NCBI GenBank assembly: GCA_963977015.1 | Contig: CAXBMO010000009.1 | Span: forward strand, 32,001 to 96,000 | Direction: 5' to 3' | Length of the DNA stretch: 64,000 bases | Source of the DNA: an uncultured bacterium | GTDB taxonomy: Bacteria > Verrucomicrobiota > Verrucomicrobiia > Verrucomicrobiales > DEV007 | Shown here: piece after piece, positions 1-64,000 of the stretch | How positions within the stretch are numbered: position 1 is the stretch's first letter | Layout: the number at the start of each line of letters is the position of its first letter | Program-made: the position numbers and the translations under genes | The notes under the pieces: generated by a model | Seen by the model: the letters and a program-made list of their open reading frames with translations, nothing else | What the model was told of the DNA's origin: nothing | The model's database searches: none

Positions 1-1
1 T

Positions 2-952
2 CGGAGTGAACTCCACGCGCTCAACACGATTTTGCGGGAGCAGCGGACCCTTCCCAAAGGCGTCATCGACTATCTGCACAACGCGCCAAAGGACGCAGGT
101 CCAATGGATGTCATTCGCACCGGAGTTTCCATGTTGGGACTCTACGACACCCGCGGCGACGACCAGAACCGGGATCTGAACGAAGAACGGGCCTTGAGCA
201 TCTGCGCCAAGATCCCGCTGATCATTGGGATTTATCACCGGGTCCGCCAAGGCCTCGAAGTTCCTCCAATTCGGAAGGACCTTCGCGAAGCGGCACATTT
301 CCTCTACCTCATCAACGGTGAAGAGCCTACGGAGTCGATGGCAAAGACCTTGGATGTTGCCTACATCCTTCATGCTGACCACGGCATGAACGCTTCCACC
401 TTTAGCGCTCGCGTTACGGTCGCAACTCTCAGCGACATGTTTTCCGCCATTACGTCAGCAATTGGCACGCTGAAGGGACCACTTCACGGTGGAGCCAACG
501 AAGGAGTCATTCACATGCTTCAAGAAATTGGCGAACCTGACCGGGTAGATGCCTGGGTCGAAGAAAGGTTGGCCAAAAAGGAGAAGATCATGGGAATCGG
601 TCACCGCGTTTACAAAGTTCTCGATCCTCGTGCCCCGCACCTGCGGAAAATGGCGATCGAGATGACGAAAGATCTCGGCGAAACCAAGTGGATCGAAATG
701 TCTGAGCGAATCGCGGAAATCATGCGCGAGCGCAAAGGACTGAACGCCAATGTCGATTTCTACTCCGCCACAGTTTACTATTCCCTGGGGATCCCGACCG
801 ATTTGTTCACCCCGATTTTCGCGATCTCTCGTGCGGCAGGATGGACAGCCCAAGTGTTGGAACAGCTCGATGACAATCGACTATATCGTCCACTGACCCT
901 TTACACGGGAAGTCACGACGCAAAAGCCGTTCCAATCGGGCAACGGGCTTAA
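2..952 (+). CDS. gltA: Citrate synthase (5'-truncated by window edge)
   Basis: Motifs LHADHGMNASTF, GPLHGGANE, IMGIGHRVYK..DPR, NVDFYS; frame is open back to the window start. Confidence 0.95.
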   Translation, partial: RSELHALNTILREQRTLPKGVIDYLHNAPKDAGPMDVIRTGVSMLGLYDTRGDDQNRDLNEERALSICAKIPLIIGIYHRVRQGLEVPPIRKDLREAAHFLYLINGEEPTESMAKTLDVAYILHADHGMNASTFSARVTVATLSDMFSAITSAIGTLKGPLHGGANEGVIHMLQEIGEPDRVDAWVEERLAKKEKIMGIGHRVYKVLDPRAPHLRKMAIEMTKDLGETKWIEMSERIAEIMRERKGLNANVDFYSATVYYSLGIPTDLFTPIFAISRAAGWTAQVLEQLDDNRLYRPLTLYTGSHDAKAVPIGQRA

Positions 953-960
953 GCCCCGTT
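942..960. terminator. Short hairpin over the gltA stop between convergent genes
   Basis: AACGGGCTTAAGCCCCGTT near-palindrome at the convergent gene ends. Confidence 0.3.
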
Positions 961-966
961 TGAGTC

Positions 967-1569
967 TCAACCTCTCAAACTCCGTTCGTTTTCGCCAAAA
1001 TCGTTGGCGAGCTGCTCAAGCTTTTCCAACTGGGGAACTGGAATGCGATCAATTTCGATCCGTTCTCCTGAGCGGAGGAGAATGGAGAATACGCGGAGGT
1101 GTTCCCTTCCCTTGATGCGAACGCTGGCAAGGTGGATGTCGCTCCAGTAGTAGATATCGAAACTCAAGCTGCCATTCAGCTTCTGGTGGGCGATACAAAC
1201 ACGTCGATCCGTTACCGCGATGACGGCCGGTCCCTTGAGCCGGATCGGCGGCTTGTCTTGAACCGCAATGTAGTAGATTTCTTCGTCTTTGGCCGTGACG
1301 TCCGATAAATCCGCAAAAACCTGGCCAACCAGAGACCGGTCCTGGCCTTCGTCCTCGAAATTGGAAATGCCTTCGTGAAGCTCAAAGACTTCCCCGAGCG
1401 GCTTCCAGTCTTCAAGGCCGTCGAAATACACCAAATCCGACGATAAAATGTCGCCATCGTTCAGGAGATTGACGATTTGGTCTTGGCTGTAAGGTCCGAT
1501 CGGATCTTCCTCACCACCGCGAAGGATCGAGAAGATTTGATACTCCGGTAAGTCCGTTTTCGTGCTCAT
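967..1569 (-). CDS. Hypothetical protein, N-terminal GYF_2/DUF4339-like domain plus C-terminal PH-like domain
   Basis: GPYS..QI..LL..G.I..SDLVY..GL.DWKPL (GYF_2 pattern); IAVTDRRV (bacterial PH-like). Confidence 0.7.
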   Translation of the reverse strand: MSTKTDLPEYQIFSILRGGEEDPIGPYSQDQIVNLLNDGDILSSDLVYFDGLEDWKPLGEVFELHEGISNFEDEGQDRSLVGQVFADLSDVTAKDEEIYYIAVQDKPPIRLKGPAVIAVTDRRVCIAHQKLNGSLSFDIYYWSDIHLASVRIKGREHLRVFSILLRSGERIEIDRIPVPQLEKLEQLANDFGENERSLRG

Positions 1570-1621
1570 GCGTGCGTTTGGCTGATTTTCAGTCTGTCAG
1601 AATTCACTCAGACTACGAGTC

Positions 1622-1630
1622 ATAATATCA
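1622..1630 (-). promoter_or_regulatory. Putative extended -10 promoter for the 967..1569 gene
   Basis: TG-A-TATTAT on the minus strand about 50 nt upstream of the ATG. Confidence 0.35.
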
Positions 1631-1666
1631 AAATTTCCCCCACCAAACGGCAAGTCCACACCGTGT

Positions 1667-2107
1667 TCAGTTTTCGTTCGAATCGCTCAAAGACTGGGCT
1701 CCTTGATACAACTCCGTCCATTCTCTGGGAATCCGCAACGGTCGGCCTTTGGGCATTTGAACCAACGCCAATTGTTGTCGGCAGGTAATCAATAGAGCTT
1801 CGTCGGTTGGGCGAACCACTTCAAAACGCATCCAGAACCGGACTCTTTCCAAGCTTTCCAACTCTCCCCGGATTTCGATGACATCGCCCAGTCGCGCCGG
1901 CTTTCGATAGTCAATTTCCGTTCGCACGACCACGGGGTATTCCTGCCGATCAGCCATTTCGACAAGCTTCATTCCCATCTGAGCAGCAAGACGCGTCCGT
2001 GCGGTCTCAATCATCCGAAGATACGCGATGTTATGGACGACTCCACCGACGTCAGTATCGAAAAACATGACTTCTTCCGTAGTGATGATTCTGGGGACTT
2101 TATCCAT
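1667..2107 (-). CDS. Acyl-CoA thioesterase (YbgC/FadM hot-dog fold)
   Basis: DTDVGGVVHNIAYLRMIETAR and EIDYRKPARLGD; start chosen at ATG 2107 (MDKVPR). Confidence 0.9.
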   Translation of the reverse strand: MDKVPRIITTEEVMFFDTDVGGVVHNIAYLRMIETARTRLAAQMGMKLVEMADRQEYPVVVRTEIDYRKPARLGDVIEIRGELESLERVRFWMRFEVVRPTDEALLITCRQQLALVQMPKGRPLRIPREWTELYQGAQSLSDSNEN

Positions 2108-2230
2108 TTGAATTGGTTTTAGCTCGACTATTGGAGGGCGAACCTTCAAACAGGTCAATTCTGACTCGCAAATCTTTTACGTGTCGCACTACCACAGAAC
2201 CTTTTTATCTTAAAGAATTGGCTTCTCCTC

Positions 2231-2259
2231 TTGCAGAACTCCTTTGCTCACGATAAAAT
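2231..2259 (+). promoter_or_regulatory. Putative sigma70 promoter
   Basis: TTGCAG-17nt-TAAAAT in an AT-rich divergent intergenic region; a second TATAAT at 2269-2274. Confidence 0.45.
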
Positions 2260-2282
2260 TATGGTTTTTATAATATTTAGTT

Positions 2283-2702
2283 ATGTCCGAGCACAACAGC
2301 CCTGATCCAACCCCCGCCAATCATCTCGACGAAGTCCAAAGCTTGATTGCTCAGATCGTCATGCAGATGGCGCGCAAAGTAACTCAACTTCGCAAGGAAA
2401 ACGAGAGAGGTTCCAACGACATTCCCCAGCGGGTCAAAGAAACCGCGGCTCATCTTTCCGAAGCCATCGATCGCCTCGAATCACGAGTGTCAATTCCTGC
2501 GGGTTCACCGGAGCTTGGTCCGGTCCAGGTTGAGCGGCAAAAGATGCTTTCGCGGGTTCATGACCTGCGGGTTTATCTTCACTCTGAGCTCGCCGCAGTT
2601 CTTGAGACCGAAAAAACGCCGCTTTCCGGAAATCTCGCCAGCTCTCTGGCGGCGCTCATTGCAGCCGAAAGCACCGAGTTTCCCGAACCATCGCTCAACT
2701 AG
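2283..2702 (+). CDS. Hypothetical helical protein
   Basis: ATG ORF filling the gap downstream of the AT-rich promoter; no motif recognised. Confidence 0.6.
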   Translation: MSEHNSPDPTPANHLDEVQSLIAQIVMQMARKVTQLRKENERGSNDIPQRVKETAAHLSEAIDRLESRVSIPAGSPELGPVQVERQKMLSRVHDLRVYLHSELAAVLETEKTPLSGNLASSLAALIAAESTEFPEPSLN

Positions 2703-2819
2703 CCAATTCTCCGGATATCCGGAAAAAACGACACAGACTTTGGCGTTGCCAAGTCAGAGCGTTATGTGTTTGCTAGCCGCCAAGCACCCACGCTTGCCCT
2801 TCCCCCTTCCTAAAGTTAA

Positions 2820-3296
2820 TTGGCCGATTTCATGGGACCTTTACCCGTTGTTCACCTCAGTATGTTTCTGCTCCGCTGTTTCAGCGGACTAATTCTCATC
2901 TATTATCAAGGTTGGGCCCAAGTCCGCTTGGGATGGAATCACGTTTGGAAGAACGATCCATGGCCACTCGTTCTGCACTTCGCGGATTTCCCGACACCTG
3001 TCGCAATCTTCTTTTCCGTGATGATCGCGGTGTTTTTCTTCCTCAGCCCGCTTCTTTTGGCGCTCGGATTTTTGACTCGTCTCAATGCGCTGTCGATTTT
3101 CATCGGAATCCTCGTCGCCGTCTACAATGACCTGGGCGACAAGCTCTCCGCGACAGAATTGACGTCGCAGACCATTCTCCTCTTTCTGCTGATCAACGTC
3201 TTCTTCATTCTCAATGGTGGCGGAATGTTAGCGACCGATCGCCTTTTCGACACCCGCCGCGGAAGAAGTCGAATGGCCGGCAGCCTTTATTCGTAG
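2820..3296 (+). CDS. DoxX-like membrane protein
   Basis: LLR.FSG near the N-terminus, LLALGFLTRL, GGG.LATD; four hydrophobic segments; start uncertain. Confidence 0.7.
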   Translation: MADFMGPLPVVHLSMFLLRCFSGLILIYYQGWAQVRLGWNHVWKNDPWPLVLHFADFPTPVAIFFSVMIAVFFFLSPLLLALGFLTRLNALSIFIGILVAVYNDLGDKLSATELTSQTILLFLLINVFFILNGGGMLATDRLFDTRRGRSRMAGSLYS

Positions 3297-3303
3297 ACTC
3301 TGT

Positions 3304-3846
3304 ATGGATCACGTTCTTTACGAAGGGAAATACCTGAAACTCGGCCACGATGAGGGAAAGACCTGGGAGTACGTGACTCGGGCAAACGCGACCGGGGTAG
3401 TCGCGGTATTGGCAATCACCGAGAATCGGGAAATCCTGGTGGTGGAACAATTCCGACCACCTCTCGGCAAAAACGTGATCGAGCTCCCCGCCGGACTGGC
3501 CGGTGACGAGCCATTCAAGGAAGAGGAACCCTTCGTCAGCGCCGCGAAACGGGAGCTCTACGAAGAAACGGGATACGAAGCGAAAAAGTGGTGGAGCCTC
3601 TTCGCTGGCCCGACCTCCAGTGGAATGAGCGATGAAGCGATCACGTTCTTTCTCGCCACCGAACTCACGAAAGTGAGTGATCGCGATCGCTTTGGCGTGG
3701 GAAACGAAAGCATCAAGCTGCATCACGTGCCCATTGGCGAAGTCCTGGATTTCGCGCGTCGCTGCGCCGATGACGGGAAGGATGTAGACTTCAAGATTTA
3801 CGCGGCGCTCTATGTTGCGCGGCAGCATCCGATGTTTCCCGCTTAA
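3304..3846 (+). CDS. NUDIX hydrolase (ADP-ribose pyrophosphatase-like)
   Basis: VEQFRPP, ELPAG...AAKRELYEETG Nudix box. Confidence 0.9.
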   Translation: MDHVLYEGKYLKLGHDEGKTWEYVTRANATGVVAVLAITENREILVVEQFRPPLGKNVIELPAGLAGDEPFKEEEPFVSAAKRELYEETGYEAKKWWSLFAGPTSSGMSDEAITFFLATELTKVSDRDRFGVGNESIKLHHVPIGEVLDFARRCADDGKDVDFKIYAALYVARQHPMFPA

Positions 3847-3861
3847 GCTCGGAATCGGCAA

Positions 3862-6807
3862 TCAGCGCAGCTCACTCAAATAGCGAACGAGATCGCGGAG
3901 TTCTTCGCGAGACAAACTCGCCGTAAGCCCAGCCGGCATCAACGTTCCAACATCGTTTCGATTCGCGATCTGGCTGTGGCGAATCGGTTCGCTCTTTCCC
4001 GAGATCACGTCGCGCAGCCAGAGAACTCCTTTCTCGTCGCGGTCCCGATATCCATTGTAAACGCGCCCTTCTTTCGTGGTGACGGAGACGGAGAAATAGC
4101 CTTCCTTGAGCTGGCGCTCCGGCCACAGGATCGCTTCGATGAGAAGATCAACCGGCAAGCCCGCGCCAACCGTTGTCAGCTGTGGCCCCAGAACGCCGCC
4201 CTTCCCCTCGATCGCATGGCAGGCGACACAACTCAGCAAGGGAGATTCATAGACTCGCTTCCCATTGTCCGCATTTCCAGATTTGCGGACTTCCTCAGCA
4301 AGTTTCTGAACAAAGTCCGCATGATAGGTCGCCGCGACTGCTGACGTTCCACGCTTCTTCTGAAGCACCGACACCAGCCCTTGATCACTTCGCCCCAGGC
4401 TGGCGAGCGCCTGCGTTAGATAATCGACGACGGAAAGAGGAAGGTCCCGCTCCTTCAGCTGTTCCGCCAGGATGGCGCTTCCATGGTCACGCTCGAGAAA
4501 TGGAGCAAGGAGCAAAGCCGCTTCATCCGCATTTTGAATCGAGGGAAGTAGCTCGGAGGTGAGTTTCGCGGCGTTTTCCAAATCCAGATTCGCCAATCCC
4601 GCAATTGCGGACTGTTTGAGGGTCAGGCTTGTATCACTGGCGATGACACTGGCAAAAAGCGCAGGGTCTCCGGCCTTGGGAATGGTGGCGGCGGCAAGCA
4701 GGGCGGCTTGCCGAACCTCTTCCGCAACTGCAGGATCGCGAGCCAGCGTTACGATGGGTTGTGCAAGTGGTTGCACCTTCCAGAGTCCGGCCAACTGAAT
4801 GGCGTGAACACGCAAGGAATTCGAATCGGAATGCAACGCTGGTTTCAACAACGCCGCGAGGTCTCCCTTCGGCTGAGTTTGCCGAACCCGTGTGGTTTGT
4901 CCCAACACGTTGAGCAATTCCTGATCCAAAGGAAGAGCCTCCAATGCCATCCTCAGGTGATCCGGCTTACCAACCTGGGCAAGAGCAAGGAAAAGCTCCC
5001 GCTTCTCGGATTTCGTGGATGAATCGAGCAAATCCAGCAGCACCTGGATTCCTTCAGAACTTCCCAGAGTTTCCACCGCAAATGCAAGGTGCCTCGACGA
5101 ATCGAAATTGAACGTTCCCGTTTGCAAGGCCGGTAACCAGGCGTCGCTGAGGGCGTGGGTTGCCTGAACCAGCGCGTAGTCGAGAAAGGTATCGCGAGGA
5201 GCGTTGAGCGCGCGCAGCGCAATTTTCTGAGCCTCGGGTGTCCCGACATGGCTTGCCGCGACGATGGACTCCATCCGCACTCTCGGATCTTCGTCGGCAA
5301 TCGCGACTTCGAGCAGCTTTTCCGGCTCCCCCAAATGCTCAGCCCAGCGACCAATCATGCGAGCGGCATAGGCTCTCTGGGGAACGCCCAGCGCCTTGAG
5401 AGAATGCCGAATAGCGTCGTCGTTGATTCGGAATTGTTGCGCTTCGCGTGCCCAGGTGACCTCCATGGCATGAACGTTCCCTTTGGGCTCGAAATCCATC
5501 GCTTCAGTAAAATCCTCGGACGACAGATCCGCCAGTCGTCGCCGGGCCTGGTATCGCACCCAGCGTTCCGGAGATTGGAGATGAGTTTGCAGCAGTTCGC
5601 GGGCGTTTGCTCTCTCCAGGTCGGGAGTTTCGATGAGCGCCCTCCCCTTTCTCGTGATTCGCCATATCCGGCCATGGACGGTATCTCGATCCGGATGCCG
5701 CAAGGACGCCTGGTAATGCCCAATAATCGGGTTAAACCAATCCGCGACATAAATCGCACCATCAGGACCGACCTTGACCTCGACCGGGCGAAAACTGGTG
5801 TGCCGCGAAATCAGCAACTCGGTCCCCTTCGTTTCGCGGAATCCTGCACCGTCGGGTTCCAAGGGAAACGCGGTGACCCGATTGGCAAAGTATCCGGCAA
5901 TCAGCACATGATCGTTCAGCTCCGGGAGGTGACTGGATTCGACGAATTCACATCCCATGCTCTTTCCCGGGGTGGTTGCGACGGTCGCGCGTTGCATCAG
6001 TTCCTCGTAATGCATTGTCGGAATGATTCCCGGAGAAACGTAACCCAACTGGGTATTGTTCGATTTCAGAAACATGGATCCCCATCGATCCCAGCCCATG
6101 CCCCAGGGATTCTGCGACGCCATGCTTCCCATGCAAAACGGCTCCAGCTTTTGCTCACGAATCCGCAATCGCCAAAACCCAGCCTCTTCTCCCCGAACAA
6201 TTCCCCACGGCGTTTCAACGCGACTGAAGTTGTGGAGCCCTTGGGAGAACCAGAGGTCGCCAGCCGGTCCCCAACTCAGCGAGTTGATATTCTGGTGAGT
6301 GTCGCCCGTCCCGAAACCGGTCAGAAGCAATTCCCGCTGATCGGCTTTGCCGTCGGAATCACTGTCGCTCAAAAAATAGAGGCCCTCGCCTTCCGCCAGG
6401 TAAACTCCGCCATGGCCAAGCGCGAAACCGGTCGGCATGTTCAGTCCATCCGCCCAAACCTGAGTTTGATCGACTCGACCATCGCCGTCGGTGTCTTCCA
6501 GAATCAGAAGTTGATCATCGGGCTGCCGTCCGGGCTCTACCTGGGCATAAGCCAGAGTGGTCAATACCCAAAGCCGCCCCGCCGGATCCCAATGGATGGC
6601 GATCGGATTGGCAATTCCATCCGCTTCCGAGGCGAACAGATTGACTTCGTAACCTTCGGCGAGTTCAAACTGCGCCATCTCGGCCTCCGGTGAGTTGTCG
6701 GCGGCTCGTTCGGCGACCGAGATTCCCACGCGTTCGGCGCCGTGCGCGGCGATTCCAAAACCAACAATCGAGAGGACGGAAAGGAGCTTAGGGGTTGGCC
6801 ATTTCAT
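3862..6807 (-). CDS. PVC-type membrane-bound dehydrogenase-like protein (beta-propeller, HEAT repeats, C-terminal cytochrome c)
   Basis: Signal peptide, EDTDGDG repeats, DWFNPIIGH..RD..HGRIWR, HEAT-like helices, CVACH...GPQLT...LMP. Confidence 0.9.
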   Translation of the reverse strand: MKWPTPKLLSVLSIVGFGIAAHGAERVGISVAERAADNSPEAEMAQFELAEGYEVNLFASEADGIANPIAIHWDPAGRLWVLTTLAYAQVEPGRQPDDQLLILEDTDGDGRVDQTQVWADGLNMPTGFALGHGGVYLAEGEGLYFLSDSDSDGKADQRELLLTGFGTGDTHQNINSLSWGPAGDLWFSQGLHNFSRVETPWGIVRGEEAGFWRLRIREQKLEPFCMGSMASQNPWGMGWDRWGSMFLKSNNTQLGYVSPGIIPTMHYEELMQRATVATTPGKSMGCEFVESSHLPELNDHVLIAGYFANRVTAFPLEPDGAGFRETKGTELLISRHTSFRPVEVKVGPDGAIYVADWFNPIIGHYQASLRHPDRDTVHGRIWRITRKGRALIETPDLERANARELLQTHLQSPERWVRYQARRRLADLSSEDFTEAMDFEPKGNVHAMEVTWAREAQQFRINDDAIRHSLKALGVPQRAYAARMIGRWAEHLGEPEKLLEVAIADEDPRVRMESIVAASHVGTPEAQKIALRALNAPRDTFLDYALVQATHALSDAWLPALQTGTFNFDSSRHLAFAVETLGSSEGIQVLLDLLDSSTKSEKRELFLALAQVGKPDHLRMALEALPLDQELLNVLGQTTRVRQTQPKGDLAALLKPALHSDSNSLRVHAIQLAGLWKVQPLAQPIVTLARDPAVAEEVRQAALLAAATIPKAGDPALFASVIASDTSLTLKQSAIAGLANLDLENAAKLTSELLPSIQNADEAALLLAPFLERDHGSAILAEQLKERDLPLSVVDYLTQALASLGRSDQGLVSVLQKKRGTSAVAATYHADFVQKLAEEVRKSGNADNGKRVYESPLLSCVACHAIEGKGGVLGPQLTTVGAGLPVDLLIEAILWPERQLKEGYFSVSVTTKEGRVYNGYRDRDEKGVLWLRDVISGKSEPIRHSQIANRNDVGTLMPAGLTASLSREELRDLVRYLSELR

Positions 6808-7780
6808 AAATTTGCATCTCCAACTTGGTGATCATCGGCAAAGCCCGCTCCAATTCGAACGGGAACCAACGCTTCTCGCTGTCTTCATGATCCCGGCTGC
6901 TGGGGACATGCTGACGATCACCGTAGAGAAAGGCCCAATTGGTCGGACGAAAATACTGATACCAAATCTGGTTTTTCCGCTGGATCACCGACCGCAGGGA
7001 CACCGTCGAACTCCAGTCGATGTCGGTGGAGCGATTGGTGACTTGCATGACAAGGCGTTCCGCGATCGCCTCTTTTCCTGCCTCATTCAGATGAATCCCG
7101 TTGGTCGAATAGGCGCGATCGGGTTCGAACTGATACAAATCCGCAAAAAAGAGATCCCGTTCGCCGCTCAGTTCGGCAATGGCCATGCAATACGACACGA
7201 GGACCCGATTGCGCTCTTCCGCCAACTGCGCAGCTGGTCCGGTCTCGAAAAATGGCGTCGGCGTCACGACAATTACGCGAGGAGTGATCTCCATCAACGC
7301 ATCGAGCATCTTTCCGTAGACTTCCCGAAACTGCGGAAGAGCGTCCATTCCATCGAGCGATTCCAATTTGCCGAAGCGAACGAAAATCGTATCCGGCTGA
7401 ACCCGCTTTCGAGTGTCGTGAGTGCTTCCTGGCCGTTGATCCCTGTTTTCGGAGTCATAAAAATACAGTGGGCGCTGTTGGCGGTACACCGTGTCGGCCT
7501 GCCAGGCGAGATTACGGCATTGCAGCTTCTTCCCGGGCCAGGCGAGATGAAGCAGCGCCTCGAAATGACCGCCAAATTGCTCCTGCTCGACATTCGTTCC
7601 TCCCAGAAACGCAATGACTTCGCCAACGCGGGGCTCCCATCGTTCACCGATCGGCTCAACGGTTGATTGGAGCGGCTCCATTGCACGAAGCGCACCAAAC
7701 GCATCATCTCCAAGCGGTTTCCCAGCGTGAAGCTGGCTGGCAAGCAAAAGCGCTAAAACGAACGTGGCAGATCCCTTCAT
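6788..7780 (-). CDS. SGNH/GDSL-fold protein with degenerate catalytic motif
   Basis: IAFLGGTN, RNLAWQADT, NGIHLN..G; signal peptide from ATG 7780; overlaps the next gene by 20 nt. Confidence 0.8.
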   Translation of the reverse strand: MKGSATFVLALLLASQLHAGKPLGDDAFGALRAMEPLQSTVEPIGERWEPRVGEVIAFLGGTNVEQEQFGGHFEALLHLAWPGKKLQCRNLAWQADTVYRQQRPLYFYDSENRDQRPGSTHDTRKRVQPDTIFVRFGKLESLDGMDALPQFREVYGKMLDALMEITPRVIVVTPTPFFETGPAAQLAEERNRVLVSYCMAIAELSGERDLFFADLYQFEPDRAYSTNGIHLNEAGKEAIAERLVMQVTNRSTDIDWSSTVSLRSVIQRKNQIWYQYFRPTNWAFLYGDRQHVPSSRDHEDSEKRWFPFELERALPMITKLEMQIYEMANP

Positions 7781-7856
7781 AGTTTGATGGCGGCCCAAAG
7801 TGGAAACTAAAACCCCTTCAGTTGCAACCAACCACGAGGCGAAGCCCCGAATCGTT

Positions 7857-8330
7857 TCACAATTGAAAGAGCGAAGTGCCATCCTCACAGGCTTTTTCCA
7901 AAACCTTCCTGCGATGCGCAAAAATTCCAGCGACCACCCGGTCCACGAACAACCAATGGGCAATCCATCCGATCGGCCCCCACCCCACATGATAGTGGAC
8001 CACATCCGTCATCCTCACTCCGCCCTCAATTTCCTCGAAGGTGTGACGATGATACCAAAGCTTGTAGGGTCCCACTCGTTGATCGTCAATAAACTCGCGG
8101 CCCTTCTCAACGTGGACAATCTCGGTGATCCAGGTCGACCAAATCAGCGGTGCGAGACGAATCCTATAGCCGATGATCTGCCCTTCGTGCATCGTTTCGC
8201 TTTCCAGCGAAGTGATCTGGAACTTCATCCACGGCGGCACCAGTTTTTGCAGATTTCGTGGCGAGGAAAAAAACTCCCACGCCTCATCCAAACTCATCGG
8301 CACATCTTGTTCCTGGCGTAGCAACTTCAT
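7857..8330 (-). CDS. SRPBCC family protein
   Basis: WEFFSSPRNL..L.PP, W.TEI, F.D.Q..GPY..W.H.H.F; start ATG 8330. Confidence 0.9.
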   Translation of the reverse strand: MKLLRQEQDVPMSLDEAWEFFSSPRNLQKLVPPWMKFQITSLESETMHEGQIIGYRIRLAPLIWSTWITEIVHVEKGREFIDDQRVGPYKLWYHRHTFEEIEGGVRMTDVVHYHVGWGPIGWIAHWLFVDRVVAGIFAHRRKVLEKACEDGTSLFQL

Positions 8331-8335
8331 CGCAG

Positions 8336-9088
8336 TCAGGTTACGATCAGCCACGCCGCGCCGGCTGCCGAGAGGCAAAAAAGAACCCACTCGAAGGCCT
8401 TTTGGGGGATTCTTTTCACGATTTGGCGACCGATGTAGATTCCCAGGAGAATGGCGGGCAGCAAGGCAAGATCCAGTTTTATCGTCCGCTCGTTGATGAT
8501 TCCAAGATCAAGATTGAATGGCACTTTCAGGAGGTTGATACAAAGAAAGAACCGGGCTCCAATCCCGAGGAAATCCTCTTTGGACAGGTTTTTGACCAAC
8601 GCCCAGATAGAATACGCAGGGCCGGCGGCGTTTGCGACCGTTGTCGAAGTTCCAATCGCCAATCCCGAACTGATGAGAAAACTTCGCGAATCCGGCAAAT
8701 GCTCCAGAAAAGACTGACTTCGCGCACGCACGATCTGCAGAACCAGCATCGCCGCAATCGTCCAGCCGATCGCCCGCTTCATCGTCGTGTCGTCCTGAAT
8801 TTGACCGAGAATCCAATAACCGATCAATACACCAACCACGGCTGGAATCATGAGCGGCCATACCTTCCCCCAACTGGAATAGCGGCGGTAAATCGGATAG
8901 ATCACCAAGTCGCAAAACACGAGCATTGGTAAAACGATTCCCACCGATTCCTTTCCAAACAGATGCGCCATGATGATGACGTTGAGCAACGCCAGGCCGG
9001 GCAAACCGGTTTTCGACATCCCGAGGCTGAAAGCGCCGAGAAGTGTAAGCGCATAAACCGCCGGTGTGATTTCGAGAAGTGGGATCAA
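8336..9088 (-). CDS. TauE/SafE (sulfite exporter) family membrane protein
   Basis: GMSKTGLPG, TTVANAAGP, FF..INLLKVPF; about 8 TM segments. Confidence 0.88.
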   Translation of the reverse strand: MIPLLEITPAVYALTLLGAFSLGMSKTGLPGLALLNVIIMAHLFGKESVGIVLPMLVFCDLVIYPIYRRYSSWGKVWPLMIPAVVGVLIGYWILGQIQDDTTMKRAIGWTIAAMLVLQIVRARSQSFLEHLPDSRSFLISSGLAIGTSTTVANAAGPAYSIWALVKNLSKEDFLGIGARFFLCINLLKVPFNLDLGIINERTIKLDLALLPAILLGIYIGRQIVKRIPQKAFEWVLFCLSAAGAAWLIVT

Positions 9089-9154
9089 GTCGGCGGCTGT
9101 TCTCGCCCGAGTTGGTTCTTCCTTCCAGAGAAATCCTCAGGTTTTGGGAAACAC

Positions 9155-10525
9155 TTATTTAAAATAACGCTCCAAAACCGCCCGCTCGCTTGGCAACAAA
9201 TTCGAGTCCCAGACGGTTTCCCCACCCTGCCCCACGGAATTCACCGGACCTCCCTGAGTCGGACCGACGGGAGATTCGTCGATGTCATGCTCCGCCGTTC
9301 CCTCTGCGATCACTTCGCCCGGAGCGGCCCGCGATACATCCAGGTTTTGGACTTCTTCCGGCTTGTTGGTGCTGAGATTGGACTCTTCATCATTGTGGAA
9401 CATGGGGGCATCTCCTTTTCCCCGCGTAATTCCCCCTTGGCCCGGTTTCATTCCTTCTCTCCAGCCTTCGCCAAAGAGCAGCTTCATCAATTCATCCTCA
9501 TCTTCCATTTTGCTCCCCCATCCAGCGCCCTGTCCCTGGCCTTCCCCCTGCCCTTCGCCTTCACCCATCATCTCGCGAAGGGCTTGGGCATTCTGTTGCA
9601 TCGCCTTCCGCAATTGCTCCATCTGCTCGGCGGTCATTTGCTGCATTTGTGCCGGATCAATTTTCTTCAGCGCATCCATCATCTCTGAATTGGCGGGCAA
9701 GTTCCCAAATTCCATTCCTTTCAGCGCGTTGCTGAACTCCTGCATGAGCTGATCCTTGGCCGACTCGCTCATGGCATCGGAATATTTCTCCAATGCCCCC
9801 AGGCTCCGCTCCGCCGTCGAAAGGTTCTTCTCCATGTCGTTGATGGATCGCTGCAGACTTTCGCGAAGAGAGTCCGTCGCCTCCAGACTGCTGTGACTGA
9901 ACCACTCATCCTCCGGCCGGTCTCGTAAGGCTCCGATTTGCTCGAGGATCTCATCAACCTTCTCTTCCTCTGCGACTTCTTCCTCCTTCAACTCTTCCAA
10001 CCATTCCTCCATTTCTTCCCAAGCAATCGGCTCGTTCGGCGATTTTGCCTTCGCTTCGATGGGCTCAACCGGAATCAGAAATGCGGCAGCCACCAAGGTG
10101 ATGGCGAGAGCCGGCGGAATGACAAGTCGGCTCCAATTCCAGGCGAAGCCATCGGTCAGGCTCGGCTTCATAGGCGGGTCAGGCCATGGCGCAATCTCGG
10201 CGTCGGCCGCGGAAAGCGCGTTGTGCAGCTTCATCTCGCTTTCCAATCTGACGGCGGCCTCTTTGGTGGTGATGAATCGTCGGCGCGCAACAAACCAGGC
10301 AATGATCGGCAAACCGAGCAGAACCCCGATCGCGATGTAGGCAGCAATCTCCTTGTTCTCCTCAAACCAGATCTGCGTCCGGAAATAAAGGAGCCAACTC
10401 GCAGCAAGAACGCCAAAGCCGATACTGATCGGCCCGAGTATTTCGAGCCACCAACCCACATTCACCTTGCGCCGGGTTTTCGAAATTGCGCTGCGCCACT
10501 CTCGTGCTCGTTGCTGCTGCGTCAT
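9155..10525 (-). CDS. Hypothetical membrane-anchored coiled-coil protein with Gly/Gln-rich C-terminus
   Basis: Three N-terminal TM segments, acidic coiled coil, GGITRGKG, terminal LLPSERAVLERYFK. Confidence 0.85.
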   Translation of the reverse strand: MTQQQRAREWRSAISKTRRKVNVGWWLEILGPISIGFGVLAASWLLYFRTQIWFEENKEIAAYIAIGVLLGLPIIAWFVARRRFITTKEAAVRLESEMKLHNALSAADAEIAPWPDPPMKPSLTDGFAWNWSRLVIPPALAITLVAAAFLIPVEPIEAKAKSPNEPIAWEEMEEWLEELKEEEVAEEEKVDEILEQIGALRDRPEDEWFSHSSLEATDSLRESLQRSINDMEKNLSTAERSLGALEKYSDAMSESAKDQLMQEFSNALKGMEFGNLPANSEMMDALKKIDPAQMQQMTAEQMEQLRKAMQQNAQALREMMGEGEGQGEGQGQGAGWGSKMEDEDELMKLLFGEGWREGMKPGQGGITRGKGDAPMFHNDEESNLSTNKPEEVQNLDVSRAAPGEVIAEGTAEHDIDESPVGPTQGGPVNSVGQGGETVWDSNLLPSERAVLERYFK

Positions 10526-10537
10526 CGTAAACTCAGA

Positions 10538-10921
10538 CTAACGGACTTCTGATTCCGTTGCAATCGAACGCTTGGATGAATCAAGCGGGACAGGAATTGC
10601 CTCACAGGAATCCCGCCAGCCAGGAAAATTCCATTCGTTTGGAAAACCGCGGCACTGAGCCGGTTTGGCGGAATTGACGGTGCAATCGATTCCGTCCAGA
10701 AAGACGCACTCGCCATTCTCTTTTTCCGTCAACGTCAGCCCGGTCCGGTTTTCGCGAAGAGCCGTGTATTCCGCAACAAAATCGTAGAGCGACACGTTCT
10801 TAAACTTCGCCAATGCTTCCAAGTCTTCCTCAGTCAAAACCACCTCCCCAGGCCAGCGGCAACAATTCCCGCAGCGCTGGCATTGGTAAAACACATCTCT
10901 GGATTCCGAAGAGGCTGGCAT
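10538..10921 (-). CDS. YkgJ/CxxCxxCC zinc- or iron-chelating cysteine cluster protein
   Basis: CQRCGNCC, CVFL...C.V...KP.QCRGFP; start uncertain. Confidence 0.88.
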   Translation of the reverse strand: MPASSESRDVFYQCQRCGNCCRWPGEVVLTEEDLEALAKFKNVSLYDFVAEYTALRENRTGLTLTEKENGECVFLDGIDCTVNSAKPAQCRGFPNEWNFPGWRDSCEAIPVPLDSSKRSIATESEVR

Positions 10922-11055
10922 GGAGGAACTAAACCGCGTTGAGCATTTCGCGCAAGCAACCGGAACCATGGCAATTTTCAATTTCCTCCAGAGAAAAGCC
11001 AAAAAAACATGGAAATTCAGAACGATCTACGTCAGAAAAGGAACAGACTTCAGTC

Positions 11056-11100
11056 AAAGGTAAAATGATTTGACAATAATGACCTTTTCCTTGAGTTAAT
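11056..11100 (+). promoter_or_regulatory. Putative mre operon promoter with an imperfect palindrome around the -35
   Basis: TTGACA at 11070-11075 flanked by AAAGGT...ACCTTT. Confidence 0.35.
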
Positions 11101-11246
11101 TGCCTCTGCAGGCGCCCGGTTTGGTGCCTGTGGAACCCTTCGCCGAAGAGGCCAGAATGCCTCCAAGAAACACACCCACATGGTTGCCCAGGTTACTGAT
11201 ATTTGGCGATCCAACGATTTGCCCAGGCTTTAAGCTTCATCACTAG

Positions 11247-12275
11247 ATGTTTGGAAAACTATTCGGAGTATTTTCGAACGACATCGGGATCGATCTCGGA
11301 ACCGCCAATACCTTGGTCAACGTCAAGGACCACGGCATTGTTCTACGGGAACCCTCTGTTGTCGCAGTTCAAGCAGGAACCAACAAGGTCCTTGCTGTCG
11401 GAGACGATGCAAAACGCATGCTCGGACGGACCCCCGGTAATATTGTCGCAATCCGGCCATTGAAAGATGGGGTGATTGCCGACTTCGAGGTGACCGAAGC
11501 CATGCTTCGCCACTTCATCCGCAAGGTCCACTCCCGAAAAGGCTTTGTCCGGCCTCGAGTCGTCATCGCTGTTCCTTCCGGAATTACCGAAGTCGAGAAG
11601 CGAGCGGTTCGGGAATCTGCCCAAAACGCAGGTGCTCGGGAAGTGTTCCTGATCGAAGAGCCCATGGCAGCGGCGATCGGAGTTGGCCTCCCGGTGCAGG
11701 ACGCATCCGGCAACATGATCGTGGACATTGGTGGGGGAACCACTGAAGTGGCTCTGATTTCCCTTTCCGGTATCGTTTACAGCAGAAGCGTCCGAGTCGC
11801 GGGTGATGAATTGGACGAAGCGATCGTCCAGTATCTGAAGCGAGCCTACAATCTGATGGTCGGCGAACGAACGGCTGAAGAGATCAAGATCCGGATTGGA
11901 TCGGCTTACCCTCAAGGCAAAGAGGCTTCAATGGAAGTGAAAGGTCGCGACTTGGTCGCCGGTCTGCCCAAGACGATCAAGATCACGTCCCAAGAAGTTC
12001 GCGAGGCGATGCTCGATCCCCTCAATACGATTATTGACTCCGTTCGCGTCACACTGGAACGCTGTCCTCCGGAACTTTCTGCGGATTTGGTCGATCGAGG
12101 ACTCGTTTTGGCCGGTGGTGGCGCCCTGCTTCGCGGGCTCGACAAACTCCTTACGGAAGAGACTGGCCTGCCAGTACACGTGGCTGAAGATCCCCTGAGT
12201 GCTGTAGCTGAAGGTGCAGGCAAAGTCCTCAACGAACTGTCCTTCCTCAAAAAAGTGGCCAATCTCGACGGGTGA
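11247..12275 (+). CDS. mreB: Rod shape-determining protein MreB
   Basis: [42 protein letters not shown]. Confidence 0.98.
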
Positions 12276-12348
12276 TTTTCACCTTTTCAAATACGACCTC
12301 TTTTCAAGTTGGCTGCGCTAAGCTAAATTCATCCCGAATCTACAACCA

Positions 12349-13218
12349 ATGAGTCGGGTCAACATCATAGCCCTTGCCGTTTTGGTGGCGATTGTTGTCT
12401 GGGTGCTCACCTGGGGTGATAATGCAATCCAAGGATGGCAGCGGGGAGCGCTTTCAGCGGCGACACCTTTGATCAAAACCCGACACAACGTCGAGGCACA
12501 GACTCAAAAATTTTCCCAAGCTCAAACGCCGAGGAAAGAGCTCGAAGATCAGATTCAGCGGCTCACCGAAGAAGTGAAGCAACTCCGGATCGAAAACGAC
12601 GCGGTTGAACGACTCTACGAGGAGAACGCCCGCCTTCGCCAAATGCTGGCACTGAAGAAGATGCCGAGTTTTGAGTTGGTCGCTGCCGAAGTCATCGGGC
12701 GGGAGACGGCAACTTGGTATCATACCATTGTGATTGATAAGGGGACCGAACACGGCCTGAAGGAAAACGACCCCATCATTATCGACAGCGGTTTGGTCGG
12801 GAAGGTCGCGCTCGCTTCCGAGAAGACGTCAACGGTTCTCCTGTTGACCGATGAGGCGTGTAAGGTAACGGCCCGGGTCATGGGAACTGATCAGCGCGGA
12901 ATCATGCACGGTCAGGGAAATCGCAGTTTGGGCGACAATCGAGAAGTGATGATGGGACAGGGAACCGTGAGCGGAGAACGCGGAGGCATCAACAATCAGC
13001 CAACTCTGCGCCTTCGCTACCTGGACAAGACGTCGCCGATTACTCCCGGAATGGATGTGATCAGCTCCGGGCAAGGACTCGTGTTCCCGCCCAACCTGGC
13101 CCTCGGCAAGGTCAAATCCGTTCACCCGGGTGACATCACCACCGAAGCGGAAATTGAGCCCAGCGTCGATTTTTCAAACTTGGACTTCGTGTTCGCCATC
13201 ATCGGAACCAAGAAATGA
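12349..13218 (+). CDS. mreC: Rod shape-determining protein MreC
   Basis: N-terminal TM, coiled coil ENARLRQML, IDKG..HG, GLVGKV, SSG.G.VFP; follows mreB. Confidence 0.93.
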   Translation: MSRVNIIALAVLVAIVVWVLTWGDNAIQGWQRGALSAATPLIKTRHNVEAQTQKFSQAQTPRKELEDQIQRLTEEVKQLRIENDAVERLYEENARLRQMLALKKMPSFELVAAEVIGRETATWYHTIVIDKGTEHGLKENDPIIIDSGLVGKVALASEKTSTVLLLTDEACKVTARVMGTDQRGIMHGQGNRSLGDNREVMMGQGTVSGERGGINNQPTLRLRYLDKTSPITPGMDVISSGQGLVFPPNLALGKVKSVHPGDITTEAEIEPSVDFSNLDFVFAIIGTKK

Positions 13219-13781
13219 TCTTTTCGGCGCTCATGTTCGTCTTTCTGATCCTGGCGATGATGATCCAGGAGTTTCTCCCCGTCTTGGGCTTGGGCGGCAT
13301 CAAGATTCTGATTCTGATGCCCTGGTCTTTCTTTTACGTCATCGCACTCACGGTCCCCTACCCCGTAATGCTGTTTTTTGCCCTCGCCACGGGTTTGATG
13401 TGGGACGCCCGGCATGGCCTGCCCCTTGAGTCACCACTCCCGTTCGGCACGAGAGTCATCTTGTTCGCGCTGATGGGCTCATTCATGCAGGGAATCCGCC
13501 CCTTGTTTCAACGTGGGCATTGGTTCCTCCCAATCATTATGGTTGGGCTGGCCGTCCTCTTTCAGCGCATCAGCGAATTTCTTCTCATTAGTTTTGCCGC
13601 CGGTGAATTCCAGTTTTCCGCCGAAATCTGGATGACGATGATCGCAACTTCGCTGGCCGCCATGTTGATGGCACCTTTTTTGTTAATTATCATCAGCCGG
13701 GTTGCCAAACGGTGCGGTTACCAGCTAGAATTCGAACAGTTCATGTTCAGAAGAGCCTACAGCCATGGTCACCAGATTTAA
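13215..13781 (+). CDS. mreD: MreD-like membrane protein
   Basis: Multi-TM with GLMWD motif; between mreC and PBP2; ATGA overlap with mreC. Confidence 0.75.
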   Translation: MIFSALMFVFLILAMMIQEFLPVLGLGGIKILILMPWSFFYVIALTVPYPVMLFFALATGLMWDARHGLPLESPLPFGTRVILFALMGSFMQGIRPLFQRGHWFLPIIMVGLAVLFQRISEFLLISFAAGEFQFSAEIWMTMIATSLAAMLMAPFLLIIISRVAKRCGYQLEFEQFMFRRAYSHGHQI

Positions 13782-16170
13782 GCTCCGAATCTATCTGCTC
13801 GCGATTCTGGTCGTGACCGGAATGGGTATTCTGGTTCACCGGCTCTACAGCGTTCAGATCGTTCAGCATGAAGAATGGGTGAGCCAGCTTCCCGGAGAAA
13901 AGGAAGTCACGGTCCGGGTTCCCGGTGTACGTGGTGAAATCCTCGATCGCAATGGAGAAGTCCTAGCCACCAATGAGGCCAGTTACGAGGTGATCTTCGA
14001 TCTCAAATCGATCATCGATAACTACAAGGACAACTTTGAGAATGTTCCGATGACGTTCTTCGACGCGAAAGTATCGGGAATGCAGCGGGAAAAACGGGAA
14101 GCGGATATTCTTCACATTGTTGAGGAAACCGTGCTGCCCAAGATGATGCAGATTGGGTTGGCCACGGATTTCAACTCGCGGCAGCTACAAATTCACTACC
14201 GAAGCACCAGCGGTATTGTTCCCTACACCTATCGCCGGGATTTGACGTTCGAAGACTTTGCCATGTTTGCCGAAAACGACTTTGACGTCCCCGGCGTCGA
14301 TGTCGCCGTCAAACCCAGCCGAATTTATCTCTATGACTCCCTGGCATGCCATCTCCTGGGCTACGTCAATCTCCCAGACATCCAAACAGTCCCAAAAGAT
14401 AAGAGGCTTGAGTTCGATCATTACGTTCCCGATGACTACGGCGGGGCCGGGATCGAAAAAAGCATGGACGAGTACCTTCAGGGCAAGCCTGGCAAGCGGG
14501 TGCTGCGTCGCGATGAGAAGGGAATCATCCGCAACGAAATATCCTACGAATCGCCGAAACAGGGCGCCAACGTTTACCTGACGATTGACGCAAAGATTCA
14601 ATACATTGCGGAACAGGCGATGCGGAACATCCTGCCAAAAGAAGATGGCACTTCCGGCCGTGGCGCCGTCGTGGTTATGGATCCCCGAAATGGCGACATT
14701 TTGGCCATGGTCTCGGTCCCTTCCTACAATCCAAACAATTTTGTGCCTTCGGTTTCTCCTGATGACTGGAAGCGATACTCCACCGATCGCTCTGCTCCGA
14801 TGTATAATCGTGCGCTAAGCCAACATGCGCCTGGCTCCACCTTCAAAATTCCGATCGCGCTTGCCGGATGTTTGTCAGACTCCCATCGCCGCAATTTTTA
14901 CTGTGGAGGCGGGGTCCAATACGGCGCAAAATTCATGAAGTGCTGGATTTTGAGCAAGGGCGGAAGACATGGCTCCATCAATCTCAGCGACGCGATCAAG
15001 AAGTCCTGCAATTGCTACTTCTACCAATACGGCAATCACACCGGCATCAATAACATTGTCGAGGTCACCAGCAAAATGGGGCTGGGTCGTAAAACCGGTA
15101 TCCCATTGGATGGGGAAGCCCCGGGACTCGTCCCGAGTCCAAACTGGCTGAAGCTCCAGGGTCAACTTTGGAGCGACGCCTTCACCGCAATGACCTCCAT
15201 CGGTCAGGGGTTCGCGGAAGCGACACCATTGCAGATGGCAGCCGCCACCTGCACGGTCGCCAACGGTGGCAAAGTCTATCAACCTCGCCTGATTAAGAAA
15301 ATCGTCGACAAGGATGGCCCGGAGCGCCGCAAGTTGGTTGAGAAGGTTCGCGCAGGTCAAAGTATGGACGACGTAGCTCAAGAGACAGGAGCATTACGCA
15401 GCGAAGTCGAAACTTGGGTCAAGCGAGCCGAAGGCAAGGACCTGGATGAGGTTGCCTGGAATGAACTCGTGCCCGATGAACCCCAACTGAAATATGACCT
15501 TTCCGAGGAAGGGCTGACCAAGGACGAACTGGAACTGGTCAAGCGTGGCATGTATAAGGTCGTCAATGAAGCTGGCGGAACCGCAAGGCGGGCCAAATCA
15601 GAGGACTTTATCGTTTCCGGAAAAACGGGAACGGCACAAAGTGGGAAGCCGTCTGAGCCCACCAATGCCTGGTTTATTTCTTTTGCACCCTACGAAGAGC
15701 CCGAATTGGCCGTTTGTGTCTTTGTACACAACGGTGATTCAGGTGGTAGGTGCGGCGCTCCCATTGCGGGGCGAATCTTAAAGGAAACGATGGCGATGAA
15801 ATTGGGCAAACGCGATATTGCTCTCGCACCTCTGAAAGAGGCAACGGGGCATTTCGAGCGCGTCCTACTCGTCGACTTCGACAATACGGGTCTTGATAAT
15901 TTCATGGACGGCGATGACGCCGACGGATTGGTAGAACTCCCCGAAGGAATGACTCCTTCTTCTGACGGTTCTTCCAGTTCTTCACGATCAACTTATCATT
16001 CACCATCGATCACCCAAACGGCCGATCAACGGGGATCCGTAGCCCAAAAACAAAAAGTCTATCAAGCCAAGAAAGTGGACAAATGGAAAGATGTCCGCCA
16101 ACCAGTTCCTGCACAGCGTCCCAAGGGAGTCTTGAACAAATTGTTCGGAGGGAAGAAGAAAAACCGATGA
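13765..16170 (+). CDS. mrdA: Penicillin-binding protein 2 (class B)
   Basis: RGEILDRNG, G..GIE, PGSTFK (SxxK), SCN (SxN), KTGTAQ. Confidence 0.95.
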   Translation: MVTRFKLRIYLLAILVVTGMGILVHRLYSVQIVQHEEWVSQLPGEKEVTVRVPGVRGEILDRNGEVLATNEASYEVIFDLKSIIDNYKDNFENVPMTFFDAKVSGMQREKREADILHIVEETVLPKMMQIGLATDFNSRQLQIHYRSTSGIVPYTYRRDLTFEDFAMFAENDFDVPGVDVAVKPSRIYLYDSLACHLLGYVNLPDIQTVPKDKRLEFDHYVPDDYGGAGIEKSMDEYLQGKPGKRVLRRDEKGIIRNEISYESPKQGANVYLTIDAKIQYIAEQAMRNILPKEDGTSGRGAVVVMDPRNGDILAMVSVPSYNPNNFVPSVSPDDWKRYSTDRSAPMYNRALSQHAPGSTFKIPIALAGCLSDSHRRNFYCGGGVQYGAKFMKCWILSKGGRHGSINLSDAIKKSCNCYFYQYGNHTGINNIVEVTSKMGLGRKTGIPLDGEAPGLVPSPNWLKLQGQLWSDAFTAMTSIGQGFAEATPLQMAAATCTVANGGKVYQPRLIKKIVDKDGPERRKLVEKVRAGQSMDDVAQETGALRSEVETWVKRAEGKDLDEVAWNELVPDEPQLKYDLSEEGLTKDELELVKRGMYKVVNEAGGTARRAKSEDFIVSGKTGTAQSGKPSEPTNAWFISFAPYEEPELAVCVFVHNGDSGGRCGAPIAGRILKETMAMKLGKRDIALAPLKEATGHFERVLLVDFDNTGLDNFMDGDDADGLVELPEGMTPSSDGSSSSSRSTYHSPSITQTADQRGSVAQKQKVYQAKKVDKWKDVRQPVPAQRPKGVLNKLFGGKKKNR

Positions 16171-16290
16171 ATCATCAATTCTTCTCTCGCCCCCCTGTCG
16201 TCCCCGAAGTCCTTCTCTTGATGAAGTTTCGCGATGTTGTTTCAAGGAACGGAATTGGTTTGAACCCTTGTGAATCTTTGAACCAACCGA

Positions 16291-17877
16291 ATGTTGAAAC
16301 GAATCAGAAAACTCTTTGGAGGTAAGCGACTTAATGAAGGAACGAGAATCGTCATTAACTGTGAAAAGCTTGAGAACCGGGTAGCCCTTCTCGAACATGG
16401 CTCCGTTGAAGAATACGGAGTCGAACGCGCCAACGAGGAGAATATCGTTGGCTCGATTTTTAAAGGCAAAATCAAGAACATTGAACCCGGCCTGAAGGCC
16501 ATGTTCGTGGATATTGGTTTGGAAAAAAACGCATTCCTCCACTTCTGGGATGCCATTCCGCAAGCGCTCGAAGATCTACAGAACGAACACGACGAGACGC
16601 TGGAAGAAGTCCGCAAGCCGAAGAAAAAGCAGCAAAAGCGAATCTCGGCGAAGGACATTCCATCTCTCTATCCGATCGGGTCTGAAGTGATGGTTCAGGT
16701 GAGCAAGGGACCGATTGGCAGTAAGGGGCCTCGAATCACCACCAACATTTCGCTTCCCGGCCGATTCATGGTGTTGATGCCACGAAACGATCAGTTTGGT
16801 ATTTCGCGCCGAATTGATGATCCCAAAGAACGCGCCCGCCTTCGCAAGATCATGGAGCGCCTTGAGCTTCCCGATCACATGGGCATCATCCTGCGGACCG
16901 TTTGCCAAGGCCAACGGCTGCGCTATTTCATCCGCGACCTCAGCATTCTTCTGGAGCAATGGGAGAAGATTGAAGACGAGTATGACGACAATCCGGCGCC
17001 CCACTGCGTGTTCCGCGAACCCGATGTGATTGAGCGAACCGTTCGCGACTTTCTGACCGAGGACGTTGAGGAAGTGATCATCGACGACCCGGAGATGGCG
17101 GAACGCATGAAGGACCTCGTCGGGCAGATTTCCCGTCGTTCCCGCAACCGAATCAGTCTCTACAATTCGCCGGAGCCGATCTTCGAAAAGTTCGGAATCC
17201 AGCGCCAGATTGACGACGCCTTTTACCGCCAGGTCTGGCTGCCCTGTGGCGGCTATCTGGTGATCGACGAAACGGAAGCATTGATCACGGTCGACGTGAA
17301 CACCGGCCGGAACAAGGGCACGGGTGACAGGATGATTCTGGAAACAAACCTGGAGGCAGCGGAAGAAGTCGCTCGTCAATTGCGCTTGCGGAACATCGGC
17401 GGATTGATCGTGGTCGACTTCATCGACATGCGCAGCCGCAAAGATCAACAGCAGGTTTACAAAGTGGTGAAGGAACGCCTTCGGCTCGACAAGGCCAAGA
17501 CCCAGGCCCTTCCCATTTCCCAGCTTGGTCTTCTCGAGATGACTCGTCAGCGTCTCAATGAAAGCCTCAGCGTCACCACAAGCGAGCAGTGCTCCTACTG
17601 CTCAGGGAAAGGCGTGGTCATGTCCACCATGACCATGAGTGTTGAAATCCAACGGAAAATCAACGCGCTGATGTATCGCAAAAAAGGCGGCGTCAACAAT
17701 CTCCTCATCGTGGTTCATCCGGAAGTTCTGCAACGGCTCAAATCTGAGGATACCGAGCACATTGTCGATCTGGAACGCCGCCATCAGGCCCGGTTTACGT
17801 TCCGGAGTGATCCTTCCTACCATCGCGAGCAAATCATGATCGCGGATGCAGATACGGGTGAAGAGTTTCGGATCTAG
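16291..17877 (+). CDS. Rne/Rng family ribonuclease (RNase G-sized)
   Basis: S1 region AMFVDIG..KNAFLH, VDVNTG, RQLRLRNIGGLIVVDFIDM, EMTRQR, CSYCSGKG. Confidence 0.95.
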   Translation: MLKRIRKLFGGKRLNEGTRIVINCEKLENRVALLEHGSVEEYGVERANEENIVGSIFKGKIKNIEPGLKAMFVDIGLEKNAFLHFWDAIPQALEDLQNEHDETLEEVRKPKKKQQKRISAKDIPSLYPIGSEVMVQVSKGPIGSKGPRITTNISLPGRFMVLMPRNDQFGISRRIDDPKERARLRKIMERLELPDHMGIILRTVCQGQRLRYFIRDLSILLEQWEKIEDEYDDNPAPHCVFREPDVIERTVRDFLTEDVEEVIIDDPEMAERMKDLVGQISRRSRNRISLYNSPEPIFEKFGIQRQIDDAFYRQVWLPCGGYLVIDETEALITVDVNTGRNKGTGDRMILETNLEAAEEVARQLRLRNIGGLIVVDFIDMRSRKDQQQVYKVVKERLRLDKAKTQALPISQLGLLEMTRQRLNESLSVTTSEQCSYCSGKGVVMSTMTMSVEIQRKINALMYRKKGGVNNLLIVVHPEVLQRLKSEDTEHIVDLERRHQARFTFRSDPSYHREQIMIADADTGEEFRI

Positions 17878-17900
17878 GATTCCGCACCGCCGAATCACGA

Positions 17901-18623
17901 ATGCAAGCCGATCAAATTCTCGCGGCCACTGATCAACTTTGCCAACGCCTCAAGAAATTGAGGGTTGGCGAGCCGGTCACCCATGTCTACAACCCGCTGG
18001 AATATGCGCGGGCGCCGCACGAAGCCTACCTCCGCCAATACGGAAATTCTTCCAAGAAGGTTCTGATGTTAGGGATGAATCCAGGTCCCTGGGGAATGGC
18101 CCAAACCGGGGTGCCGTTTGGAGAGATTCCCGCCGTGAGGGATTGGCTCGGAATTCACGAAACGGTCAAGAAACCTCGTGTCGAAAACCCAAAACGCCCG
18201 ATTGAAGGATTCGACTGCACGCGGTCGGAAGTCAGCGGCCGGCGATTGTGGGGGCTCTTCGCCGAACGATTCGAGTCAGCCGACGCCTTCTTTCAGGACC
18301 ACTTCGTCTTGAACTATTGCCCGCTCGTCTTCATGGCGGAAACCGGTCGCAACATCACACCTGACAAGTTATCCGCGAAGGAAACCGCCGCCATCCAGCA
18401 GGCTTGCGACGAATATTTGGCCGTCTGCTTTTCGGTTTTGGCGCCCGAGTGGCTCATTGGTGTGGGAGCCTATGCGGAGACCGCGCTGAAGCGTGTGGCC
18501 GAGACAGCCGGCTACTCGGCCAAGTTGGGCAGAGTTCTCCATCCGAGCCCCGCCAGCCCCGCCGCGAATCGCGGATGGAGCGAAGCCGCGACGAAGCAAC
18601 TCGAAGCCTTGGGAGTGTGGTAG
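17901..18623 (+). CDS. SMUG1-type uracil-DNA glycosylase
   Basis: YNPLEYA, GMNPGPWGMAQTGVPFG, SEVSGRRLW, HPSPASP. Confidence 0.95.
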   Translation: MQADQILAATDQLCQRLKKLRVGEPVTHVYNPLEYARAPHEAYLRQYGNSSKKVLMLGMNPGPWGMAQTGVPFGEIPAVRDWLGIHETVKKPRVENPKRPIEGFDCTRSEVSGRRLWGLFAERFESADAFFQDHFVLNYCPLVFMAETGRNITPDKLSAKETAAIQQACDEYLAVCFSVLAPEWLIGVGAYAETALKRVAETAGYSAKLGRVLHPSPASPAANRGWSEAATKQLEALGVW

Positions 18624-18748
18624 AATTCGATCCAGAAATTGTAACTGCGGGATTCGGTCAAATCTGGCCGATTCAGGTTCTGAAGCTTGTGTTCCAAGCA
18701 CGAGACTGCTAACTAATCTATCGAGTAAACGAACCCGACCAGCCTACA

Positions 18749-19768
18749 ATGACGCACCCTTCCGAAGAGGACTTGGCGATTTACGCCGCTGAGATCAAAA
18801 AACTCACCGACGCGCTCAATCAAATTCTCTTTGGTCAGGAGGAACTCATCAACACGGTTGTGACCGGGGTGCTCGCACGCGGCCACATGCTGTTGGAAGG
18901 GTTGCCCGGATTGGGCAAGACGGAACTGGTCAAAGGGTTAAGCAAGGCCCTCAAACTGGATACAAAACGCATTCAGTTCACGCCCGACCTGCTTCCGGGC
19001 GATATTACCGGAAACCCGATCCTCCAGGAAACCGCCTCGGGACGGGAATTCGTCTTTCAACCGGGACCGCTGTTCACCAATCTCTGCCTGGCGGACGAAA
19101 TCAACCGGGCCTCGCCCAAGACGCAATCCGCATTGCTCGAAGCGATGCAGGAACGCCGGGTTACGGTCCTGGGCCAATCCCACACGTTGCCCGATCCTTT
19201 TTTCGTCCTGGCGACCCAGAACCCGATCGAGTTGGAAGGCACCTACCCGCTTCCGGAAGCCCAGCTGGATCGCTTTCTCTTCAAGGTCGAAGTCTATCGC
19301 AACAGCGCCGAAACCCTGGAGAAAATCGTCAACCATCGCGAGTTAGGCGTTGAGCCCATGATCGAGCCGGTGATGGAAGCCGCTCAACTCGCGAAAATCA
19401 CCCAGGCGGTCCGAACCGTTTACCTGCCGGATGTCGTCGCCAACTACATCGCGCGTCTGGTCGACGGAACCCATCCCGGTCAAAGCGAAGCCGCCAAGGG
19501 CATCAAGTTTGGAGCCAGCCCACGAGCCGCCCTCAGTCTCGCGTCGGCAGCCAAGGCGCGGGCGCTGATGAATGGCAGGGTCAACGCAAGTTTTGAAGAC
19601 GTCAAAATGGTAGCAACTCCCGTTTTGCAGCACCGAATTGTTTTGGACTACAACGCCCGAATTGATGGGAAGACCAACCGTCAAATCGTTGCTGAATTGC
19701 TGATGGAGATTCCTGCCCAATCCATGAATGTCCCCAAAACATTGAAAGAAACGGAGACAGCAGCCTAG
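18749..19768 (+). CDS. MoxR family AAA+ ATPase
   Basis: GLPGLGKT, RIQFTPDLLP, LADEINRA, QNPIE.EGTYPLPEAQLDRF. Confidence 0.96.
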   Translation: MTHPSEEDLAIYAAEIKKLTDALNQILFGQEELINTVVTGVLARGHMLLEGLPGLGKTELVKGLSKALKLDTKRIQFTPDLLPGDITGNPILQETASGREFVFQPGPLFTNLCLADEINRASPKTQSALLEAMQERRVTVLGQSHTLPDPFFVLATQNPIELEGTYPLPEAQLDRFLFKVEVYRNSAETLEKIVNHRELGVEPMIEPVMEAAQLAKITQAVRTVYLPDVVANYIARLVDGTHPGQSEAAKGIKFGASPRAALSLASAAKARALMNGRVNASFEDVKMVATPVLQHRIVLDYNARIDGKTNRQIVAELLMEIPAQSMNVPKTLKETETAA

Positions 19769-19776
19769 TATCAGTA

Positions 19777-21642
19777 TTGGAATCCTTGAAAATGGCGGAG
19801 GACATGAACCAGTTGGCGAGCGCTCTCATTTTGAGGTCGCGATTGGCATTTCTCCCGGTCCTGGCCCTGCTCTCGTTCCTGTCCCCTTCCCCAACTTGGG
19901 CGCGGGGAAATTTTGGCAATTGGACGGTGGATGGCCTGACCAAAACCCAGGTTGAAGTCTATTCCGCCTTCGAAGGCTTGCCGGACCGCGGCTATCTCCC
20001 TGTCACGGTCAAAATCCGGAACGGTTTCGAATCCGAGCGCCGGTGGAGCATCTCGTTTGATGCCAAACCCCAGTACAGCTACGGCGACGGAATCACCTCC
20101 AAATCGTCCTTTTCCATCACCACGCCCGGGCAATCGGAAACGGAGCACGAATTGATGGTTCCAATTCCGAGTTCCCTCGATCGCTCACCCAACACGGAGG
20201 TGATCATGCGACTCTCTTCGCGTGGCGTCGGCCCTCGATCCGGCAGCATTGAGGGATTTCACCATCGAGACTGGCCCAGCATTGCCTTCAGCGATGAACT
20301 GGACGGCCGCGACAACCTGGATCAACTCAGCACGCATCTTCGAAACGTGGCGAAGAAGATTTCGAGCAATGAAGCCGCCGCCACGCTCTTCGAAGCGGAA
20401 GCGCTGTCCGCAGACTGGCGCGCTTACACCGGCTTTGACGCAATCATGTTGACCGATACGGAGTGGATGGCCCTGGAGCCGTCGGTTCGCCGCGAAATCC
20501 TGGCTTGGAATCGTTTGGGCGGGCACTTGTTTCTCTACACCACCGCTGCCAATGCCAACGCCGCTTCGTTTGGAATCAACGACATTGGCCCCAAATCCAA
20601 TCGCTCGTTGGGCAAAATCCGGATCAATCAATGGGATGGCGACCGCATCAATCTCAAGGAAACCGCAAACCAACTCATCCAGGCTCCCGTTCTTACCACT
20701 CAACTTGACCAAAACTTTGTTTCCAAATGGGGACTCCAGAAAACGTTCGGGTTTCGGAACTTCAATCCAATCGCCGTTTTCCTCATTTTGATCGCCTTCG
20801 CCATCGCGGTTGGGCCGGTGAACCTGTTTGTGCTCGCGAAACCTGGAATGCGGCATCGCCTGTTCATCACGACGCCGATCATCTCGCTCGCCGCCAGTTT
20901 TCTGCTGATCCTGCTGATCGTCTTTCAGGATGGATTTGGCGGAAGTGGAATCCGGACGGCACTGATGCTCCTGAACAGTGAACCGGACGAGCGACGCGCC
21001 TACGTCATCCAGGAGCAGATTTCGCGAACCGGAGTCTTGCTGAATCGTTCGTTTGAAATGGACGAACCCACGTTCATCACGCCAGCCGTCATGAACACTT
21101 CACGCTGGACCCATTTTGACGATTCCAGTGGACTCGGAGCCACGTTCCGCTACGTCGGCAATGATCTCGGCGGAGACTGGTTTCAGAGTCGAAGCGAGCA
21201 GGCTCATTACGCGCAAACCATTCGCCCGACGCGAGCCCGGATTGAGCGCCTTGATCCGGACGCCGAGGGAACGCCCCGCTTTTTCTCCAGCATCGATTTT
21301 GGATTGCGGGAGTTTTTCTACATCGCGGAAGACGGAAAGGTTTGGAAGGCAAAGGACGCAGTGAGCGCGGGCCAGGAAATCGAGCTGGCGGAAAGCGATC
21401 AGGAAGCGCTGACCGCGTTTTGGAATTCGGCGCGCGAAGATTTCACCAAAACGCTCAAGAAGAAGATCGGAGAATTGGTCGAGTTGGAACGCGACACGTT
21501 TTTTGCGGTGGCCACAAAACCACGCGATCACCTCATCCCAACGCTTCAATCGATCCGGTGGAGAACGGGAACCGATGGCGATCGCCTTCTCCTCGTCGGC
21601 TCCCCGATTGAACGTGAACCCAAAAACGCGGAGGGACAATGA
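19777..21642 (+). CDS. Hypothetical membrane protein (extracytoplasmic domain, GATase-like segment, 2 TM)
   Basis: Signal-like N-terminus, DWRAYTGFDAIML...W...GG.L, IAVGPVNLF TM pair; start may be ATG 19792 or 19804. Confidence 0.85.
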   Translation: MESLKMAEDMNQLASALILRSRLAFLPVLALLSFLSPSPTWARGNFGNWTVDGLTKTQVEVYSAFEGLPDRGYLPVTVKIRNGFESERRWSISFDAKPQYSYGDGITSKSSFSITTPGQSETEHELMVPIPSSLDRSPNTEVIMRLSSRGVGPRSGSIEGFHHRDWPSIAFSDELDGRDNLDQLSTHLRNVAKKISSNEAAATLFEAEALSADWRAYTGFDAIMLTDTEWMALEPSVRREILAWNRLGGHLFLYTTAANANAASFGINDIGPKSNRSLGKIRINQWDGDRINLKETANQLIQAPVLTTQLDQNFVSKWGLQKTFGFRNFNPIAVFLILIAFAIAVGPVNLFVLAKPGMRHRLFITTPIISLAASFLLILLIVFQDGFGGSGIRTALMLLNSEPDERRAYVIQEQISRTGVLLNRSFEMDEPTFITPAVMNTSRWTHFDDSSGLGATFRYVGNDLGGDWFQSRSEQAHYAQTIRPTRARIERLDPDAEGTPRFFSSIDFGLREFFYIAEDGKVWKAKDAVSAGQEIELAESDQEALTAFWNSAREDFTKTLKKKIGELVELERDTFFAVATKPRDHLIPTLQSIRWRTGTDGDRLLLVGSPIEREPKNAEGQ

Positions 21643-22649
21643 GCACGACGAACGGAGATACCCCAGCAATCCGCGTTACCAGCCTGCATCGCAGCTTCGG
21701 CACGCTCAAGGCTGTCGACGGAGTCACGTTCGAGATCCCCAAAGGCCAGGTGGTCGGCTTCGTCGGCGCCAACGGAGCCGGTAAAACCACGACGATGCGG
21801 ATCCTGGCCACGCTCGATTATCCGAGCACGGGCACGGTCGAGATTCTCGGAATCGATGTTGTCGATTACCCGGCCGAGGTAAGAAAAATTCTGGGGTGGA
21901 TGCCGGACGATTTCGGCACCTACGAATACATGACCGTCGTCGAATACCTCGACTTCTTTGCCCGCGCGCTCGGTTTCAAAGATCAGGAGCGCATCCAGCG
22001 CATCAGCGACGTGATGGAATTCACGGAGTTGGACAAATTGGCGGACCGCCTCATCAACAAGCTCTCCAAAGGGATGGGCCAGCGCCTTTGCCTCGGTCGC
22101 GCGTTGATTCATGATCCCGAAGTCCTCATTCTCGACGAACCAGCTGCGGGACTCGACCCAAAAGCGCGCGTCGAGCTGAAACACTTGATCCGGATTCTGG
22201 CGGAAGAGGGAAAAACGATCTTCATCAGCTCCCACATTCTCAGTGAACTCGGCGAAATGTGCGATGCCCTCCTCTTCATCAACAACGGGCAGATCATTCA
22301 CCATGGAAGCGCTGACGATCTCAAGCAGCACAAAGACGCCGGTGTCCTGGTCGATGTCCAGTTGGATGCCGAATCCGCCAAGCTTGAGGAATGGGCCGCC
22401 CTTTCCCCTCACGTCCGGTTTGTGGACTCCAGGAAAAACGGCGGGCGCATCGAGATCGACTCCGGCGAGCCGGAGATCGTGGCCGGCGTGTTGAAGAAGA
22501 TGGTAACCGACGGCCTTCCCATCATCGAGTTCCACCGTGAAGAGCGAAACCTGGAAGACGCCTTCATCGAAATCGTCGGGAACCTGGAACGCGAAGCTGA
22601 GCTGAAGAAAGCAGCTCTCAGCCCACCTGAAATTCCAACGACTTCGTGA
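21639..22649 (+). CDS. ABC transporter ATP-binding protein
   Basis: GANGAGKTT, LSKGMGQR, ILDEP, ISSH. Confidence 0.96.
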   Translation: MSTTNGDTPAIRVTSLHRSFGTLKAVDGVTFEIPKGQVVGFVGANGAGKTTTMRILATLDYPSTGTVEILGIDVVDYPAEVRKILGWMPDDFGTYEYMTVVEYLDFFARALGFKDQERIQRISDVMEFTELDKLADRLINKLSKGMGQRLCLGRALIHDPEVLILDEPAAGLDPKARVELKHLIRILAEEGKTIFISSHILSELGEMCDALLFINNGQIIHHGSADDLKQHKDAGVLVDVQLDAESAKLEEWAALSPHVRFVDSRKNGGRIEIDSGEPEIVAGVLKKMVTDGLPIIEFHREERNLEDAFIEIVGNLEREAELKKAALSPPEIPTTS

Positions 22650-24094
22650 CCGCCACCGACAAACTGAGCGATTTCAAGGATTGGATCAGCCCCATCATCG
22701 TGAAGGAGCTGCGCCAGGGAATGCGAACCCGGCTCTTCACGGCCGCCTTTATCGTGCTCCAGGGATTCATGGTGTTGTTCGTGATGATCGGATTTGCCGA
22801 GGGGAGCGGCTCCAATGCCGGAACGTCGGGATTTTTCTGGTTCCTCATTTCCATCACCCTGCTGCTGGTCATGCCGCTTCGGGGCTTCGCCGCCTTGAGC
22901 TCCGAAATTCGGCTGAACACGATGGATTTGATCGCGCTGACGCGAATGAGTTCCTGGCGGATCACCGCCGGAAAATGGGCCGCCCTCGTCAGCCAGACGG
23001 CTCTGCTGACGGTCGCGGTGCTGCCCTATGTCGTTTTGCGCTACTTTTTCGGTGGGGTAAACCCGATCAGCGAGCTGTTTTTTCTCGGGCTCATCCTCAC
23101 CGTTTCCTGTGTCCTCAGCGCCGCGATGGTCGGCTTGTCGGCCTTCCCCAATTTCCTGGTTCGCGCACTCATCGCGGTCGGCGCCAGCATTGCCGCGATC
23201 TCATTCAGCAGCGCCATGGTCGGAATGAGCAACGAAAATTTCGCATTCGACGATCCTGAATTCCGCTGGGGAATGGCGGCTTTTCTCTCAATTTCCGCGT
23301 TTTTGACCTACTACTTTCTTGCGATGGGAGCAACCCGCATCGCGACAGAGGCGGACAACTACAGCACGCTCAAACGCCTCATCTCCTTCCTGGTCACAGC
23401 CATCGTTCTGGGCTTGCCTCTGATTTCTTCCAGCATCGATTCCGAGCCCTGCTACGTCATCGCGGGAATCCTCATCGCGTTTTTTGCACTGGATGCGTTG
23501 ACGGAAGCCCCGTCCGGCGTCCGCAGTCTCCACCTCCCCTTCAACCGGAAAGGGATGCTGGGTTTTGCGCTTCAGTTTCTCCTCACTCCGGGATGGTTTT
23601 CCGGAGTGTTCTACGTTCTCTGCCTCGGCCTCATGCATACCGTGGCTGCCGTGGCTTACGGAACGACCGACTTCAGTTGGAGTGCCGATCAAGCCATCAC
23701 CATCGGAGTCGCGATTACGGGAACGCTGCTCTTTCCCCTCCTCATCATCCACCTTTTCTTCACGGAACCCAAAAACCTCTTCGCGACCTACTTTTTTGTC
23801 CAGGTTGCAGTTGCCGCAGTCGGGTTTTGTCTGCTTGCGGTCCAGGACGTCATTCCGGCGTTCATGTGGGCGGGAAGTCCCATCCCCTTTGTGAACTTCC
23901 TCATGTCGGTCGACGACAGCAACAACAACTACGACTCCATGCTGCTGGTTCTTGCGTTGCTCACTCTCATCGTCACCATCCTCGTCTGCCTTTGGCGGGC
24001 TGCGCCTCTGATTCAGCAGATCAAGAGTTTCCGACAAGACTTTCTCGCCAAATCTCAACCGTCTCCATCCTTGAGCACCGCGACCGATGAGTAA
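22646..24094 (+). CDS. ABC-2-type permease-like multi-pass membrane protein
   Basis: PIIVKELRQ.MR, E...NTMDL..LT.MS...I..GK; about 12 TM segments. Confidence 0.85.
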   Translation: MTATDKLSDFKDWISPIIVKELRQGMRTRLFTAAFIVLQGFMVLFVMIGFAEGSGSNAGTSGFFWFLISITLLLVMPLRGFAALSSEIRLNTMDLIALTRMSSWRITAGKWAALVSQTALLTVAVLPYVVLRYFFGGVNPISELFFLGLILTVSCVLSAAMVGLSAFPNFLVRALIAVGASIAAISFSSAMVGMSNENFAFDDPEFRWGMAAFLSISAFLTYYFLAMGATRIATEADNYSTLKRLISFLVTAIVLGLPLISSSIDSEPCYVIAGILIAFFALDALTEAPSGVRSLHLPFNRKGMLGFALQFLLTPGWFSGVFYVLCLGLMHTVAAVAYGTTDFSWSADQAITIGVAITGTLLFPLLIIHLFFTEPKNLFATYFFVQVAVAAVGFCLLAVQDVIPAFMWAGSPIPFVNFLMSVDDSNNNYDSMLLVLALLTLIVTILVCLWRAAPLIQQIKSFRQDFLAKSQPSPSLSTATDE

Positions 24095-24983
24095 TCTCAA
24101 CATCGCCAAAGACGAGCTCGGGAAAATTGGCCGGCAAGCGGAAGCCTGGGCCGATCTCTACAAACTTCCGCTCGGCAAACGAACCTGGCGCGGAATGACG
24201 GGAGATTTTCAGGGCAGCGGAGTCGGTTCCTCACTCGATTTCCAGGATCATCGGGCCTATGCCCCGGGCGACGATCCCCGCCACATCAACTGGCAGGCCT
24301 ACGCGCGCAGTGGCAATTACACCATGAAGCTGTATCGCGAGGAAGTCCGCCCTCTCATCGACGTCATTTTTGATGTCTCCGATTCCATGTTCTTCGAGCC
24401 GGCAAAAAAGCAGCGCAGTCTCGAGCTCTTCTACTTTGTGGTTCACGCGGTCCTCAAAAGTGGCGCCAGCGGCAAGTTTCTCCTCGTGAAAGGTAGCGAA
24501 CACCGCTTTCTGCGCGATGAAGCAATTCACACGCACGCCTGGGTCGACGTTGCCGCCGACATGCCCGCCACCGCCACTTCAGAGCCGCCCCGCCTCGCTC
24601 CCATCCCGGTTCGCGCCCAAGCCATGCGCATCTTCGTGAGCGATTTGCTTTTCCACAGTGAGGTCGAGCCCATTCTCCAGGCTCTCGTCAGCCGCAAAGG
24701 TTTCGGAACCGTGTTCGCGCCGTTTTGCGTCAGCGAAGCGCGACCGGATTGGAGCGGAAACTACGAGTTTGTCGATTCCGAGGATGGCTCCAAACACGCC
24801 CACCGCGTCCAATTCAGCCTCCTCGAACGCTACCGCAAAGCCTACGATCGGCATTTTGCCCATTGGAAACACCTGGGGCGGAAATACGACGTCGGGATTG
24901 TTCGACTCCCGGCGGAATCGGAATTTTCCGAAGCCATGCGCTGGGAAGGAATCGCTGCGGGAGCCGTCGAACTGTGGACCTGA
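24087..24983 (+). CDS. DUF58 domain protein (MoxR partner)
   Basis: G.SLDFQDHRAY.PGDD.RHINW..YAR, DVSDSM, VSD. Confidence 0.92.
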   Translation: MSNLNIAKDELGKIGRQAEAWADLYKLPLGKRTWRGMTGDFQGSGVGSSLDFQDHRAYAPGDDPRHINWQAYARSGNYTMKLYREEVRPLIDVIFDVSDSMFFEPAKKQRSLELFYFVVHAVLKSGASGKFLLVKGSEHRFLRDEAIHTHAWVDVAADMPATATSEPPRLAPIPVRAQAMRIFVSDLLFHSEVEPILQALVSRKGFGTVFAPFCVSEARPDWSGNYEFVDSEDGSKHAHRVQFSLLERYRKAYDRHFAHWKHLGRKYDVGIVRLPAESEFSEAMRWEGIAAGAVELWT

Positions 24984-25047
24984 GAAAACTTCCCAAAAAT
25001 CAGACTAATTGCTTGATCTACGTTGAGCACTGCGAGTTTGGTCTGGG

Positions 25048-26475
25048 GTGAAACAAACCCCCACCAGCATCCTGGCGTTTATCGCCACCACCCTGATTCT
25101 TGCTTCCCAGTTTGCGGCAGCTGCGAAACCGAACTTCATCATCATCTTCGCTGATGATCAAGGCTATGGCGACCTGAGTTGTTTCGGCTCCGAAACCATC
25201 CAAACACCGAATATCGACCGGTTGAGCACGGAAGGCCGCAAGTTCACCAGTTTCATGGTCGCTTCACCCGTGTGCACACCTTCGCGGGCTGCGCTGCTGA
25301 CGGGCTGTTATCCCAAACGCGTCGGCATGCACCAGCATGTCCTGTTTCCCTCCTCCACCAAGGGGCTGAATCCTGAGGAACACACCATCGCCGATCACCT
25401 GAAGTCACAGGGTTTTGCCACGGCCTGCTTTGGCAAATGGCACCTGGGCCACCACCCGGAAGTGTTGCCAACTTCGAACGGGTTCGACACTTACTACGGC
25501 ATTCCGTATTCCAACGACATGAATCACCCGGACAACAAAGGCAAACCCAAGGGCGGTCCGAATGGCATGGATTTGCTCTGGAATGATCCGGAATCGACCC
25601 TGACCAAGTGGAAAACTCCGTTGTTTGAGGATGAGGAGATTGTGGAACTGCCGGTTGACCAACGAACCATCACCCGTCGCTGCACCCAAAAAGCAATCGA
25701 CTTCGTGAAAGCCAACCAGGACGAGCCCTTCTTCGTTTACCTGCCTTATTCCATGCCACACATCCCGCTCTATGTGCCGGATGACGTGCGCGATCCCGAT
25801 CCCAAAAATGCTTACATCAATACGATCGAGCACATCGACACGGAAGTCGGTAGGTTACTGGACGTTCTGGATGAGCTGAAACTGACGGAGAACACCTATG
25901 TCATTTACACGACCGACAACGGCCCTTGGTTGACCTTCAATCACCACGGCGGCTCTGCCGGACCTCTGCGCAATGGAAAAGGCACCACGTTCGAAGGCGG
26001 CCAGCGCGTTCCCTGCCTCATGCGTGGACCGGGAATTCCAGCAGGAACGGTTTGTGAGGAGTTGACGGGAACGATTGATCTGTTGCCAACCATTGCAGCC
26101 ATCACCGGCGAGCCACTACCTGCCGGAAAAACGATCGACGGGATGGATGTCTCTGGATTGTGGATGGGCACAGAAGAAAAATCTCCGCGAGAGGAATTCG
26201 TTCACTACACGTCGCGGGGCGATCTCGAAGGAATTCGCCGGAAAAATTGGAAGCTGCTGGTGAAGAAACCGCGCGCCCCCCGCAATCAGAAAAACGCGCC
26301 CCCTCAAGCCCCCAAACCACCCGAGATTCTGCTCTTTGATCTCAGTCAGGACCTTGGAGAAATGAACAACGTCGCGGAGGCAAATCCCGAAATCGTGGAA
26401 ACACTTCAGGCGCGGATGACCGAGTTGGACGCTGAGATCACGGAAAACGCCCGCGCTCCCTGGGTGAAGCAATAG
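25048..26475 (+). CDS. Sulfatase (formylglycine-dependent, arylsulfatase A-like)
   Basis: Signal peptide, PNFIIIFADD.GYGD, CTPSRAALLTG, GKWHLG, TDNG. Confidence 0.96.
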   Translation: MKQTPTSILAFIATTLILASQFAAAAKPNFIIIFADDQGYGDLSCFGSETIQTPNIDRLSTEGRKFTSFMVASPVCTPSRAALLTGCYPKRVGMHQHVLFPSSTKGLNPEEHTIADHLKSQGFATACFGKWHLGHHPEVLPTSNGFDTYYGIPYSNDMNHPDNKGKPKGGPNGMDLLWNDPESTLTKWKTPLFEDEEIVELPVDQRTITRRCTQKAIDFVKANQDEPFFVYLPYSMPHIPLYVPDDVRDPDPKNAYINTIEHIDTEVGRLLDVLDELKLTENTYVIYTTDNGPWLTFNHHGGSAGPLRNGKGTTFEGGQRVPCLMRGPGIPAGTVCEELTGTIDLLPTIAAITGEPLPAGKTIDGMDVSGLWMGTEEKSPREEFVHYTSRGDLEGIRRKNWKLLVKKPRAPRNQKNAPPQAPKPPEILLFDLSQDLGEMNNVAEANPEIVETLQARMTELDAEITENARAPWVKQ

Positions 26476-26486
26476 CCCTTCTTGAG

Positions 26487-26906
26487 CTACTCCATTCCTG
26501 ATACGAACTCCAAACTCCCATCCTCGTTGAGCCGGCGATAGTAGCACCCATGCCGCGCTTTGCCGTCGGCTCCCTTGGTGTGGCAAGAACCCGCTCCGGC
26601 GAGTTTGACCCAATAGAGGATGGAGTTTTGCTCGCAATTGACGCGGACTTCGATGAGTTCGAGGTAGTCGCCGCTGGTTTTCCCTTTGATCCAGAGTTCA
26701 TTGCGGCTCGTGCTCCAAAATGTCGCTTTCTTCTCTTTCAGGGCGGTGTCCAGCGCGAGTTGGTTGGCGTACCCGACAATGAGCAATTCACCGGTTTCGA
26801 CATCCTGTGCGACGGCGGGAACGACTTCCGAGCCTGTCGCCGCGATTTTCTGCAGCTTGGTAAAGTCCAGCTTCAGCTGGGTTCCTTCTTCAATTTCTTT
26901 GGCCAT
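26487..26906 (-). CDS. hisI: Phosphoribosyl-AMP cyclohydrolase (monofunctional, NCEQN variant)
   Basis: P.VAQD..TGE.L, FWSTSR.ELW.KG.TSG, NCEQNS...SCHT...CYYR. Confidence 0.88.
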   Translation of the reverse strand: MAKEIEEGTQLKLDFTKLQKIAATGSEVVPAVAQDVETGELLIVGYANQLALDTALKEKKATFWSTSRNELWIKGKTSGDYLELIEVRVNCEQNSILYWVKLAGAGSCHTKGADGKARHGCYYRRLNEDGSLEFVSGME

Positions 26907-26974
26907 TTCTAGGGAAATTCAGGTTTCAAGCCTTCCGTTTTAAGTTAGGGGATTGCAAGCACTTCTAAGATTCT

Positions 26975-28378
26975 ATGGATTTTGACTTTGTTGTATTAGG
27001 CGGCGGTAGCGCGGGTTACGCGGCGGCAAGAACTGCTGTCGATCTTGGTTTGAAGACCGCGGTAATCGATGGCGCCGCAGAACTGGGAGGGCTCTGCATT
27101 CTACGCGGTTGCATGCCGAGCAAGACGCTGATTGAATCGGGAAATCGCTTCCGAACGTTGCGCCGCGCCGAAGAGTTCGGCCTCCGCGCCGACAATCTGA
27201 AAGCGCATGGCTCCGAGATCATCGCGCGAAAACGGAAGTTGATCGACGAGTTCGCGAGCTATCGCCAGGAACAGCTCCAGAGCGGAAAGTTCGAGCTCAT
27301 TCGTGGCCGCGCCAAATTTCTGAATCCGACGAAGCTCGAAGTGACGCTGAATGATGGGACCACCCAAACTGTAAAAGCGGCAACGAGCATAATTGCAACG
27401 GGCTCCGTAGTTTCCAAACTGGAATTGCCGGGTTTGGAAGAGGCCGGGTATTTGATCAGCGATGACATCCTCAACCTTGAGGAGATTCCAAAGTCCACCA
27501 TTGTGCTGGGCGGAGGACCCATTGCTCTGGAAATGGCGCACTATCTGGAGGCAGTGGGAAGCAAAGTCACGGTTGTTCAGCGAAGCAATCACGTCCTCAG
27601 CTCGATGGATGACGATTTGGCGGAAGTGGTCGAGTCCGCGTTCCGCGAACGAGGCCTGGAAGTGTATACCGGAACCAAACTAACCAAGGCCGAATCGAAG
27701 GGCGATCTCAAGGTGATCCACTTCGAGCACGAAGGTGAAGTCAAAACGGTTGAGGCTGAGCAAATTCTGCAGGCTTTGGGACGATCCCCCGCCACTGCGT
27801 CGTTGGGATTGGAAGCCGCCAGGGTCGAAACCAGTCGCGGGCGCGTCAACGTCGAGCCCACACAGGCCACCTCAGCCCCTAACATTTTCGCCGCAGGAGA
27901 CGTTTGCGGTCCGTTGGAAGTGGTTCACCTGGCAATCGAACAGGGAGAAGCCGCCGCTTTCAATGCCGCCCTTCATCTTCAGAAGACCTCCGGAATTTCA
28001 AAAACAATGGATTACCGGCTAAAGCTTTTTGGCGTCTTCACCGAGCCTCAAGTGGCTGCGGTTGGCATGAGCGAGAAGGAACTGAAGGACGCCGGAACAC
28101 CCTACGACGTCGAAACTTATCCGTTTGATGATCATGGAAAATCCATGGTGATGGGAGAAACGCACGGCTTCGTCAAGCTCATTGCCGAACCCAAAACGGG
28201 CAAGCTGTTAGGAGGCTCGGTCGTTGGCCCGGAGGCTGTGGATCTGATCCACGAAATTGTCGTGGCGATGCATTTTCACGCGACCTCCGCAGATTTGGCG
28301 CGAGTTCCTCACTATCATCCCACGCTCAGTGAGATTTGGACCTATCCAGCGGAGGAATTGGCTGAAAAAATGGCGTAA
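26975..28378 (+). CDS. Pyridine nucleotide-disulfide oxidoreductase (dihydrolipoamide dehydrogenase-like)
   Basis: GGGSAG, GGLCILRGCMPSK, AAGDV, HPTLSE. Confidence 0.92.
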   Translation: MDFDFVVLGGGSAGYAAARTAVDLGLKTAVIDGAAELGGLCILRGCMPSKTLIESGNRFRTLRRAEEFGLRADNLKAHGSEIIARKRKLIDEFASYRQEQLQSGKFELIRGRAKFLNPTKLEVTLNDGTTQTVKAATSIIATGSVVSKLELPGLEEAGYLISDDILNLEEIPKSTIVLGGGPIALEMAHYLEAVGSKVTVVQRSNHVLSSMDDDLAEVVESAFRERGLEVYTGTKLTKAESKGDLKVIHFEHEGEVKTVEAEQILQALGRSPATASLGLEAARVETSRGRVNVEPTQATSAPNIFAAGDVCGPLEVVHLAIEQGEAAAFNAALHLQKTSGISKTMDYRLKLFGVFTEPQVAAVGMSEKELKDAGTPYDVETYPFDDHGKSMVMGETHGFVKLIAEPKTGKLLGGSVVGPEAVDLIHEIVVAMHFHATSADLARVPHYHPTLSEIWTYPAEELAEKMA

Positions 28379-28544
28379 TTTTCGCTTCCCTTTTGATGAA
28401 TTACCGTGAGGATCACGTCTGTCCAGACAAGCAGCCGACAACTGAATCCTAAGATTCGGAGTTGCTTTGAAGAACACTCTAACTATGAAACGTCAGTCCG
28501 AGTTGGACATTGACATCTCCATAACAACTTGATTTAGTTGCGCC

Positions 28545-29072
28545 GTGCTCAAGCAAATTATCAACCAAGATCCTGCAGGGTCCAAGCCGCCACCAGCGCC
28601 TGCGCCAGAGCCAGCTCCGGCACCCGCTGCCTACGCCGAACCTGCACCGCAAGCCCAAACCGTACAACAACCGTCTACAACTGCCAGCCTGATGAGTTCC
28701 AGTAAAAATATCTTGTCGAATGATGTCGAAATCGTCGGAAATCTAAAATTCTCTCACGATTTGATCATTGATGGGAAAATCGAAGGTGAAGTTAATTCAG
28801 ATGGCAACCTGACCGTTGGCGAAAACGCCAAGGTCAAAGGGGAAATCAAAACGAAATCCGTGACGGTTTTCGGCAAGGTTGAAGGAAACATTACGGTTAC
28901 CGACCGCTGCGAGCTGAAATCCAACGCCGAATTGGTTGGAGACATCCGCGCTGGAACACTTTCTATCGAAGAGGGAGCTGCCTTCATGGGAGCTTCAACC
29001 GTTGGCGCTGCCGCCAAAGCATCCACACCTCCAGGAGGGGGATTGCCAAAGCCACCAGCACCACCTCAGTAA
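28545..29072 (+). CDS. Bactofilin (polymer-forming cytoskeletal protein) with Pro-rich tails
   Basis: DVEIVGNL...LIIDGKIEGEV...GENAKVKGEI...V.GKVEGNI...GDI...IEEGA.F.G. Confidence 0.93.
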   Translation: MLKQIINQDPAGSKPPPAPAPEPAPAPAAYAEPAPQAQTVQQPSTTASLMSSSKNILSNDVEIVGNLKFSHDLIIDGKIEGEVNSDGNLTVGENAKVKGEIKTKSVTVFGKVEGNITVTDRCELKSNAELVGDIRAGTLSIEEGAAFMGASTVGAAAKASTPPGGGLPKPPAPPQ

Positions 29073-29111
29073 TTTCAGGAGCCGCAAGGCTCTTACCTCC
29101 CGCTTTTCAGT

Positions 29112-30248
29112 ACGGACACGTCAAAAACAGCGTCGAACAAGAATTTCGTCAAGGCCGTCTGCCCCCATTGTGGGGCAGACCAACTTGAGCCTTCGATCGC
29201 TGTTTCTACTTTCTGCAAGAACTGCGGAGAGCATTTCAAGCTGACGCCTCCCCCCAAACGTTCCTTTGGGTTTGGGATCTTCGGAAGCCGTCAGGATAAG
29301 TCGCCCTTCCAACCCGCCGTTGATCGACCGGTCAGTCAGACCGAGTCCCTGACCAACGCCCCGTCCAAATCAGATTCCGGCGATGAATTGGAGTCTGATG
29401 AAGACAATCACGACGATTTCAACCAAACCGCTGATGGCGTGGAATGGCATGAGGCAGATGAGTTCGTGCCGCCACCACAACCGCCTCCCCGGCCTCTGCC
29501 CTCCCCTCCACCAATTCGCCAGAATGAAGGGGACGAAGTGGAAATCGATGGACAGCGTTTTGTCGAAGTCGAAGCCTACACCACGGTAGAAACTGCCGGG
29601 GCTCCTTTCACTCCGAAAAAGCCTGATCCCAAGGATCGGAAAATTCTCTGTGTCGGCTGTCGCGAGACTCTGTTTGTCAGCAAGCACGCGACATCGACGA
29701 TTTGCCCCCATTGCAGCGAATACTGCAGTTTGGAAAACTTCACCATCGCCAATCACCGGCGGGAGAACATCCGGACCCGGGGCAATGTGGCGATCCAACG
29801 CAAGGCCTCACTCACCGCCAGCGAAGTCATTTGCGATAACCTGAAAGTCTACGGAAAGATCTCCGGGAAAATCGATTGCACAGGAGACGCCTTCTTCCAT
29901 TGCTCTGGGAAAGTTGTGGGGAGTCTTCGCTGCAAGCATTTGATCATTCACAAGATCTGCAACCTCACGTTCCTGCCGGGAATTCACGCCGAAACGGCGG
30001 AGATTCACGGCGAAGTCAAAGGTGACATCATCTGCGACGGGAAGATCAAGATCACGAAAACCGCTACGGTCATTGGCGATTGCACCGCCCCGACGGTCGT
30101 TCTCGAAGATGGAGGTAACCTTTGCGGTCAGATGCGCTTCATGAAGCCTGACCAGGAGATGATGGCGGAATACGCCCGCCGTGCTCAGGAGGCACATGAC
30201 GAACTTTTTGACGAGGAAACGGAAGACGTCGCCGACTCGGAGGAGTAA
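29112..30248 (+). CDS. Bactofilin with two zinc ribbons; start non-canonical or uncertain (ACG 29112 proposed; first canonical start TTG 29388)
   Basis: Frame open from 29073; CPHC-x14-CKNC at 29160-29225, CVGC-x14-CPHC at about 29648-29713, then tandem bactofilin repeats. Confidence 0.8.
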   Translation, partial: TDTSKTASNKNFVKAVCPHCGADQLEPSIAVSTFCKNCGEHFKLTPPPKRSFGFGIFGSRQDKSPFQPAVDRPVSQTESLTNAPSKSDSGDELESDEDNHDDFNQTADGVEWHEADEFVPPPQPPPRPLPSPPPIRQNEGDEVEIDGQRFVEVEAYTTVETAGAPFTPKKPDPKDRKILCVGCRETLFVSKHATSTICPHCSEYCSLENFTIANHRRENIRTRGNVAIQRKASLTASEVICDNLKVYGKISGKIDCTGDAFFHCSGKVVGSLRCKHLIIHKICNLTFLPGIHAETAEIHGEVKGDIICDGKIKITKTATVIGDCTAPTVVLEDGGNLCGQMRFMKPDQEMMAEYARRAQEAHDELFDEETEDVADSEE

Positions 30249-30283
30249 TTTAGCCTCTTTTTCGGAACAAGCGCTCGAAATAA

Positions 30284-30306
30284 GCCCGCGCGTTGGAGCC
30301 GCGGGC
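30284..30306. terminator. GC-rich hairpin downstream of the bactofilin pair
   Basis: GCCCGCG-9nt-CGCGGGC; no U-tract. Confidence 0.3.
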
Positions 30307-30435
30307 CTATAACCACTCGATTTCCAAGATTTTTGAGACCAACAATTGCTCCGAATTGCACCAGATCGAAGAAAAGTGAGAAATAGGCAATTTTAAGCTT
30401 GCCTTTTCTTCAGCTTTCTGCATGTTCCTCACGTC

Positions 30436-30532
30436 TTCAGCAACTGCTGAAACATCAGGCAGCCCGATTGATTTGTGTTTTGTGAGTTTGGGGGTTTTTT
30501 CTCACGGAACCATCAATCGGGCTGCTTTTTTT
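30436..30532 (+). ncRNA. Candidate structured small RNA or attenuator ending in an intrinsic terminator
   Basis: Hairpin TTCAGC/GCTGAA; 14-bp perfect stem 30459-30472/30512-30525; inner 10-bp stem with 2 G-U pairs; T7 tract. Confidence 0.5.
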
Positions 30533-30594
30533 ATGCCCTGAGCTTAGTTTTTTCTGGTGCGTTAGGCGGCTGTCCTATTAAACTGAGCCGCCCC

Positions 30595-32646
30595 ATGTAT
30601 CGCCCCTTTTTGTTGTTGTTGGCGGTCGTAACCCCTCAAGCGACCGGTCAGGAGATCTATCTCAGCCCCCTTTCCCGTTTCGAGTTCCTGTTGGAAACGA
30701 AGCCCATGCAGGAGCGTTGCCAAAAGGAGATCTGGCTCGCCAACGCGCTTGTCCAAAGTTCTCAATCCCGGCTCGCCAAGATGGAAGACCTCAAGGAAAA
30801 GGGATTCAGCTCAACGCCGGTCGTCGAAAAGCAGCGGCAGCGGGTCGCCGGGAACCAATCCCTCGTTCTGATGTGGCAAACATTTGCCCGTGCCGTCTCA
30901 ACTGCGGAAACTCGCGTTCAGGAAAGTTCTTCGCCCGCCTTTACGAATCAGACTTCCGTCCTAGTTCCCGGGATCACTCAACGAATCGGGAACATCAACC
31001 TGTTCACATTACGGTGCCAGCCCGGCGAAGCTCAACTGCAATCCGCGATCGCGTATCTGGAAGCACGCAAAGTCCCGACAAATCTCGGGAAAAAACTGGG
31101 CGAGTTGGACCGAAACTTTCTTTCCGGATTGGGCGAAGCCATTGAGCAGTTGAATTCGCCTTATGCGAGTGACGTTGGCCGCTATCAGTCCCAATTGTTT
31201 CACGCAGCATCCCATCACGCTGACTCTGAGCATGGTATCGAACAACTGGAACGTGACATTGCCCGTCTCAAACGAGCGGTCGATGACGGCGCTCTCGAGA
31301 ACGTGGCGAGCTTTCCTTGGCTCAGCCAACCACTCGGCCTGCTCGGGTCCGGCTGGCGTTGCGGGACCGAAGCTTCGCCCGAAGTCATCGCACTGTGTTT
31401 GCCGATAGCCAAAGCTCAAGAAAGCGCGACGGCACCCATTGAGCTCGCAAAGCTTCAACTGGAATTGGCGGAACATCGTTTAAAGGTGAAAACGCAGGCT
31501 CGAACCCGAAATGTCGCCTCCGATCTGGAGTTGGAAGCCGCACAGATTCAACTTACGGTCGCCAGAACCCAGCTTGCCGCGAACCAAGCCTCAGCTGCGG
31601 GCCATCGACTCCGCTATGAGCAACTTCTTGGGTTGCTCGATCGCCCCCCCGTCTCCCACGGACCACCTCACTTGACTGAACTGGCCCAGATCGAGAAGTT
31701 CGCGAACGCGAAACTCGAGCCGTTGCTGGATTCGCCACAGTTTGTCTATGGATGGCTGAAAAACCTGGAAGGCTGGCTTCGGGCTTGGAACAGCTGGGAA
31801 AACGCCAGGCAAAATCAGCAGTTTGAGGAAACGCAAACCGAGCGCATTCTCGCGCTCAAGAAGACGACCGAAAATGAGCGGCGCAAGGTAACGCTCAAGG
31901 CCCAATTGGCCCGGGCCGTTTGCAACGCAGCCCGGGAACAGCTTCACCTCAAAGCACTGGAGTTCGACCAATGGATCGCCATCGCCGAATTGGCGAGAAA
32001 ACCAAGAGCTTCCACCAATGAGCCCATTCCTGAAACGATTCTTGCCTCAAGCCTCCAGGTTGCAAAAACAAACGAAGCACTCCTGAGAGCCATCCACACT
32101 CAGCGCGCCGCATATTTTCACTATCAGGCAAACCACGTGGCCAAGCTGGAAAAGGTTCACGCGAAAGGCGCGGCAACGGCCTACGAAGTTGCTCAAAATC
32201 GGAGTCGACTGGCGATGGCTCAAGGAACCCTCGAATCCCTCCAACCCAGCTTGGAAATTCACAGCCTGGAACAGGAACTCCATTTCGCGATCGGCAAGAG
32301 CGCCAAACTGCGTTCGATTCATGATCTCGGCGAAAATGGAACTCAGTTGTTGTCTCAGATTGCCGCTGCTCGGCAACGCCCCAATCCCGGTCTGATCCTT
32401 CACCTGGAAGCCGCTCGGGAATTTGCGGAACGTCGCGCTGAGCGCATGGAGCCACTTGTGGCAAAGGGATACGCCACGAAATTGGAACAGGACGAAGTGG
32501 AGCGAAATCGAGAACGCTATCGCCTCATTGCTCAATCGGAGCGAAACCGGGAACTTGCCGTCATTCCCGCAGTGAAGTTGCTCGACACGCCCGACCAAAC
32601 TCCGAACATACCGTTGGCCGGCCTCGTCGTTGATCCGCTGAACTGA
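30595..32646 (+). CDS. Exported hypothetical protein with repeated TolC/MFP-like alpha-helical hairpins
   Basis: Signal peptide MYRPFLLLLAVV; repeats such as LKEKGFSS, VHAKGAATAYEV, LVAKGYATKLE. Confidence 0.75.
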   Translation: MYRPFLLLLAVVTPQATGQEIYLSPLSRFEFLLETKPMQERCQKEIWLANALVQSSQSRLAKMEDLKEKGFSSTPVVEKQRQRVAGNQSLVLMWQTFARAVSTAETRVQESSSPAFTNQTSVLVPGITQRIGNINLFTLRCQPGEAQLQSAIAYLEARKVPTNLGKKLGELDRNFLSGLGEAIEQLNSPYASDVGRYQSQLFHAASHHADSEHGIEQLERDIARLKRAVDDGALENVASFPWLSQPLGLLGSGWRCGTEASPEVIALCLPIAKAQESATAPIELAKLQLELAEHRLKVKTQARTRNVASDLELEAAQIQLTVARTQLAANQASAAGHRLRYEQLLGLLDRPPVSHGPPHLTELAQIEKFANAKLEPLLDSPQFVYGWLKNLEGWLRAWNSWENARQNQQFEETQTERILALKKTTENERRKVTLKAQLARAVCNAAREQLHLKALEFDQWIAIAELARKPRASTNEPIPETILASSLQVAKTNEALLRAIHTQRAAYFHYQANHVAKLEKVHAKGAATAYEVAQNRSRLAMAQGTLESLQPSLEIHSLEQELHFAIGKSAKLRSIHDLGENGTQLLSQIAAARQRPNPGLILHLEAAREFAERRAERMEPLVAKGYATKLEQDEVERNRERYRLIAQSERNRELAVIPAVKLLDTPDQTPNIPLAGLVVDPLN

Positions 32647-32649
32647 GGG

Positions 32650-33792
32650 CTAAACCGCGCGAACCACATCGATCACCGCCTCCGCGATTCGAGTTTGGTC
32701 TTCCCTGGTTAGATCAGCGCCAGATGGCAGGCACAGCCCACGCTCGAACAAATCGGCACAAACCTCCCCGCCCACGGCTTCGACGCTCTCGAACAACGGT
32801 TGGAGATGCATCGGCTTCCACAGGGGACGCGACTCCACGTTGAGCGTTTCCAATTTCAACCTCACATCTTCCGGCGTTGCCTTTGTTTTCGCCGGGTCCA
32901 ACGTGATGCAGCTGAGCCAATGCGTCGTATCGGCCCACTCCGGCACGGGCATCATGTCGATCGCCTCGATCCCGGCAAAGCTCTCCGTGTAGGCATTGAA
33001 GTTGTGCTTGGTTTTGGCCACGATACCTTCCAAGGCTTCCATTTGTCCCAGCCCAATCGCCGCCAACACGTTGCTGAGTCGATAGTTGTATCCCACCTCG
33101 GAATGCTGGTAGTGGGGGGCCGGGTCGCGAGCCTGAGTTGACAGGAATCGGGCACGATCCGCCAAATTCGGATCCTTCGTCACAAACATTCCGCCACCAC
33201 TCGTGGTAATGATCTTGTTGCCATTGAACGAGTAAGCGCCGGAAAGGCCATCCAGGCCCAACGCCCGCCCTTTGTAGCGGGCGCCCAACGCCTCGGCGGC
33301 GTCTTCAATCAGGATGACGTCAAATCGATCGCAAATGCCCTTAATCGCATCCAAATCGGCCGGCTGCCCATAAAGATGAACGAGCACGAGCGCCTTGGGA
33401 ATGCGGTTTTCAGCGGCGCGTTTCTTCAGAAAGGTTTCCAGCAACTGGGGATCCAGATTCCAGGATTCCCGATCGCTATCAACGAGAATCGGCTTCGCTC
33501 CGAGATACAGAATCGGATTGCAGGACGCGACAAACGTGAACGAGGAACACATCACTTCATCGCCGGCTTCGATCCCTGCCAAAATCAGCCCGAGATGCAC
33601 CGCGGCCGTTCCCGAAACCAGGGCAACCGGATATCCCCCCCCCAGGTTCTCGGCGAAGACTTCCTCAAATCTGGTCAAATGCGGCCCAACCGGAGCGATC
33701 CAGTTTTGGTCAAAGACTTCCCGCACATAGTCAAGTTCGGAGCCGCCCATGAAGGGTGGCGAAAGGTAGATTCGGGAATTTGGATCACTCAT
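32650..33792 (-). CDS. DegT/DnrJ/EryC1/StrS aminotransferase (PglE/EpsN-like)
   Basis: SGTAAVHL, VHLYG, EDAAEALG, SFNGNKIITTSGGG, GYNYRLSN, RPLWKPMHLQP. Confidence 0.95.
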   Translation of the reverse strand: MSDPNSRIYLSPPFMGGSELDYVREVFDQNWIAPVGPHLTRFEEVFAENLGGGYPVALVSGTAAVHLGLILAGIEAGDEVMCSSFTFVASCNPILYLGAKPILVDSDRESWNLDPQLLETFLKKRAAENRIPKALVLVHLYGQPADLDAIKGICDRFDVILIEDAAEALGARYKGRALGLDGLSGAYSFNGNKIITTSGGGMFVTKDPNLADRARFLSTQARDPAPHYQHSEVGYNYRLSNVLAAIGLGQMEALEGIVAKTKHNFNAYTESFAGIEAIDMMPVPEWADTTHWLSCITLDPAKTKATPEDVRLKLETLNVESRPLWKPMHLQPLFESVEAVGGEVCADLFERGLCLPSGADLTREDQTRIAEAVIDVVRAV

Positions 33793-33795
33793 GAA

Positions 33796-34401
33796 CTAAG
33801 AAAGGGCTCGTGCGGGAACTCCGACCACCGTCAGATCATCTGCGACAGATCGAATCACCGCAGCTCCGGCGCCAACGTTCACTCGGCTTCCCACTTCGCA
33901 ACCCTGGATCACGACCGCATTGGCCCCCACCAAGGTCTCCTCCCCCACTTTGACAGCCCCGGCCAGAACCGCGCCCGGCGCAATGTGGGCATAGGCACCG
34001 ACTTCAACATGATGCTCAACGATCGCTCCGGAATTGATGATTGCGCCTTCGCCCAGGTTGGCCTCCGCATGCACAACGGCTCTGGGCCCTACGAAAATCC
34101 CCTTCTGAAGCGTCGCGCTCGGACTCATCATCGCCGATGGATGAATCACATTGACCAGCTGATCTTGAAATCGCGCCGCCACCTTCCGGCGCGTCCCATT
34201 CACTCCAATCGCGACAATGCATTTGAGATCGTGCTCTCCCAGACTTGCCGCATCGAGAACGTTCCAGCTTCCAACCCGGGTTCCTGTTTCCACGCCATCA
34301 TCGGCAAAACCGATGACTTCCCAACCGGAAGCCGCAGCAGCTTCGGCAACGACCAAACCATGGCCCGACGCGCCAAAAACGAGAATTCTAGGCTTCTTCA
34401 T
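33796..34401 (-). CDS. Sugar acetyltransferase (PglD/EpsM/NeuD-like)
   Basis: GASGHG, AIG.N..R, IHPSA, hexapeptide repeats, VGVPAR. Confidence 0.93.
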   Translation of the reverse strand: MKKPRILVFGASGHGLVVAEAAAASGWEVIGFADDGVETGTRVGSWNVLDAASLGEHDLKCIVAIGVNGTRRKVAARFQDQLVNVIHPSAMMSPSATLQKGIFVGPRAVVHAEANLGEGAIINSGAIVEHHVEVGAYAHIAPGAVLAGAVKVGEETLVGANAVVIQGCEVGSRVNVGAGAAVIRSVADDLTVVGVPARALS

Positions 34402-34984
34402 ATCCGGTAAATTTGGGCATGGTTACGTGGTCTTCCGCACTCACACCTTCGCGCTTGAGCACCGTCGCGACCGTGAGCAGCAGAATCCTGATATCCAACC
34501 AAAACGACTGGTTTTCAACATACCAAACATCCATCTCAAAGCGATCCGGCCATTTGAGCGTATTGCGCCCGTTGACCTGGGCCCATCCAGTCAGCCCCGG
34601 GCGGACGTCGTGACGATGGGCGTGACGTTCGGAGTAGCGCGGAAGATATTCGACCAAGAGCGGACGAGGCCCCACCAAACTCATCTCACCATTCAGAATG
34701 TTCAGGAGCGTGGGCAACTCATCCAGACTCGTCTTGCGAAGCATCTTTCCGAACCCCGTGAGCCGCTCCGCATCCGGAAGCAATTCACCGTTCTCATCGC
34801 GCTCATCCGTCATCGTGCGAAACTTTCGGAGCTCAAAAATTTCGCCATTCCGACCGGGGCGGGGCTGCCGAAACAACACGGGACGCCCCAGCTTCATGGC
34901 GACCAGGATCGCGAGAACTCCCAACAAAGGGCTCAGAACGAGAAGTGCGGTGAAGGAAACCACGATGTCGAAAGCGCGCTTCAT
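34388..34984 (-). CDS. Monotopic phosphoglycosyltransferase (PglC/EpsL-like)
   Basis: KRAFD, KFRTM, SLDELP, MSLVGPRP, RPGLTGWAQVNGR. Confidence 0.95.
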   Translation of the reverse strand: MKRAFDIVVSFTALLVLSPLLGVLAILVAMKLGRPVLFRQPRPGRNGEIFELRKFRTMTDERDENGELLPDAERLTGFGKMLRKTSLDELPTLLNILNGEMSLVGPRPLLVEYLPRYSERHAHRHDVRPGLTGWAQVNGRNTLKWPDRFEMDVWYVENQSFWLDIRILLLTVATVLKREGVSAEDHVTMPKFTGYEEA

Positions 34985-35189
34985 CTAGAGCATTTGAAGT
35001 GGAGGTGTCGCCAATGCAGCGAGGAGATTTGGCTTCCTGCAAGGCGTTGGGAGGGAGCAGAGCGAGCTCTGTGACTGAGCAAGAACGCAACAGGCGGCCA
35101 AAGATTCCGCTGATTCTCTTCCTTCGGCGAAGCCGCACTCTTTCTTGATCCCAGTCACATTCATTGGCTACAAGTTCACTTAAACTGCT

Positions 35190-36308
35190 CTAGAATCCCA
35201 TGGTATCGATAATCGTGCGGTTGACCACTTTTACGTCGAAACGCTCGGCCATGTAGTTGCGTCCGGCTTCGCCCATTTTGGGGATTTGCTCAGGGTTCTC
35301 CAAAAACCACTTCATGGCGTCGGCCAATGCGTTGCTGTCCTGAACCGGGACCAGCATTCCCGTTTCGCCTTCGCGAAGGGTTTGGCGGCATCCTCCCGGG
35401 CTGTCGGTCGTGATGACGGGCCGTCCCATCGCCGCCGCTTCGAGAACCGTTCGCGGGGTGCCTTCGCGATACGAGGGCAACACATAGACGCTGCATTCTC
35501 GAAACCAGGGGCGCACATCATCAGTTCCCCCATGCAATTTGACGAGTCCACCCGGATTCATCGCATTGAGAGCCTTTTCATCAATCGCGGACGGATTTCC
35601 CACGTCGAAAGGGCCGACAAAACCAAACTCGGCTTCGGGAAAACTCTGGTGAACCAGCTGCGCCGCTTCGAAATACTCGCGAACACCTTTTTCGACAAGA
35701 ATTCTGGCACACATCAGAAATCGCACCGGCCCATCGGGAATCGGCGCCAGTTCATAGTGCTCCAGATCGACACCGGAACCACCGGTGAGGACAGCCTTTT
35801 CGGATTCCATCAAGCCGAGATCGGCAAAAAGTGCGGCGTCGTCTTCGTTTTGGAAAAAGACGCTCGTATTGGTCTTCAGCGCCGTTCGATACATGAGCTT
35901 GGCGATTCCCCCCACGATCCGCTGCTTTCGGGTGCTTCCCATGAAGGCGTAGCCGAGTCCGGTGATCATGGAAAACATCCTGGGAACTCCAGCGAGACGT
36001 GCGGCAATTGATCCGTAAACCACCGGTTTGATGGTGTAGGCGAAAATGCCGTCCGGTTTGATTTCCCGAAAAAGGCGGATCATCTCGTTCATTGAACCGA
36101 GGTCCGCGATGGGGTTCAATCCGGTTCGTTCCAGGTTGAGAGGAATGTAGCGGGCTCCCCACGCTTCGAGCTCAGCGGCAATGGCGTCATCCTCGCCGGA
36201 AGCACAGCCGATCACCTCATGCCCCCGGTTCACCAGATCCTGGATCAGTTTCCCCCGAAAATTGACCAACGACGGCGCAAAACTGCCGAGAAGAACTACC
36301 TTCGCCAT
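35190..36308 (-). CDS. Glycosyltransferase family 4 (PglA-like)
   Basis: SLVNFRG.LI, YTIKPVVYG, ITGLG, FQN.DD, GSGVDL, LPSYREG.PR..LEA; start ATG 36308. Confidence 0.93.
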   Translation of the reverse strand: MAKVVLLGSFAPSLVNFRGKLIQDLVNRGHEVIGCASGEDDAIAAELEAWGARYIPLNLERTGLNPIADLGSMNEMIRLFREIKPDGIFAYTIKPVVYGSIAARLAGVPRMFSMITGLGYAFMGSTRKQRIVGGIAKLMYRTALKTNTSVFFQNEDDAALFADLGLMESEKAVLTGGSGVDLEHYELAPIPDGPVRFLMCARILVEKGVREYFEAAQLVHQSFPEAEFGFVGPFDVGNPSAIDEKALNAMNPGGLVKLHGGTDDVRPWFRECSVYVLPSYREGTPRTVLEAAAMGRPVITTDSPGGCRQTLREGETGMLVPVQDSNALADAMKWFLENPEQIPKMGEAGRNYMAERFDVKVVNRTIIDTMGF

Positions 36309-36394
36309 GGTTGGAAATCTGGGGTGACCAGCAAATTCATCGTCAGACCGAAGCGATGCTCCTCCCCTTCGCAACTCGTTCTGCTCAAAAAAGC

Positions 36395-37681
36395 CTAATC
36401 CGCATCCGGAACGGCCGAGGGAGTCACTTCCGGGGTCTTGATTTGCTCCCCATTGGCGCGAAGCCCAACCGTAAAGGGCAACATGGCCAAGAGCGTGATC
36501 AGGGCAGCCAACAGAAAGGCGGCACCAGGAAAATGAATCTCCGCATCCGCTTTCGAAAAATTATGGAGCGTTTGGGTCATGACAATCGGGCTGATGACCA
36601 TCGCCAACGCTCCCAAACTTGCGGTCGCGCCATGCAATTCACCCTGGGAGTTCTTCGGCGTGAGGTTGGACATGATCGTATTCATCGCGGGGCCGCCAAT
36701 GCCCCCCAGCGCGGAGATCGGAATAATGGCGTAGGCCATCCATGCTTTCTCCGCAAAGGCGAAGCAGGCCAGCGCAAACGCGTTGATCAAAATCCCAATC
36801 CACGCGGTCTTGAACGGGCCAAACCGCTTCACCAACACGCCGACCAACCCGGCTTGAACGACTGCGGCCCCAACGCCCACCAGCGCGAGCGAAAGCCCAA
36901 TCTCCCAGTCTTCCCAGCCATAGCGAATCTTGCAGTGAAAATTCCAGGTCGCCGGGTAAACCGCATGGGCAAAGCCAAAAATCCCGGCCGCCAGAATGAA
37001 CCAAACCACTTTGGGCAGTTTGCGAAAGTGCTGAAACGCTCCCAACGGATTCGCCCGTTTCCACTCAAAACTCCGCCGATTCTCCTTGGCGAGCGACTCC
37101 GGCAAAACGAACCAGCCGTAGAGAAAATTGATCGCGGCGAGCCCGGCCGCGGCAAAAAACGGAGCGCGAGGGCTGATCGTGCTGAAAACCGCCCCCATCG
37201 CCGGGCCAACCACAAACCCCACCCCAAAGGCAGCTCCAATCATGCCGAACGCGCGCCCGCGGTCTTCAGGAGTCGTCACATCCGCGATGTAGGCGTTGGC
37301 GGTGGAAAACGTGGACGATGAAATTCCGGACAAGGCGCGCCCCAGCAGGAGAACCCAAAACGTGTTCGCCACTCCCATCACCAAAAAATCGATCACCAAC
37401 GTTCCGATTGAAGCCAGCAACACGGGGCGGCGGCCAAACCGATCCGAGAGATTGCCCAGCATCGGCGTCGCCAGAAAGTTCATGAGGGCGTAGGTCGCGG
37501 TCAGGGCGCCGCCCCAAGCCACGGCATCCTCCGGTTCCAAATCCATCACCTCTTTGAGAAGCGATGGAATCACGGGAACCACCAGCCCAAACCCCATCAT
37601 ATCCAGCGCCACGGTCACGATCACGAACAGAAAGGCGTTCTTGCCGTGCTGCCGAGTCAGCGGGGCTTGGGTTTTGGGCAT
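36395..37681 (-). CDS. TCR/Tet-family MFS efflux transporter
   Basis: LD.MG.GLV.PV.P, G.LSDRFGRRPVLL, AYIADVT..E.R..AFG; start ATG 37681. Confidence 0.93.
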   Translation of the reverse strand: MPKTQAPLTRQHGKNAFLFVIVTVALDMMGFGLVVPVIPSLLKEVMDLEPEDAVAWGGALTATYALMNFLATPMLGNLSDRFGRRPVLLASIGTLVIDFLVMGVANTFWVLLLGRALSGISSSTFSTANAYIADVTTPEDRGRAFGMIGAAFGVGFVVGPAMGAVFSTISPRAPFFAAAGLAAINFLYGWFVLPESLAKENRRSFEWKRANPLGAFQHFRKLPKVVWFILAAGIFGFAHAVYPATWNFHCKIRYGWEDWEIGLSLALVGVGAAVVQAGLVGVLVKRFGPFKTAWIGILINAFALACFAFAEKAWMAYAIIPISALGGIGGPAMNTIMSNLTPKNSQGELHGATASLGALAMVISPIVMTQTLHNFSKADAEIHFPGAAFLLAALITLLAMLPFTVGLRANGEQIKTPEVTPSAVPDAD

Positions 37682-37806
37682 CCGTTGGCTTTGCCCGAAG
37701 CAAGCCGCCCGGTCAAATCGAAAAGCCCATTGAGGTGGCTTTCGCCAAAGCCAATTTTCCCAAAAATCGCCGAAAATTACCGTCACGCCCATTCGTGAAC
37801 CTCCAC

Positions 37807-37834
37807 TTGCACCCCGCGTCTCTCCTGCCACATT
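37807..37834 (+). promoter_or_regulatory. Putative promoter giving a leaderless glnS mRNA
   Basis: TTGCAC-16nt-CACATT with TGn extension; ATG 7 nt later; no SD. Confidence 0.35.
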
Positions 37835-37841
37835 CCTAACA

Positions 37842-39539
37842 ATGTCAGAGACACCCAAAATTGAGCCCCGAGACTTCATCCGGGAGATAATCTGCGACGA
37901 CCTCAAAACCGGCAAGCACGACCATATCGTCACGCGATTTCCCCCGGAGCCGAATGGATATCTCCATATTGGTCACACCAAAGCTTTCTGTCTGAACTTC
38001 AGCCTCGCCCAGGAAGTCCCGAACAGCCGGTGCCATTTGCGAATGGACGACACCAATCCGGTCAAGGAAGACACCGAATATGTCGAGTCGATCCAGGAAG
38101 ACATCCGTTGGCTGGGCTTCGACTGGGGTGAAAATTTCTACTTTGCGAGCGATTACTACGAGAAGCTGCATGGATTCGCGGTCGAGCTGATCGAGAAAGG
38201 CCTCGCCTATGTGGATGAATTGAGCGCTGAAGAGATGCGCGAATATCGCGGAACGCTGACTGAACCGGGCAAAAACAGTCCGTATCGCGACCGCAGCGTT
38301 GAGGAAAATCTCGAGTTGTTCCAAAAGATGCGCGATGGCGGCTTTGACGAAGGAGCCGTGATTTTGCGAGCCAAAATCGACATGGCGCACCCCAATCTCA
38401 ACATGCGTGACCCGGCAATCTACCGGGTTCTCAAGGCCCATCATCATCGCACGGGCGACGATTGGTGCATTTACCCGATGTACGACTTCGCCCATCCGCT
38501 GAGTGACGCCCTGGAGGGGATCACCCACTCGCTTTGCAGTTTGGAGTTCGAGAACCATCGCCCGCTTTACGATTGGTTTGTGGACAACTGCTCGGTCCCC
38601 GCGAAACCGCGCCAAATCGAGTTTGCCCGGCTCAATCTCAACTACACCGTCATGAGCAAGCGGCTCTTGAAGCAACTGGTCGATGACAAGTTGGTCGATG
38701 GTTGGGACGACCCCCGCATGCCAACCATTTCCGGAATGCGGCGTCGCGGCTATCCGCCTGAGGCGATTCGCAAGTTCATCGACACCATTGGGCTGACCAA
38801 GTTCAACAGCACCACCGATATCGCGCTGCTCGAACACGCGATCCGCGAGCATCTCAACGCCGTAGCTCCGCGCTACATGGCCGTGCTGCGCCCGCTCAAA
38901 GTCGTGATCACCAATTATCCGGAAGATCAGGTCGAGGAAATGGACGCGGTCAACAATCCGGAAGACGAGAGCGCCGGGAAGCGCAAAGTCCCCTTCAGCC
39001 GGGAATTGTACATCGAGAAGGACGACTTCATGGAGAACGCCCCGCGCAAGTTTTTCCGCCTGACCCAAGGCAGGGAAGTTCGCCTCCGCTACGGCTATTG
39101 GATCAAGTGCGAGGAAGCGATCAAGGATGACAGCGGAGAAGTCGTCGAGCTTCGTTGCACCTACGATCCTGAGACTCGAGGTGGAAACGATCCGTCAGAT
39201 GGTCGCAAGGTCAAAGCAACGCTCCACTGGGTTTCGGCTCCCCACGCCATCGACGCCGAAGTTCGCCTCTACGATCGCCTCTTCGATATCGAGGACCCGA
39301 CCGGGAAGAAAGCAAATAAGGACTTTACCACGCACCTCAATCCCAATTCCCTCGAAGTCGTTTCGGGAGCAAAATTGGAACCGTCGTTGGAAACCATCGA
39401 ACCCGGCGAGAGAATCCAGTTCGAGCGACTTGGCTACTTCTGCAAGGACACCAAACTCAGCACCTCCGAAAACCCGGTTTTCAATCGCGCCGTCACCCTC
39501 AAGGACGCGTGGGCCAAGTTCCAACAGAAGAAAGGCTAA
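37842..39539 (+). CDS. glnS: Glutamine--tRNA ligase
   Basis: [35 protein letters not shown]. Confidence 0.98.
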
Positions 39540-39562
39540 GCCTGAAATGCAGACCGAACTTC

Positions 39563-40228
39563 TTAATTCGTTTGGGAAGGCTGGAACAGCTGGAAATTCT
39601 GCACCGCATAGACCCCGGACGACTGATTGAATTTCGCGTTGGTATAAAACCCGACCCCGCAGCCAATCTCCAGCGCATCCTTCGACAGAATGTTCTGCCG
39701 ATGCCCGCGTGAATTCATCCATTGCTCAACCAACGTGTCCGCCAGGCTCAGGGGCGTATGCGCAGGAATGGGATTTCCACCTTTGTCGATGAGCACGCCG
39801 GGACCACCGAACGAAACGGACGTGCCCGCCACATACTGAATACCAAAATTCTGCGCGATGTTTTCCGCGATCAACGGATTCGCAATCCCGGCGAGCGCCG
39901 CCCGCTGTTTGGGCGTCTTTTTGGACCGGTCCTTCGGATTGTTGTGGCTAAAAAACCCACCTTTCGCCATATCATCGGCATGCATCTGGGCCGAGCGAAC
40001 CAATGCCGCCCTCAGCAACAGGGGTTTTCGCCGATTCTTGATCCGAACCTCATTGGTCACCAACGCAACCGCCAACTGAATCGAAGCGACGTCGGGATTC
40101 GCCAGATTGATCCGCTGGTTCAACAGCGGACTCTTTCGGAAATTGGATTGGTCAAGCTCCTGGCCATTGCTCGAAAGCATGAGAGCAACGGAAACGATTC
40201 CAAGGGTCCTGATCTGGGCGGCTAACAT
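39563..40228 (-). CDS. CAP (SCP) domain protein
   Basis: AQMHADDM...FFSH, AENIA, WMNSRGHRQNIL...IGCG. Confidence 0.9.
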   Translation of the reverse strand: MLAAQIRTLGIVSVALMLSSNGQELDQSNFRKSPLLNQRINLANPDVASIQLAVALVTNEVRIKNRRKPLLLRAALVRSAQMHADDMAKGGFFSHNNPKDRSKKTPKQRAALAGIANPLIAENIAQNFGIQYVAGTSVSFGGPGVLIDKGGNPIPAHTPLSLADTLVEQWMNSRGHRQNILSKDALEIGCGVGFYTNAKFNQSSGVYAVQNFQLFQPSQTN

Positions 40229-40244
40229 GGTTCGATGTAATCAC

Positions 40245-41684
40245 CTATTTTCGTTCAATGAAAGGATTACCAGCGGCCCGTTCCCTCCGCAAATGAGCGG
40301 CAAACGCACGCATCACAAGAAGATGCACCTTCGCCTGGGTAAACTGATAGATGAACCAAGGCAATCGCGGAGCGTATTCGTGAATCGCAGCAATGATCGC
40401 TCTCCCCTCCTCCACGACTCGAAATTCGAAGCGGCCGGGCGGCTCTTCGCGAGAGCGGGTGAGCAGCCCTCCCCGAATGTAAAAAACCCGCCGCCCCTGC
40501 TGATGGCGCGTCAGATCTGACGGATGCAATTCCAACATGGAGACCTCCGGCCATCTCCACACAAACCGCAGAGTTCCGTCCTCCAGTTTCTGAACATTGA
40601 TGATCGTAAAGGAGGTTCGCGTCAGCCATCTGCCGTATTCGTCCGCCACTCTTGGAGCATCCCAACCCGGCGGAAGCGGCATCCGTTGAACGGAACGAAC
40701 ACGACGCGCTTTTCGAAGCCGGCGGCGTTTTCGACGTCGATGACCGGGCGCGGCAAGATCAACCGGCCGGCCATTCTCATCCACCGAATCCTTGACGGAT
40801 TGCTCGAACGGCACTGCTTCTTTCATCAACTCAACAAGTAGCGCGTTGTCCTTTGCCAGCATCGCGTGCCGCAAACTGGCCAACAACGGATTCACCAAAC
40901 TTGGCGACGACTGGCTGATGAGCGAAACCCACAGCTTGGAAAGCCCGATGAAGTTGGCGGGAAAATCGATCGTGCGTGGGCGGAGACCCAACACCTTGGC
41001 AGACCGCAAGATCATGTCGCGATAGGTCATGGGATCATGGCTGGCGATATCCCAGGTGCCGCCTTGAAACCGGGATTCCGTGAGGCAGAACTCGATCGAC
41101 CGAACCACGTCCCGCACGTCGGTGGATTGGGTCAGCTGGCGGGTCCAACGCGGCAGCACCATGATCGGGAGGCGACGAACCAGCTGAAGCAGAATCCTGA
41201 TCGATGAACCACCTCTGCCATAAATCAATCCGGAACGCAGCACGGTCACCTCAACCGACCGGCTTCTGAGCACTTCCTCAACCTCCTTACGACTCGCCAA
41301 GTGTTCCGAAAGCGAACCATCGTCATCGGGGATCAGTCCACCCAGGTAAATGATGTGCTTCACCCCGGCTTGCTCAGCTGCCCGAACAAAATTGTCGGCC
41401 AGCAGGAGATCCAGATCGGCGAAATTGCCCTGCACCAATCGCGAACTCGGAAGCATGGAATGCACCAGATACACCGCGGCATCGGCGCCCTTCATCGCCT
41501 CGGTCAACTTCGGCATCGAAAACAAATCCGCCTGACGCCAGGAAACTCGAGACTCGTAGGAAGAGGCGCGCAACGATCGTGAGAGACCAATCAGGTCAAA
41601 GGATCCTCCCAATCCGCGAAGCAGCCACGAACCGACGAACCCACTGGCTCCGGCAACCGCAACAACTGGAGAAGACATTGACAC
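40245..41684 (-). CDS. NAD(P)-dependent atypical SDR/epimerase-like protein (YbjT-like) with C-terminal extension
   Basis: GASGFVG, YLVHSM, YLGGL, SEHL.SR.EVE. Confidence 0.88.
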   Translation of the reverse strand: MSMSSPVVAVAGASGFVGSWLLRGLGGSFDLIGLSRSLRASSYESRVSWRQADLFSMPKLTEAMKGADAAVYLVHSMLPSSRLVQGNFADLDLLLADNFVRAAEQAGVKHIIYLGGLIPDDDGSLSEHLASRKEVEEVLRSRSVEVTVLRSGLIYGRGGSSIRILLQLVRRLPIMVLPRWTRQLTQSTDVRDVVRSIEFCLTESRFQGGTWDIASHDPMTYRDMILRSAKVLGLRPRTIDFPANFIGLSKLWVSLISQSSPSLVNPLLASLRHAMLAKDNALLVELMKEAVPFEQSVKDSVDENGRPVDLAAPGHRRRKRRRLRKARRVRSVQRMPLPPGWDAPRVADEYGRWLTRTSFTIINVQKLEDGTLRFVWRWPEVSMLELHPSDLTRHQQGRRVFYIRGGLLTRSREEPPGRFEFRVVEEGRAIIAAIHEYAPRLPWFIYQFTQAKVHLLVMRAFAAHLRRERAAGNPFIERK

Positions 41685-41757
41685 TGTGAAGAGCTAACGA
41701 ACAGCACTTCCGATTTGTTGCAACGATCTCGCGCCAACTAAAATTACATCGTCTCCT

Positions 41758-42129
41758 TCACCCTCCAAACACCACGTAAACAGCCAACGCCAGCATCACC
41801 GTGGTCACCGGTCCCCACAACAACCTCTCGGGCCGGGATGGGGTGATCCAGTTGAGAAACGCGCTGAGCCCCTGCACTGCCACGACCGCAACTGCAGTCC
41901 ACCCCGGCCAGCTCGCCGTCAATCCCGCAGCTGAGGCAACTCCCGCCCCCATCAAGATCAGCAATAGGATAGACACCCCGGCGATTACCCGCCCGGACAG
42001 TGGCAACGCGCCTTCAACACGACCGCCCTGCGTGATGCGCCCCCAAGGTGCGCCCGCCATCAGGCAGACCTGAAAGACAATCACTCCCCCGATCATGAGG
42101 AGATAGAGAATGGCGGCAACGTGAGTCAT
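41758..42129 (-). CDS. Small 4-TM hypothetical membrane protein
   Basis: FQ.CL.AGAPWG..T.GG...G.LP...R, N..TPS..ER.LW.P. Confidence 0.85.
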   Translation of the reverse strand: MTHVAAILYLLMIGGVIVFQVCLMAGAPWGRITQGGRVEGALPLSGRVIAGVSILLLILMGAGVASAAGLTASWPGWTAVAVVAVQGLSAFLNWITPSRPERLLWGPVTTVMLALAVYVVFGG

Positions 42130-42170
42130 GGACGCGCCCTCCGCTACGCTCAACCAACGGCGAGTTCAAG
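42095..42170. repeat. Direct repeat copy 1 (76 bp)
   Basis: 69/76 identical to 43301-43376 by hand alignment. Confidence 0.9.
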
Positions 42171-42277
42171 TCGCGCGGGCACAGCCCTTTCGACACAATG
42201 CCGAGACGGAAACAGGAAATCGTACGGAATCGGGTTGCGCGACTTGCTCCCGCCACCGATTCGAACCTTGGCAACCT

Positions 42278-42595
42278 TCACGACCGGATCATGGTCAACA
42301 TCATCTTGAAGCGCTCGTTTGCCTGGAGCGCATGAGGAATCTGAGCCGGCAATATGAGAATCTCGCCGGCGCCCACGCTCTGCTGCTTCCCGTCGATCGA
42401 GATCGCGGCTACGCCATCAAGCACACACACCACGGCATCAAAGGGCGCTGTGTGCTCGCTCAACCCCTGGCCTTGATCGAAGGCAAAGAGCGTGATGGTT
42501 CCGGTTTTCTTGTCGATCAATGTTTTGCTTACGACTGAACCATCCTGGTATTCAACAAGGTCAGTAAGGACAGCTGGGGAATCAATTTTGGTCAT
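42278..42595 (-). CDS. Cupin domain protein
   Basis: TLFAFD.GQGLSEHTAP.DA, GE.LILPA..PHAL; start ATG 42595. Confidence 0.92.
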   Translation of the reverse strand: MTKIDSPAVLTDLVEYQDGSVVSKTLIDKKTGTITLFAFDQGQGLSEHTAPFDAVVCVLDGVAAISIDGKQQSVGAGEILILPAQIPHALQANERFKMMLTMIRS

Positions 42596-42726
42596 CGTTT
42601 TTTTGGGGGGGATTTCTTTGAAGACTGACGCTTGAAGCGTGGCAAGGCGGAGAGAAGGCGTCCAGAGCAAAGCGAACTCTCGGCATTATCCGCCGTTACC
42701 ACCACGGACTAATTCGTCCGGATTTT

Positions 42727-43047
42727 TCACCTCGGCGCCATGATGATGATCGCCGCTCCCACAAGGCAAACTGCGGTTCCGATCATGTCCCATCGATCCG
42801 GGGATACGCCTTCGACGCCTCGCATCCAAGTCAGTGAAGCCATCAAATAGATTGCGCTGTAAGCCGCATAGACGCGCCCGGCCTGCGCCGCATCGATCTT
42901 CGTGAGGGCATAGGCAAAAACAAGCAAAGCTGGAACACCCCAGACCAAAGGGGTGAGGCCTTTCTGAAGACGCAGCATCATCCAGAATGCATAGCAGCCC
43001 GCAATTTCAGCAAAAGCAGCGACGAGGAACCAAAACAGCGATTTCAT
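42727..43047 (-). CDS. ynfA: YnfA family (UPF0060) small multidrug-like membrane protein
   Basis: AA.AEIAGC..FW, AGRVYAAY..IY, EG..PDRWD..G. Confidence 0.92.
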   Translation of the reverse strand: MKSLFWFLVAAFAEIAGCYAFWMMLRLQKGLTPLVWGVPALLVFAYALTKIDAAQAGRVYAAYSAIYLMASLTWMRGVEGVSPDRWDMIGTAVCLVGAAIIIMAPR

Positions 43048-43204
43048 TCAATTCTCAGCCGAACGGTAAGGAACGATTGCAGAATTGCAGCCCATTCTTG
43101 CGTATTCAACATTCCTGCAGGCGAATTCTATAGTGCTGGATGGGGAATTTGGGAGGCTAATGCTGTTGACGAAGGGATGTCAAACCAAGGTTACGACGGT
43201 CGTG

Positions 43205-43335
43205 GTCGTCGAATCGCCCTTCGGAAGGAAAAAAGGCTCGGGAATTCCAACGGGGCGCGCTGGCAATCAAGTAGAACTGATGGCCAATCGCCCCCCTGAG
43301 ATGAGGAAATACAGAATGGCGGCAATGTGAGTCAT
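43205..43335 (-). pseudogene. Frameshifted, truncated paralog of the 41758..42129 gene
   Basis: MTHIAAILYFLISGG, then after a shift GAIGHQFYLIASAPRW, versus MTHVAAILYLLMIGGVIVFQVCLMAGAPW. Confidence 0.75.
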
Positions 43336-43376
43336 GGACGCGCCTTTTGCTACGCTCAACCAACGGAGAGTTCAAG
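43301..43376. repeat. Direct repeat copy 2 (76 bp)
   Basis: 69/76 identical to 42095-42170. Confidence 0.9.
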
Positions 43377-43465
43377 CTGCCAAGGCTCCACAATCCACGA
43401 CTCCGGCTGGTGGCAACTGAATCATCGCGAAGACGCCTGCCACCCCACCAACTATCGCACCATTT

Positions 43466-43608
43466 CGCAATCCCGTTGGGATTGGCAAAGCTTTTGCGCC
43501 ATCGATCAATCCCAACGGGATTGCGTATGGAAAGCCCGGGGTTGGCCCAGCGAAGCGGCCTACCCCGGGAACGCAGCCACCATTACCATCAACCACAACG
43601 TGGTTGCG
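43466..43608. repeat. REP/BIME-like palindrome cluster
   Basis: Perfect 19-bp inverted repeat 43466-43484/43507-43525, each arm itself palindromic; CCCGGGGTTGGCC...GGCCTACCCCGGG hairpin; third unit CAACCACAACGTGGTTGCG. Confidence 0.8.
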
Positions 43609-43846
43609 TAATCGCGAACACGGGTCCTCGCGTGGCACCGAGAGCACAGTCCCTATTGCCCAACATCTTGTATCTCCAAAAACGCCCCTTGACCAGTCCG
43701 CTTTCATCGGATTGTATGCGCCCAGGAAAGCAGATTCACCACGGTTTCACTTCGAACGATCGGCGTCCAATTCCGTTTTAAATTCGCGATCCTGTTTAGC
43801 AATTCTTCAACCGAAAAATTGCCCAATCCGAGAAAGGAATGCTCAT

Positions 43847-44662
43847 TTGAAAGTTTTTATTAGTTGGTCAGGAGATCGTAGCCGCGCAGTTGCAGAGCTT
43901 CTCGATAATTGGATTCAATGCGTACTTCAAGCTGCGACGCCTTGGATGTCTAGCAAAGACATTGACAAGGGTTCGTTATGGTTTTCAGAGGTGAGTGATG
44001 CCCTTAAAGACACTGAGATAGGGATTGTATGTCTAACCCAAGACAACAAAAGCAAACCGTGGATCTTGTTTGAGTCTGGTGCTCTGGCGAAAGGTCTCAC
44101 CAGCAACCGGGTTTGTACGCTTCTGGTCGATCTAGAAACCGCGGACGTGGGCAATCCTTTGGCTCAATTCAACCACACTTTGCCAACAAAAGAGAGTCTA
44201 TGGGAATTAGTTCGTACGTTGAACAACGCTCTCGGTGAAAAGGCACTTCGCGAGAAAGTTCTCGAAAAGGTGTTTGAAACCTATTGGCCTCAATTCGAAA
44301 CAGGATTTCAAAAGGCCTTGGACGAAAACGATCCATCCGAGCCCTCAAAGCCCAGGTCCGAGGAAAGCCTCTTAGCCGAAGTGTTAAACACCGTTCGTTC
44401 AATGCAACACCGACTTCGGAATATGGAATCCAGGTCTGATACCGCCATCAATGAAACTCACCGTCCCAAACCTGTTAGAAAGCGAATACGTGTCTCAGAA
44501 ATTCGTTCGAAGATCGATGATATGATATCTATAGAAGTTCCGGAACCGGTCATTGAAAAACTAATGGCAGCCGACGGCGTCCCTATCGAAGTAATTAGGA
44601 AACACATTAAAATGATTATGGACGAGAAAAGGACAGTCAACGTTGGCGCAGATGAGGACTAA
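43847..44662 (+). CDS. TIR domain-containing protein (TIR_2-like) with C-terminal helical extension
   Basis: KVFISWSG..S..VA, DI.KG..W, IVCLT..N...PWILFESGAL; AAGGA SD before TTG 43847; AT-rich. Confidence 0.9.
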   Translation: MKVFISWSGDRSRAVAELLDNWIQCVLQAATPWMSSKDIDKGSLWFSEVSDALKDTEIGIVCLTQDNKSKPWILFESGALAKGLTSNRVCTLLVDLETADVGNPLAQFNHTLPTKESLWELVRTLNNALGEKALREKVLEKVFETYWPQFETGFQKALDENDPSEPSKPRSEESLLAEVLNTVRSMQHRLRNMESRSDTAINETHRPKPVRKRIRVSEIRSKIDDMISIEVPEPVIEKLMAADGVPIEVIRKHIKMIMDEKRTVNVGADED

Positions 44663-44764
44663 TCACGGAGGAACGCAGGATACATCTCTTGCCACCCATC
44701 CCGAGAAGCGTTTCTGCATCGGCAGTTCCCCCGCAGGTTCATATTACCGACTTCGTCCTGCCTG

Positions 44765-46168
44765 CTAGCCGATCAACTCGGGAATCACCTGACCTCCAAA
44801 CTGAGACAACTGCTTGTAGCGCCCGGCGTGGAAGTAGGTCAATTTGTTGTCGTCCAATCCCAGCAGGTGCAGCAGCGTGACGTGGAAGTCGCGAATGGGT
44901 CGATTCACATCCACGGCTTCGGCTCCGATCTCGTCGGTGGCCCCGACGATTCCCGGTTTGACGCCGCCACCGGCCATCAGCATCGACATGGCGTCCGCGT
45001 TGTGACCGCGGCCCAGGGAGTAGACGCCACCACGCTTGTTGTTGTCGGGCGTCCGGCCAAATTCTCCGGTCCAGATGACGAGAGTGTCTTCCAACATTCC
45101 ACGTTGTTTCAGGTCTTTGATGAGGGCGGCCATCGGTCGGTCGACGCTCCGGATCCGGGAGCTGTGTCCGCGTTCGAGATAATCGTGACTATCCCATCCA
45201 CCTGAGAAAATCTGCACGAACCGGACGCCTTTCTCCACCATGCGCCGGGCCATGAGACACTGCTTCCCAAACGTTGCGGTCGCCTTGTCGTTCATGCCAT
45301 ACATTTCCCGAATATGCTCGGGCTCGCCCTTGAGATCCATGACCTCGGGAACCTCCATTTGCATGCGGTAGGCCAGCTCGTAGGAATCCATTCGGGCGGC
45401 CAGCTCCTCGTGCTGCGGATTTTTGGCAGCGTGTTGCTCGTTGAGAAACGCAAGGGCGTCGAGGGCTTTGCGCTGATGCTCGCGCGTCTTGTAGGGTTGC
45501 GATTTGAGATCCAGAATCGGTGATCCCGTAGGGCGCAACCGCGTGCCCTGATAGAACGCGGGGAGAAACCCGTTGGACCAGTTGCGAGATCCGCCCTGCG
45601 GCAATGCGAGTTCCGTCATCACGACGTAACCGGGCAGGTTTTGATTGACGCTGCCGAGGCCGTAGGTCGCCCAAGCGCCTAACGCTGGATCTGCGCCAAG
45701 ACGGCTGCCGGTGTTCATGTGAAAGAGCGCCTCCGGATGATTGAGCGACTCGGCCTGGCAACCACGATAGTTGCAGAGTTCATCAGCGACCTCGGGGTCC
45801 CGAAGGTACTTCCACTGATCACACATCTCGATTCCGTTCTGGCCCACCTTGTCGAAGCCAAAGGGACTTCCGACATAGAACTTGAACCCGTTGGCGAGAC
45901 TCCTCGTGCTTTTCGACTCGGTCTTGTGCAACTCGGTCAGTTTCGGCTTCGGATCAAAGGTATCCACATGACTGGGACCACCTTCCATGAAGAGCATGAT
46001 GACGTTCTTGGCCTTGGCCGGGAGCATGGGATCGCGGGGAGCCAGGGGAGCTTCCTTGGCAAGAAGATCCGACATGGCAACCGATCCCAACGACGCACCG
46101 AGCCCGTAGAGGAATTCACGCCGGCTGGCGGAGGTTGAAAGTGGACGAGAGCAAAGATTGGAGGTCAT
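44765..46168 (-). CDS. DUF1501 domain protein (Tat signal)
   Basis: SRREFL, AKNVI.LFMEGGPSH.DTFDPKP, GVRFVQ...GWD.H, GEFGRTP. Confidence 0.95.
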   Translation of the reverse strand: MTSNLCSRPLSTSASRREFLYGLGASLGSVAMSDLLAKEAPLAPRDPMLPAKAKNVIMLFMEGGPSHVDTFDPKPKLTELHKTESKSTRSLANGFKFYVGSPFGFDKVGQNGIEMCDQWKYLRDPEVADELCNYRGCQAESLNHPEALFHMNTGSRLGADPALGAWATYGLGSVNQNLPGYVVMTELALPQGGSRNWSNGFLPAFYQGTRLRPTGSPILDLKSQPYKTREHQRKALDALAFLNEQHAAKNPQHEELAARMDSYELAYRMQMEVPEVMDLKGEPEHIREMYGMNDKATATFGKQCLMARRMVEKGVRFVQIFSGGWDSHDYLERGHSSRIRSVDRPMAALIKDLKQRGMLEDTLVIWTGEFGRTPDNNKRGGVYSLGRGHNADAMSMLMAGGGVKPGIVGATDEIGAEAVDVNRPIRDFHVTLLHLLGLDDNKLTYFHAGRYKQLSQFGGQVIPELIG

Positions 46169-46169
46169 T

Positions 46170-49025
46170 TTAGTAGAGGAAGATGAATTCGTTGCTGTTG
46201 AAGAGAAGGAGACAGAGGTCGGCAAGGGCCCGGGTTTCGGGGCTGACGTCGGCGGCCTGTTGGTCGGGCTCGTAGTTCTCAAACACCGGGAGGATTTCCT
46301 GGTATTCGAAGGGTTCCCCGGTGAACTCCTCGACCAGCGAGCGGGTGATTTGCGTAGGGTAGTCTTTCGGCTCCGGATGGGTATTCTTGTGGTATTCCTG
46401 CATTTGCCGAACGTAGGAAACCAGCTTGTTGTGCTCCGCCGAGGGTGGCGTTCTGCCGAAGGCCAACTCGATAGCCCGATTCACCTGTTCCTCCAACGTC
46501 GTTGCTTCCCGTTCGACCCGGAGAGCAAACGCGATGGAGCGCGCGGTCGTGACGTCGCTGTTCAACAAGGTGAACGCCTGAGGAGAAACGGAGGCGGAAT
46601 CCCGGTCCTCACAGGAATCGTTGGGGTTGGGCTGATTAAAGGTCTCCAGAAACGGATTGGCCAACCCACGAACACGATACGCGTAGATACTGCGCCGGTT
46701 CCGCTCTTCCGGGGTTGGTGAAGGTTGATAGGCGGGAGCGAGCGAAAACTGAATCATGCGCGGTTGAAGGGCCACTTCCAGATTCATCTCCGGCATCGCC
46801 GGCAACCCGCCCGGCTTGGGGTTGAGTTCTCCGGTGATCTTCAGCATGCCGTCGCGAATCTCTTCGGCAGAGAGGCGTCGTGAAGGGAAATAGGCAAAGA
46901 GATCGTTGTTGGGGTCGGCGTTGCTGAGTTCCTCCAGATTCGAGTGATGACCGGCCTGCTGATACGCGGTTGACGTCATGATGAGGCGATGGAGGCGCTT
47001 GATCTTCCAACCGTTTTCGACAAAATCAGCCGCGAGCCAATCCAGCAATTCCGGATGGGTCGGCTTGGCGCCTTTCACCCCGAAGTTGTTCGGGTTCCCC
47101 GCAATCGCCTTCCCAAAGTGATATTGCCAAACGCGGTTGACGAAGGAACGCGAAGTCAGCGGATTTCGCGAATCGGCAATCCACTTGGCAACGGCGAGGC
47201 GCCGTCCCTCAAGCTCGTCCGTCACCTGGAAGGGATCCTCAGACGCCTCCTGAACCGGGACGCCAAGCGCGCTCAACACTCCGGGCGTCACCTTCTCCCC
47301 CGGAGCTTCCAACGCCCCACCGGTCAGGATGTGGCTATCGGGCCGCCATTTGTTGTTCGCCCGCGCATCCATCCGCAACTTGCGCGCATTGAGAAACTTG
47401 GGATCCGGTCCATTGTAAACCGTCTGCACCATCGGTTGATAGCGCTCAAGGCGGCGCGTCCAAATCCAGACGTCCTGCTCTCGCACCTTGAGTTTCCCCT
47501 GCTCTTCCGGGCTCAACCCGACATGACGGGGCGGCTTGGTTTCATCGGGAAGATTCTTCCGCTTGTCGTGGCTCACATACTCCAGTCCCCGTTCCTCATA
47601 CCAGGCCCGCGCCGCGTTCTCACGTTTGGTGGTCAGTTCATTCAAGCGCCCTTTCGCGAACGCCAACAAATGCCTGGTCATCTCAAGACCGTCCTCAAAT
47701 CCCTCCAGCGTCTCTTCATCGACGAACGGAGCCGGACGTTCCGAAAGCTGAGTGCCGGCAAAGGCTGAATACATGCGATAGTAATCGCGCGTCGGCAGCG
47801 GATCGAACTTGTGGTCGTGGCACTTGAAACACCGCATCGTGGTTGAGAGAAAAGTCTGCCCCACGGCATTCACCACATCGTCCAGATAGAGCTGCCGGGC
47901 TTCCGGCTGTTTCACCATCGCCGGATCCCAAGGCCCCATTCGCAAAAACGAACTCGCGATCAACCACTCGCTCTCCTCATCGTTGTATTCTCCCTTGGTT
48001 CGGGCTTTCTGATACTGGTTCCAATCCTTGATTCGACCGCGCAACGACGCATCGGCCAACTCGTCACCGGCAATCTGCTCAATCACAAATTCATCGTAGG
48101 ATTTGTCCTCGTTCAATGCGCGGATGACATAGTCCCGATAGCGCCAGGCGTTCGATCGCTCGTAGTCGTTGGAATAACCACCAGTGTCAGCATAGCGCGC
48201 CACGTCCAACCAGTGTTGCGCCCAGCGTTCGCCATAGTGCGGACTCGCGAGGAGGCGATCGATCAGTTCACTCCAGGCTTGATCCGGGTTCTTCGCAAAC
48301 GCATCGCCAAACTGTTGAATCTCCTCGGGCGACGGCGGCAGCCCGGTGAGATCGAATGTCGCCCGCCGAATCAGCGTTCGAAAATCAGCCCGTTCGGCTG
48401 GCCGGAAACCCGCTTGATCCAACGTTTCACCGATCAAGACATCGATCGGGTTTCGCCCGTTCGATTGCGGGACCGCAGGCTTCTCAACCGCTTGAAAGGC
48501 CCAGATATCTTCCGGTTGATACCGGCGATAGGTCCACTCATCGCCCAGTCCGCCGGAGGTCGAAACAATCACGCCGTCTTCGGTCACTTCCTGGCGCGAG
48601 TCCGCCAGAATCACGGCGGTTTGGGTCTCTTCGCTCGGCCAGGGCGCGCCAGCGTTGATCCAGGTTTCGACCATCGCGATTTGTTCGCTGGTTAGTCGAT
48701 CGTTCTCTTTGGGGGGCATCTCGTATTCCGGATCCTCCCACTTGATCATTTCAACCAGGAGACTTTTTTGTGCATCACCTGGGACGACGACTTCGGCCCC
48801 AAACGTCTCGCCCCCCGCCAGAAGCAGGTCGCGGCTCAACATACTATATTCGCCCTTGATATCGTCCGGGTCATCACCATGACAGCCATTGCATTTCTCG
48901 GCCAGCAACGGTTTGATCTTCAGGGTAAACAGTTGGTCGATTTCGCTGAACTTCGAAGATTCAGCCTGGGCCGACAGCGCGACCATCGCAAAAACGGAAA
49001 CAAAATAGTGGGGTTTCATCATCAT
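46170..49025 (-). CDS. Planctomycete cytochrome c plus DUF1549/DUF1553 (PSD1) protein
   Basis: CNGCHG, DLTGLPPS, YGERWAQHWLDVARYADT, CFKCHDHKFDP, PTHPELLDWLA. Confidence 0.95.
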   Translation of the reverse strand: MMMKPHYFVSVFAMVALSAQAESSKFSEIDQLFTLKIKPLLAEKCNGCHGDDPDDIKGEYSMLSRDLLLAGGETFGAEVVVPGDAQKSLLVEMIKWEDPEYEMPPKENDRLTSEQIAMVETWINAGAPWPSEETQTAVILADSRQEVTEDGVIVSTSGGLGDEWTYRRYQPEDIWAFQAVEKPAVPQSNGRNPIDVLIGETLDQAGFRPAERADFRTLIRRATFDLTGLPPSPEEIQQFGDAFAKNPDQAWSELIDRLLASPHYGERWAQHWLDVARYADTGGYSNDYERSNAWRYRDYVIRALNEDKSYDEFVIEQIAGDELADASLRGRIKDWNQYQKARTKGEYNDEESEWLIASSFLRMGPWDPAMVKQPEARQLYLDDVVNAVGQTFLSTTMRCFKCHDHKFDPLPTRDYYRMYSAFAGTQLSERPAPFVDEETLEGFEDGLEMTRHLLAFAKGRLNELTTKRENAARAWYEERGLEYVSHDKRKNLPDETKPPRHVGLSPEEQGKLKVREQDVWIWTRRLERYQPMVQTVYNGPDPKFLNARKLRMDARANNKWRPDSHILTGGALEAPGEKVTPGVLSALGVPVQEASEDPFQVTDELEGRRLAVAKWIADSRNPLTSRSFVNRVWQYHFGKAIAGNPNNFGVKGAKPTHPELLDWLAADFVENGWKIKRLHRLIMTSTAYQQAGHHSNLEELSNADPNNDLFAYFPSRRLSAEEIRDGMLKITGELNPKPGGLPAMPEMNLEVALQPRMIQFSLAPAYQPSPTPEERNRRSIYAYRVRGLANPFLETFNQPNPNDSCEDRDSASVSPQAFTLLNSDVTTARSIAFALRVEREATTLEEQVNRAIELAFGRTPPSAEHNKLVSYVRQMQEYHKNTHPEPKDYPTQITRSLVEEFTGEPFEYQEILPVFENYEPDQQAADVSPETRALADLCLLLFNSNEFIFLY

Positions 49026-49027
49026 AG

Positions 49028-50593
49028 TCAGGGTCTGCCTTTGAGATACAGTTCGTTGATTTCTTCGGCGGTCAGCGCCTCCGCGAATATCGCGAATTCA
49101 TCAATGGCTCCATTCAGGTTGCGAACCGCAAAGTGGGGATCCTGCCGCATGGGTTCACTCCAGTTGCCGATCGAAGCGGCTCCGATTCTCACCTTTTTGA
49201 CGACCAACTCTTTGGGAAGCTTGTCCCGGCTAATCTGCTCACCATTGAGGTAATGGGTCGTCGTCCCGGCATCGCCATCATAGACCGTCGCAATCTGCAT
49301 CCATTGGCCGCTCAAGGCCGGCGTCCAAATCGGAGGAGAATAGGCGATGTGCTTGTCTTTGCGTCCCTTGCCCCCTTCCTGTTTTTTAACGGAGAAGAAA
49401 AGCCGCCCGTCATCCATGATCTGCCAGTGCGGCTCCTGCAACTCATGTCCGTCCGTCAAAAAGAGCGAGTTGTACCAACGGTCGAGGCTGTCAATCCGCG
49501 CCCAGCAATAGAACGTCAACGCACCATGCTCACCAGGAACGGTCAATCGAACCCGGCTTCCGGTCGGGCTGAAATCCAGCGCCGTGTTGGGAGCTTCCCA
49601 ACGGCTTTCAGAGGTTTTCGCCCTCACAATCACCCCATCATTCTGTGAAGCGGATTTGTCGGCAAGCTTCCGCGACGTCTCCTGACCGGGCTCCACCGTG
49701 AAATAGGCCAGCAATCGGGAATCGCGCTGCAATTCCTTGCGATGCTGCTCCCATCGCTCGCGGCGCAACCCTCGTTCCGTCTGCATTTCGGTAATCCCCG
49801 GAAAATTCGCCAACTCCACCGCGGCCTCATCGCGCTCTCCACTCGCCGTCCAACGCAACGAATCACCATCGATGAGATGACTGACTGAATCGGCGTTCGA
49901 ATGCCATTCGATTTCACCATCGAGAACGTGCACATCCGCATGCTGCGGCGTCACGTCGATCGCAAATTCAGTTCCCAGGTCAACAACGTCTCCCTTGCTG
50001 GTTTTGACGCGAAAGCCCTTGGCCGGCTCTGGAACGATGGCCCGCAACTTGCCGGAATTAACCGACATCTCCATCGCGGAATGAACCTCAAACTCAGCAT
50101 CCCCTTCAAGAATCACCGTCACACCGCTGAACAACTCCAACTGCGCCATCCCCGATTTCAGCTTCACGATTCCCTGGGGAAGGAGATCCCCGCGTCGCAA
50201 CTTCTGATCTTCCCAAACCGCATCGGATTGCTCTGCCAAGACGCCAAACCCGATTGCCGCTGGCTCTTGGGCAACCACTTCACCCGCGTGACCACCGCGA
50301 CCAAGCTGCCAGCCCAATCCGCCGGCGACCCAAATCAAAATCGCCGCAGCAATCCCCGCAATCCAGGGGAGTTGCCTTCGGAAATTGACGAACCGAATGA
50401 TGCTCGACTCAGGAACCGGGTTTTGATCGACACTTTCGAGCTGCAACGCCGTGTGCAATTTCAGCCGCTCGTAATAGAGCTTGCGAGCCTCGGGGTTCAC
50501 ATGCAATTCCGCCTCCAACCTGAGAAAGTCGGCTTCGGAGCAAACCCCATCGAGCAGCTCGTCGATCAATTGAATCAATTCCGCCGTGCTCAT
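49028..50593 (-). CDS. FecR-domain anti-sigma factor with C-terminal LamG-like domain
   Basis: TM segment, L.SG...L....GV.V.LEG.AEF, VVDLGTEF, G.IDEFAIF..AL...EI; start ATG 50593. Confidence 0.92.
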   Translation of the reverse strand: MSTAELIQLIDELLDGVCSEADFLRLEAELHVNPEARKLYYERLKLHTALQLESVDQNPVPESSIIRFVNFRRQLPWIAGIAAAILIWVAGGLGWQLGRGGHAGEVVAQEPAAIGFGVLAEQSDAVWEDQKLRRGDLLPQGIVKLKSGMAQLELFSGVTVILEGDAEFEVHSAMEMSVNSGKLRAIVPEPAKGFRVKTSKGDVVDLGTEFAIDVTPQHADVHVLDGEIEWHSNADSVSHLIDGDSLRWTASGERDEAAVELANFPGITEMQTERGLRRERWEQHRKELQRDSRLLAYFTVEPGQETSRKLADKSASQNDGVIVRAKTSESRWEAPNTALDFSPTGSRVRLTVPGEHGALTFYCWARIDSLDRWYNSLFLTDGHELQEPHWQIMDDGRLFFSVKKQEGGKGRKDKHIAYSPPIWTPALSGQWMQIATVYDGDAGTTTHYLNGEQISRDKLPKELVVKKVRIGAASIGNWSEPMRQDPHFAVRNLNGAIDEFAIFAEALTAEEINELYLKGRP

Positions 50594-51132
50594 GCTCCGA
50601 TCCTCCTCACTTGAAGTTTTTGCTCGATGCACGTTTGCAGCCGGTTTCGAAGCCGGTGCAGGGTCACCTTCAGCCCGCCAACACTTCTTCCAATCTCGTT
50701 CGCATATTCCTGGAGCGGCGTGTCTTTGAAGTAGCGCGTTAAAATCAACTCCCGCTCACCGGATTTCAATCCCTCCAGGCAACCCCGCAGCGCCAATTGG
50801 CGTTCGGCAAGATCATCCGCCTGCGCGGGCAACTCTTCCGCGATCATGTCTTCCAGTTCTTCGCTGAACACCAGCCGACGAGCGTCTTTGGCCTGACGTT
50901 TCCGAAAGTTGAGCACTTCGAATCGTGCGATGCTGAAAATCCACGCTTTGAAATTCGTCCCGAGTTCAAAATCGGCGCGCTTTCGCCAAATCGTCGAATT
51001 GGCCTGCTGCGCGACATCCGCTGCGGCGGTATCTCCCGGCAAAAGCGAAACCACGTAGAGCCTTAGCGCCGCCTGATGCTCGGTCAGCAAGGCCACAAAC
51101 TCGGAATCTTGGTCTGTCTCGGGATTTTCCAT
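50590..51132 (-). CDS. ECF RNA polymerase sigma-70 factor
   Basis: DVAQQ....IWRK..F..GTNFKAW...IARF, L.GCL..L, LHRLR..L..CI; start ATG 51132. Confidence 0.95.
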   Translation of the reverse strand: MENPETDQDSEFVALLTEHQAALRLYVVSLLPGDTAAADVAQQANSTIWRKRADFELGTNFKAWIFSIARFEVLNFRKRQAKDARRLVFSEELEDMIAEELPAQADDLAERQLALRGCLEGLKSGERELILTRYFKDTPLQEYANEIGRSVGGLKVTLHRLRNRLQTCIEQKLQVRRIGA

Positions 51133-51225
51133 CAGTAAACTCAACCGCAAATGCCGGTTTCGAGTCAAAGGTTAACAAGATTCTGGAAAAAGATCTCCGA
51201 GCCGGTTTCGGCTTTTGAAACGCAC

Positions 51226-52533
51226 CTACAGGCGACCGCTGCGCTTCACTTCAAGATAGGCGTTGGTCAGCGCGATGGGCAATTCCTCGGCCACGGCATC
51301 AATCGTCACGATTCCGTGACCGTGCAGTTCCTCGAAGACGTTGCGGCGTTCCTCCAGGTAATGATGCGTCGAGCCAAAGAGCAGAGCATCGTCCAACTTT
51401 CGAATCGGGGCCGAAATACAATCCTGAACGGATTTCTCCCGCAGACTCGCCAGCATCACGAGGTGGCGCTGATGGAGAGCCTGGAGTGACGGAATCACAT
51501 CGCTGGCGTCTTCGCTGCGCAAATTGGTGAGGACGACGACCAGGGCGCGACGACGCTGATAGGTCATCAATCGCTCCACGGCTTCGCCGAAATCCGACGG
51601 TTCACGACTGGTTTGATAGTCGTAGAGGTGATTGAGGATTTCGGTCATTCCGTGTTGCCCCTTGATCGGAGGAAGCCAGCGATTGGTGCCTCCAAAGCTC
51701 AACACTCCCATTTTGTCGCCCTGGCGCAAGGCAATGAAGGCCATCAGCAAGGTGGCGTTCAGGCAGTGATCGAATTGGGGAAGGTCGCCATCCACCGCTC
51801 GCATCCGGCGACCGGAATCGATCATCACAATGAGGTTCTGATCGCGCTGTTCCCGGTATTGGCGGCTGATCAGTTCCCGGCGCCTCGCGGTGGCTTTCCA
51901 ATCGATCTGGTTCAACACGTCGCCATCCTGATAGTCGCGAAGCTGATGAAACTCGCGACTCATCCCCTGACGATTGCGATACTTGATGCCCGTCTTCGTC
52001 TCCATGTGTTCCAACGCGAGCAGGCTGTATTCGATGATCGGCTCGTAATTGGGGTAAACCCGGATCACCTCAGGATGCGCAGCATGAGAGGACAAATTCC
52101 ACAGGCGAAGTGGAGACGCTCTCAAGAGATGAGCCTCGCCAAATTCGAGCTGACCACGTTTGAGGGGTTTCACCGAGTAGCTCACCCGCAAATATCCCCG
52201 CCGGGGAATCGCGCCTTTCCACGGCATTTGATCGGTTTCGACATCAGCCGGAATTCCGTCAAAAATGCTAACGCGCGCCTTGGTGAAACCATTATTCGTG
52301 ATCGTCAACTCGATGTCCTGCGCCACGCCGAGCGCAAATCTGGAGGGAACGCTGCGGCTCACCTTCAGCGAGCGCTTGGTCGCCAGGGTGAGCATATCCA
52401 GGAGCGAAAGCAGCCCGACCCCCGCCCCCCCGTAAAGCCAGTAAGGCTCGATGATGGGCACAAACGAAGCGACAAGGCCGGTTAGACCCCAAATCAAAAT
52501 CAGTGTGAGCAAACCGGCGGTAGGTCTCATCAA
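51226..52533 (-). CDS. DUF58 domain protein with N-terminal TM segments
   Basis: VYPN, EFHQLRDY..GD...IDWKATAR, IDSGRRM. Confidence 0.93.
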   Translation of the reverse strand: MMRPTAGLLTLILIWGLTGLVASFVPIIEPYWLYGGAGVGLLSLLDMLTLATKRSLKVSRSVPSRFALGVAQDIELTITNNGFTKARVSIFDGIPADVETDQMPWKGAIPRRGYLRVSYSVKPLKRGQLEFGEAHLLRASPLRLWNLSSHAAHPEVIRVYPNYEPIIEYSLLALEHMETKTGIKYRNRQGMSREFHQLRDYQDGDVLNQIDWKATARRRELISRQYREQRDQNLIVMIDSGRRMRAVDGDLPQFDHCLNATLLMAFIALRQGDKMGVLSFGGTNRWLPPIKGQHGMTEILNHLYDYQTSREPSDFGEAVERLMTYQRRRALVVVLTNLRSEDASDVIPSLQALHQRHLVMLASLREKSVQDCISAPIRKLDDALLFGSTHHYLEERRNVFEELHGHGIVTIDAVAEELPIALTNAYLEVKRSGRL

Positions 52534-52551
52534 CGCGTCAACATCAGAAGC

Positions 52552-53628
52552 CTACTCTCTTGGTGGCGGAACGGTTTCTCCAATTTGCCCCAGCACGTGA
52601 TCGATGGTCTGGCCGCTGATGACCATCTCCGGCGAAAGCGCAACCCGATGTCGCAAGACCGGGAGAACCGCCTGCTTCACATCGTGCGGGGTAATGAATT
52701 CCCGTCCATCCATCACCGCATACGCTTTGGCGATTCGGACCAGTCCGATGGCGCCACGCGTTCCGGCACCAAGACCGACTCCCTGCGCCGTCCGCGTTGC
52801 CCGCGCGATATTCAGGGCATAACTGACCACCTCATCCACGGCCTTGACGCTGGCGACGTCATTCTGCGCTCGAATCAGATCCTCCTTCCCACAAACCTGA
52901 TCCACTTCCTCGGGACGAAGGCCTCGCCCGGACGCGCCACTCGCAGACGCCGAGACAATCTGATGTTCGTTCTCGAGGCTCGGATAGTCGATCAGCACCT
53001 TCATGAGAAATCGGTCGAGCTGCGCCTCGGGCAAGGGATAGGTTCCTTCCTGCTCGATTGGGTTCTGCGTCGCAATCGCCATGAACGGAGGATCAAGAAC
53101 GAAGCTTTGGCCGTCGATCGTCACCTGTGCCTCCTGCATCACCTCGAGCAGGGCGGATTGGGTCTTGGCGGGCGCGCGGTTGATCTCGTCCGCAAGGAGC
53201 AGGTTGGCGAAAACCGGCCCTTTCCGAACGGTAAACTCCTGCGCGTTCATGTCGTACAGGGTGTGTCCGGTGACGTCGCTCGGCATCAAATCCGGGGTGA
53301 ACTGAATTCGGCCAAAACTGCCGCCAAAGGTATGGGCCATCGCAACGACGAGATGGGTTTTCCCCAGCCCGGGCTTTCCTTCCAGAAGAACGTGACCGCC
53401 GGAAATCAGACACGCCAAAACCTGACGAACCACTTCATCCTGGCCGAGAAAGACGCGGCGAACCTGAGTTCGAATTCGCTCCAAGAGCGCTGCGGTTTCG
53501 CCAAAAGGATGGGCAGTTGCCACGGGCACGGCGGACACGGCTGGAACCGAAACCGGTGCCTGAGGAATCGCTGGGGGCGGCGGTGGTGGGCTTGGACTCA
53601 GAGGAGTTGTTGGATCAATGTCACTCAT
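52552..53628 (-). CDS. MoxR family AAA+ ATPase
   Basis: GKPGLGKT, IQFTPDLMPSD, LADEINRAPAKTQ, YPLPEAQLDRF. Confidence 0.96.
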   Translation of the reverse strand: MSDIDPTTPLSPSPPPPPPAIPQAPVSVPAVSAVPVATAHPFGETAALLERIRTQVRRVFLGQDEVVRQVLACLISGGHVLLEGKPGLGKTHLVVAMAHTFGGSFGRIQFTPDLMPSDVTGHTLYDMNAQEFTVRKGPVFANLLLADEINRAPAKTQSALLEVMQEAQVTIDGQSFVLDPPFMAIATQNPIEQEGTYPLPEAQLDRFLMKVLIDYPSLENEHQIVSASASGASGRGLRPEEVDQVCGKEDLIRAQNDVASVKAVDEVVSYALNIARATRTAQGVGLGAGTRGAIGLVRIAKAYAVMDGREFITPHDVKQAVLPVLRHRVALSPEMVISGQTIDHVLGQIGETVPPPRE

Positions 53629-54818
53629 TGGGAAAGGTCAATTTTTTGGAGGTCGCGAAGGAGTTCTTTGAGGCGGTCGGATTTTCTGACGGTCTCCGTC
53701 TGCATGGCCTTGCGCACCTTCTCTACCGGCAGACCGCTCGAATCCGCGAGGCTCACGAGCATGTCTTCGACATCGGCTTCACCGAAGGTCAGCGCTTTCT
53801 GCTGGTAACGACGCTGAATGCGCCGCCGGATTGGTCCCAGCAGCGGGCTCACACAATGATGCTTCCACAAGAATCCGCCGCTCATGGCGAGGTGCGACGT
53901 GAACTCGCGGGGCGCGGGTTCCGGACTGGGAAGTTTGGGGCCAAAACGGGGAACGCTTCGCCACAGCCAGAAAATCACGAACACCAGCAAACTGAGAAGC
54001 GGCATCCAACCATACTTCCACAGCAGCGCCCAAAACGAGGTGCGCGCGCTTCGCAGCAGCCAAACCGCGGCTGCGCCCGGTTGCAGAGTCACGATTTTCC
54101 AAAGGAACTCCGCGTGGTCGTTGTCACCGACATTCCGGTTCTGCCAGGGATAGGCGTCCGCCAGCAGGGTCAGGCGTCCCGCGCCGTAGGGATAACTGGC
54201 AAAGGAAAACCCGCCTTTGCCGCCACTCTTGATCACATCGCCCTGCAACATCCATTCCGGCTCGATCTGAAATCCCACTCCTTTTGGCACGCTCACTTCC
54301 AGCCTTTCGCCATTGACACGAATCGCTTTTGTCGACCGTCTCCGCTCCTTGACCTCGATACTCAGCCAATCCAGCAACGGTTCTTCGCTGTCCTCAAGCT
54401 CTTCCGCTTCGCTGGATTCCGCCTCCGTTTCGTCGTCGGATTCGATTCCGGCATTCCAGGCTCCCAGAAAATCGTTCCGATCCCGGTGAATGTAAATGAG
54501 GTGCCCACCTTGCTCAGCCCACTCCAGGACTCGCCAGGCTTGATTGGAACTTTCAATCGCCGTTTTGGGAACCACCATCACCACATCAAAATTCGGCAGT
54601 TCGACCAGGCTGAATTGGCGGCTCGCATCGAGTCCCATCCGGGTGAGGAACCGTTCGGCGGCGAGAAACGGGTTCACCCGAGCCTCACCGCGGTAGCCGA
54701 GTTCGACTTCCTCCTTCACCATGTCTTCCCGGCACCCCAGGCTTGAAAGCACCAAAACTCCGACGGCCGCGAACCGCGACCACCGAACCCATACCCTCGT
54801 TTTCACGCCCCTCTTCAC
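53625..54818 (-). CDS. DUF4350-like membrane protein or lipoprotein
   Basis: G..GEAR.NPFLAAERFL, W...GGHLI, G.G.LTL, RFGP; position in the RDD-SpoIIM-MoxR operon. Confidence 0.8.
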   Translation of the reverse strand: MKRGVKTRVWVRWSRFAAVGVLVLSSLGCREDMVKEEVELGYRGEARVNPFLAAERFLTRMGLDASRQFSLVELPNFDVVMVVPKTAIESSNQAWRVLEWAEQGGHLIYIHRDRNDFLGAWNAGIESDDETEAESSEAEELEDSEEPLLDWLSIEVKERRRSTKAIRVNGERLEVSVPKGVGFQIEPEWMLQGDVIKSGGKGGFSFASYPYGAGRLTLLADAYPWQNRNVGDNDHAEFLWKIVTLQPGAAAVWLLRSARTSFWALLWKYGWMPLLSLLVFVIFWLWRSVPRFGPKLPSPEPAPREFTSHLAMSGGFLWKHHCVSPLLGPIRRRIQRRYQQKALTFGEADVEDMLVSLADSSGLPVEKVRKAMQTETVRKSDRLKELLRDLQKIDLSQ

Positions 54819-56275
54819 CGCGCCTTTCGTGGGTTAAAGTCAAAGGGCCAATTTTCGAAAAGATCGCCAATCTCGGGGCTCGAAGGCTCCTTGTTGCCGT
54901 AGGCGATCCCCACCCAGATTCGCGTCAATCTGGCAAAATAACCGGCCTGCTTATCCTGGATTCCAGCACGACTCCGCTCCAAACACTCATGCTCGGTGTC
55001 GCTCTCCAAAATCGGGACATTTGCCTGGTTAATCATCCAACTGATCGCTCCGCGATACAGCATGCTGATCGAGCCCTGGCGGTCACCAGCTTCCCAGAGT
55101 TTGCGCGCCTTGCCCGCGATATCGCGCGGCAAAGACTCCCGCTGCACATTCATGCCCATGACGACTTTGGCCTTGGGCATTTCGGGAACCTCCACCGTTC
55201 TCATTCCCGACCGGGCGAGCCGAATCAACAAGATGAGAATAAAAACGACGCCGACCGCAATCAACGCGATTCGAATCAACTCCGCCAACCCGGCACCTCC
55301 GCTCCACATCCACCCGAGATCGAGCCAGCTCGGGCCCTGATCCGGACGTCCTTCCGGATTGTGCCGCCAACGGGTTTCGGTGCGGATTTCAAAGTCGTCG
55401 TGCTCAAGAACCGCCGTGATCACTTCCTTGGGATCGGACGACGGAGCCGCGTTGTCCTGCGCGAGCAACCCACTGATACCAACCAACCAAACCAGCACCA
55501 GGACCGTGAGAGCGTTCTGCAATCTGGCGCTCAGTCGCCGAAACGCGATCTCGACATCCCAGCCTTCAATCTCGGTTCGCGTGTTGAGGTAAAGCCCAAA
55601 TCCACCTCCCACATAAAAGGGAGTCATCAAGGTGAGCGCGGTGAGATAGAGACCGATCCAGGTCCAGATGAAGAAGAGCGGCGCACCTTGAATCGTCTCG
55701 ACAATTCCGCCACTTTCGAACAGATCAGGATGCGGCTGATACTGCGGCGGAACCATGAAGTAGATCAAAACCATGATTCCCAGCCATATGGAATGGAGAA
55801 AGATTAGGCACACGATCTGCATTGCGAAGGCGGTGCCCCCCGCCCGCTGCGAGAGAACGCCTGCCCGCTCAAAAAACTTTCGCCCACGAAGCCCTTCCAA
55901 CTGGGAGACGGACATCACCAAGGTTCGCTGCGCGGTAAATCGGCGAATGAAGAGGTCCATGAACAGGTCCCGGAAAAAGAGTCGAAATCCGTTCTTCAGA
56001 AAATCCCGGGTTCGCGGCGGGTTGCCAAAGAGCGATTGGCTCAGCACAAACAGCGGAACCCGCTCGTAAATCGGCTTCAGCCACCAGATCAACACGATCG
56101 CGACATCGAGCCGGTTGTGAAAGACTCCGAGAATCACCACCCAAACCGGAATGACGGACAGCAGCCAGAAGCGTTGAATCACTCCGTAATGGCGACGGGC
56201 CAACGCCCATCCCAGATCGACCGCCTCCCAATCGCTACGCGGCCGAATCACGGCGGTTAACTTCTCAAGCTCCAC
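54815..56275 (-). CDS. DUF4129-containing membrane protein
   Basis: RPR..WEA.DLG, WWLKP, GF.LYLN.R...EGWD.E, S.TE.ECL...W...AYG. Confidence 0.85.
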   Translation of the reverse strand: MELEKLTAVIRPRSDWEAVDLGWALARRHYGVIQRFWLLSVIPVWVVILGVFHNRLDVAIVLIWWLKPIYERVPLFVLSQSLFGNPPRTRDFLKNGFRLFFRDLFMDLFIRRFTAQRTLVMSVSQLEGLRGRKFFERAGVLSQRAGGTAFAMQIVCLIFLHSIWLGIMVLIYFMVPPQYQPHPDLFESGGIVETIQGAPLFFIWTWIGLYLTALTLMTPFYVGGGFGLYLNTRTEIEGWDVEIAFRRLSARLQNALTVLVLVWLVGISGLLAQDNAAPSSDPKEVITAVLEHDDFEIRTETRWRHNPEGRPDQGPSWLDLGWMWSGGAGLAELIRIALIAVGVVFILILLIRLARSGMRTVEVPEMPKAKVVMGMNVQRESLPRDIAGKARKLWEAGDRQGSISMLYRGAISWMINQANVPILESDTEHECLERSRAGIQDKQAGYFARLTRIWVGIAYGNKEPSSPEIGDLFENWPFDFNPRKAR

Positions 56276-57236
56276 GCAACGTCCCCCTTCCTGCCAACAG
56301 CAAGTAAGCCGTCATCGTGACGACGATGACCACCCCAAAGGTGTATTTCACGTTCTCGGGAAACGCGACCGGCGACCAGAAGCCTTCAATCACAGCGGCG
56401 AACGTGGTCATGAACGCGGCTCCAAAAAGGAGACGAATCGCCACGCGCCCCGACCGCACCAACGCATCTCTCCGGGAGAACCGGCCCGGTTTGATCATGG
56501 CAAAACCGATCTTGAAACCGGCCATGGCCGCGAAAATCATCCCGATCAACTCCGGCGTGGCGTGACCACTGGTCCAGTTGAGAAACTTCATCGGGTCGCC
56601 CGCCTGCATGAGGTATCCGGTTGAAGCGCCCATCGCCAGACCATTGAAAATCACAAAGAAGATCGTGCCCAATCCAAACAAGGCGCCACCGGCAAAAATC
56701 CGCAGATCAATCCCAACATTGTTGCGAATGTAAAAGGCGAACATGGCGAAGTTCGAACCAAAGTTGTCCCGCAAATCCGAGACGTCCGCATCGTGACCAA
56801 AGCCCATTTGCAACATCCGCATCTGTTCGGGAGAAAGGATGGACTCCACCCAACGCTGATCGAAATAGCTGGAGGCCACCATCGCAAAAAACGGCGCCCA
56901 GAACAGCAGCATCGTCAGCCAGAAAAGACGCCATTCCTTGCGAACGATCTGCGGCAACTCGGCCCCGAGAAAGCGCCATCCACGACGCCAGAAATGGTTC
57001 ACCTCACGATGAATGTGATGGTAGCTGCGAATGACCAGGCGGTTGAGCCGCTCACTCAAACTCAGCCCATACATGCGGTGCTCCGCGAGTGAGGCATCGC
57101 TACAGGCCTGACGAAACAGCCCCGGCAATCGCTCGGCATCTTCCGGCTCCGGTTTTCCCTGGTCCAGCCGGTCCAAAACCCCTTCAAGGTCTCGCCAACG
57201 ATCTTCGTTCTGATTTTGGAAGGTGTTTGAATTCAT
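56265..57236 (-). CDS. Stage II sporulation protein M (SpoIIM/DUF95) family membrane protein
   Basis: YIRNN.G, F.G....NG, H...EL, AA.IEGF.SP. Confidence 0.9.
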   Translation of the reverse strand: MNSNTFQNQNEDRWRDLEGVLDRLDQGKPEPEDAERLPGLFRQACSDASLAEHRMYGLSLSERLNRLVIRSYHHIHREVNHFWRRGWRFLGAELPQIVRKEWRLFWLTMLLFWAPFFAMVASSYFDQRWVESILSPEQMRMLQMGFGHDADVSDLRDNFGSNFAMFAFYIRNNVGIDLRIFAGGALFGLGTIFFVIFNGLAMGASTGYLMQAGDPMKFLNWTSGHATPELIGMIFAAMAGFKIGFAMIKPGRFSRRDALVRSGRVAIRLLFGAAFMTTFAAVIEGFWSPVAFPENVKYTFGVVIVVTMTAYLLLAGRGTLRGA

Positions 57237-57248
57237 CGCCGTTTCGTC

Positions 57249-58001
57249 CTAGCCCGAGGTCCTGACCCACTGGGCAATCCGTTCCAGTTTCTCAACCGAA
57301 GACCGGCCTTCGGCTTGCGTCAGTGCGCCTGCCAGATTCGCCAATTCTTCCTGGCGAGGCTCCGACCAGTTCTCAATCCGGTCGGCAAACGCAACAATAG
57401 CGCCCTGTTCTTCGCGACTCAATGGATTTGGAGGATGAAGGGCGCGAATCACCGCTTCCGGGCTGGTTTCCCGTTCTTTCGGCTTCGGATCCGCATAGAC
57501 GACCAGGGTTCCGGCCGCCAAATCGCCCAATCGCTGAAACGTTTTCGTCATCAGGCAGGAGGCAAGACCAATTCCATAGGTAAACGGGAGTACATCGACA
57601 AACCTTAGGACGTTCCGAATCACCGCTTGCGTCAGAGAAATTGGCGCACCGGAAGTCCGCACCACCCGAAGGCCAAACGCGCGCTTTCCGGGCGTTGCTC
57701 CTTTCGGCGAATGCTCAAACCACACGAAATACCCCCACTCGATCAGAAAAAGGGCCAACAGCAGAAATCCCTGACCGATTTGATTGCCGTCTTCCCCGCC
57801 AATCGCGGCACCGGTGATCAGAAAAATCACCACGGCCACGGCAAAGGTGATCGCCGATTTCACCAACGTATCGACCATGAAAGCGAGGCTGCGCACCGCC
57901 GGGCCTGCCACCCGCAACCGGATTTCTGCGCCTTCGGCAATCTCAATCTTCTGAAGGGTGTCGAGCTGATCCGTCACAAAGTTGGTTCCTGATGAAACCA
58001 C
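57249..58001 (-). CDS. RDD family protein
   Basis: AG...R..AF.VD, G.TPGK..FGLRVV, IRN.LR..D, QRLGDLAAGT.VV. Confidence 0.93.
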   Translation of the reverse strand: MVSSGTNFVTDQLDTLQKIEIAEGAEIRLRVAGPAVRSLAFMVDTLVKSAITFAVAVVIFLITGAAIGGEDGNQIGQGFLLLALFLIEWGYFVWFEHSPKGATPGKRAFGLRVVRTSGAPISLTQAVIRNVLRFVDVLPFTYGIGLASCLMTKTFQRLGDLAAGTLVVYADPKPKERETSPEAVIRALHPPNPLSREEQGAIVAFADRIENWSEPRQEELANLAGALTQAEGRSSVEKLERIAQWVRTSG

Positions 58002-58047
58002 AAAGTGCCGGATTCGCGAGAATAAAACGCCTCACCGCTAGCCCGGG

Positions 58048-59466
58048 CTAGGCCAAAATCGGCTTCACCACATGTCCGTGGACGTCGGTGAGGCGAAAAT
58101 AGCGGCCTTGATAGCGATGGGTGAGTCGCTCGTGATCAATCCCCAACAAATGGAGCACGGTGGCGTGAAAATCGTGAATATGAACGCCGTCACTCGCGAT
58201 GTTGTAGCAGTAATCATCGGTTTCACCATGGCTGTGACCGGGCCGAATCCCTCCTCCCGCCATCCACATGGTGAAGCAACGGGGATGATGGTCGCGACCG
58301 AAATTCTTGGCATTGAACTTGCCCTGACAGTAGTTCGTTCGACCGAATTCACCGCCCCAAATCACGAGCGTGTCGTCCAGCATCCCCCGCGATTTCAAAT
58401 CCTCAATCAAAGCGGCACTGGGTTGGTCCGTTTCCCCCGCCTGACGCGTGATCCCGCCGGGAAGCCCTCCGTGCTGATCCCAGCCCGGATGATAGAGTTG
58501 GATGAAACGAACCCCGCGCTCCGCCAGGCGACGAGCCATCAGGCAGTTGGCCGCAAACGTTCCCGGTTTCTTCGCGTCCTCGCCGTAGAGTTTGAAGGTT
58601 GATTCCGGCTCATCCTCAATCGCGGTAACATCAGGAATGGAGGACTGCATCCGGAAGGCCATTTCGTATTGCGAAATTCGCGTATCCAGCTCCACATCGC
58701 CGGTTCGCTCCCGCTGAATTTCGTGCAATTCGTTCAATCGATCGAGCATCTGGCGACGCCCCCTGGAATCGATCCCGTTCGGACTGTTCAGATAGAGGAC
58801 CGCGTCCTTGTCGGCGCGAAACCGAACCCCGGCGTGTTTTCCGGGCAAAAAACCGCTTCCCCAAAGTCGCGAAACCAGCGGCTGCCCACCTTTGTTCTTC
58901 GTCACGAGCACGACAAATGCCGGCAAATTCTCGTTCGTGGTCCCCAGTCCATAACTGAGCCAGGCCCCCATGCTGGGGCGGCCGGGAAACTGGGACCCCG
59001 TCTGCATGAAGGTCACGCCGGGGCCGTGATTGATCGCCTCCGTATACATCGACTTCACGAAGCAGAGATTGTCGGCAACTTTCGCGGTGTGCGGCAGCAA
59101 ATCACTGATCCAGGCCCCACTTTCCCCGTGTTGCTGAAATTTGAAGGGAGATCCGACCAAGGGCAAACTGGCCTGATTGCCGCTCATTCCGGTCAAACGC
59201 TGACCCTGGCGGACGGAATCCGGGAGTTCCTGGCCGGTTTCCGCAACGAGACGCGGTTTGTGATCGAAAAGATCCATCTGCGACGGACCGCCCGACTGAA
59301 ACAGGTAAATGACGCGTTTTGCCTTGGCCTGATGATGAAATCCGCTCTCCTGCGCCAACAAATCGGTCAACGCGAGCGAACCAAGCCCCCCGCCAAACCG
59401 TTGCAAAGCGGCGCGGCGACTCAGGCCAAGGGGGGATTCATATCCAGTGCAAGTCATCAGCTTCAT
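58048..59466 (-). CDS. DUF1501 domain protein (Tat signal)
   Basis: SRRAAL, AKRVIYLFQSGGPSQMDLFD.KP, GWDQH, GGEFGRT, RDHH; start uncertain (59457-59487). Confidence 0.95.
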   Translation of the reverse strand: MKLMTCTGYESPLGLSRRAALQRFGGGLGSLALTDLLAQESGFHHQAKAKRVIYLFQSGGPSQMDLFDHKPRLVAETGQELPDSVRQGQRLTGMSGNQASLPLVGSPFKFQQHGESGAWISDLLPHTAKVADNLCFVKSMYTEAINHGPGVTFMQTGSQFPGRPSMGAWLSYGLGTTNENLPAFVVLVTKNKGGQPLVSRLWGSGFLPGKHAGVRFRADKDAVLYLNSPNGIDSRGRRQMLDRLNELHEIQRERTGDVELDTRISQYEMAFRMQSSIPDVTAIEDEPESTFKLYGEDAKKPGTFAANCLMARRLAERGVRFIQLYHPGWDQHGGLPGGITRQAGETDQPSAALIEDLKSRGMLDDTLVIWGGEFGRTNYCQGKFNAKNFGRDHHPRCFTMWMAGGGIRPGHSHGETDDYCYNIASDGVHIHDFHATVLHLLGIDHERLTHRYQGRYFRLTDVHGHVVKPILA

Positions 59467-59565
59467 CCACGAAGGAATAGCCAACATCCTATCGTCCTTA
59501 CGGTCGCGAGTAAATCCCCGCTGTAGAGGTTGATCAGTCCGGGGTTTCGCCCATCGTTAGTGCAG

Positions 59566-60558
59566 ATGCCGAAGTCGAATGCCAAAACCTGGAATTGGGG
59601 ACTGATCGGGCCTGGACGATTCGCGCGGGAATTCGCCGAAGAACTCAAAACCGTCGAGCGGGCCCGGCTTGTCGCCGTGGGGTCGCGCGATGAGAAACGA
59701 GCACAGGATTTTGCCTCCGAATTCGGCTTCGAACGAGCCCACGGAAGCTACGACGCGTTCTTCGCCGATCCCGATATCGACATCGTTTACATTGTCGTGC
59801 CGCACGTGTTTCACGCCGAACTCGCAAAAGCCGCTCTCAGCGCGGGTAAGGCGGTTTTGTGCGAGAAACCGCTGACGCCGAGCGCAAGGGAAACCCGGGA
59901 CTTGGTTCAGTTTGCCGAGCGGCAGGGCCGATTCCTGATGGAGGCGATGAAAACCGGATTCCTTCCCGCCATGCTTCAGGCGAAAACCTGGATCGAGAAT
60001 GGAGCGATTGGCACACCGAAATTGGCCAAGGCCGATTTTTGCTTTCGTGGGCCGAGCGATCCCAAGGACCGGCTCATGAATCCGGACCTGGCGGGTGGCG
60101 CGGTGCTGGATGTCGGGATCTACCCGCTCTACCTCGCTCGCTTTTTGCTCGGAGAAATTTCCGGGATTCACGCGACCGGATCACTCGCCACGACCGGCGT
60201 TGAAGATTCCGCGGCGATGATCGCGAAACACGAGAACGGGGCTTCGTCCGCCATGACCTGTTCCTTCCAGGCGGCAGAAGCGATGGACGCCGTGATTCTC
60301 GGAACCGAGGGCGAAATCCGGATTCCCAAGTTTCACGCCGCGACCCGAGCGGAGCTTTGGCGCGACGGAACCGTGATCGAAACCTGTGACGATGACTCGG
60401 GCGGAATGGTGAAAGCCGAGATCGAAGCCGTTCTCGAGAGCCTGGATCACGGTCGGATCGAATGCCCGCAACACCATCACCACGATTCAATTCGCCTCGC
60501 CGAAGTGATGGATGAAGTCCGTCTCCAGCTCGGCTCCCAACTTCCCGCCACCTCATGA
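59566..60558 (+). CDS. Gfo/Idh/MocA family oxidoreductase
   Basis: WGLIGPG.FA, DIVYI..PH..H, VLCEKP, GG..LD.GIYP. Confidence 0.93.
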   Translation: MPKSNAKTWNWGLIGPGRFAREFAEELKTVERARLVAVGSRDEKRAQDFASEFGFERAHGSYDAFFADPDIDIVYIVVPHVFHAELAKAALSAGKAVLCEKPLTPSARETRDLVQFAERQGRFLMEAMKTGFLPAMLQAKTWIENGAIGTPKLAKADFCFRGPSDPKDRLMNPDLAGGAVLDVGIYPLYLARFLLGEISGIHATGSLATTGVEDSAAMIAKHENGASSAMTCSFQAAEAMDAVILGTEGEIRIPKFHAATRAELWRDGTVIETCDDDSGGMVKAEIEAVLESLDHGRIECPQHHHHDSIRLAEVMDEVRLQLGSQLPATS

Positions 60559-62303
60559 ACGAAATCCACCAAAAGCAGCTTCCCGGATCCCGATTGCTCG
60601 ATGCGTCGACCGCCCAATTCCGGGTTTGGGCTCCGCGACGCAAAACCGTGGAAGTCGAAATTATTCGCGACAACAGCCTCGAACATCATCCCCTGACACG
60701 CTGCGAAGACGGGTTCTTCACCGGTGAAGTGAAGGGCGCGAAGGCGGGCGAACGCTATCGCTATCGACTGGACGGCGACGTGTCGCGCCCGGATCCGACG
60801 TCGCGATTCCAGCCGGAAGGCGTTCACGGGCCATCGCAATTGATCGACGAAAACGCCTATCGCTGGCGTGATGCGAAGTGGAAAGGCCTGCAACGCGACG
60901 ACCTCGTGATCTACGAAATCCACGTCGGCACGTTTTCCAACGAAGGAACATTCCCGGCAGCGAGCAAGCGACTGGATGAGTTGATCGAGTTGGGCATCAA
61001 CACCGTGGAGATCATGCCGGTCGCGCAAACTCCCGGCCGTTGGAACTGGGGCTACGATGGCGTCAACCTGTTCGCCCCGGCCTGTGCCTATGGTCCGCCC
61101 GATGCGCTCAAGGCCTTTGTCGATGATTGTCATCAACGCGGCCTGGCCGTGCTGCTTGACGTCGTCTACAACCACATCGGCCCGGAGGGAAACTACCTTG
61201 CGGAATACGGCCCCTATTTCTCGAAACGGCATCGCACGCCCTGGGGCGAGGCGTTCAAATTTGACGAAAAGAACGCCGGACCGGTTCGCGATTTCATCGT
61301 CGGGAACGCGGTTTACTGGTTGGAAGAATTCCACCTCGACGGGCTGCGCCTCGACGCGATTCGGCTGATGTTCGACGATAGCCCGACGCCGATCGTTCGT
61401 GAAATCGCCACCGCCGTCGATCAAATCCGAAAAGCCACCGGGCGCACCATCCATCTAATCGGGGAAACCAACGTTTACGATAATGAACTGCTCGAAGCGG
61501 GATATGACGCGGTTTGGAGCGACGAAATTCCGCACGGAATTCAAAGCATCGTGATTGATCAGCACGAAGTGGCGGGGCGCAATTACTCCGGCCCGGACGC
61601 GTTGACCGATTGCCTTCGCGAAGGCTTTCTTTACGAATATCGCGACGGCAGGATTCATCGCAAAGAGACTGCCGCGAATGCTCAGCTATCGCGAATCGTT
61701 CAGGGACTGCAGACCCACGATCAGGTCGGAAATCATCCCAGCGGCTTGCGCATCAATGCCCTGGCCGGGCCCGACGCGCAGAAGGCGGCCGTGGCCCTCA
61801 CGCTCCTGCATCCCGCGATTCCCTTTCTCTTCATGGGCGAGGAATTCGCGACAACGCCGTTCTGCTTTTTCGTCGATTACGGCGATGAACGACTGCGCAA
61901 AGCGGTCGTGGCCGGGCGGAAACGTGACTACGCGCACCAAAACTGGAAAGAGTTCGTCTCACCGGTTTCAGAGGAGGCGTTTTTGCGCTCCAAGCTGCCA
62001 TCGTGTGAGGACGGCGATTCGAGCCTGCGCGAGTGGTATCGGGCCTTGCTCGGCATTCGCGAGGAATGGCGAAACGCGGGTTGGTTGAACGCGGAAAACC
62101 TCACCGTTCACCATGATCCAGAGCATCAGCTCCATCAGTTGTCCTACGGTCCGGTCTGGGTCGCGGCTCGACTCAACTCGCCAAACGATTCCGCCGATCA
62201 ACCGATCCCGATTCCAAACGCGGGAGAGGTTCTGCTTCATTCCGCGCCAGGCTCGGGAAGCGAACTTCGCCCCAATCAAGCTGCCGTTGGGAGAACCGGT
62301 TAA
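60555..62303 (+). CDS. treZ: Malto-oligosyltrehalose trehalohydrolase-like GH13 enzyme
   Basis: FRVWAP, PDP.SRFQPEGVHGPS, WGYDGV, DVVYNH.GPEGN, GLRLDA, HDQVGN, FMGEE. Confidence 0.88.
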   Translation: MNEIHQKQLPGSRLLDASTAQFRVWAPRRKTVEVEIIRDNSLEHHPLTRCEDGFFTGEVKGAKAGERYRYRLDGDVSRPDPTSRFQPEGVHGPSQLIDENAYRWRDAKWKGLQRDDLVIYEIHVGTFSNEGTFPAASKRLDELIELGINTVEIMPVAQTPGRWNWGYDGVNLFAPACAYGPPDALKAFVDDCHQRGLAVLLDVVYNHIGPEGNYLAEYGPYFSKRHRTPWGEAFKFDEKNAGPVRDFIVGNAVYWLEEFHLDGLRLDAIRLMFDDSPTPIVREIATAVDQIRKATGRTIHLIGETNVYDNELLEAGYDAVWSDEIPHGIQSIVIDQHEVAGRNYSGPDALTDCLREGFLYEYRDGRIHRKETAANAQLSRIVQGLQTHDQVGNHPSGLRINALAGPDAQKAAVALTLLHPAIPFLFMGEEFATTPFCFFVDYGDERLRKAVVAGRKRDYAHQNWKEFVSPVSEEAFLRSKLPSCEDGDSSLREWYRALLGIREEWRNAGWLNAENLTVHHDPEHQLHQLSYGPVWVAARLNSPNDSADQPIPIPNAGEVLLHSAPGSGSELRPNQAAVGRTG

Positions 62304-64000
62304 CGCTTGGTGTAACTTTCGTCGAAGTTCATCAAGGTTGAAATCAGCACCGTGGTCGCCGCAAGCCGCCCGGGCGGATGATTCCCGGCCGACGGCCTGG
62401 CGCCTGCTTTCAGAAACTCAGCCGCCTGGTTGGGATTCGCGGTGAACACCGCCAATTGCTCGTGCACCAGCGACGCGAGAATTTCGTGCTCGCGCGGTTC
62501 GGGATGCCGACTCGTCATCAGCCGAAATGCGTGCCGAATCAGTGAACTCTCGTCATCGCCGTGTTCATCCAGCAACCGCTCGGCCGTGACACGCGCGGCC
62601 TCGACAAATTGCGGCCCATTCAGCAGCACCAGACTTTGCAAGGGCGAAGCCGTTTTCTCGCGTTTCACCGTGCAAACATCGCGCTTGCTCGCGTCGAGCG
62701 TCATCATGACCGGGGCGGGCGCGGTGCGTTTCCAAAACGTGTAGACACTGCGGCGATAGAGATTTTCGCCCGTGTCCGGCTTCATCGGCTTGAATGAAAC
62801 TTCAAGGTCGTAGGGTTTCACGGAAGGACCGCCAATCTTTGAGGAAAGCAGACCACTCACGGCGAGCGCATTGTCGCGAATCATTTCCGCCGGAAGACGA
62901 TCGCTCGGGCTTCGCGCAAGCAGCAGATTCTCCGGATCCTTCTCGCGCATTTGCGGCGATACCCGTGAATCCTGACGATAGGTGGCGGAAAGCGCGATTT
63001 GCCTGAGTAAATGATGGAGGTCCCAACCATGGGCGATGAAATCGCGGGACAACCAATCGAGCAATTGGGGATGGGACGGAGGTTTGCCCTGACTGCCAAA
63101 GTCTTCCGAGGTCGAAACCAGACCACGACCGAACATGAGTTGCCAATAGCGGTTCACGGTAACGCGCGTCGTAAGCGGGTGAGCTGGATCGGTCAGCCAC
63201 TTCGCGAGTCCAAGCCGGTTGGGCGGCAGTTCCGGATCCATTTCGGGAAGCACTTTCGGCGTAGCGGCGCTGACGGGTTCGCCGCGTTTCGAGTATTCGC
63301 CGCGTTCGAGGACAAAGGTGGGGCGATTTCCCGGCATCTCACGCATCACCATGATCTCGGGAATCGACTTGGCGATTTGGCTGCGTCTTTCGCGCGCCTT
63401 TTGGAGTTGCGGCGAATGCGATGGACGAAGATCGACCGCTTCAATTCCAGGTTTCACACCGGCAAGCGCCCCAATCTCGCCCGACGACAACAGTCCGCGG
63501 TAGACGCGAAATTCGTCCACACGTCCGTTCTTGAATCCCTTGTCTCGCATCCGCTGCCCCAATCCGACAAACGGATCACCTCCACCGGCAATCTCCCGGG
63601 TCAGATGATCGCGAACGATTTCCGTATCCGCGTTAGACCCGTTCACGAAAATCTGCAGGCCATTGGCGCGGCTCGAACCATCGTATCTCACCGCAACATG
63701 CGTCCAGGTGTTGACGGGAACAGGTTCCGTGGTCCGAACGCGAATCGCATTGCCCGGCCAAAAATGGATCAACGCCGCCGAAAGGCGACCGTCCTCGATC
63801 AAGAGCTCGTAACCACGGCTGGCCGCATCGGTCCAAGCCTTGGAACGGCGAACGACCACGGCGCGCTCTTTCACGTCCGGTGTTTGGATCCAGAGCGCGA
63901 TGGAGAAGGGTTCATCGCGGGTGAAATCTCCGACGCCTTTCGGCAAATTGACGGCATCGTCTCCTGTTAGTTGAATCGCGTTCCCAATTTTTCCCGGAAC
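62300..64000 (-). CDS. DUF1553 (PSD1) protein with LamG insert (5'-truncated by window edge)
   Basis: WTHVA..YDGS, NRLGLAKWL..HPLT.RV.VNR.WQ, PSHP.LLDWL, YRRS.YTFWKR, PLQ.L.LLN; frame open to 64000. Confidence 0.95.
   Translation of the reverse strand, partial: VPGKIGNAIQLTGDDAVNLPKGVGDFTRDEPFSIALWIQTPDVKERAVVVRRSKAWTDAASRGYELLIEDGRLSAALIHFWPGNAIRVRTTEPVPVNTWTHVAVRYDGSSRANGLQIFVNGSNADTEIVRDHLTREIAGGGDPFVGLGQRMRDKGFKNGRVDEFRVYRGLLSSGEIGALAGVKPGIEAVDLRPSHSPQLQKARERRSQIAKSIPEIMVMREMPGNRPTFVLERGEYSKRGEPVSAATPKVLPEMDPELPPNRLGLAKWLTDPAHPLTTRVTVNRYWQLMFGRGLVSTSEDFGSQGKPPSHPQLLDWLSRDFIAHGWDLHHLLRQIALSATYRQDSRVSPQMREKDPENLLLARSPSDRLPAEMIRDNALAVSGLLSSKIGGPSVKPYDLEVSFKPMKPDTGENLYRRSVYTFWKRTAPAPVMMTLDASKRDVCTVKREKTASPLQSLVLLNGPQFVEAARVTAERLLDEHGDDESSLIRHAFRLMTSRHPEPREHEILASLVHEQLAVFTANPNQAAEFLKAGARPSAGNHPPGRLAATTVLISTLMNFDESYTKR

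Follow-up and report, generated by a model that had tools for sequence, protein, structure and literature searches.

Introduction

The described start codons closest to the one reported here are those of Escherichia coli infC, which encodes IF3 and starts at AUU or AUC, and pcnB, which starts at AUU (10.1101/063800, PMC5499595). In each case, a phylogenetically conserved non-canonical codon, one mismatch away from AUG, opens a single gene in an otherwise canonical genome. In Deinococcus, dnaA starts at ATC and rpsL at CTG (PMC2830850), lineage-conserved starts that were overlooked by gene finders and proven by N-terminal proteomics. As for ACG, a survey of 79 replicons had none among its annotated starts (10.1101/063800); the same source places it in the class of codons yielding 0.1-1% of AUG in E. 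coli and describes ACG-started GFP made in this species, mostly with an N-terminal Met. In E. coli, ribosome profiling has picked up ACG for very short sORFs (PMC11796252). Bacterial geneticists commonly change a start codon to ACG in order to inactivate it, as in a Synechocystis preprint. Our limited literature search, which left most subscription journals uncovered, found no natural ACG start of a conserved bacterial gene.

Eukaryotic and viral ACG starts are known, among them that of AAV VP2, in which the weak start keeps the minor subunit of a polymeric assembly scarce. In plant chloroplasts, psbL, ndhD and rpl2 display a genomic ACG at the homologous start position, which C-to-U editing of the mRNA makes an AUG (PMC9845219).

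The gene studied here encodes a bactofilin. The bactofilins BacA/BacB of Caulobacter, BacA/BacD of Hyphomonas and TtBac of Thermus share a beta-helical domain (10.1101/617639, PMC10945521, PMC12448750), paralogs co-polymerise in the species studied (10.1101/617639, PMC10945521), and the consensus of the N-terminal membrane-targeting peptide is MFSKKKK (PMC12448750). The same limited search returned no paper joining "bactofilin" with "zinc ribbon", with Verrucomicrobia or with start codon. Here we analyze a 64,000-nucleotide stretch of DNA (the window) from a marine bacterium, which the names of its relatives place in the Verrucomicrobiota, order Verrucomicrobiales. It contains a bactofilin operon, the second gene of which is probably translated from an ACG by direct decoding.

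Results

The first gene of the operon encodes a bactofilin matching Pfam PF04519 (E 5e-28, 97.6 bits, for a curated cut-off of 27.9), and the features of the locus are listed in Table 1. As the initial annotation had pointed out, the frame closed by the TAA of gene 1 stays open for the next 391 codons, up to TAA 30246-30248, and reads as a CxxC-x14-CxxC peptide that has no canonical start ahead of it. Between TTG 29043 and CTG 29159, no frame contains an NTG, and the first in-frame ATG, GTG or TTG is TTG 29388, downstream of ribbon 1. The near-cognates present upstream of the first cysteine codon of the ribbon (Cys1) in the window are ACG 29112, ACG 29118, AAG 29139 and AAG 29151; the two ACG codons had been noticed initially, together with an AGGAG (29077-29081) that ends 30 nt upstream of ACG 29112. 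The public record of the gene 2 product holds the 286-aa form from TTG 29388 only. Ahead of gene 1, the four genus genomes barely differ in a TTGACA and in the 20 nt upstream of the GTG (28506-28547); a promoter scan gave no match on the + strand. If this stretch is a promoter, the long form of gene 1 may be leaderless.

Table 1. Features of the bactofilin locus (positions in the window)
Feature	Coordinates	Strand	Evidence and remarks
Gene 1, bactofilin, long form of 175 aa	28545..29072	+	GTG start, M-L-K-Q-I-I; stop TAA 29070-29072
In-frame ATG within gene 1, probable start of a 126-aa short form	28692..28694	+	Conserved Met in orthologs
Untranslated 39-nt spacer, gene 1 stop to ACG	29073..29111	+	Spacer comparison, fold prediction
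Putative start codon ACG of gene 2, 16 codons upstream of Cys1	29112..29114	+	Conservation in relatives
Gene 2 from the putative start, 378 aa	29112..30248	+	Ribbon 1, disordered linker, ribbon 2, long predicted beta-helix, C-terminal helix
Zinc ribbon 1, CxxC-x14-CxxC	29160..29225	+	Cys invariant; synonymous-dominated change
Zinc ribbon 2, CxxC-x14-CxxC	29649..29714	+	Invariant Cys; PF23547 match
Two tandem PF04519 matches, one long predicted beta-helix	29736..30134	+	Pfam: 29736-29954 and 29982-30134

Ribbon 1 had been judged very likely coding, and comparison with its orthologs strengthens that view. Its four cysteines are invariant in 25/25 aligned orthologs and, over its 28 codons, all six pairs of genus genomes display 12-20 synonymous vs 0-4 non-synonymous codon differences. 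This pattern of change marks ribbon 1 as coding and under selection, although there is no canonical start upstream of it. While Pfam zinc-ribbon matches to ribbon 1 are weak (E 0.06-0.9), an AlphaFold model gives it a pLDDT of 82-92 across model residues 1-40. Ribbon 2 matches PF23547 with an E of 7.5e-4, under the cut-off of that family. The bactofilin region, which scores 71 bits against PF04519 (cut-off 27.9), is modeled as all-strand with a pLDDT of 92-98. Searched with Foldseek, the gene 2 model retrieved TtBac 6rib (probability 0.96, E 0.34) and BacA 2n3d (0.91, E 0.40), and nothing at E <= 0.001. In our preferred reading, gene 2 encodes a double-zinc-ribbon bactofilin of 378 aa that is initiated at ACG 29112 and has been shortened to 286 aa in databases; in congeners, gene 2 has been annotated from unrelated downstream codons, one of them within ribbon 1. 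In small host-associated genomes of the order, from family f2, three loci (L024, L026 and L030) encode a shorter ortholog in which a single ribbon was found.

Ribbon 1 was recovered in 137 of the 139 genomes tried, 94 of them from the family of the window, in a set that leaves out Akkermansia-like single-ribbon matches and some further matches. We assigned each genome to a start class by a fixed rule, searching the open frame from 6 to 30 codons upstream of Cys1 for ATG first, then for GTG, then for TTG. This gave ATG in 19 genomes, GTG in 71, TTG in 16 and none in 31; ordinary genes of the window genome start with ATG in 181/202 cases. In all four genomes of the window genus (g1), ACG occupies the codon at -16 from Cys1, hereafter the slot. 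ACG 29112 is the only invariant codon in the open stretch that the genus shares upstream of ribbon 1, codon 29118 being ACG in only two of the four. The slot is likewise ACG in genus g11 (at -18/-19, 6/6), in g6 (at -17, 5/6) and g36 (1/1), where the flanking codons differ, and in g3 (2/2), g5 (2/2), g40 (3/3) and g39 (1/1), counts that overstate independence since the genomes are related, and for slots assigned after inspection of the data. Thirteen of these genomes have no ATG, GTG or TTG at all upstream of Cys1, and an ACG 14-19 codons upstream of Cys1 occurs in 17/31 genomes of the "none" class vs 7/71 of the GTG class. The slot ACG is kept as a triplet beyond synonymous expectation in g1, g11 and g6 (4/4, 6/6 and 5/6), since none of the 24 ACG-containing all-Thr columns of the same two genes is all-ACG (g1, g11 and g6 plus g36). 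Genome-wide, 983 of 2401 internal Thr ACG codons are kept as ACG between the window genome (G000) and its congener G001. The pairs in g3 and g5, with 55% and 66% of fourfold columns invariant, are too close to inform.

Some ACG users display a canonical alternative beside the slot: GTG at -19 with ACG at -16 in g40 (3/3), and TTG at -22 in G001, ATG at -13 in G122, TTG at -27 in g3, TTG at -10 in g5 and GTG at -5 in G137. We regard g1, g11, g6 and g36 as the firm ACG cases. G010, which is sister to g1, is without ACG and has an ATG at -4, and GTG is found at -4 in G100. In G114 (g6, locus L074), the slot is TCG in a frame that is open from the gene 1 stop, which may be an error, a loss, a sign of another start or a hint of editing. 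A genome-collection scan contributed zero further genomes of the window genus, and the one locus in a metagenome scan that is identical to the window was left out of independent counts.

In genera g2, g15 and g18 and in family f5, the slot is occupied by GTG in 65 genomes, TTG in 8 and ATG in 8 (n=81). The GTG/TTG/ATG-Phe of the sister genera stands at -13 to -17, the position of the ACG slot, homology here meaning ungapped distance to Cys1, as the N-terminal peptides themselves align poorly. In these sister genera, the slot codon is mostly followed by Phe-Gly/Arg-Lys, yielding N-termini of the M-F-G-K type. Because these peptides are close to the MFSKKKK consensus, the slot is likely to be the true N-terminus, independently of the ACG question. 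Family f4 has a second conserved non-canonical start of gene 2, a CTG at -8 in 10/10 genomes of two genera (loci L018, L021, L241, L244-L247, L254 and L255). Considering the ATG, GTG and TTG classes together with the ACG and CTG slots, the family thus appears to avoid ATG for gene 2 by several routes. A tree was built for 80 of the 137 genomes, after thinning g2 and g30 and removing incomplete rows. It puts the ACG users in two clades, each with its own support, and in one of these the GTG/TTG genera g15, g18 and g2 are nested among ACG users. Both one ancient origin of ACG and repeated origins would fit this tree, the deep backbone of which is weak.

The unusual start looks gene-specific. A screen of 477 ortholog pairs, comparing 1.54 of about 8.5 Mb of G001 with the whole window genome, flagged 16 pairs, of which gene 2 is the only one with a conserved domain lacking a canonical start; the others look like leaders in front of an ATG/GTG that aligns, like frames broken in one of the assemblies or like shadow frames. 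A second screen found gene 2 alone to have a shared ACG, with no convincing ATG/ACG swap among the 17 pairs listed. Although both screens are blind to short extensions, a lineage-wide relaxed start rule is unsupported, gene 2 being the sole convincing case in the 477 pairs.

The sequence at the TAA and the ACG appears reliable. Contigs from three of four runs, belonging to two studies, span 29070-29114 without a letter change there, all of them at low depth and with one run possibly being the source sample of the window itself. The run X1 contig (28901-29236) has 0 differences from the window. The X2 contig (28300-29358) has six, none past 29012, so X2 is probably another strain. The X4 contig (28920-29132) has 0, the ACG lying 18 letters from its end, and in run X3 positions 29070-29114 are uncovered. 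The initial suggestion of an assembly error can be discarded, as contigs of two studies agree and the ACG recurs in the three further species of the genus. That of a recent ATG>ACG mutation can be discarded too, since ACG is kept across the genus and in other genera. ACG initiation, another option raised at the outset, is in turn strongly supported, and at 29112 specifically; the relatives are not all ATG at this codon.

How would the ribosome use such a codon? The ordinary initiator fMet-tRNA (anticodon CAU) would decode ACG 29112 despite a middle-position A:C mismatch, aided by pairing between A37 of this tRNA and the U at -1 (29111). The base upstream of the slot ACG is U in 16/24 genomes and never G, while U at -1 is found at 324 of 3283 internal ACG codons (10%), 21% of ATG starts and 14/81 canonical slots. 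U(-1):A37 pairing raises initiation in E. coli (PMC10018350), and we therefore suggest that the extra pair could offset the middle mismatch. The unstructured, G-poor start region, devoid of a Shine-Dalgarno (SD) sequence, might help as well. The predicted folding energy around ACG 29112 is -4.0 kcal/mol, compared to medians of -4.5 for true starts and -9.5 for internal ACG codons; the start-context score of g1 is moderate, at the 51st-89th percentile of internal ACG codons, and that of g5 is poor. An SD-like word precedes only 13/181 ordinary starts of the window genome, the 16S tail of which is standard. Because SD sequences are so rare, and because the AGGAG is 30 nt away and paired in a small predicted hairpin of the spacer (29077-29094), it is not a ribosome-binding site; it is not kept in congeners either. 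Translational coupling via overlap is ruled out by spacers of 25-194 nt. A CCTCC (29096-29100), identical to the anti-SD word of the 16S, is found 5-16 nt upstream of the ACG in 4/4 genus genomes; it precedes just 2/181 ordinary starts, and other ACG genera have not kept it in this position.

Initiator tRNAs follow a rule of three G:C pairs in the anticodon stem. In that of the window genome (contig C2, near 80297-80371), A29:U41 replaces the first of these, G29:C41. We rejected this as an ACG-specific trait, as it is shared by all 73 matches listed, in 71/121 genomes of the family, GTG users included, for a search pattern that gave no match in g5, g6 and g36. An initiator-type tRNA with the anticodon CGU was sought among the two tRNA-Thr(CGT) genes of the window genome, and by inspection neither is of that type. 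On one contig of this genome, about 18 divergent tRNA genes, including a tRNA-Ile(TAT), are packed into 3 kb, and this dense array is probably part of a mobile element. The window genome has one IF3 gene (infC, contig C30, locus L120), with no ATG, GTG or TTG at the N-terminus by inspection. ATA/ATC candidates lie upstream of its basic N-terminal stretch, as expected for infC. IF3-dependent tuning would be a possible extra layer of control. The gene 2 yield could be very low, unless the lineage reads ACG better than E. coli.

Several other explanations have to be weighed against direct decoding of the ACG. Readthrough of TAA 29070 would produce a 567-aa fusion, for which the continuous frames of the window are suggestive, and the two genes are in frame without an intervening stop in 3/25 genomes of the ACG group and 20/128 overall. 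However, the frame and spacer comparison that the initial annotation had itself proposed contradicts it. The stop-to-ACG spacer measures 39, 25, 26 and 39 nt in the four genus genomes, with G001 and G002 out of frame and G003 having a second in-frame TAA two codons upstream of the ACG, i.e., with one codon only in between. The three relative frames of the genes are distributed 55/33/40 among the 128 genomes with both genes parsed, and 10/7/8 among the 25 of the ACG group, in which gene 1 ends at TAG (10), TGA (8) or TAA (7). With a varying frame, all three stops in use, and congeners out of frame or with a second stop, we reject readthrough as having next to no probability; that the spacer is in frame with both genes in the window is apparently chance. 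It is extremely unlikely that gene 2 starts at TTG 29388, with ribbon 1 an untranslated relic, or that the ACG stems from an error or from a disabling mutation of recent date. The 286-aa form of the public records and the weakness of ACG in E. coli (10.1101/063800) would agree with such a scenario, but ribbon 1 changes almost only synonymously, congeners are annotated from different and unrelated codons downstream, one of them within ribbon 1, and ACG recurs in independent contigs and many species.

Ribbon 1 might instead be translated from another codon (ACG 29118, AAG 29139 or AAG 29151) or from lineage-specific starts, the slot ACG being a conserved Thr or an RNA element. This would account for G114, which is without ACG, for the conserved canonical alternatives in g40, g3 and g5, and for G010 and G137, which could start 4-5 codons upstream of Cys1. 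We nevertheless consider it unlikely, as no other near-cognate is common to the four congeners, frame conservation stops at the ACG, and the third base of a conserved Thr codon should vary, as it does in the 24 control columns. C-to-U editing of the mRNA into an AUG, gating a cytoskeletal subunit after transcription as in plant organelles, would explain why the slot holds ACG rather than a better-tolerated ATH or CTG, and the lone TCG of G114 would be edited to UUG. Although there is the chloroplast precedent, such editing has not been observed in bacteria according to PMC9845219. Moreover, the genera share no sequence or structure near the ACG by which a guide protein could recognize it, and the CTG, ATT, GTG or TTG at the slot in other lineages points to weak starts in general, all of which makes editing very unlikely. 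Searches for PF14432 (DYW) and PF13041 (PPR_2) gave no match in the window genome, which is 95% complete, nor in any control genome. In g11 and g3, the slot ACG is often found in a TACGAA context, A-rich +4/+5 positions being common at ordinary starts too. TACGAA resembles the motif of bacterial mRNA editing by TadA, but an A-to-I change here would abolish a start instead of creating one.

Discussion

Translation of gene 2 from ACG 29112, which we consider probable, would make it a separate gene of the bactofilin operon. As with infC and pcnB, its non-canonical start is phylogenetically conserved, restricted to a single gene of an otherwise canonical genome and one mismatch away from AUG, and on the three sequence tests of the infC/pcnB/dnaA type of start, it appears to fall within that class. 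However, the mismatch is at the middle position rather than the third, there is no Shine-Dalgarno sequence and, in contrast to infC, the product is a cytoskeletal subunit that does not evidently feed back on initiation. Like the Deinococcus starts, it is lineage-conserved and was overlooked by gene finders, although those were proven by proteomics while ours is inferred from sequence. The Deinococcus codons, ATC and CTG, are on the start list of NCBI table 11. The AAV VP2 start operates through eukaryotic scanning in one nested frame, whereas gene 2, which may share its role in stoichiometry, would be a separate downstream bacterial cistron. The chloroplast genes share a genomic ACG at the homologous start position but need an editing machinery that has not been described for bacteria. 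As for the protein, a beta-helical domain like that of known bactofilins is predicted, and a putative membrane-targeting N-terminal peptide as in these proteins is seen in gene 1 and in gene 2 of the sister genera. In contrast to known bactofilins, gene 2 combines two zinc ribbons with a predicted helix of double length, and the ACG-started N-terminus of the genus, M-D-T-S-K, is without the hydrophobic doublet.

What might a weak start be for? We see about an even chance that it keeps the gene 2 product, as a large accessory subunit, far below the plain bactofilin forms. Gene 1 starts at GTG in 93 and at ATG in 27 of 120 parsed orthologs, 97 of which have an internal Met at most eight codons upstream of the domain. 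Furthermore, a stand-alone bactofilin paralog on contig C17 starts at the Met equivalent to 28692, and databases list the gene 1 product at both lengths. This suggests that gene 1 makes long membrane-anchored and short isoforms. BacM reportedly has two start sites, which is an analogy, no description having been found in the literature searched. With two conserved starts in gene 1 and a paralog that begins at the internal Met, one mRNA may therefore yield three products, from a graded set of ATG 28692, GTG 28545 and ACG 29112, in decreasing order of strength. Non-AUG starts need not mean low expression (PMC5499595).

A terminator-like intergenic hairpin is found in 46/51 genomes of the clade in which GTG/TTG replaces ACG (vs 32/204 shuffles) and in 1/25 ACG genomes (vs 4/100 shuffles). 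It is as if the hairpin had replaced the weak ACG as a means of damping gene 2, in a swap that counts as a single evolutionary event. Family f5, with its GTG slot, displays such a hairpin in 0/24 genomes. Where the hairpin is present, it may just as well indicate a separate promoter for gene 2.

An ACG start would explain why databases truncate this family of zinc-ribbon bactofilins and hide a whole domain, ACG being a codon that bacterial gene finders reject. If true, a natural ACG start across several genera adds a middle-position mismatch to the list of bacterial starts and offers a tractable case for start choice in SD-less bacteria and for the question whether the composition of a cytoskeletal polymer depends on the strength of start codons. 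One operon would provide a natural series, in which the same homologous site holds ATG, GTG, TTG, CTG or ACG and a terminator between the genes is either present or absent.
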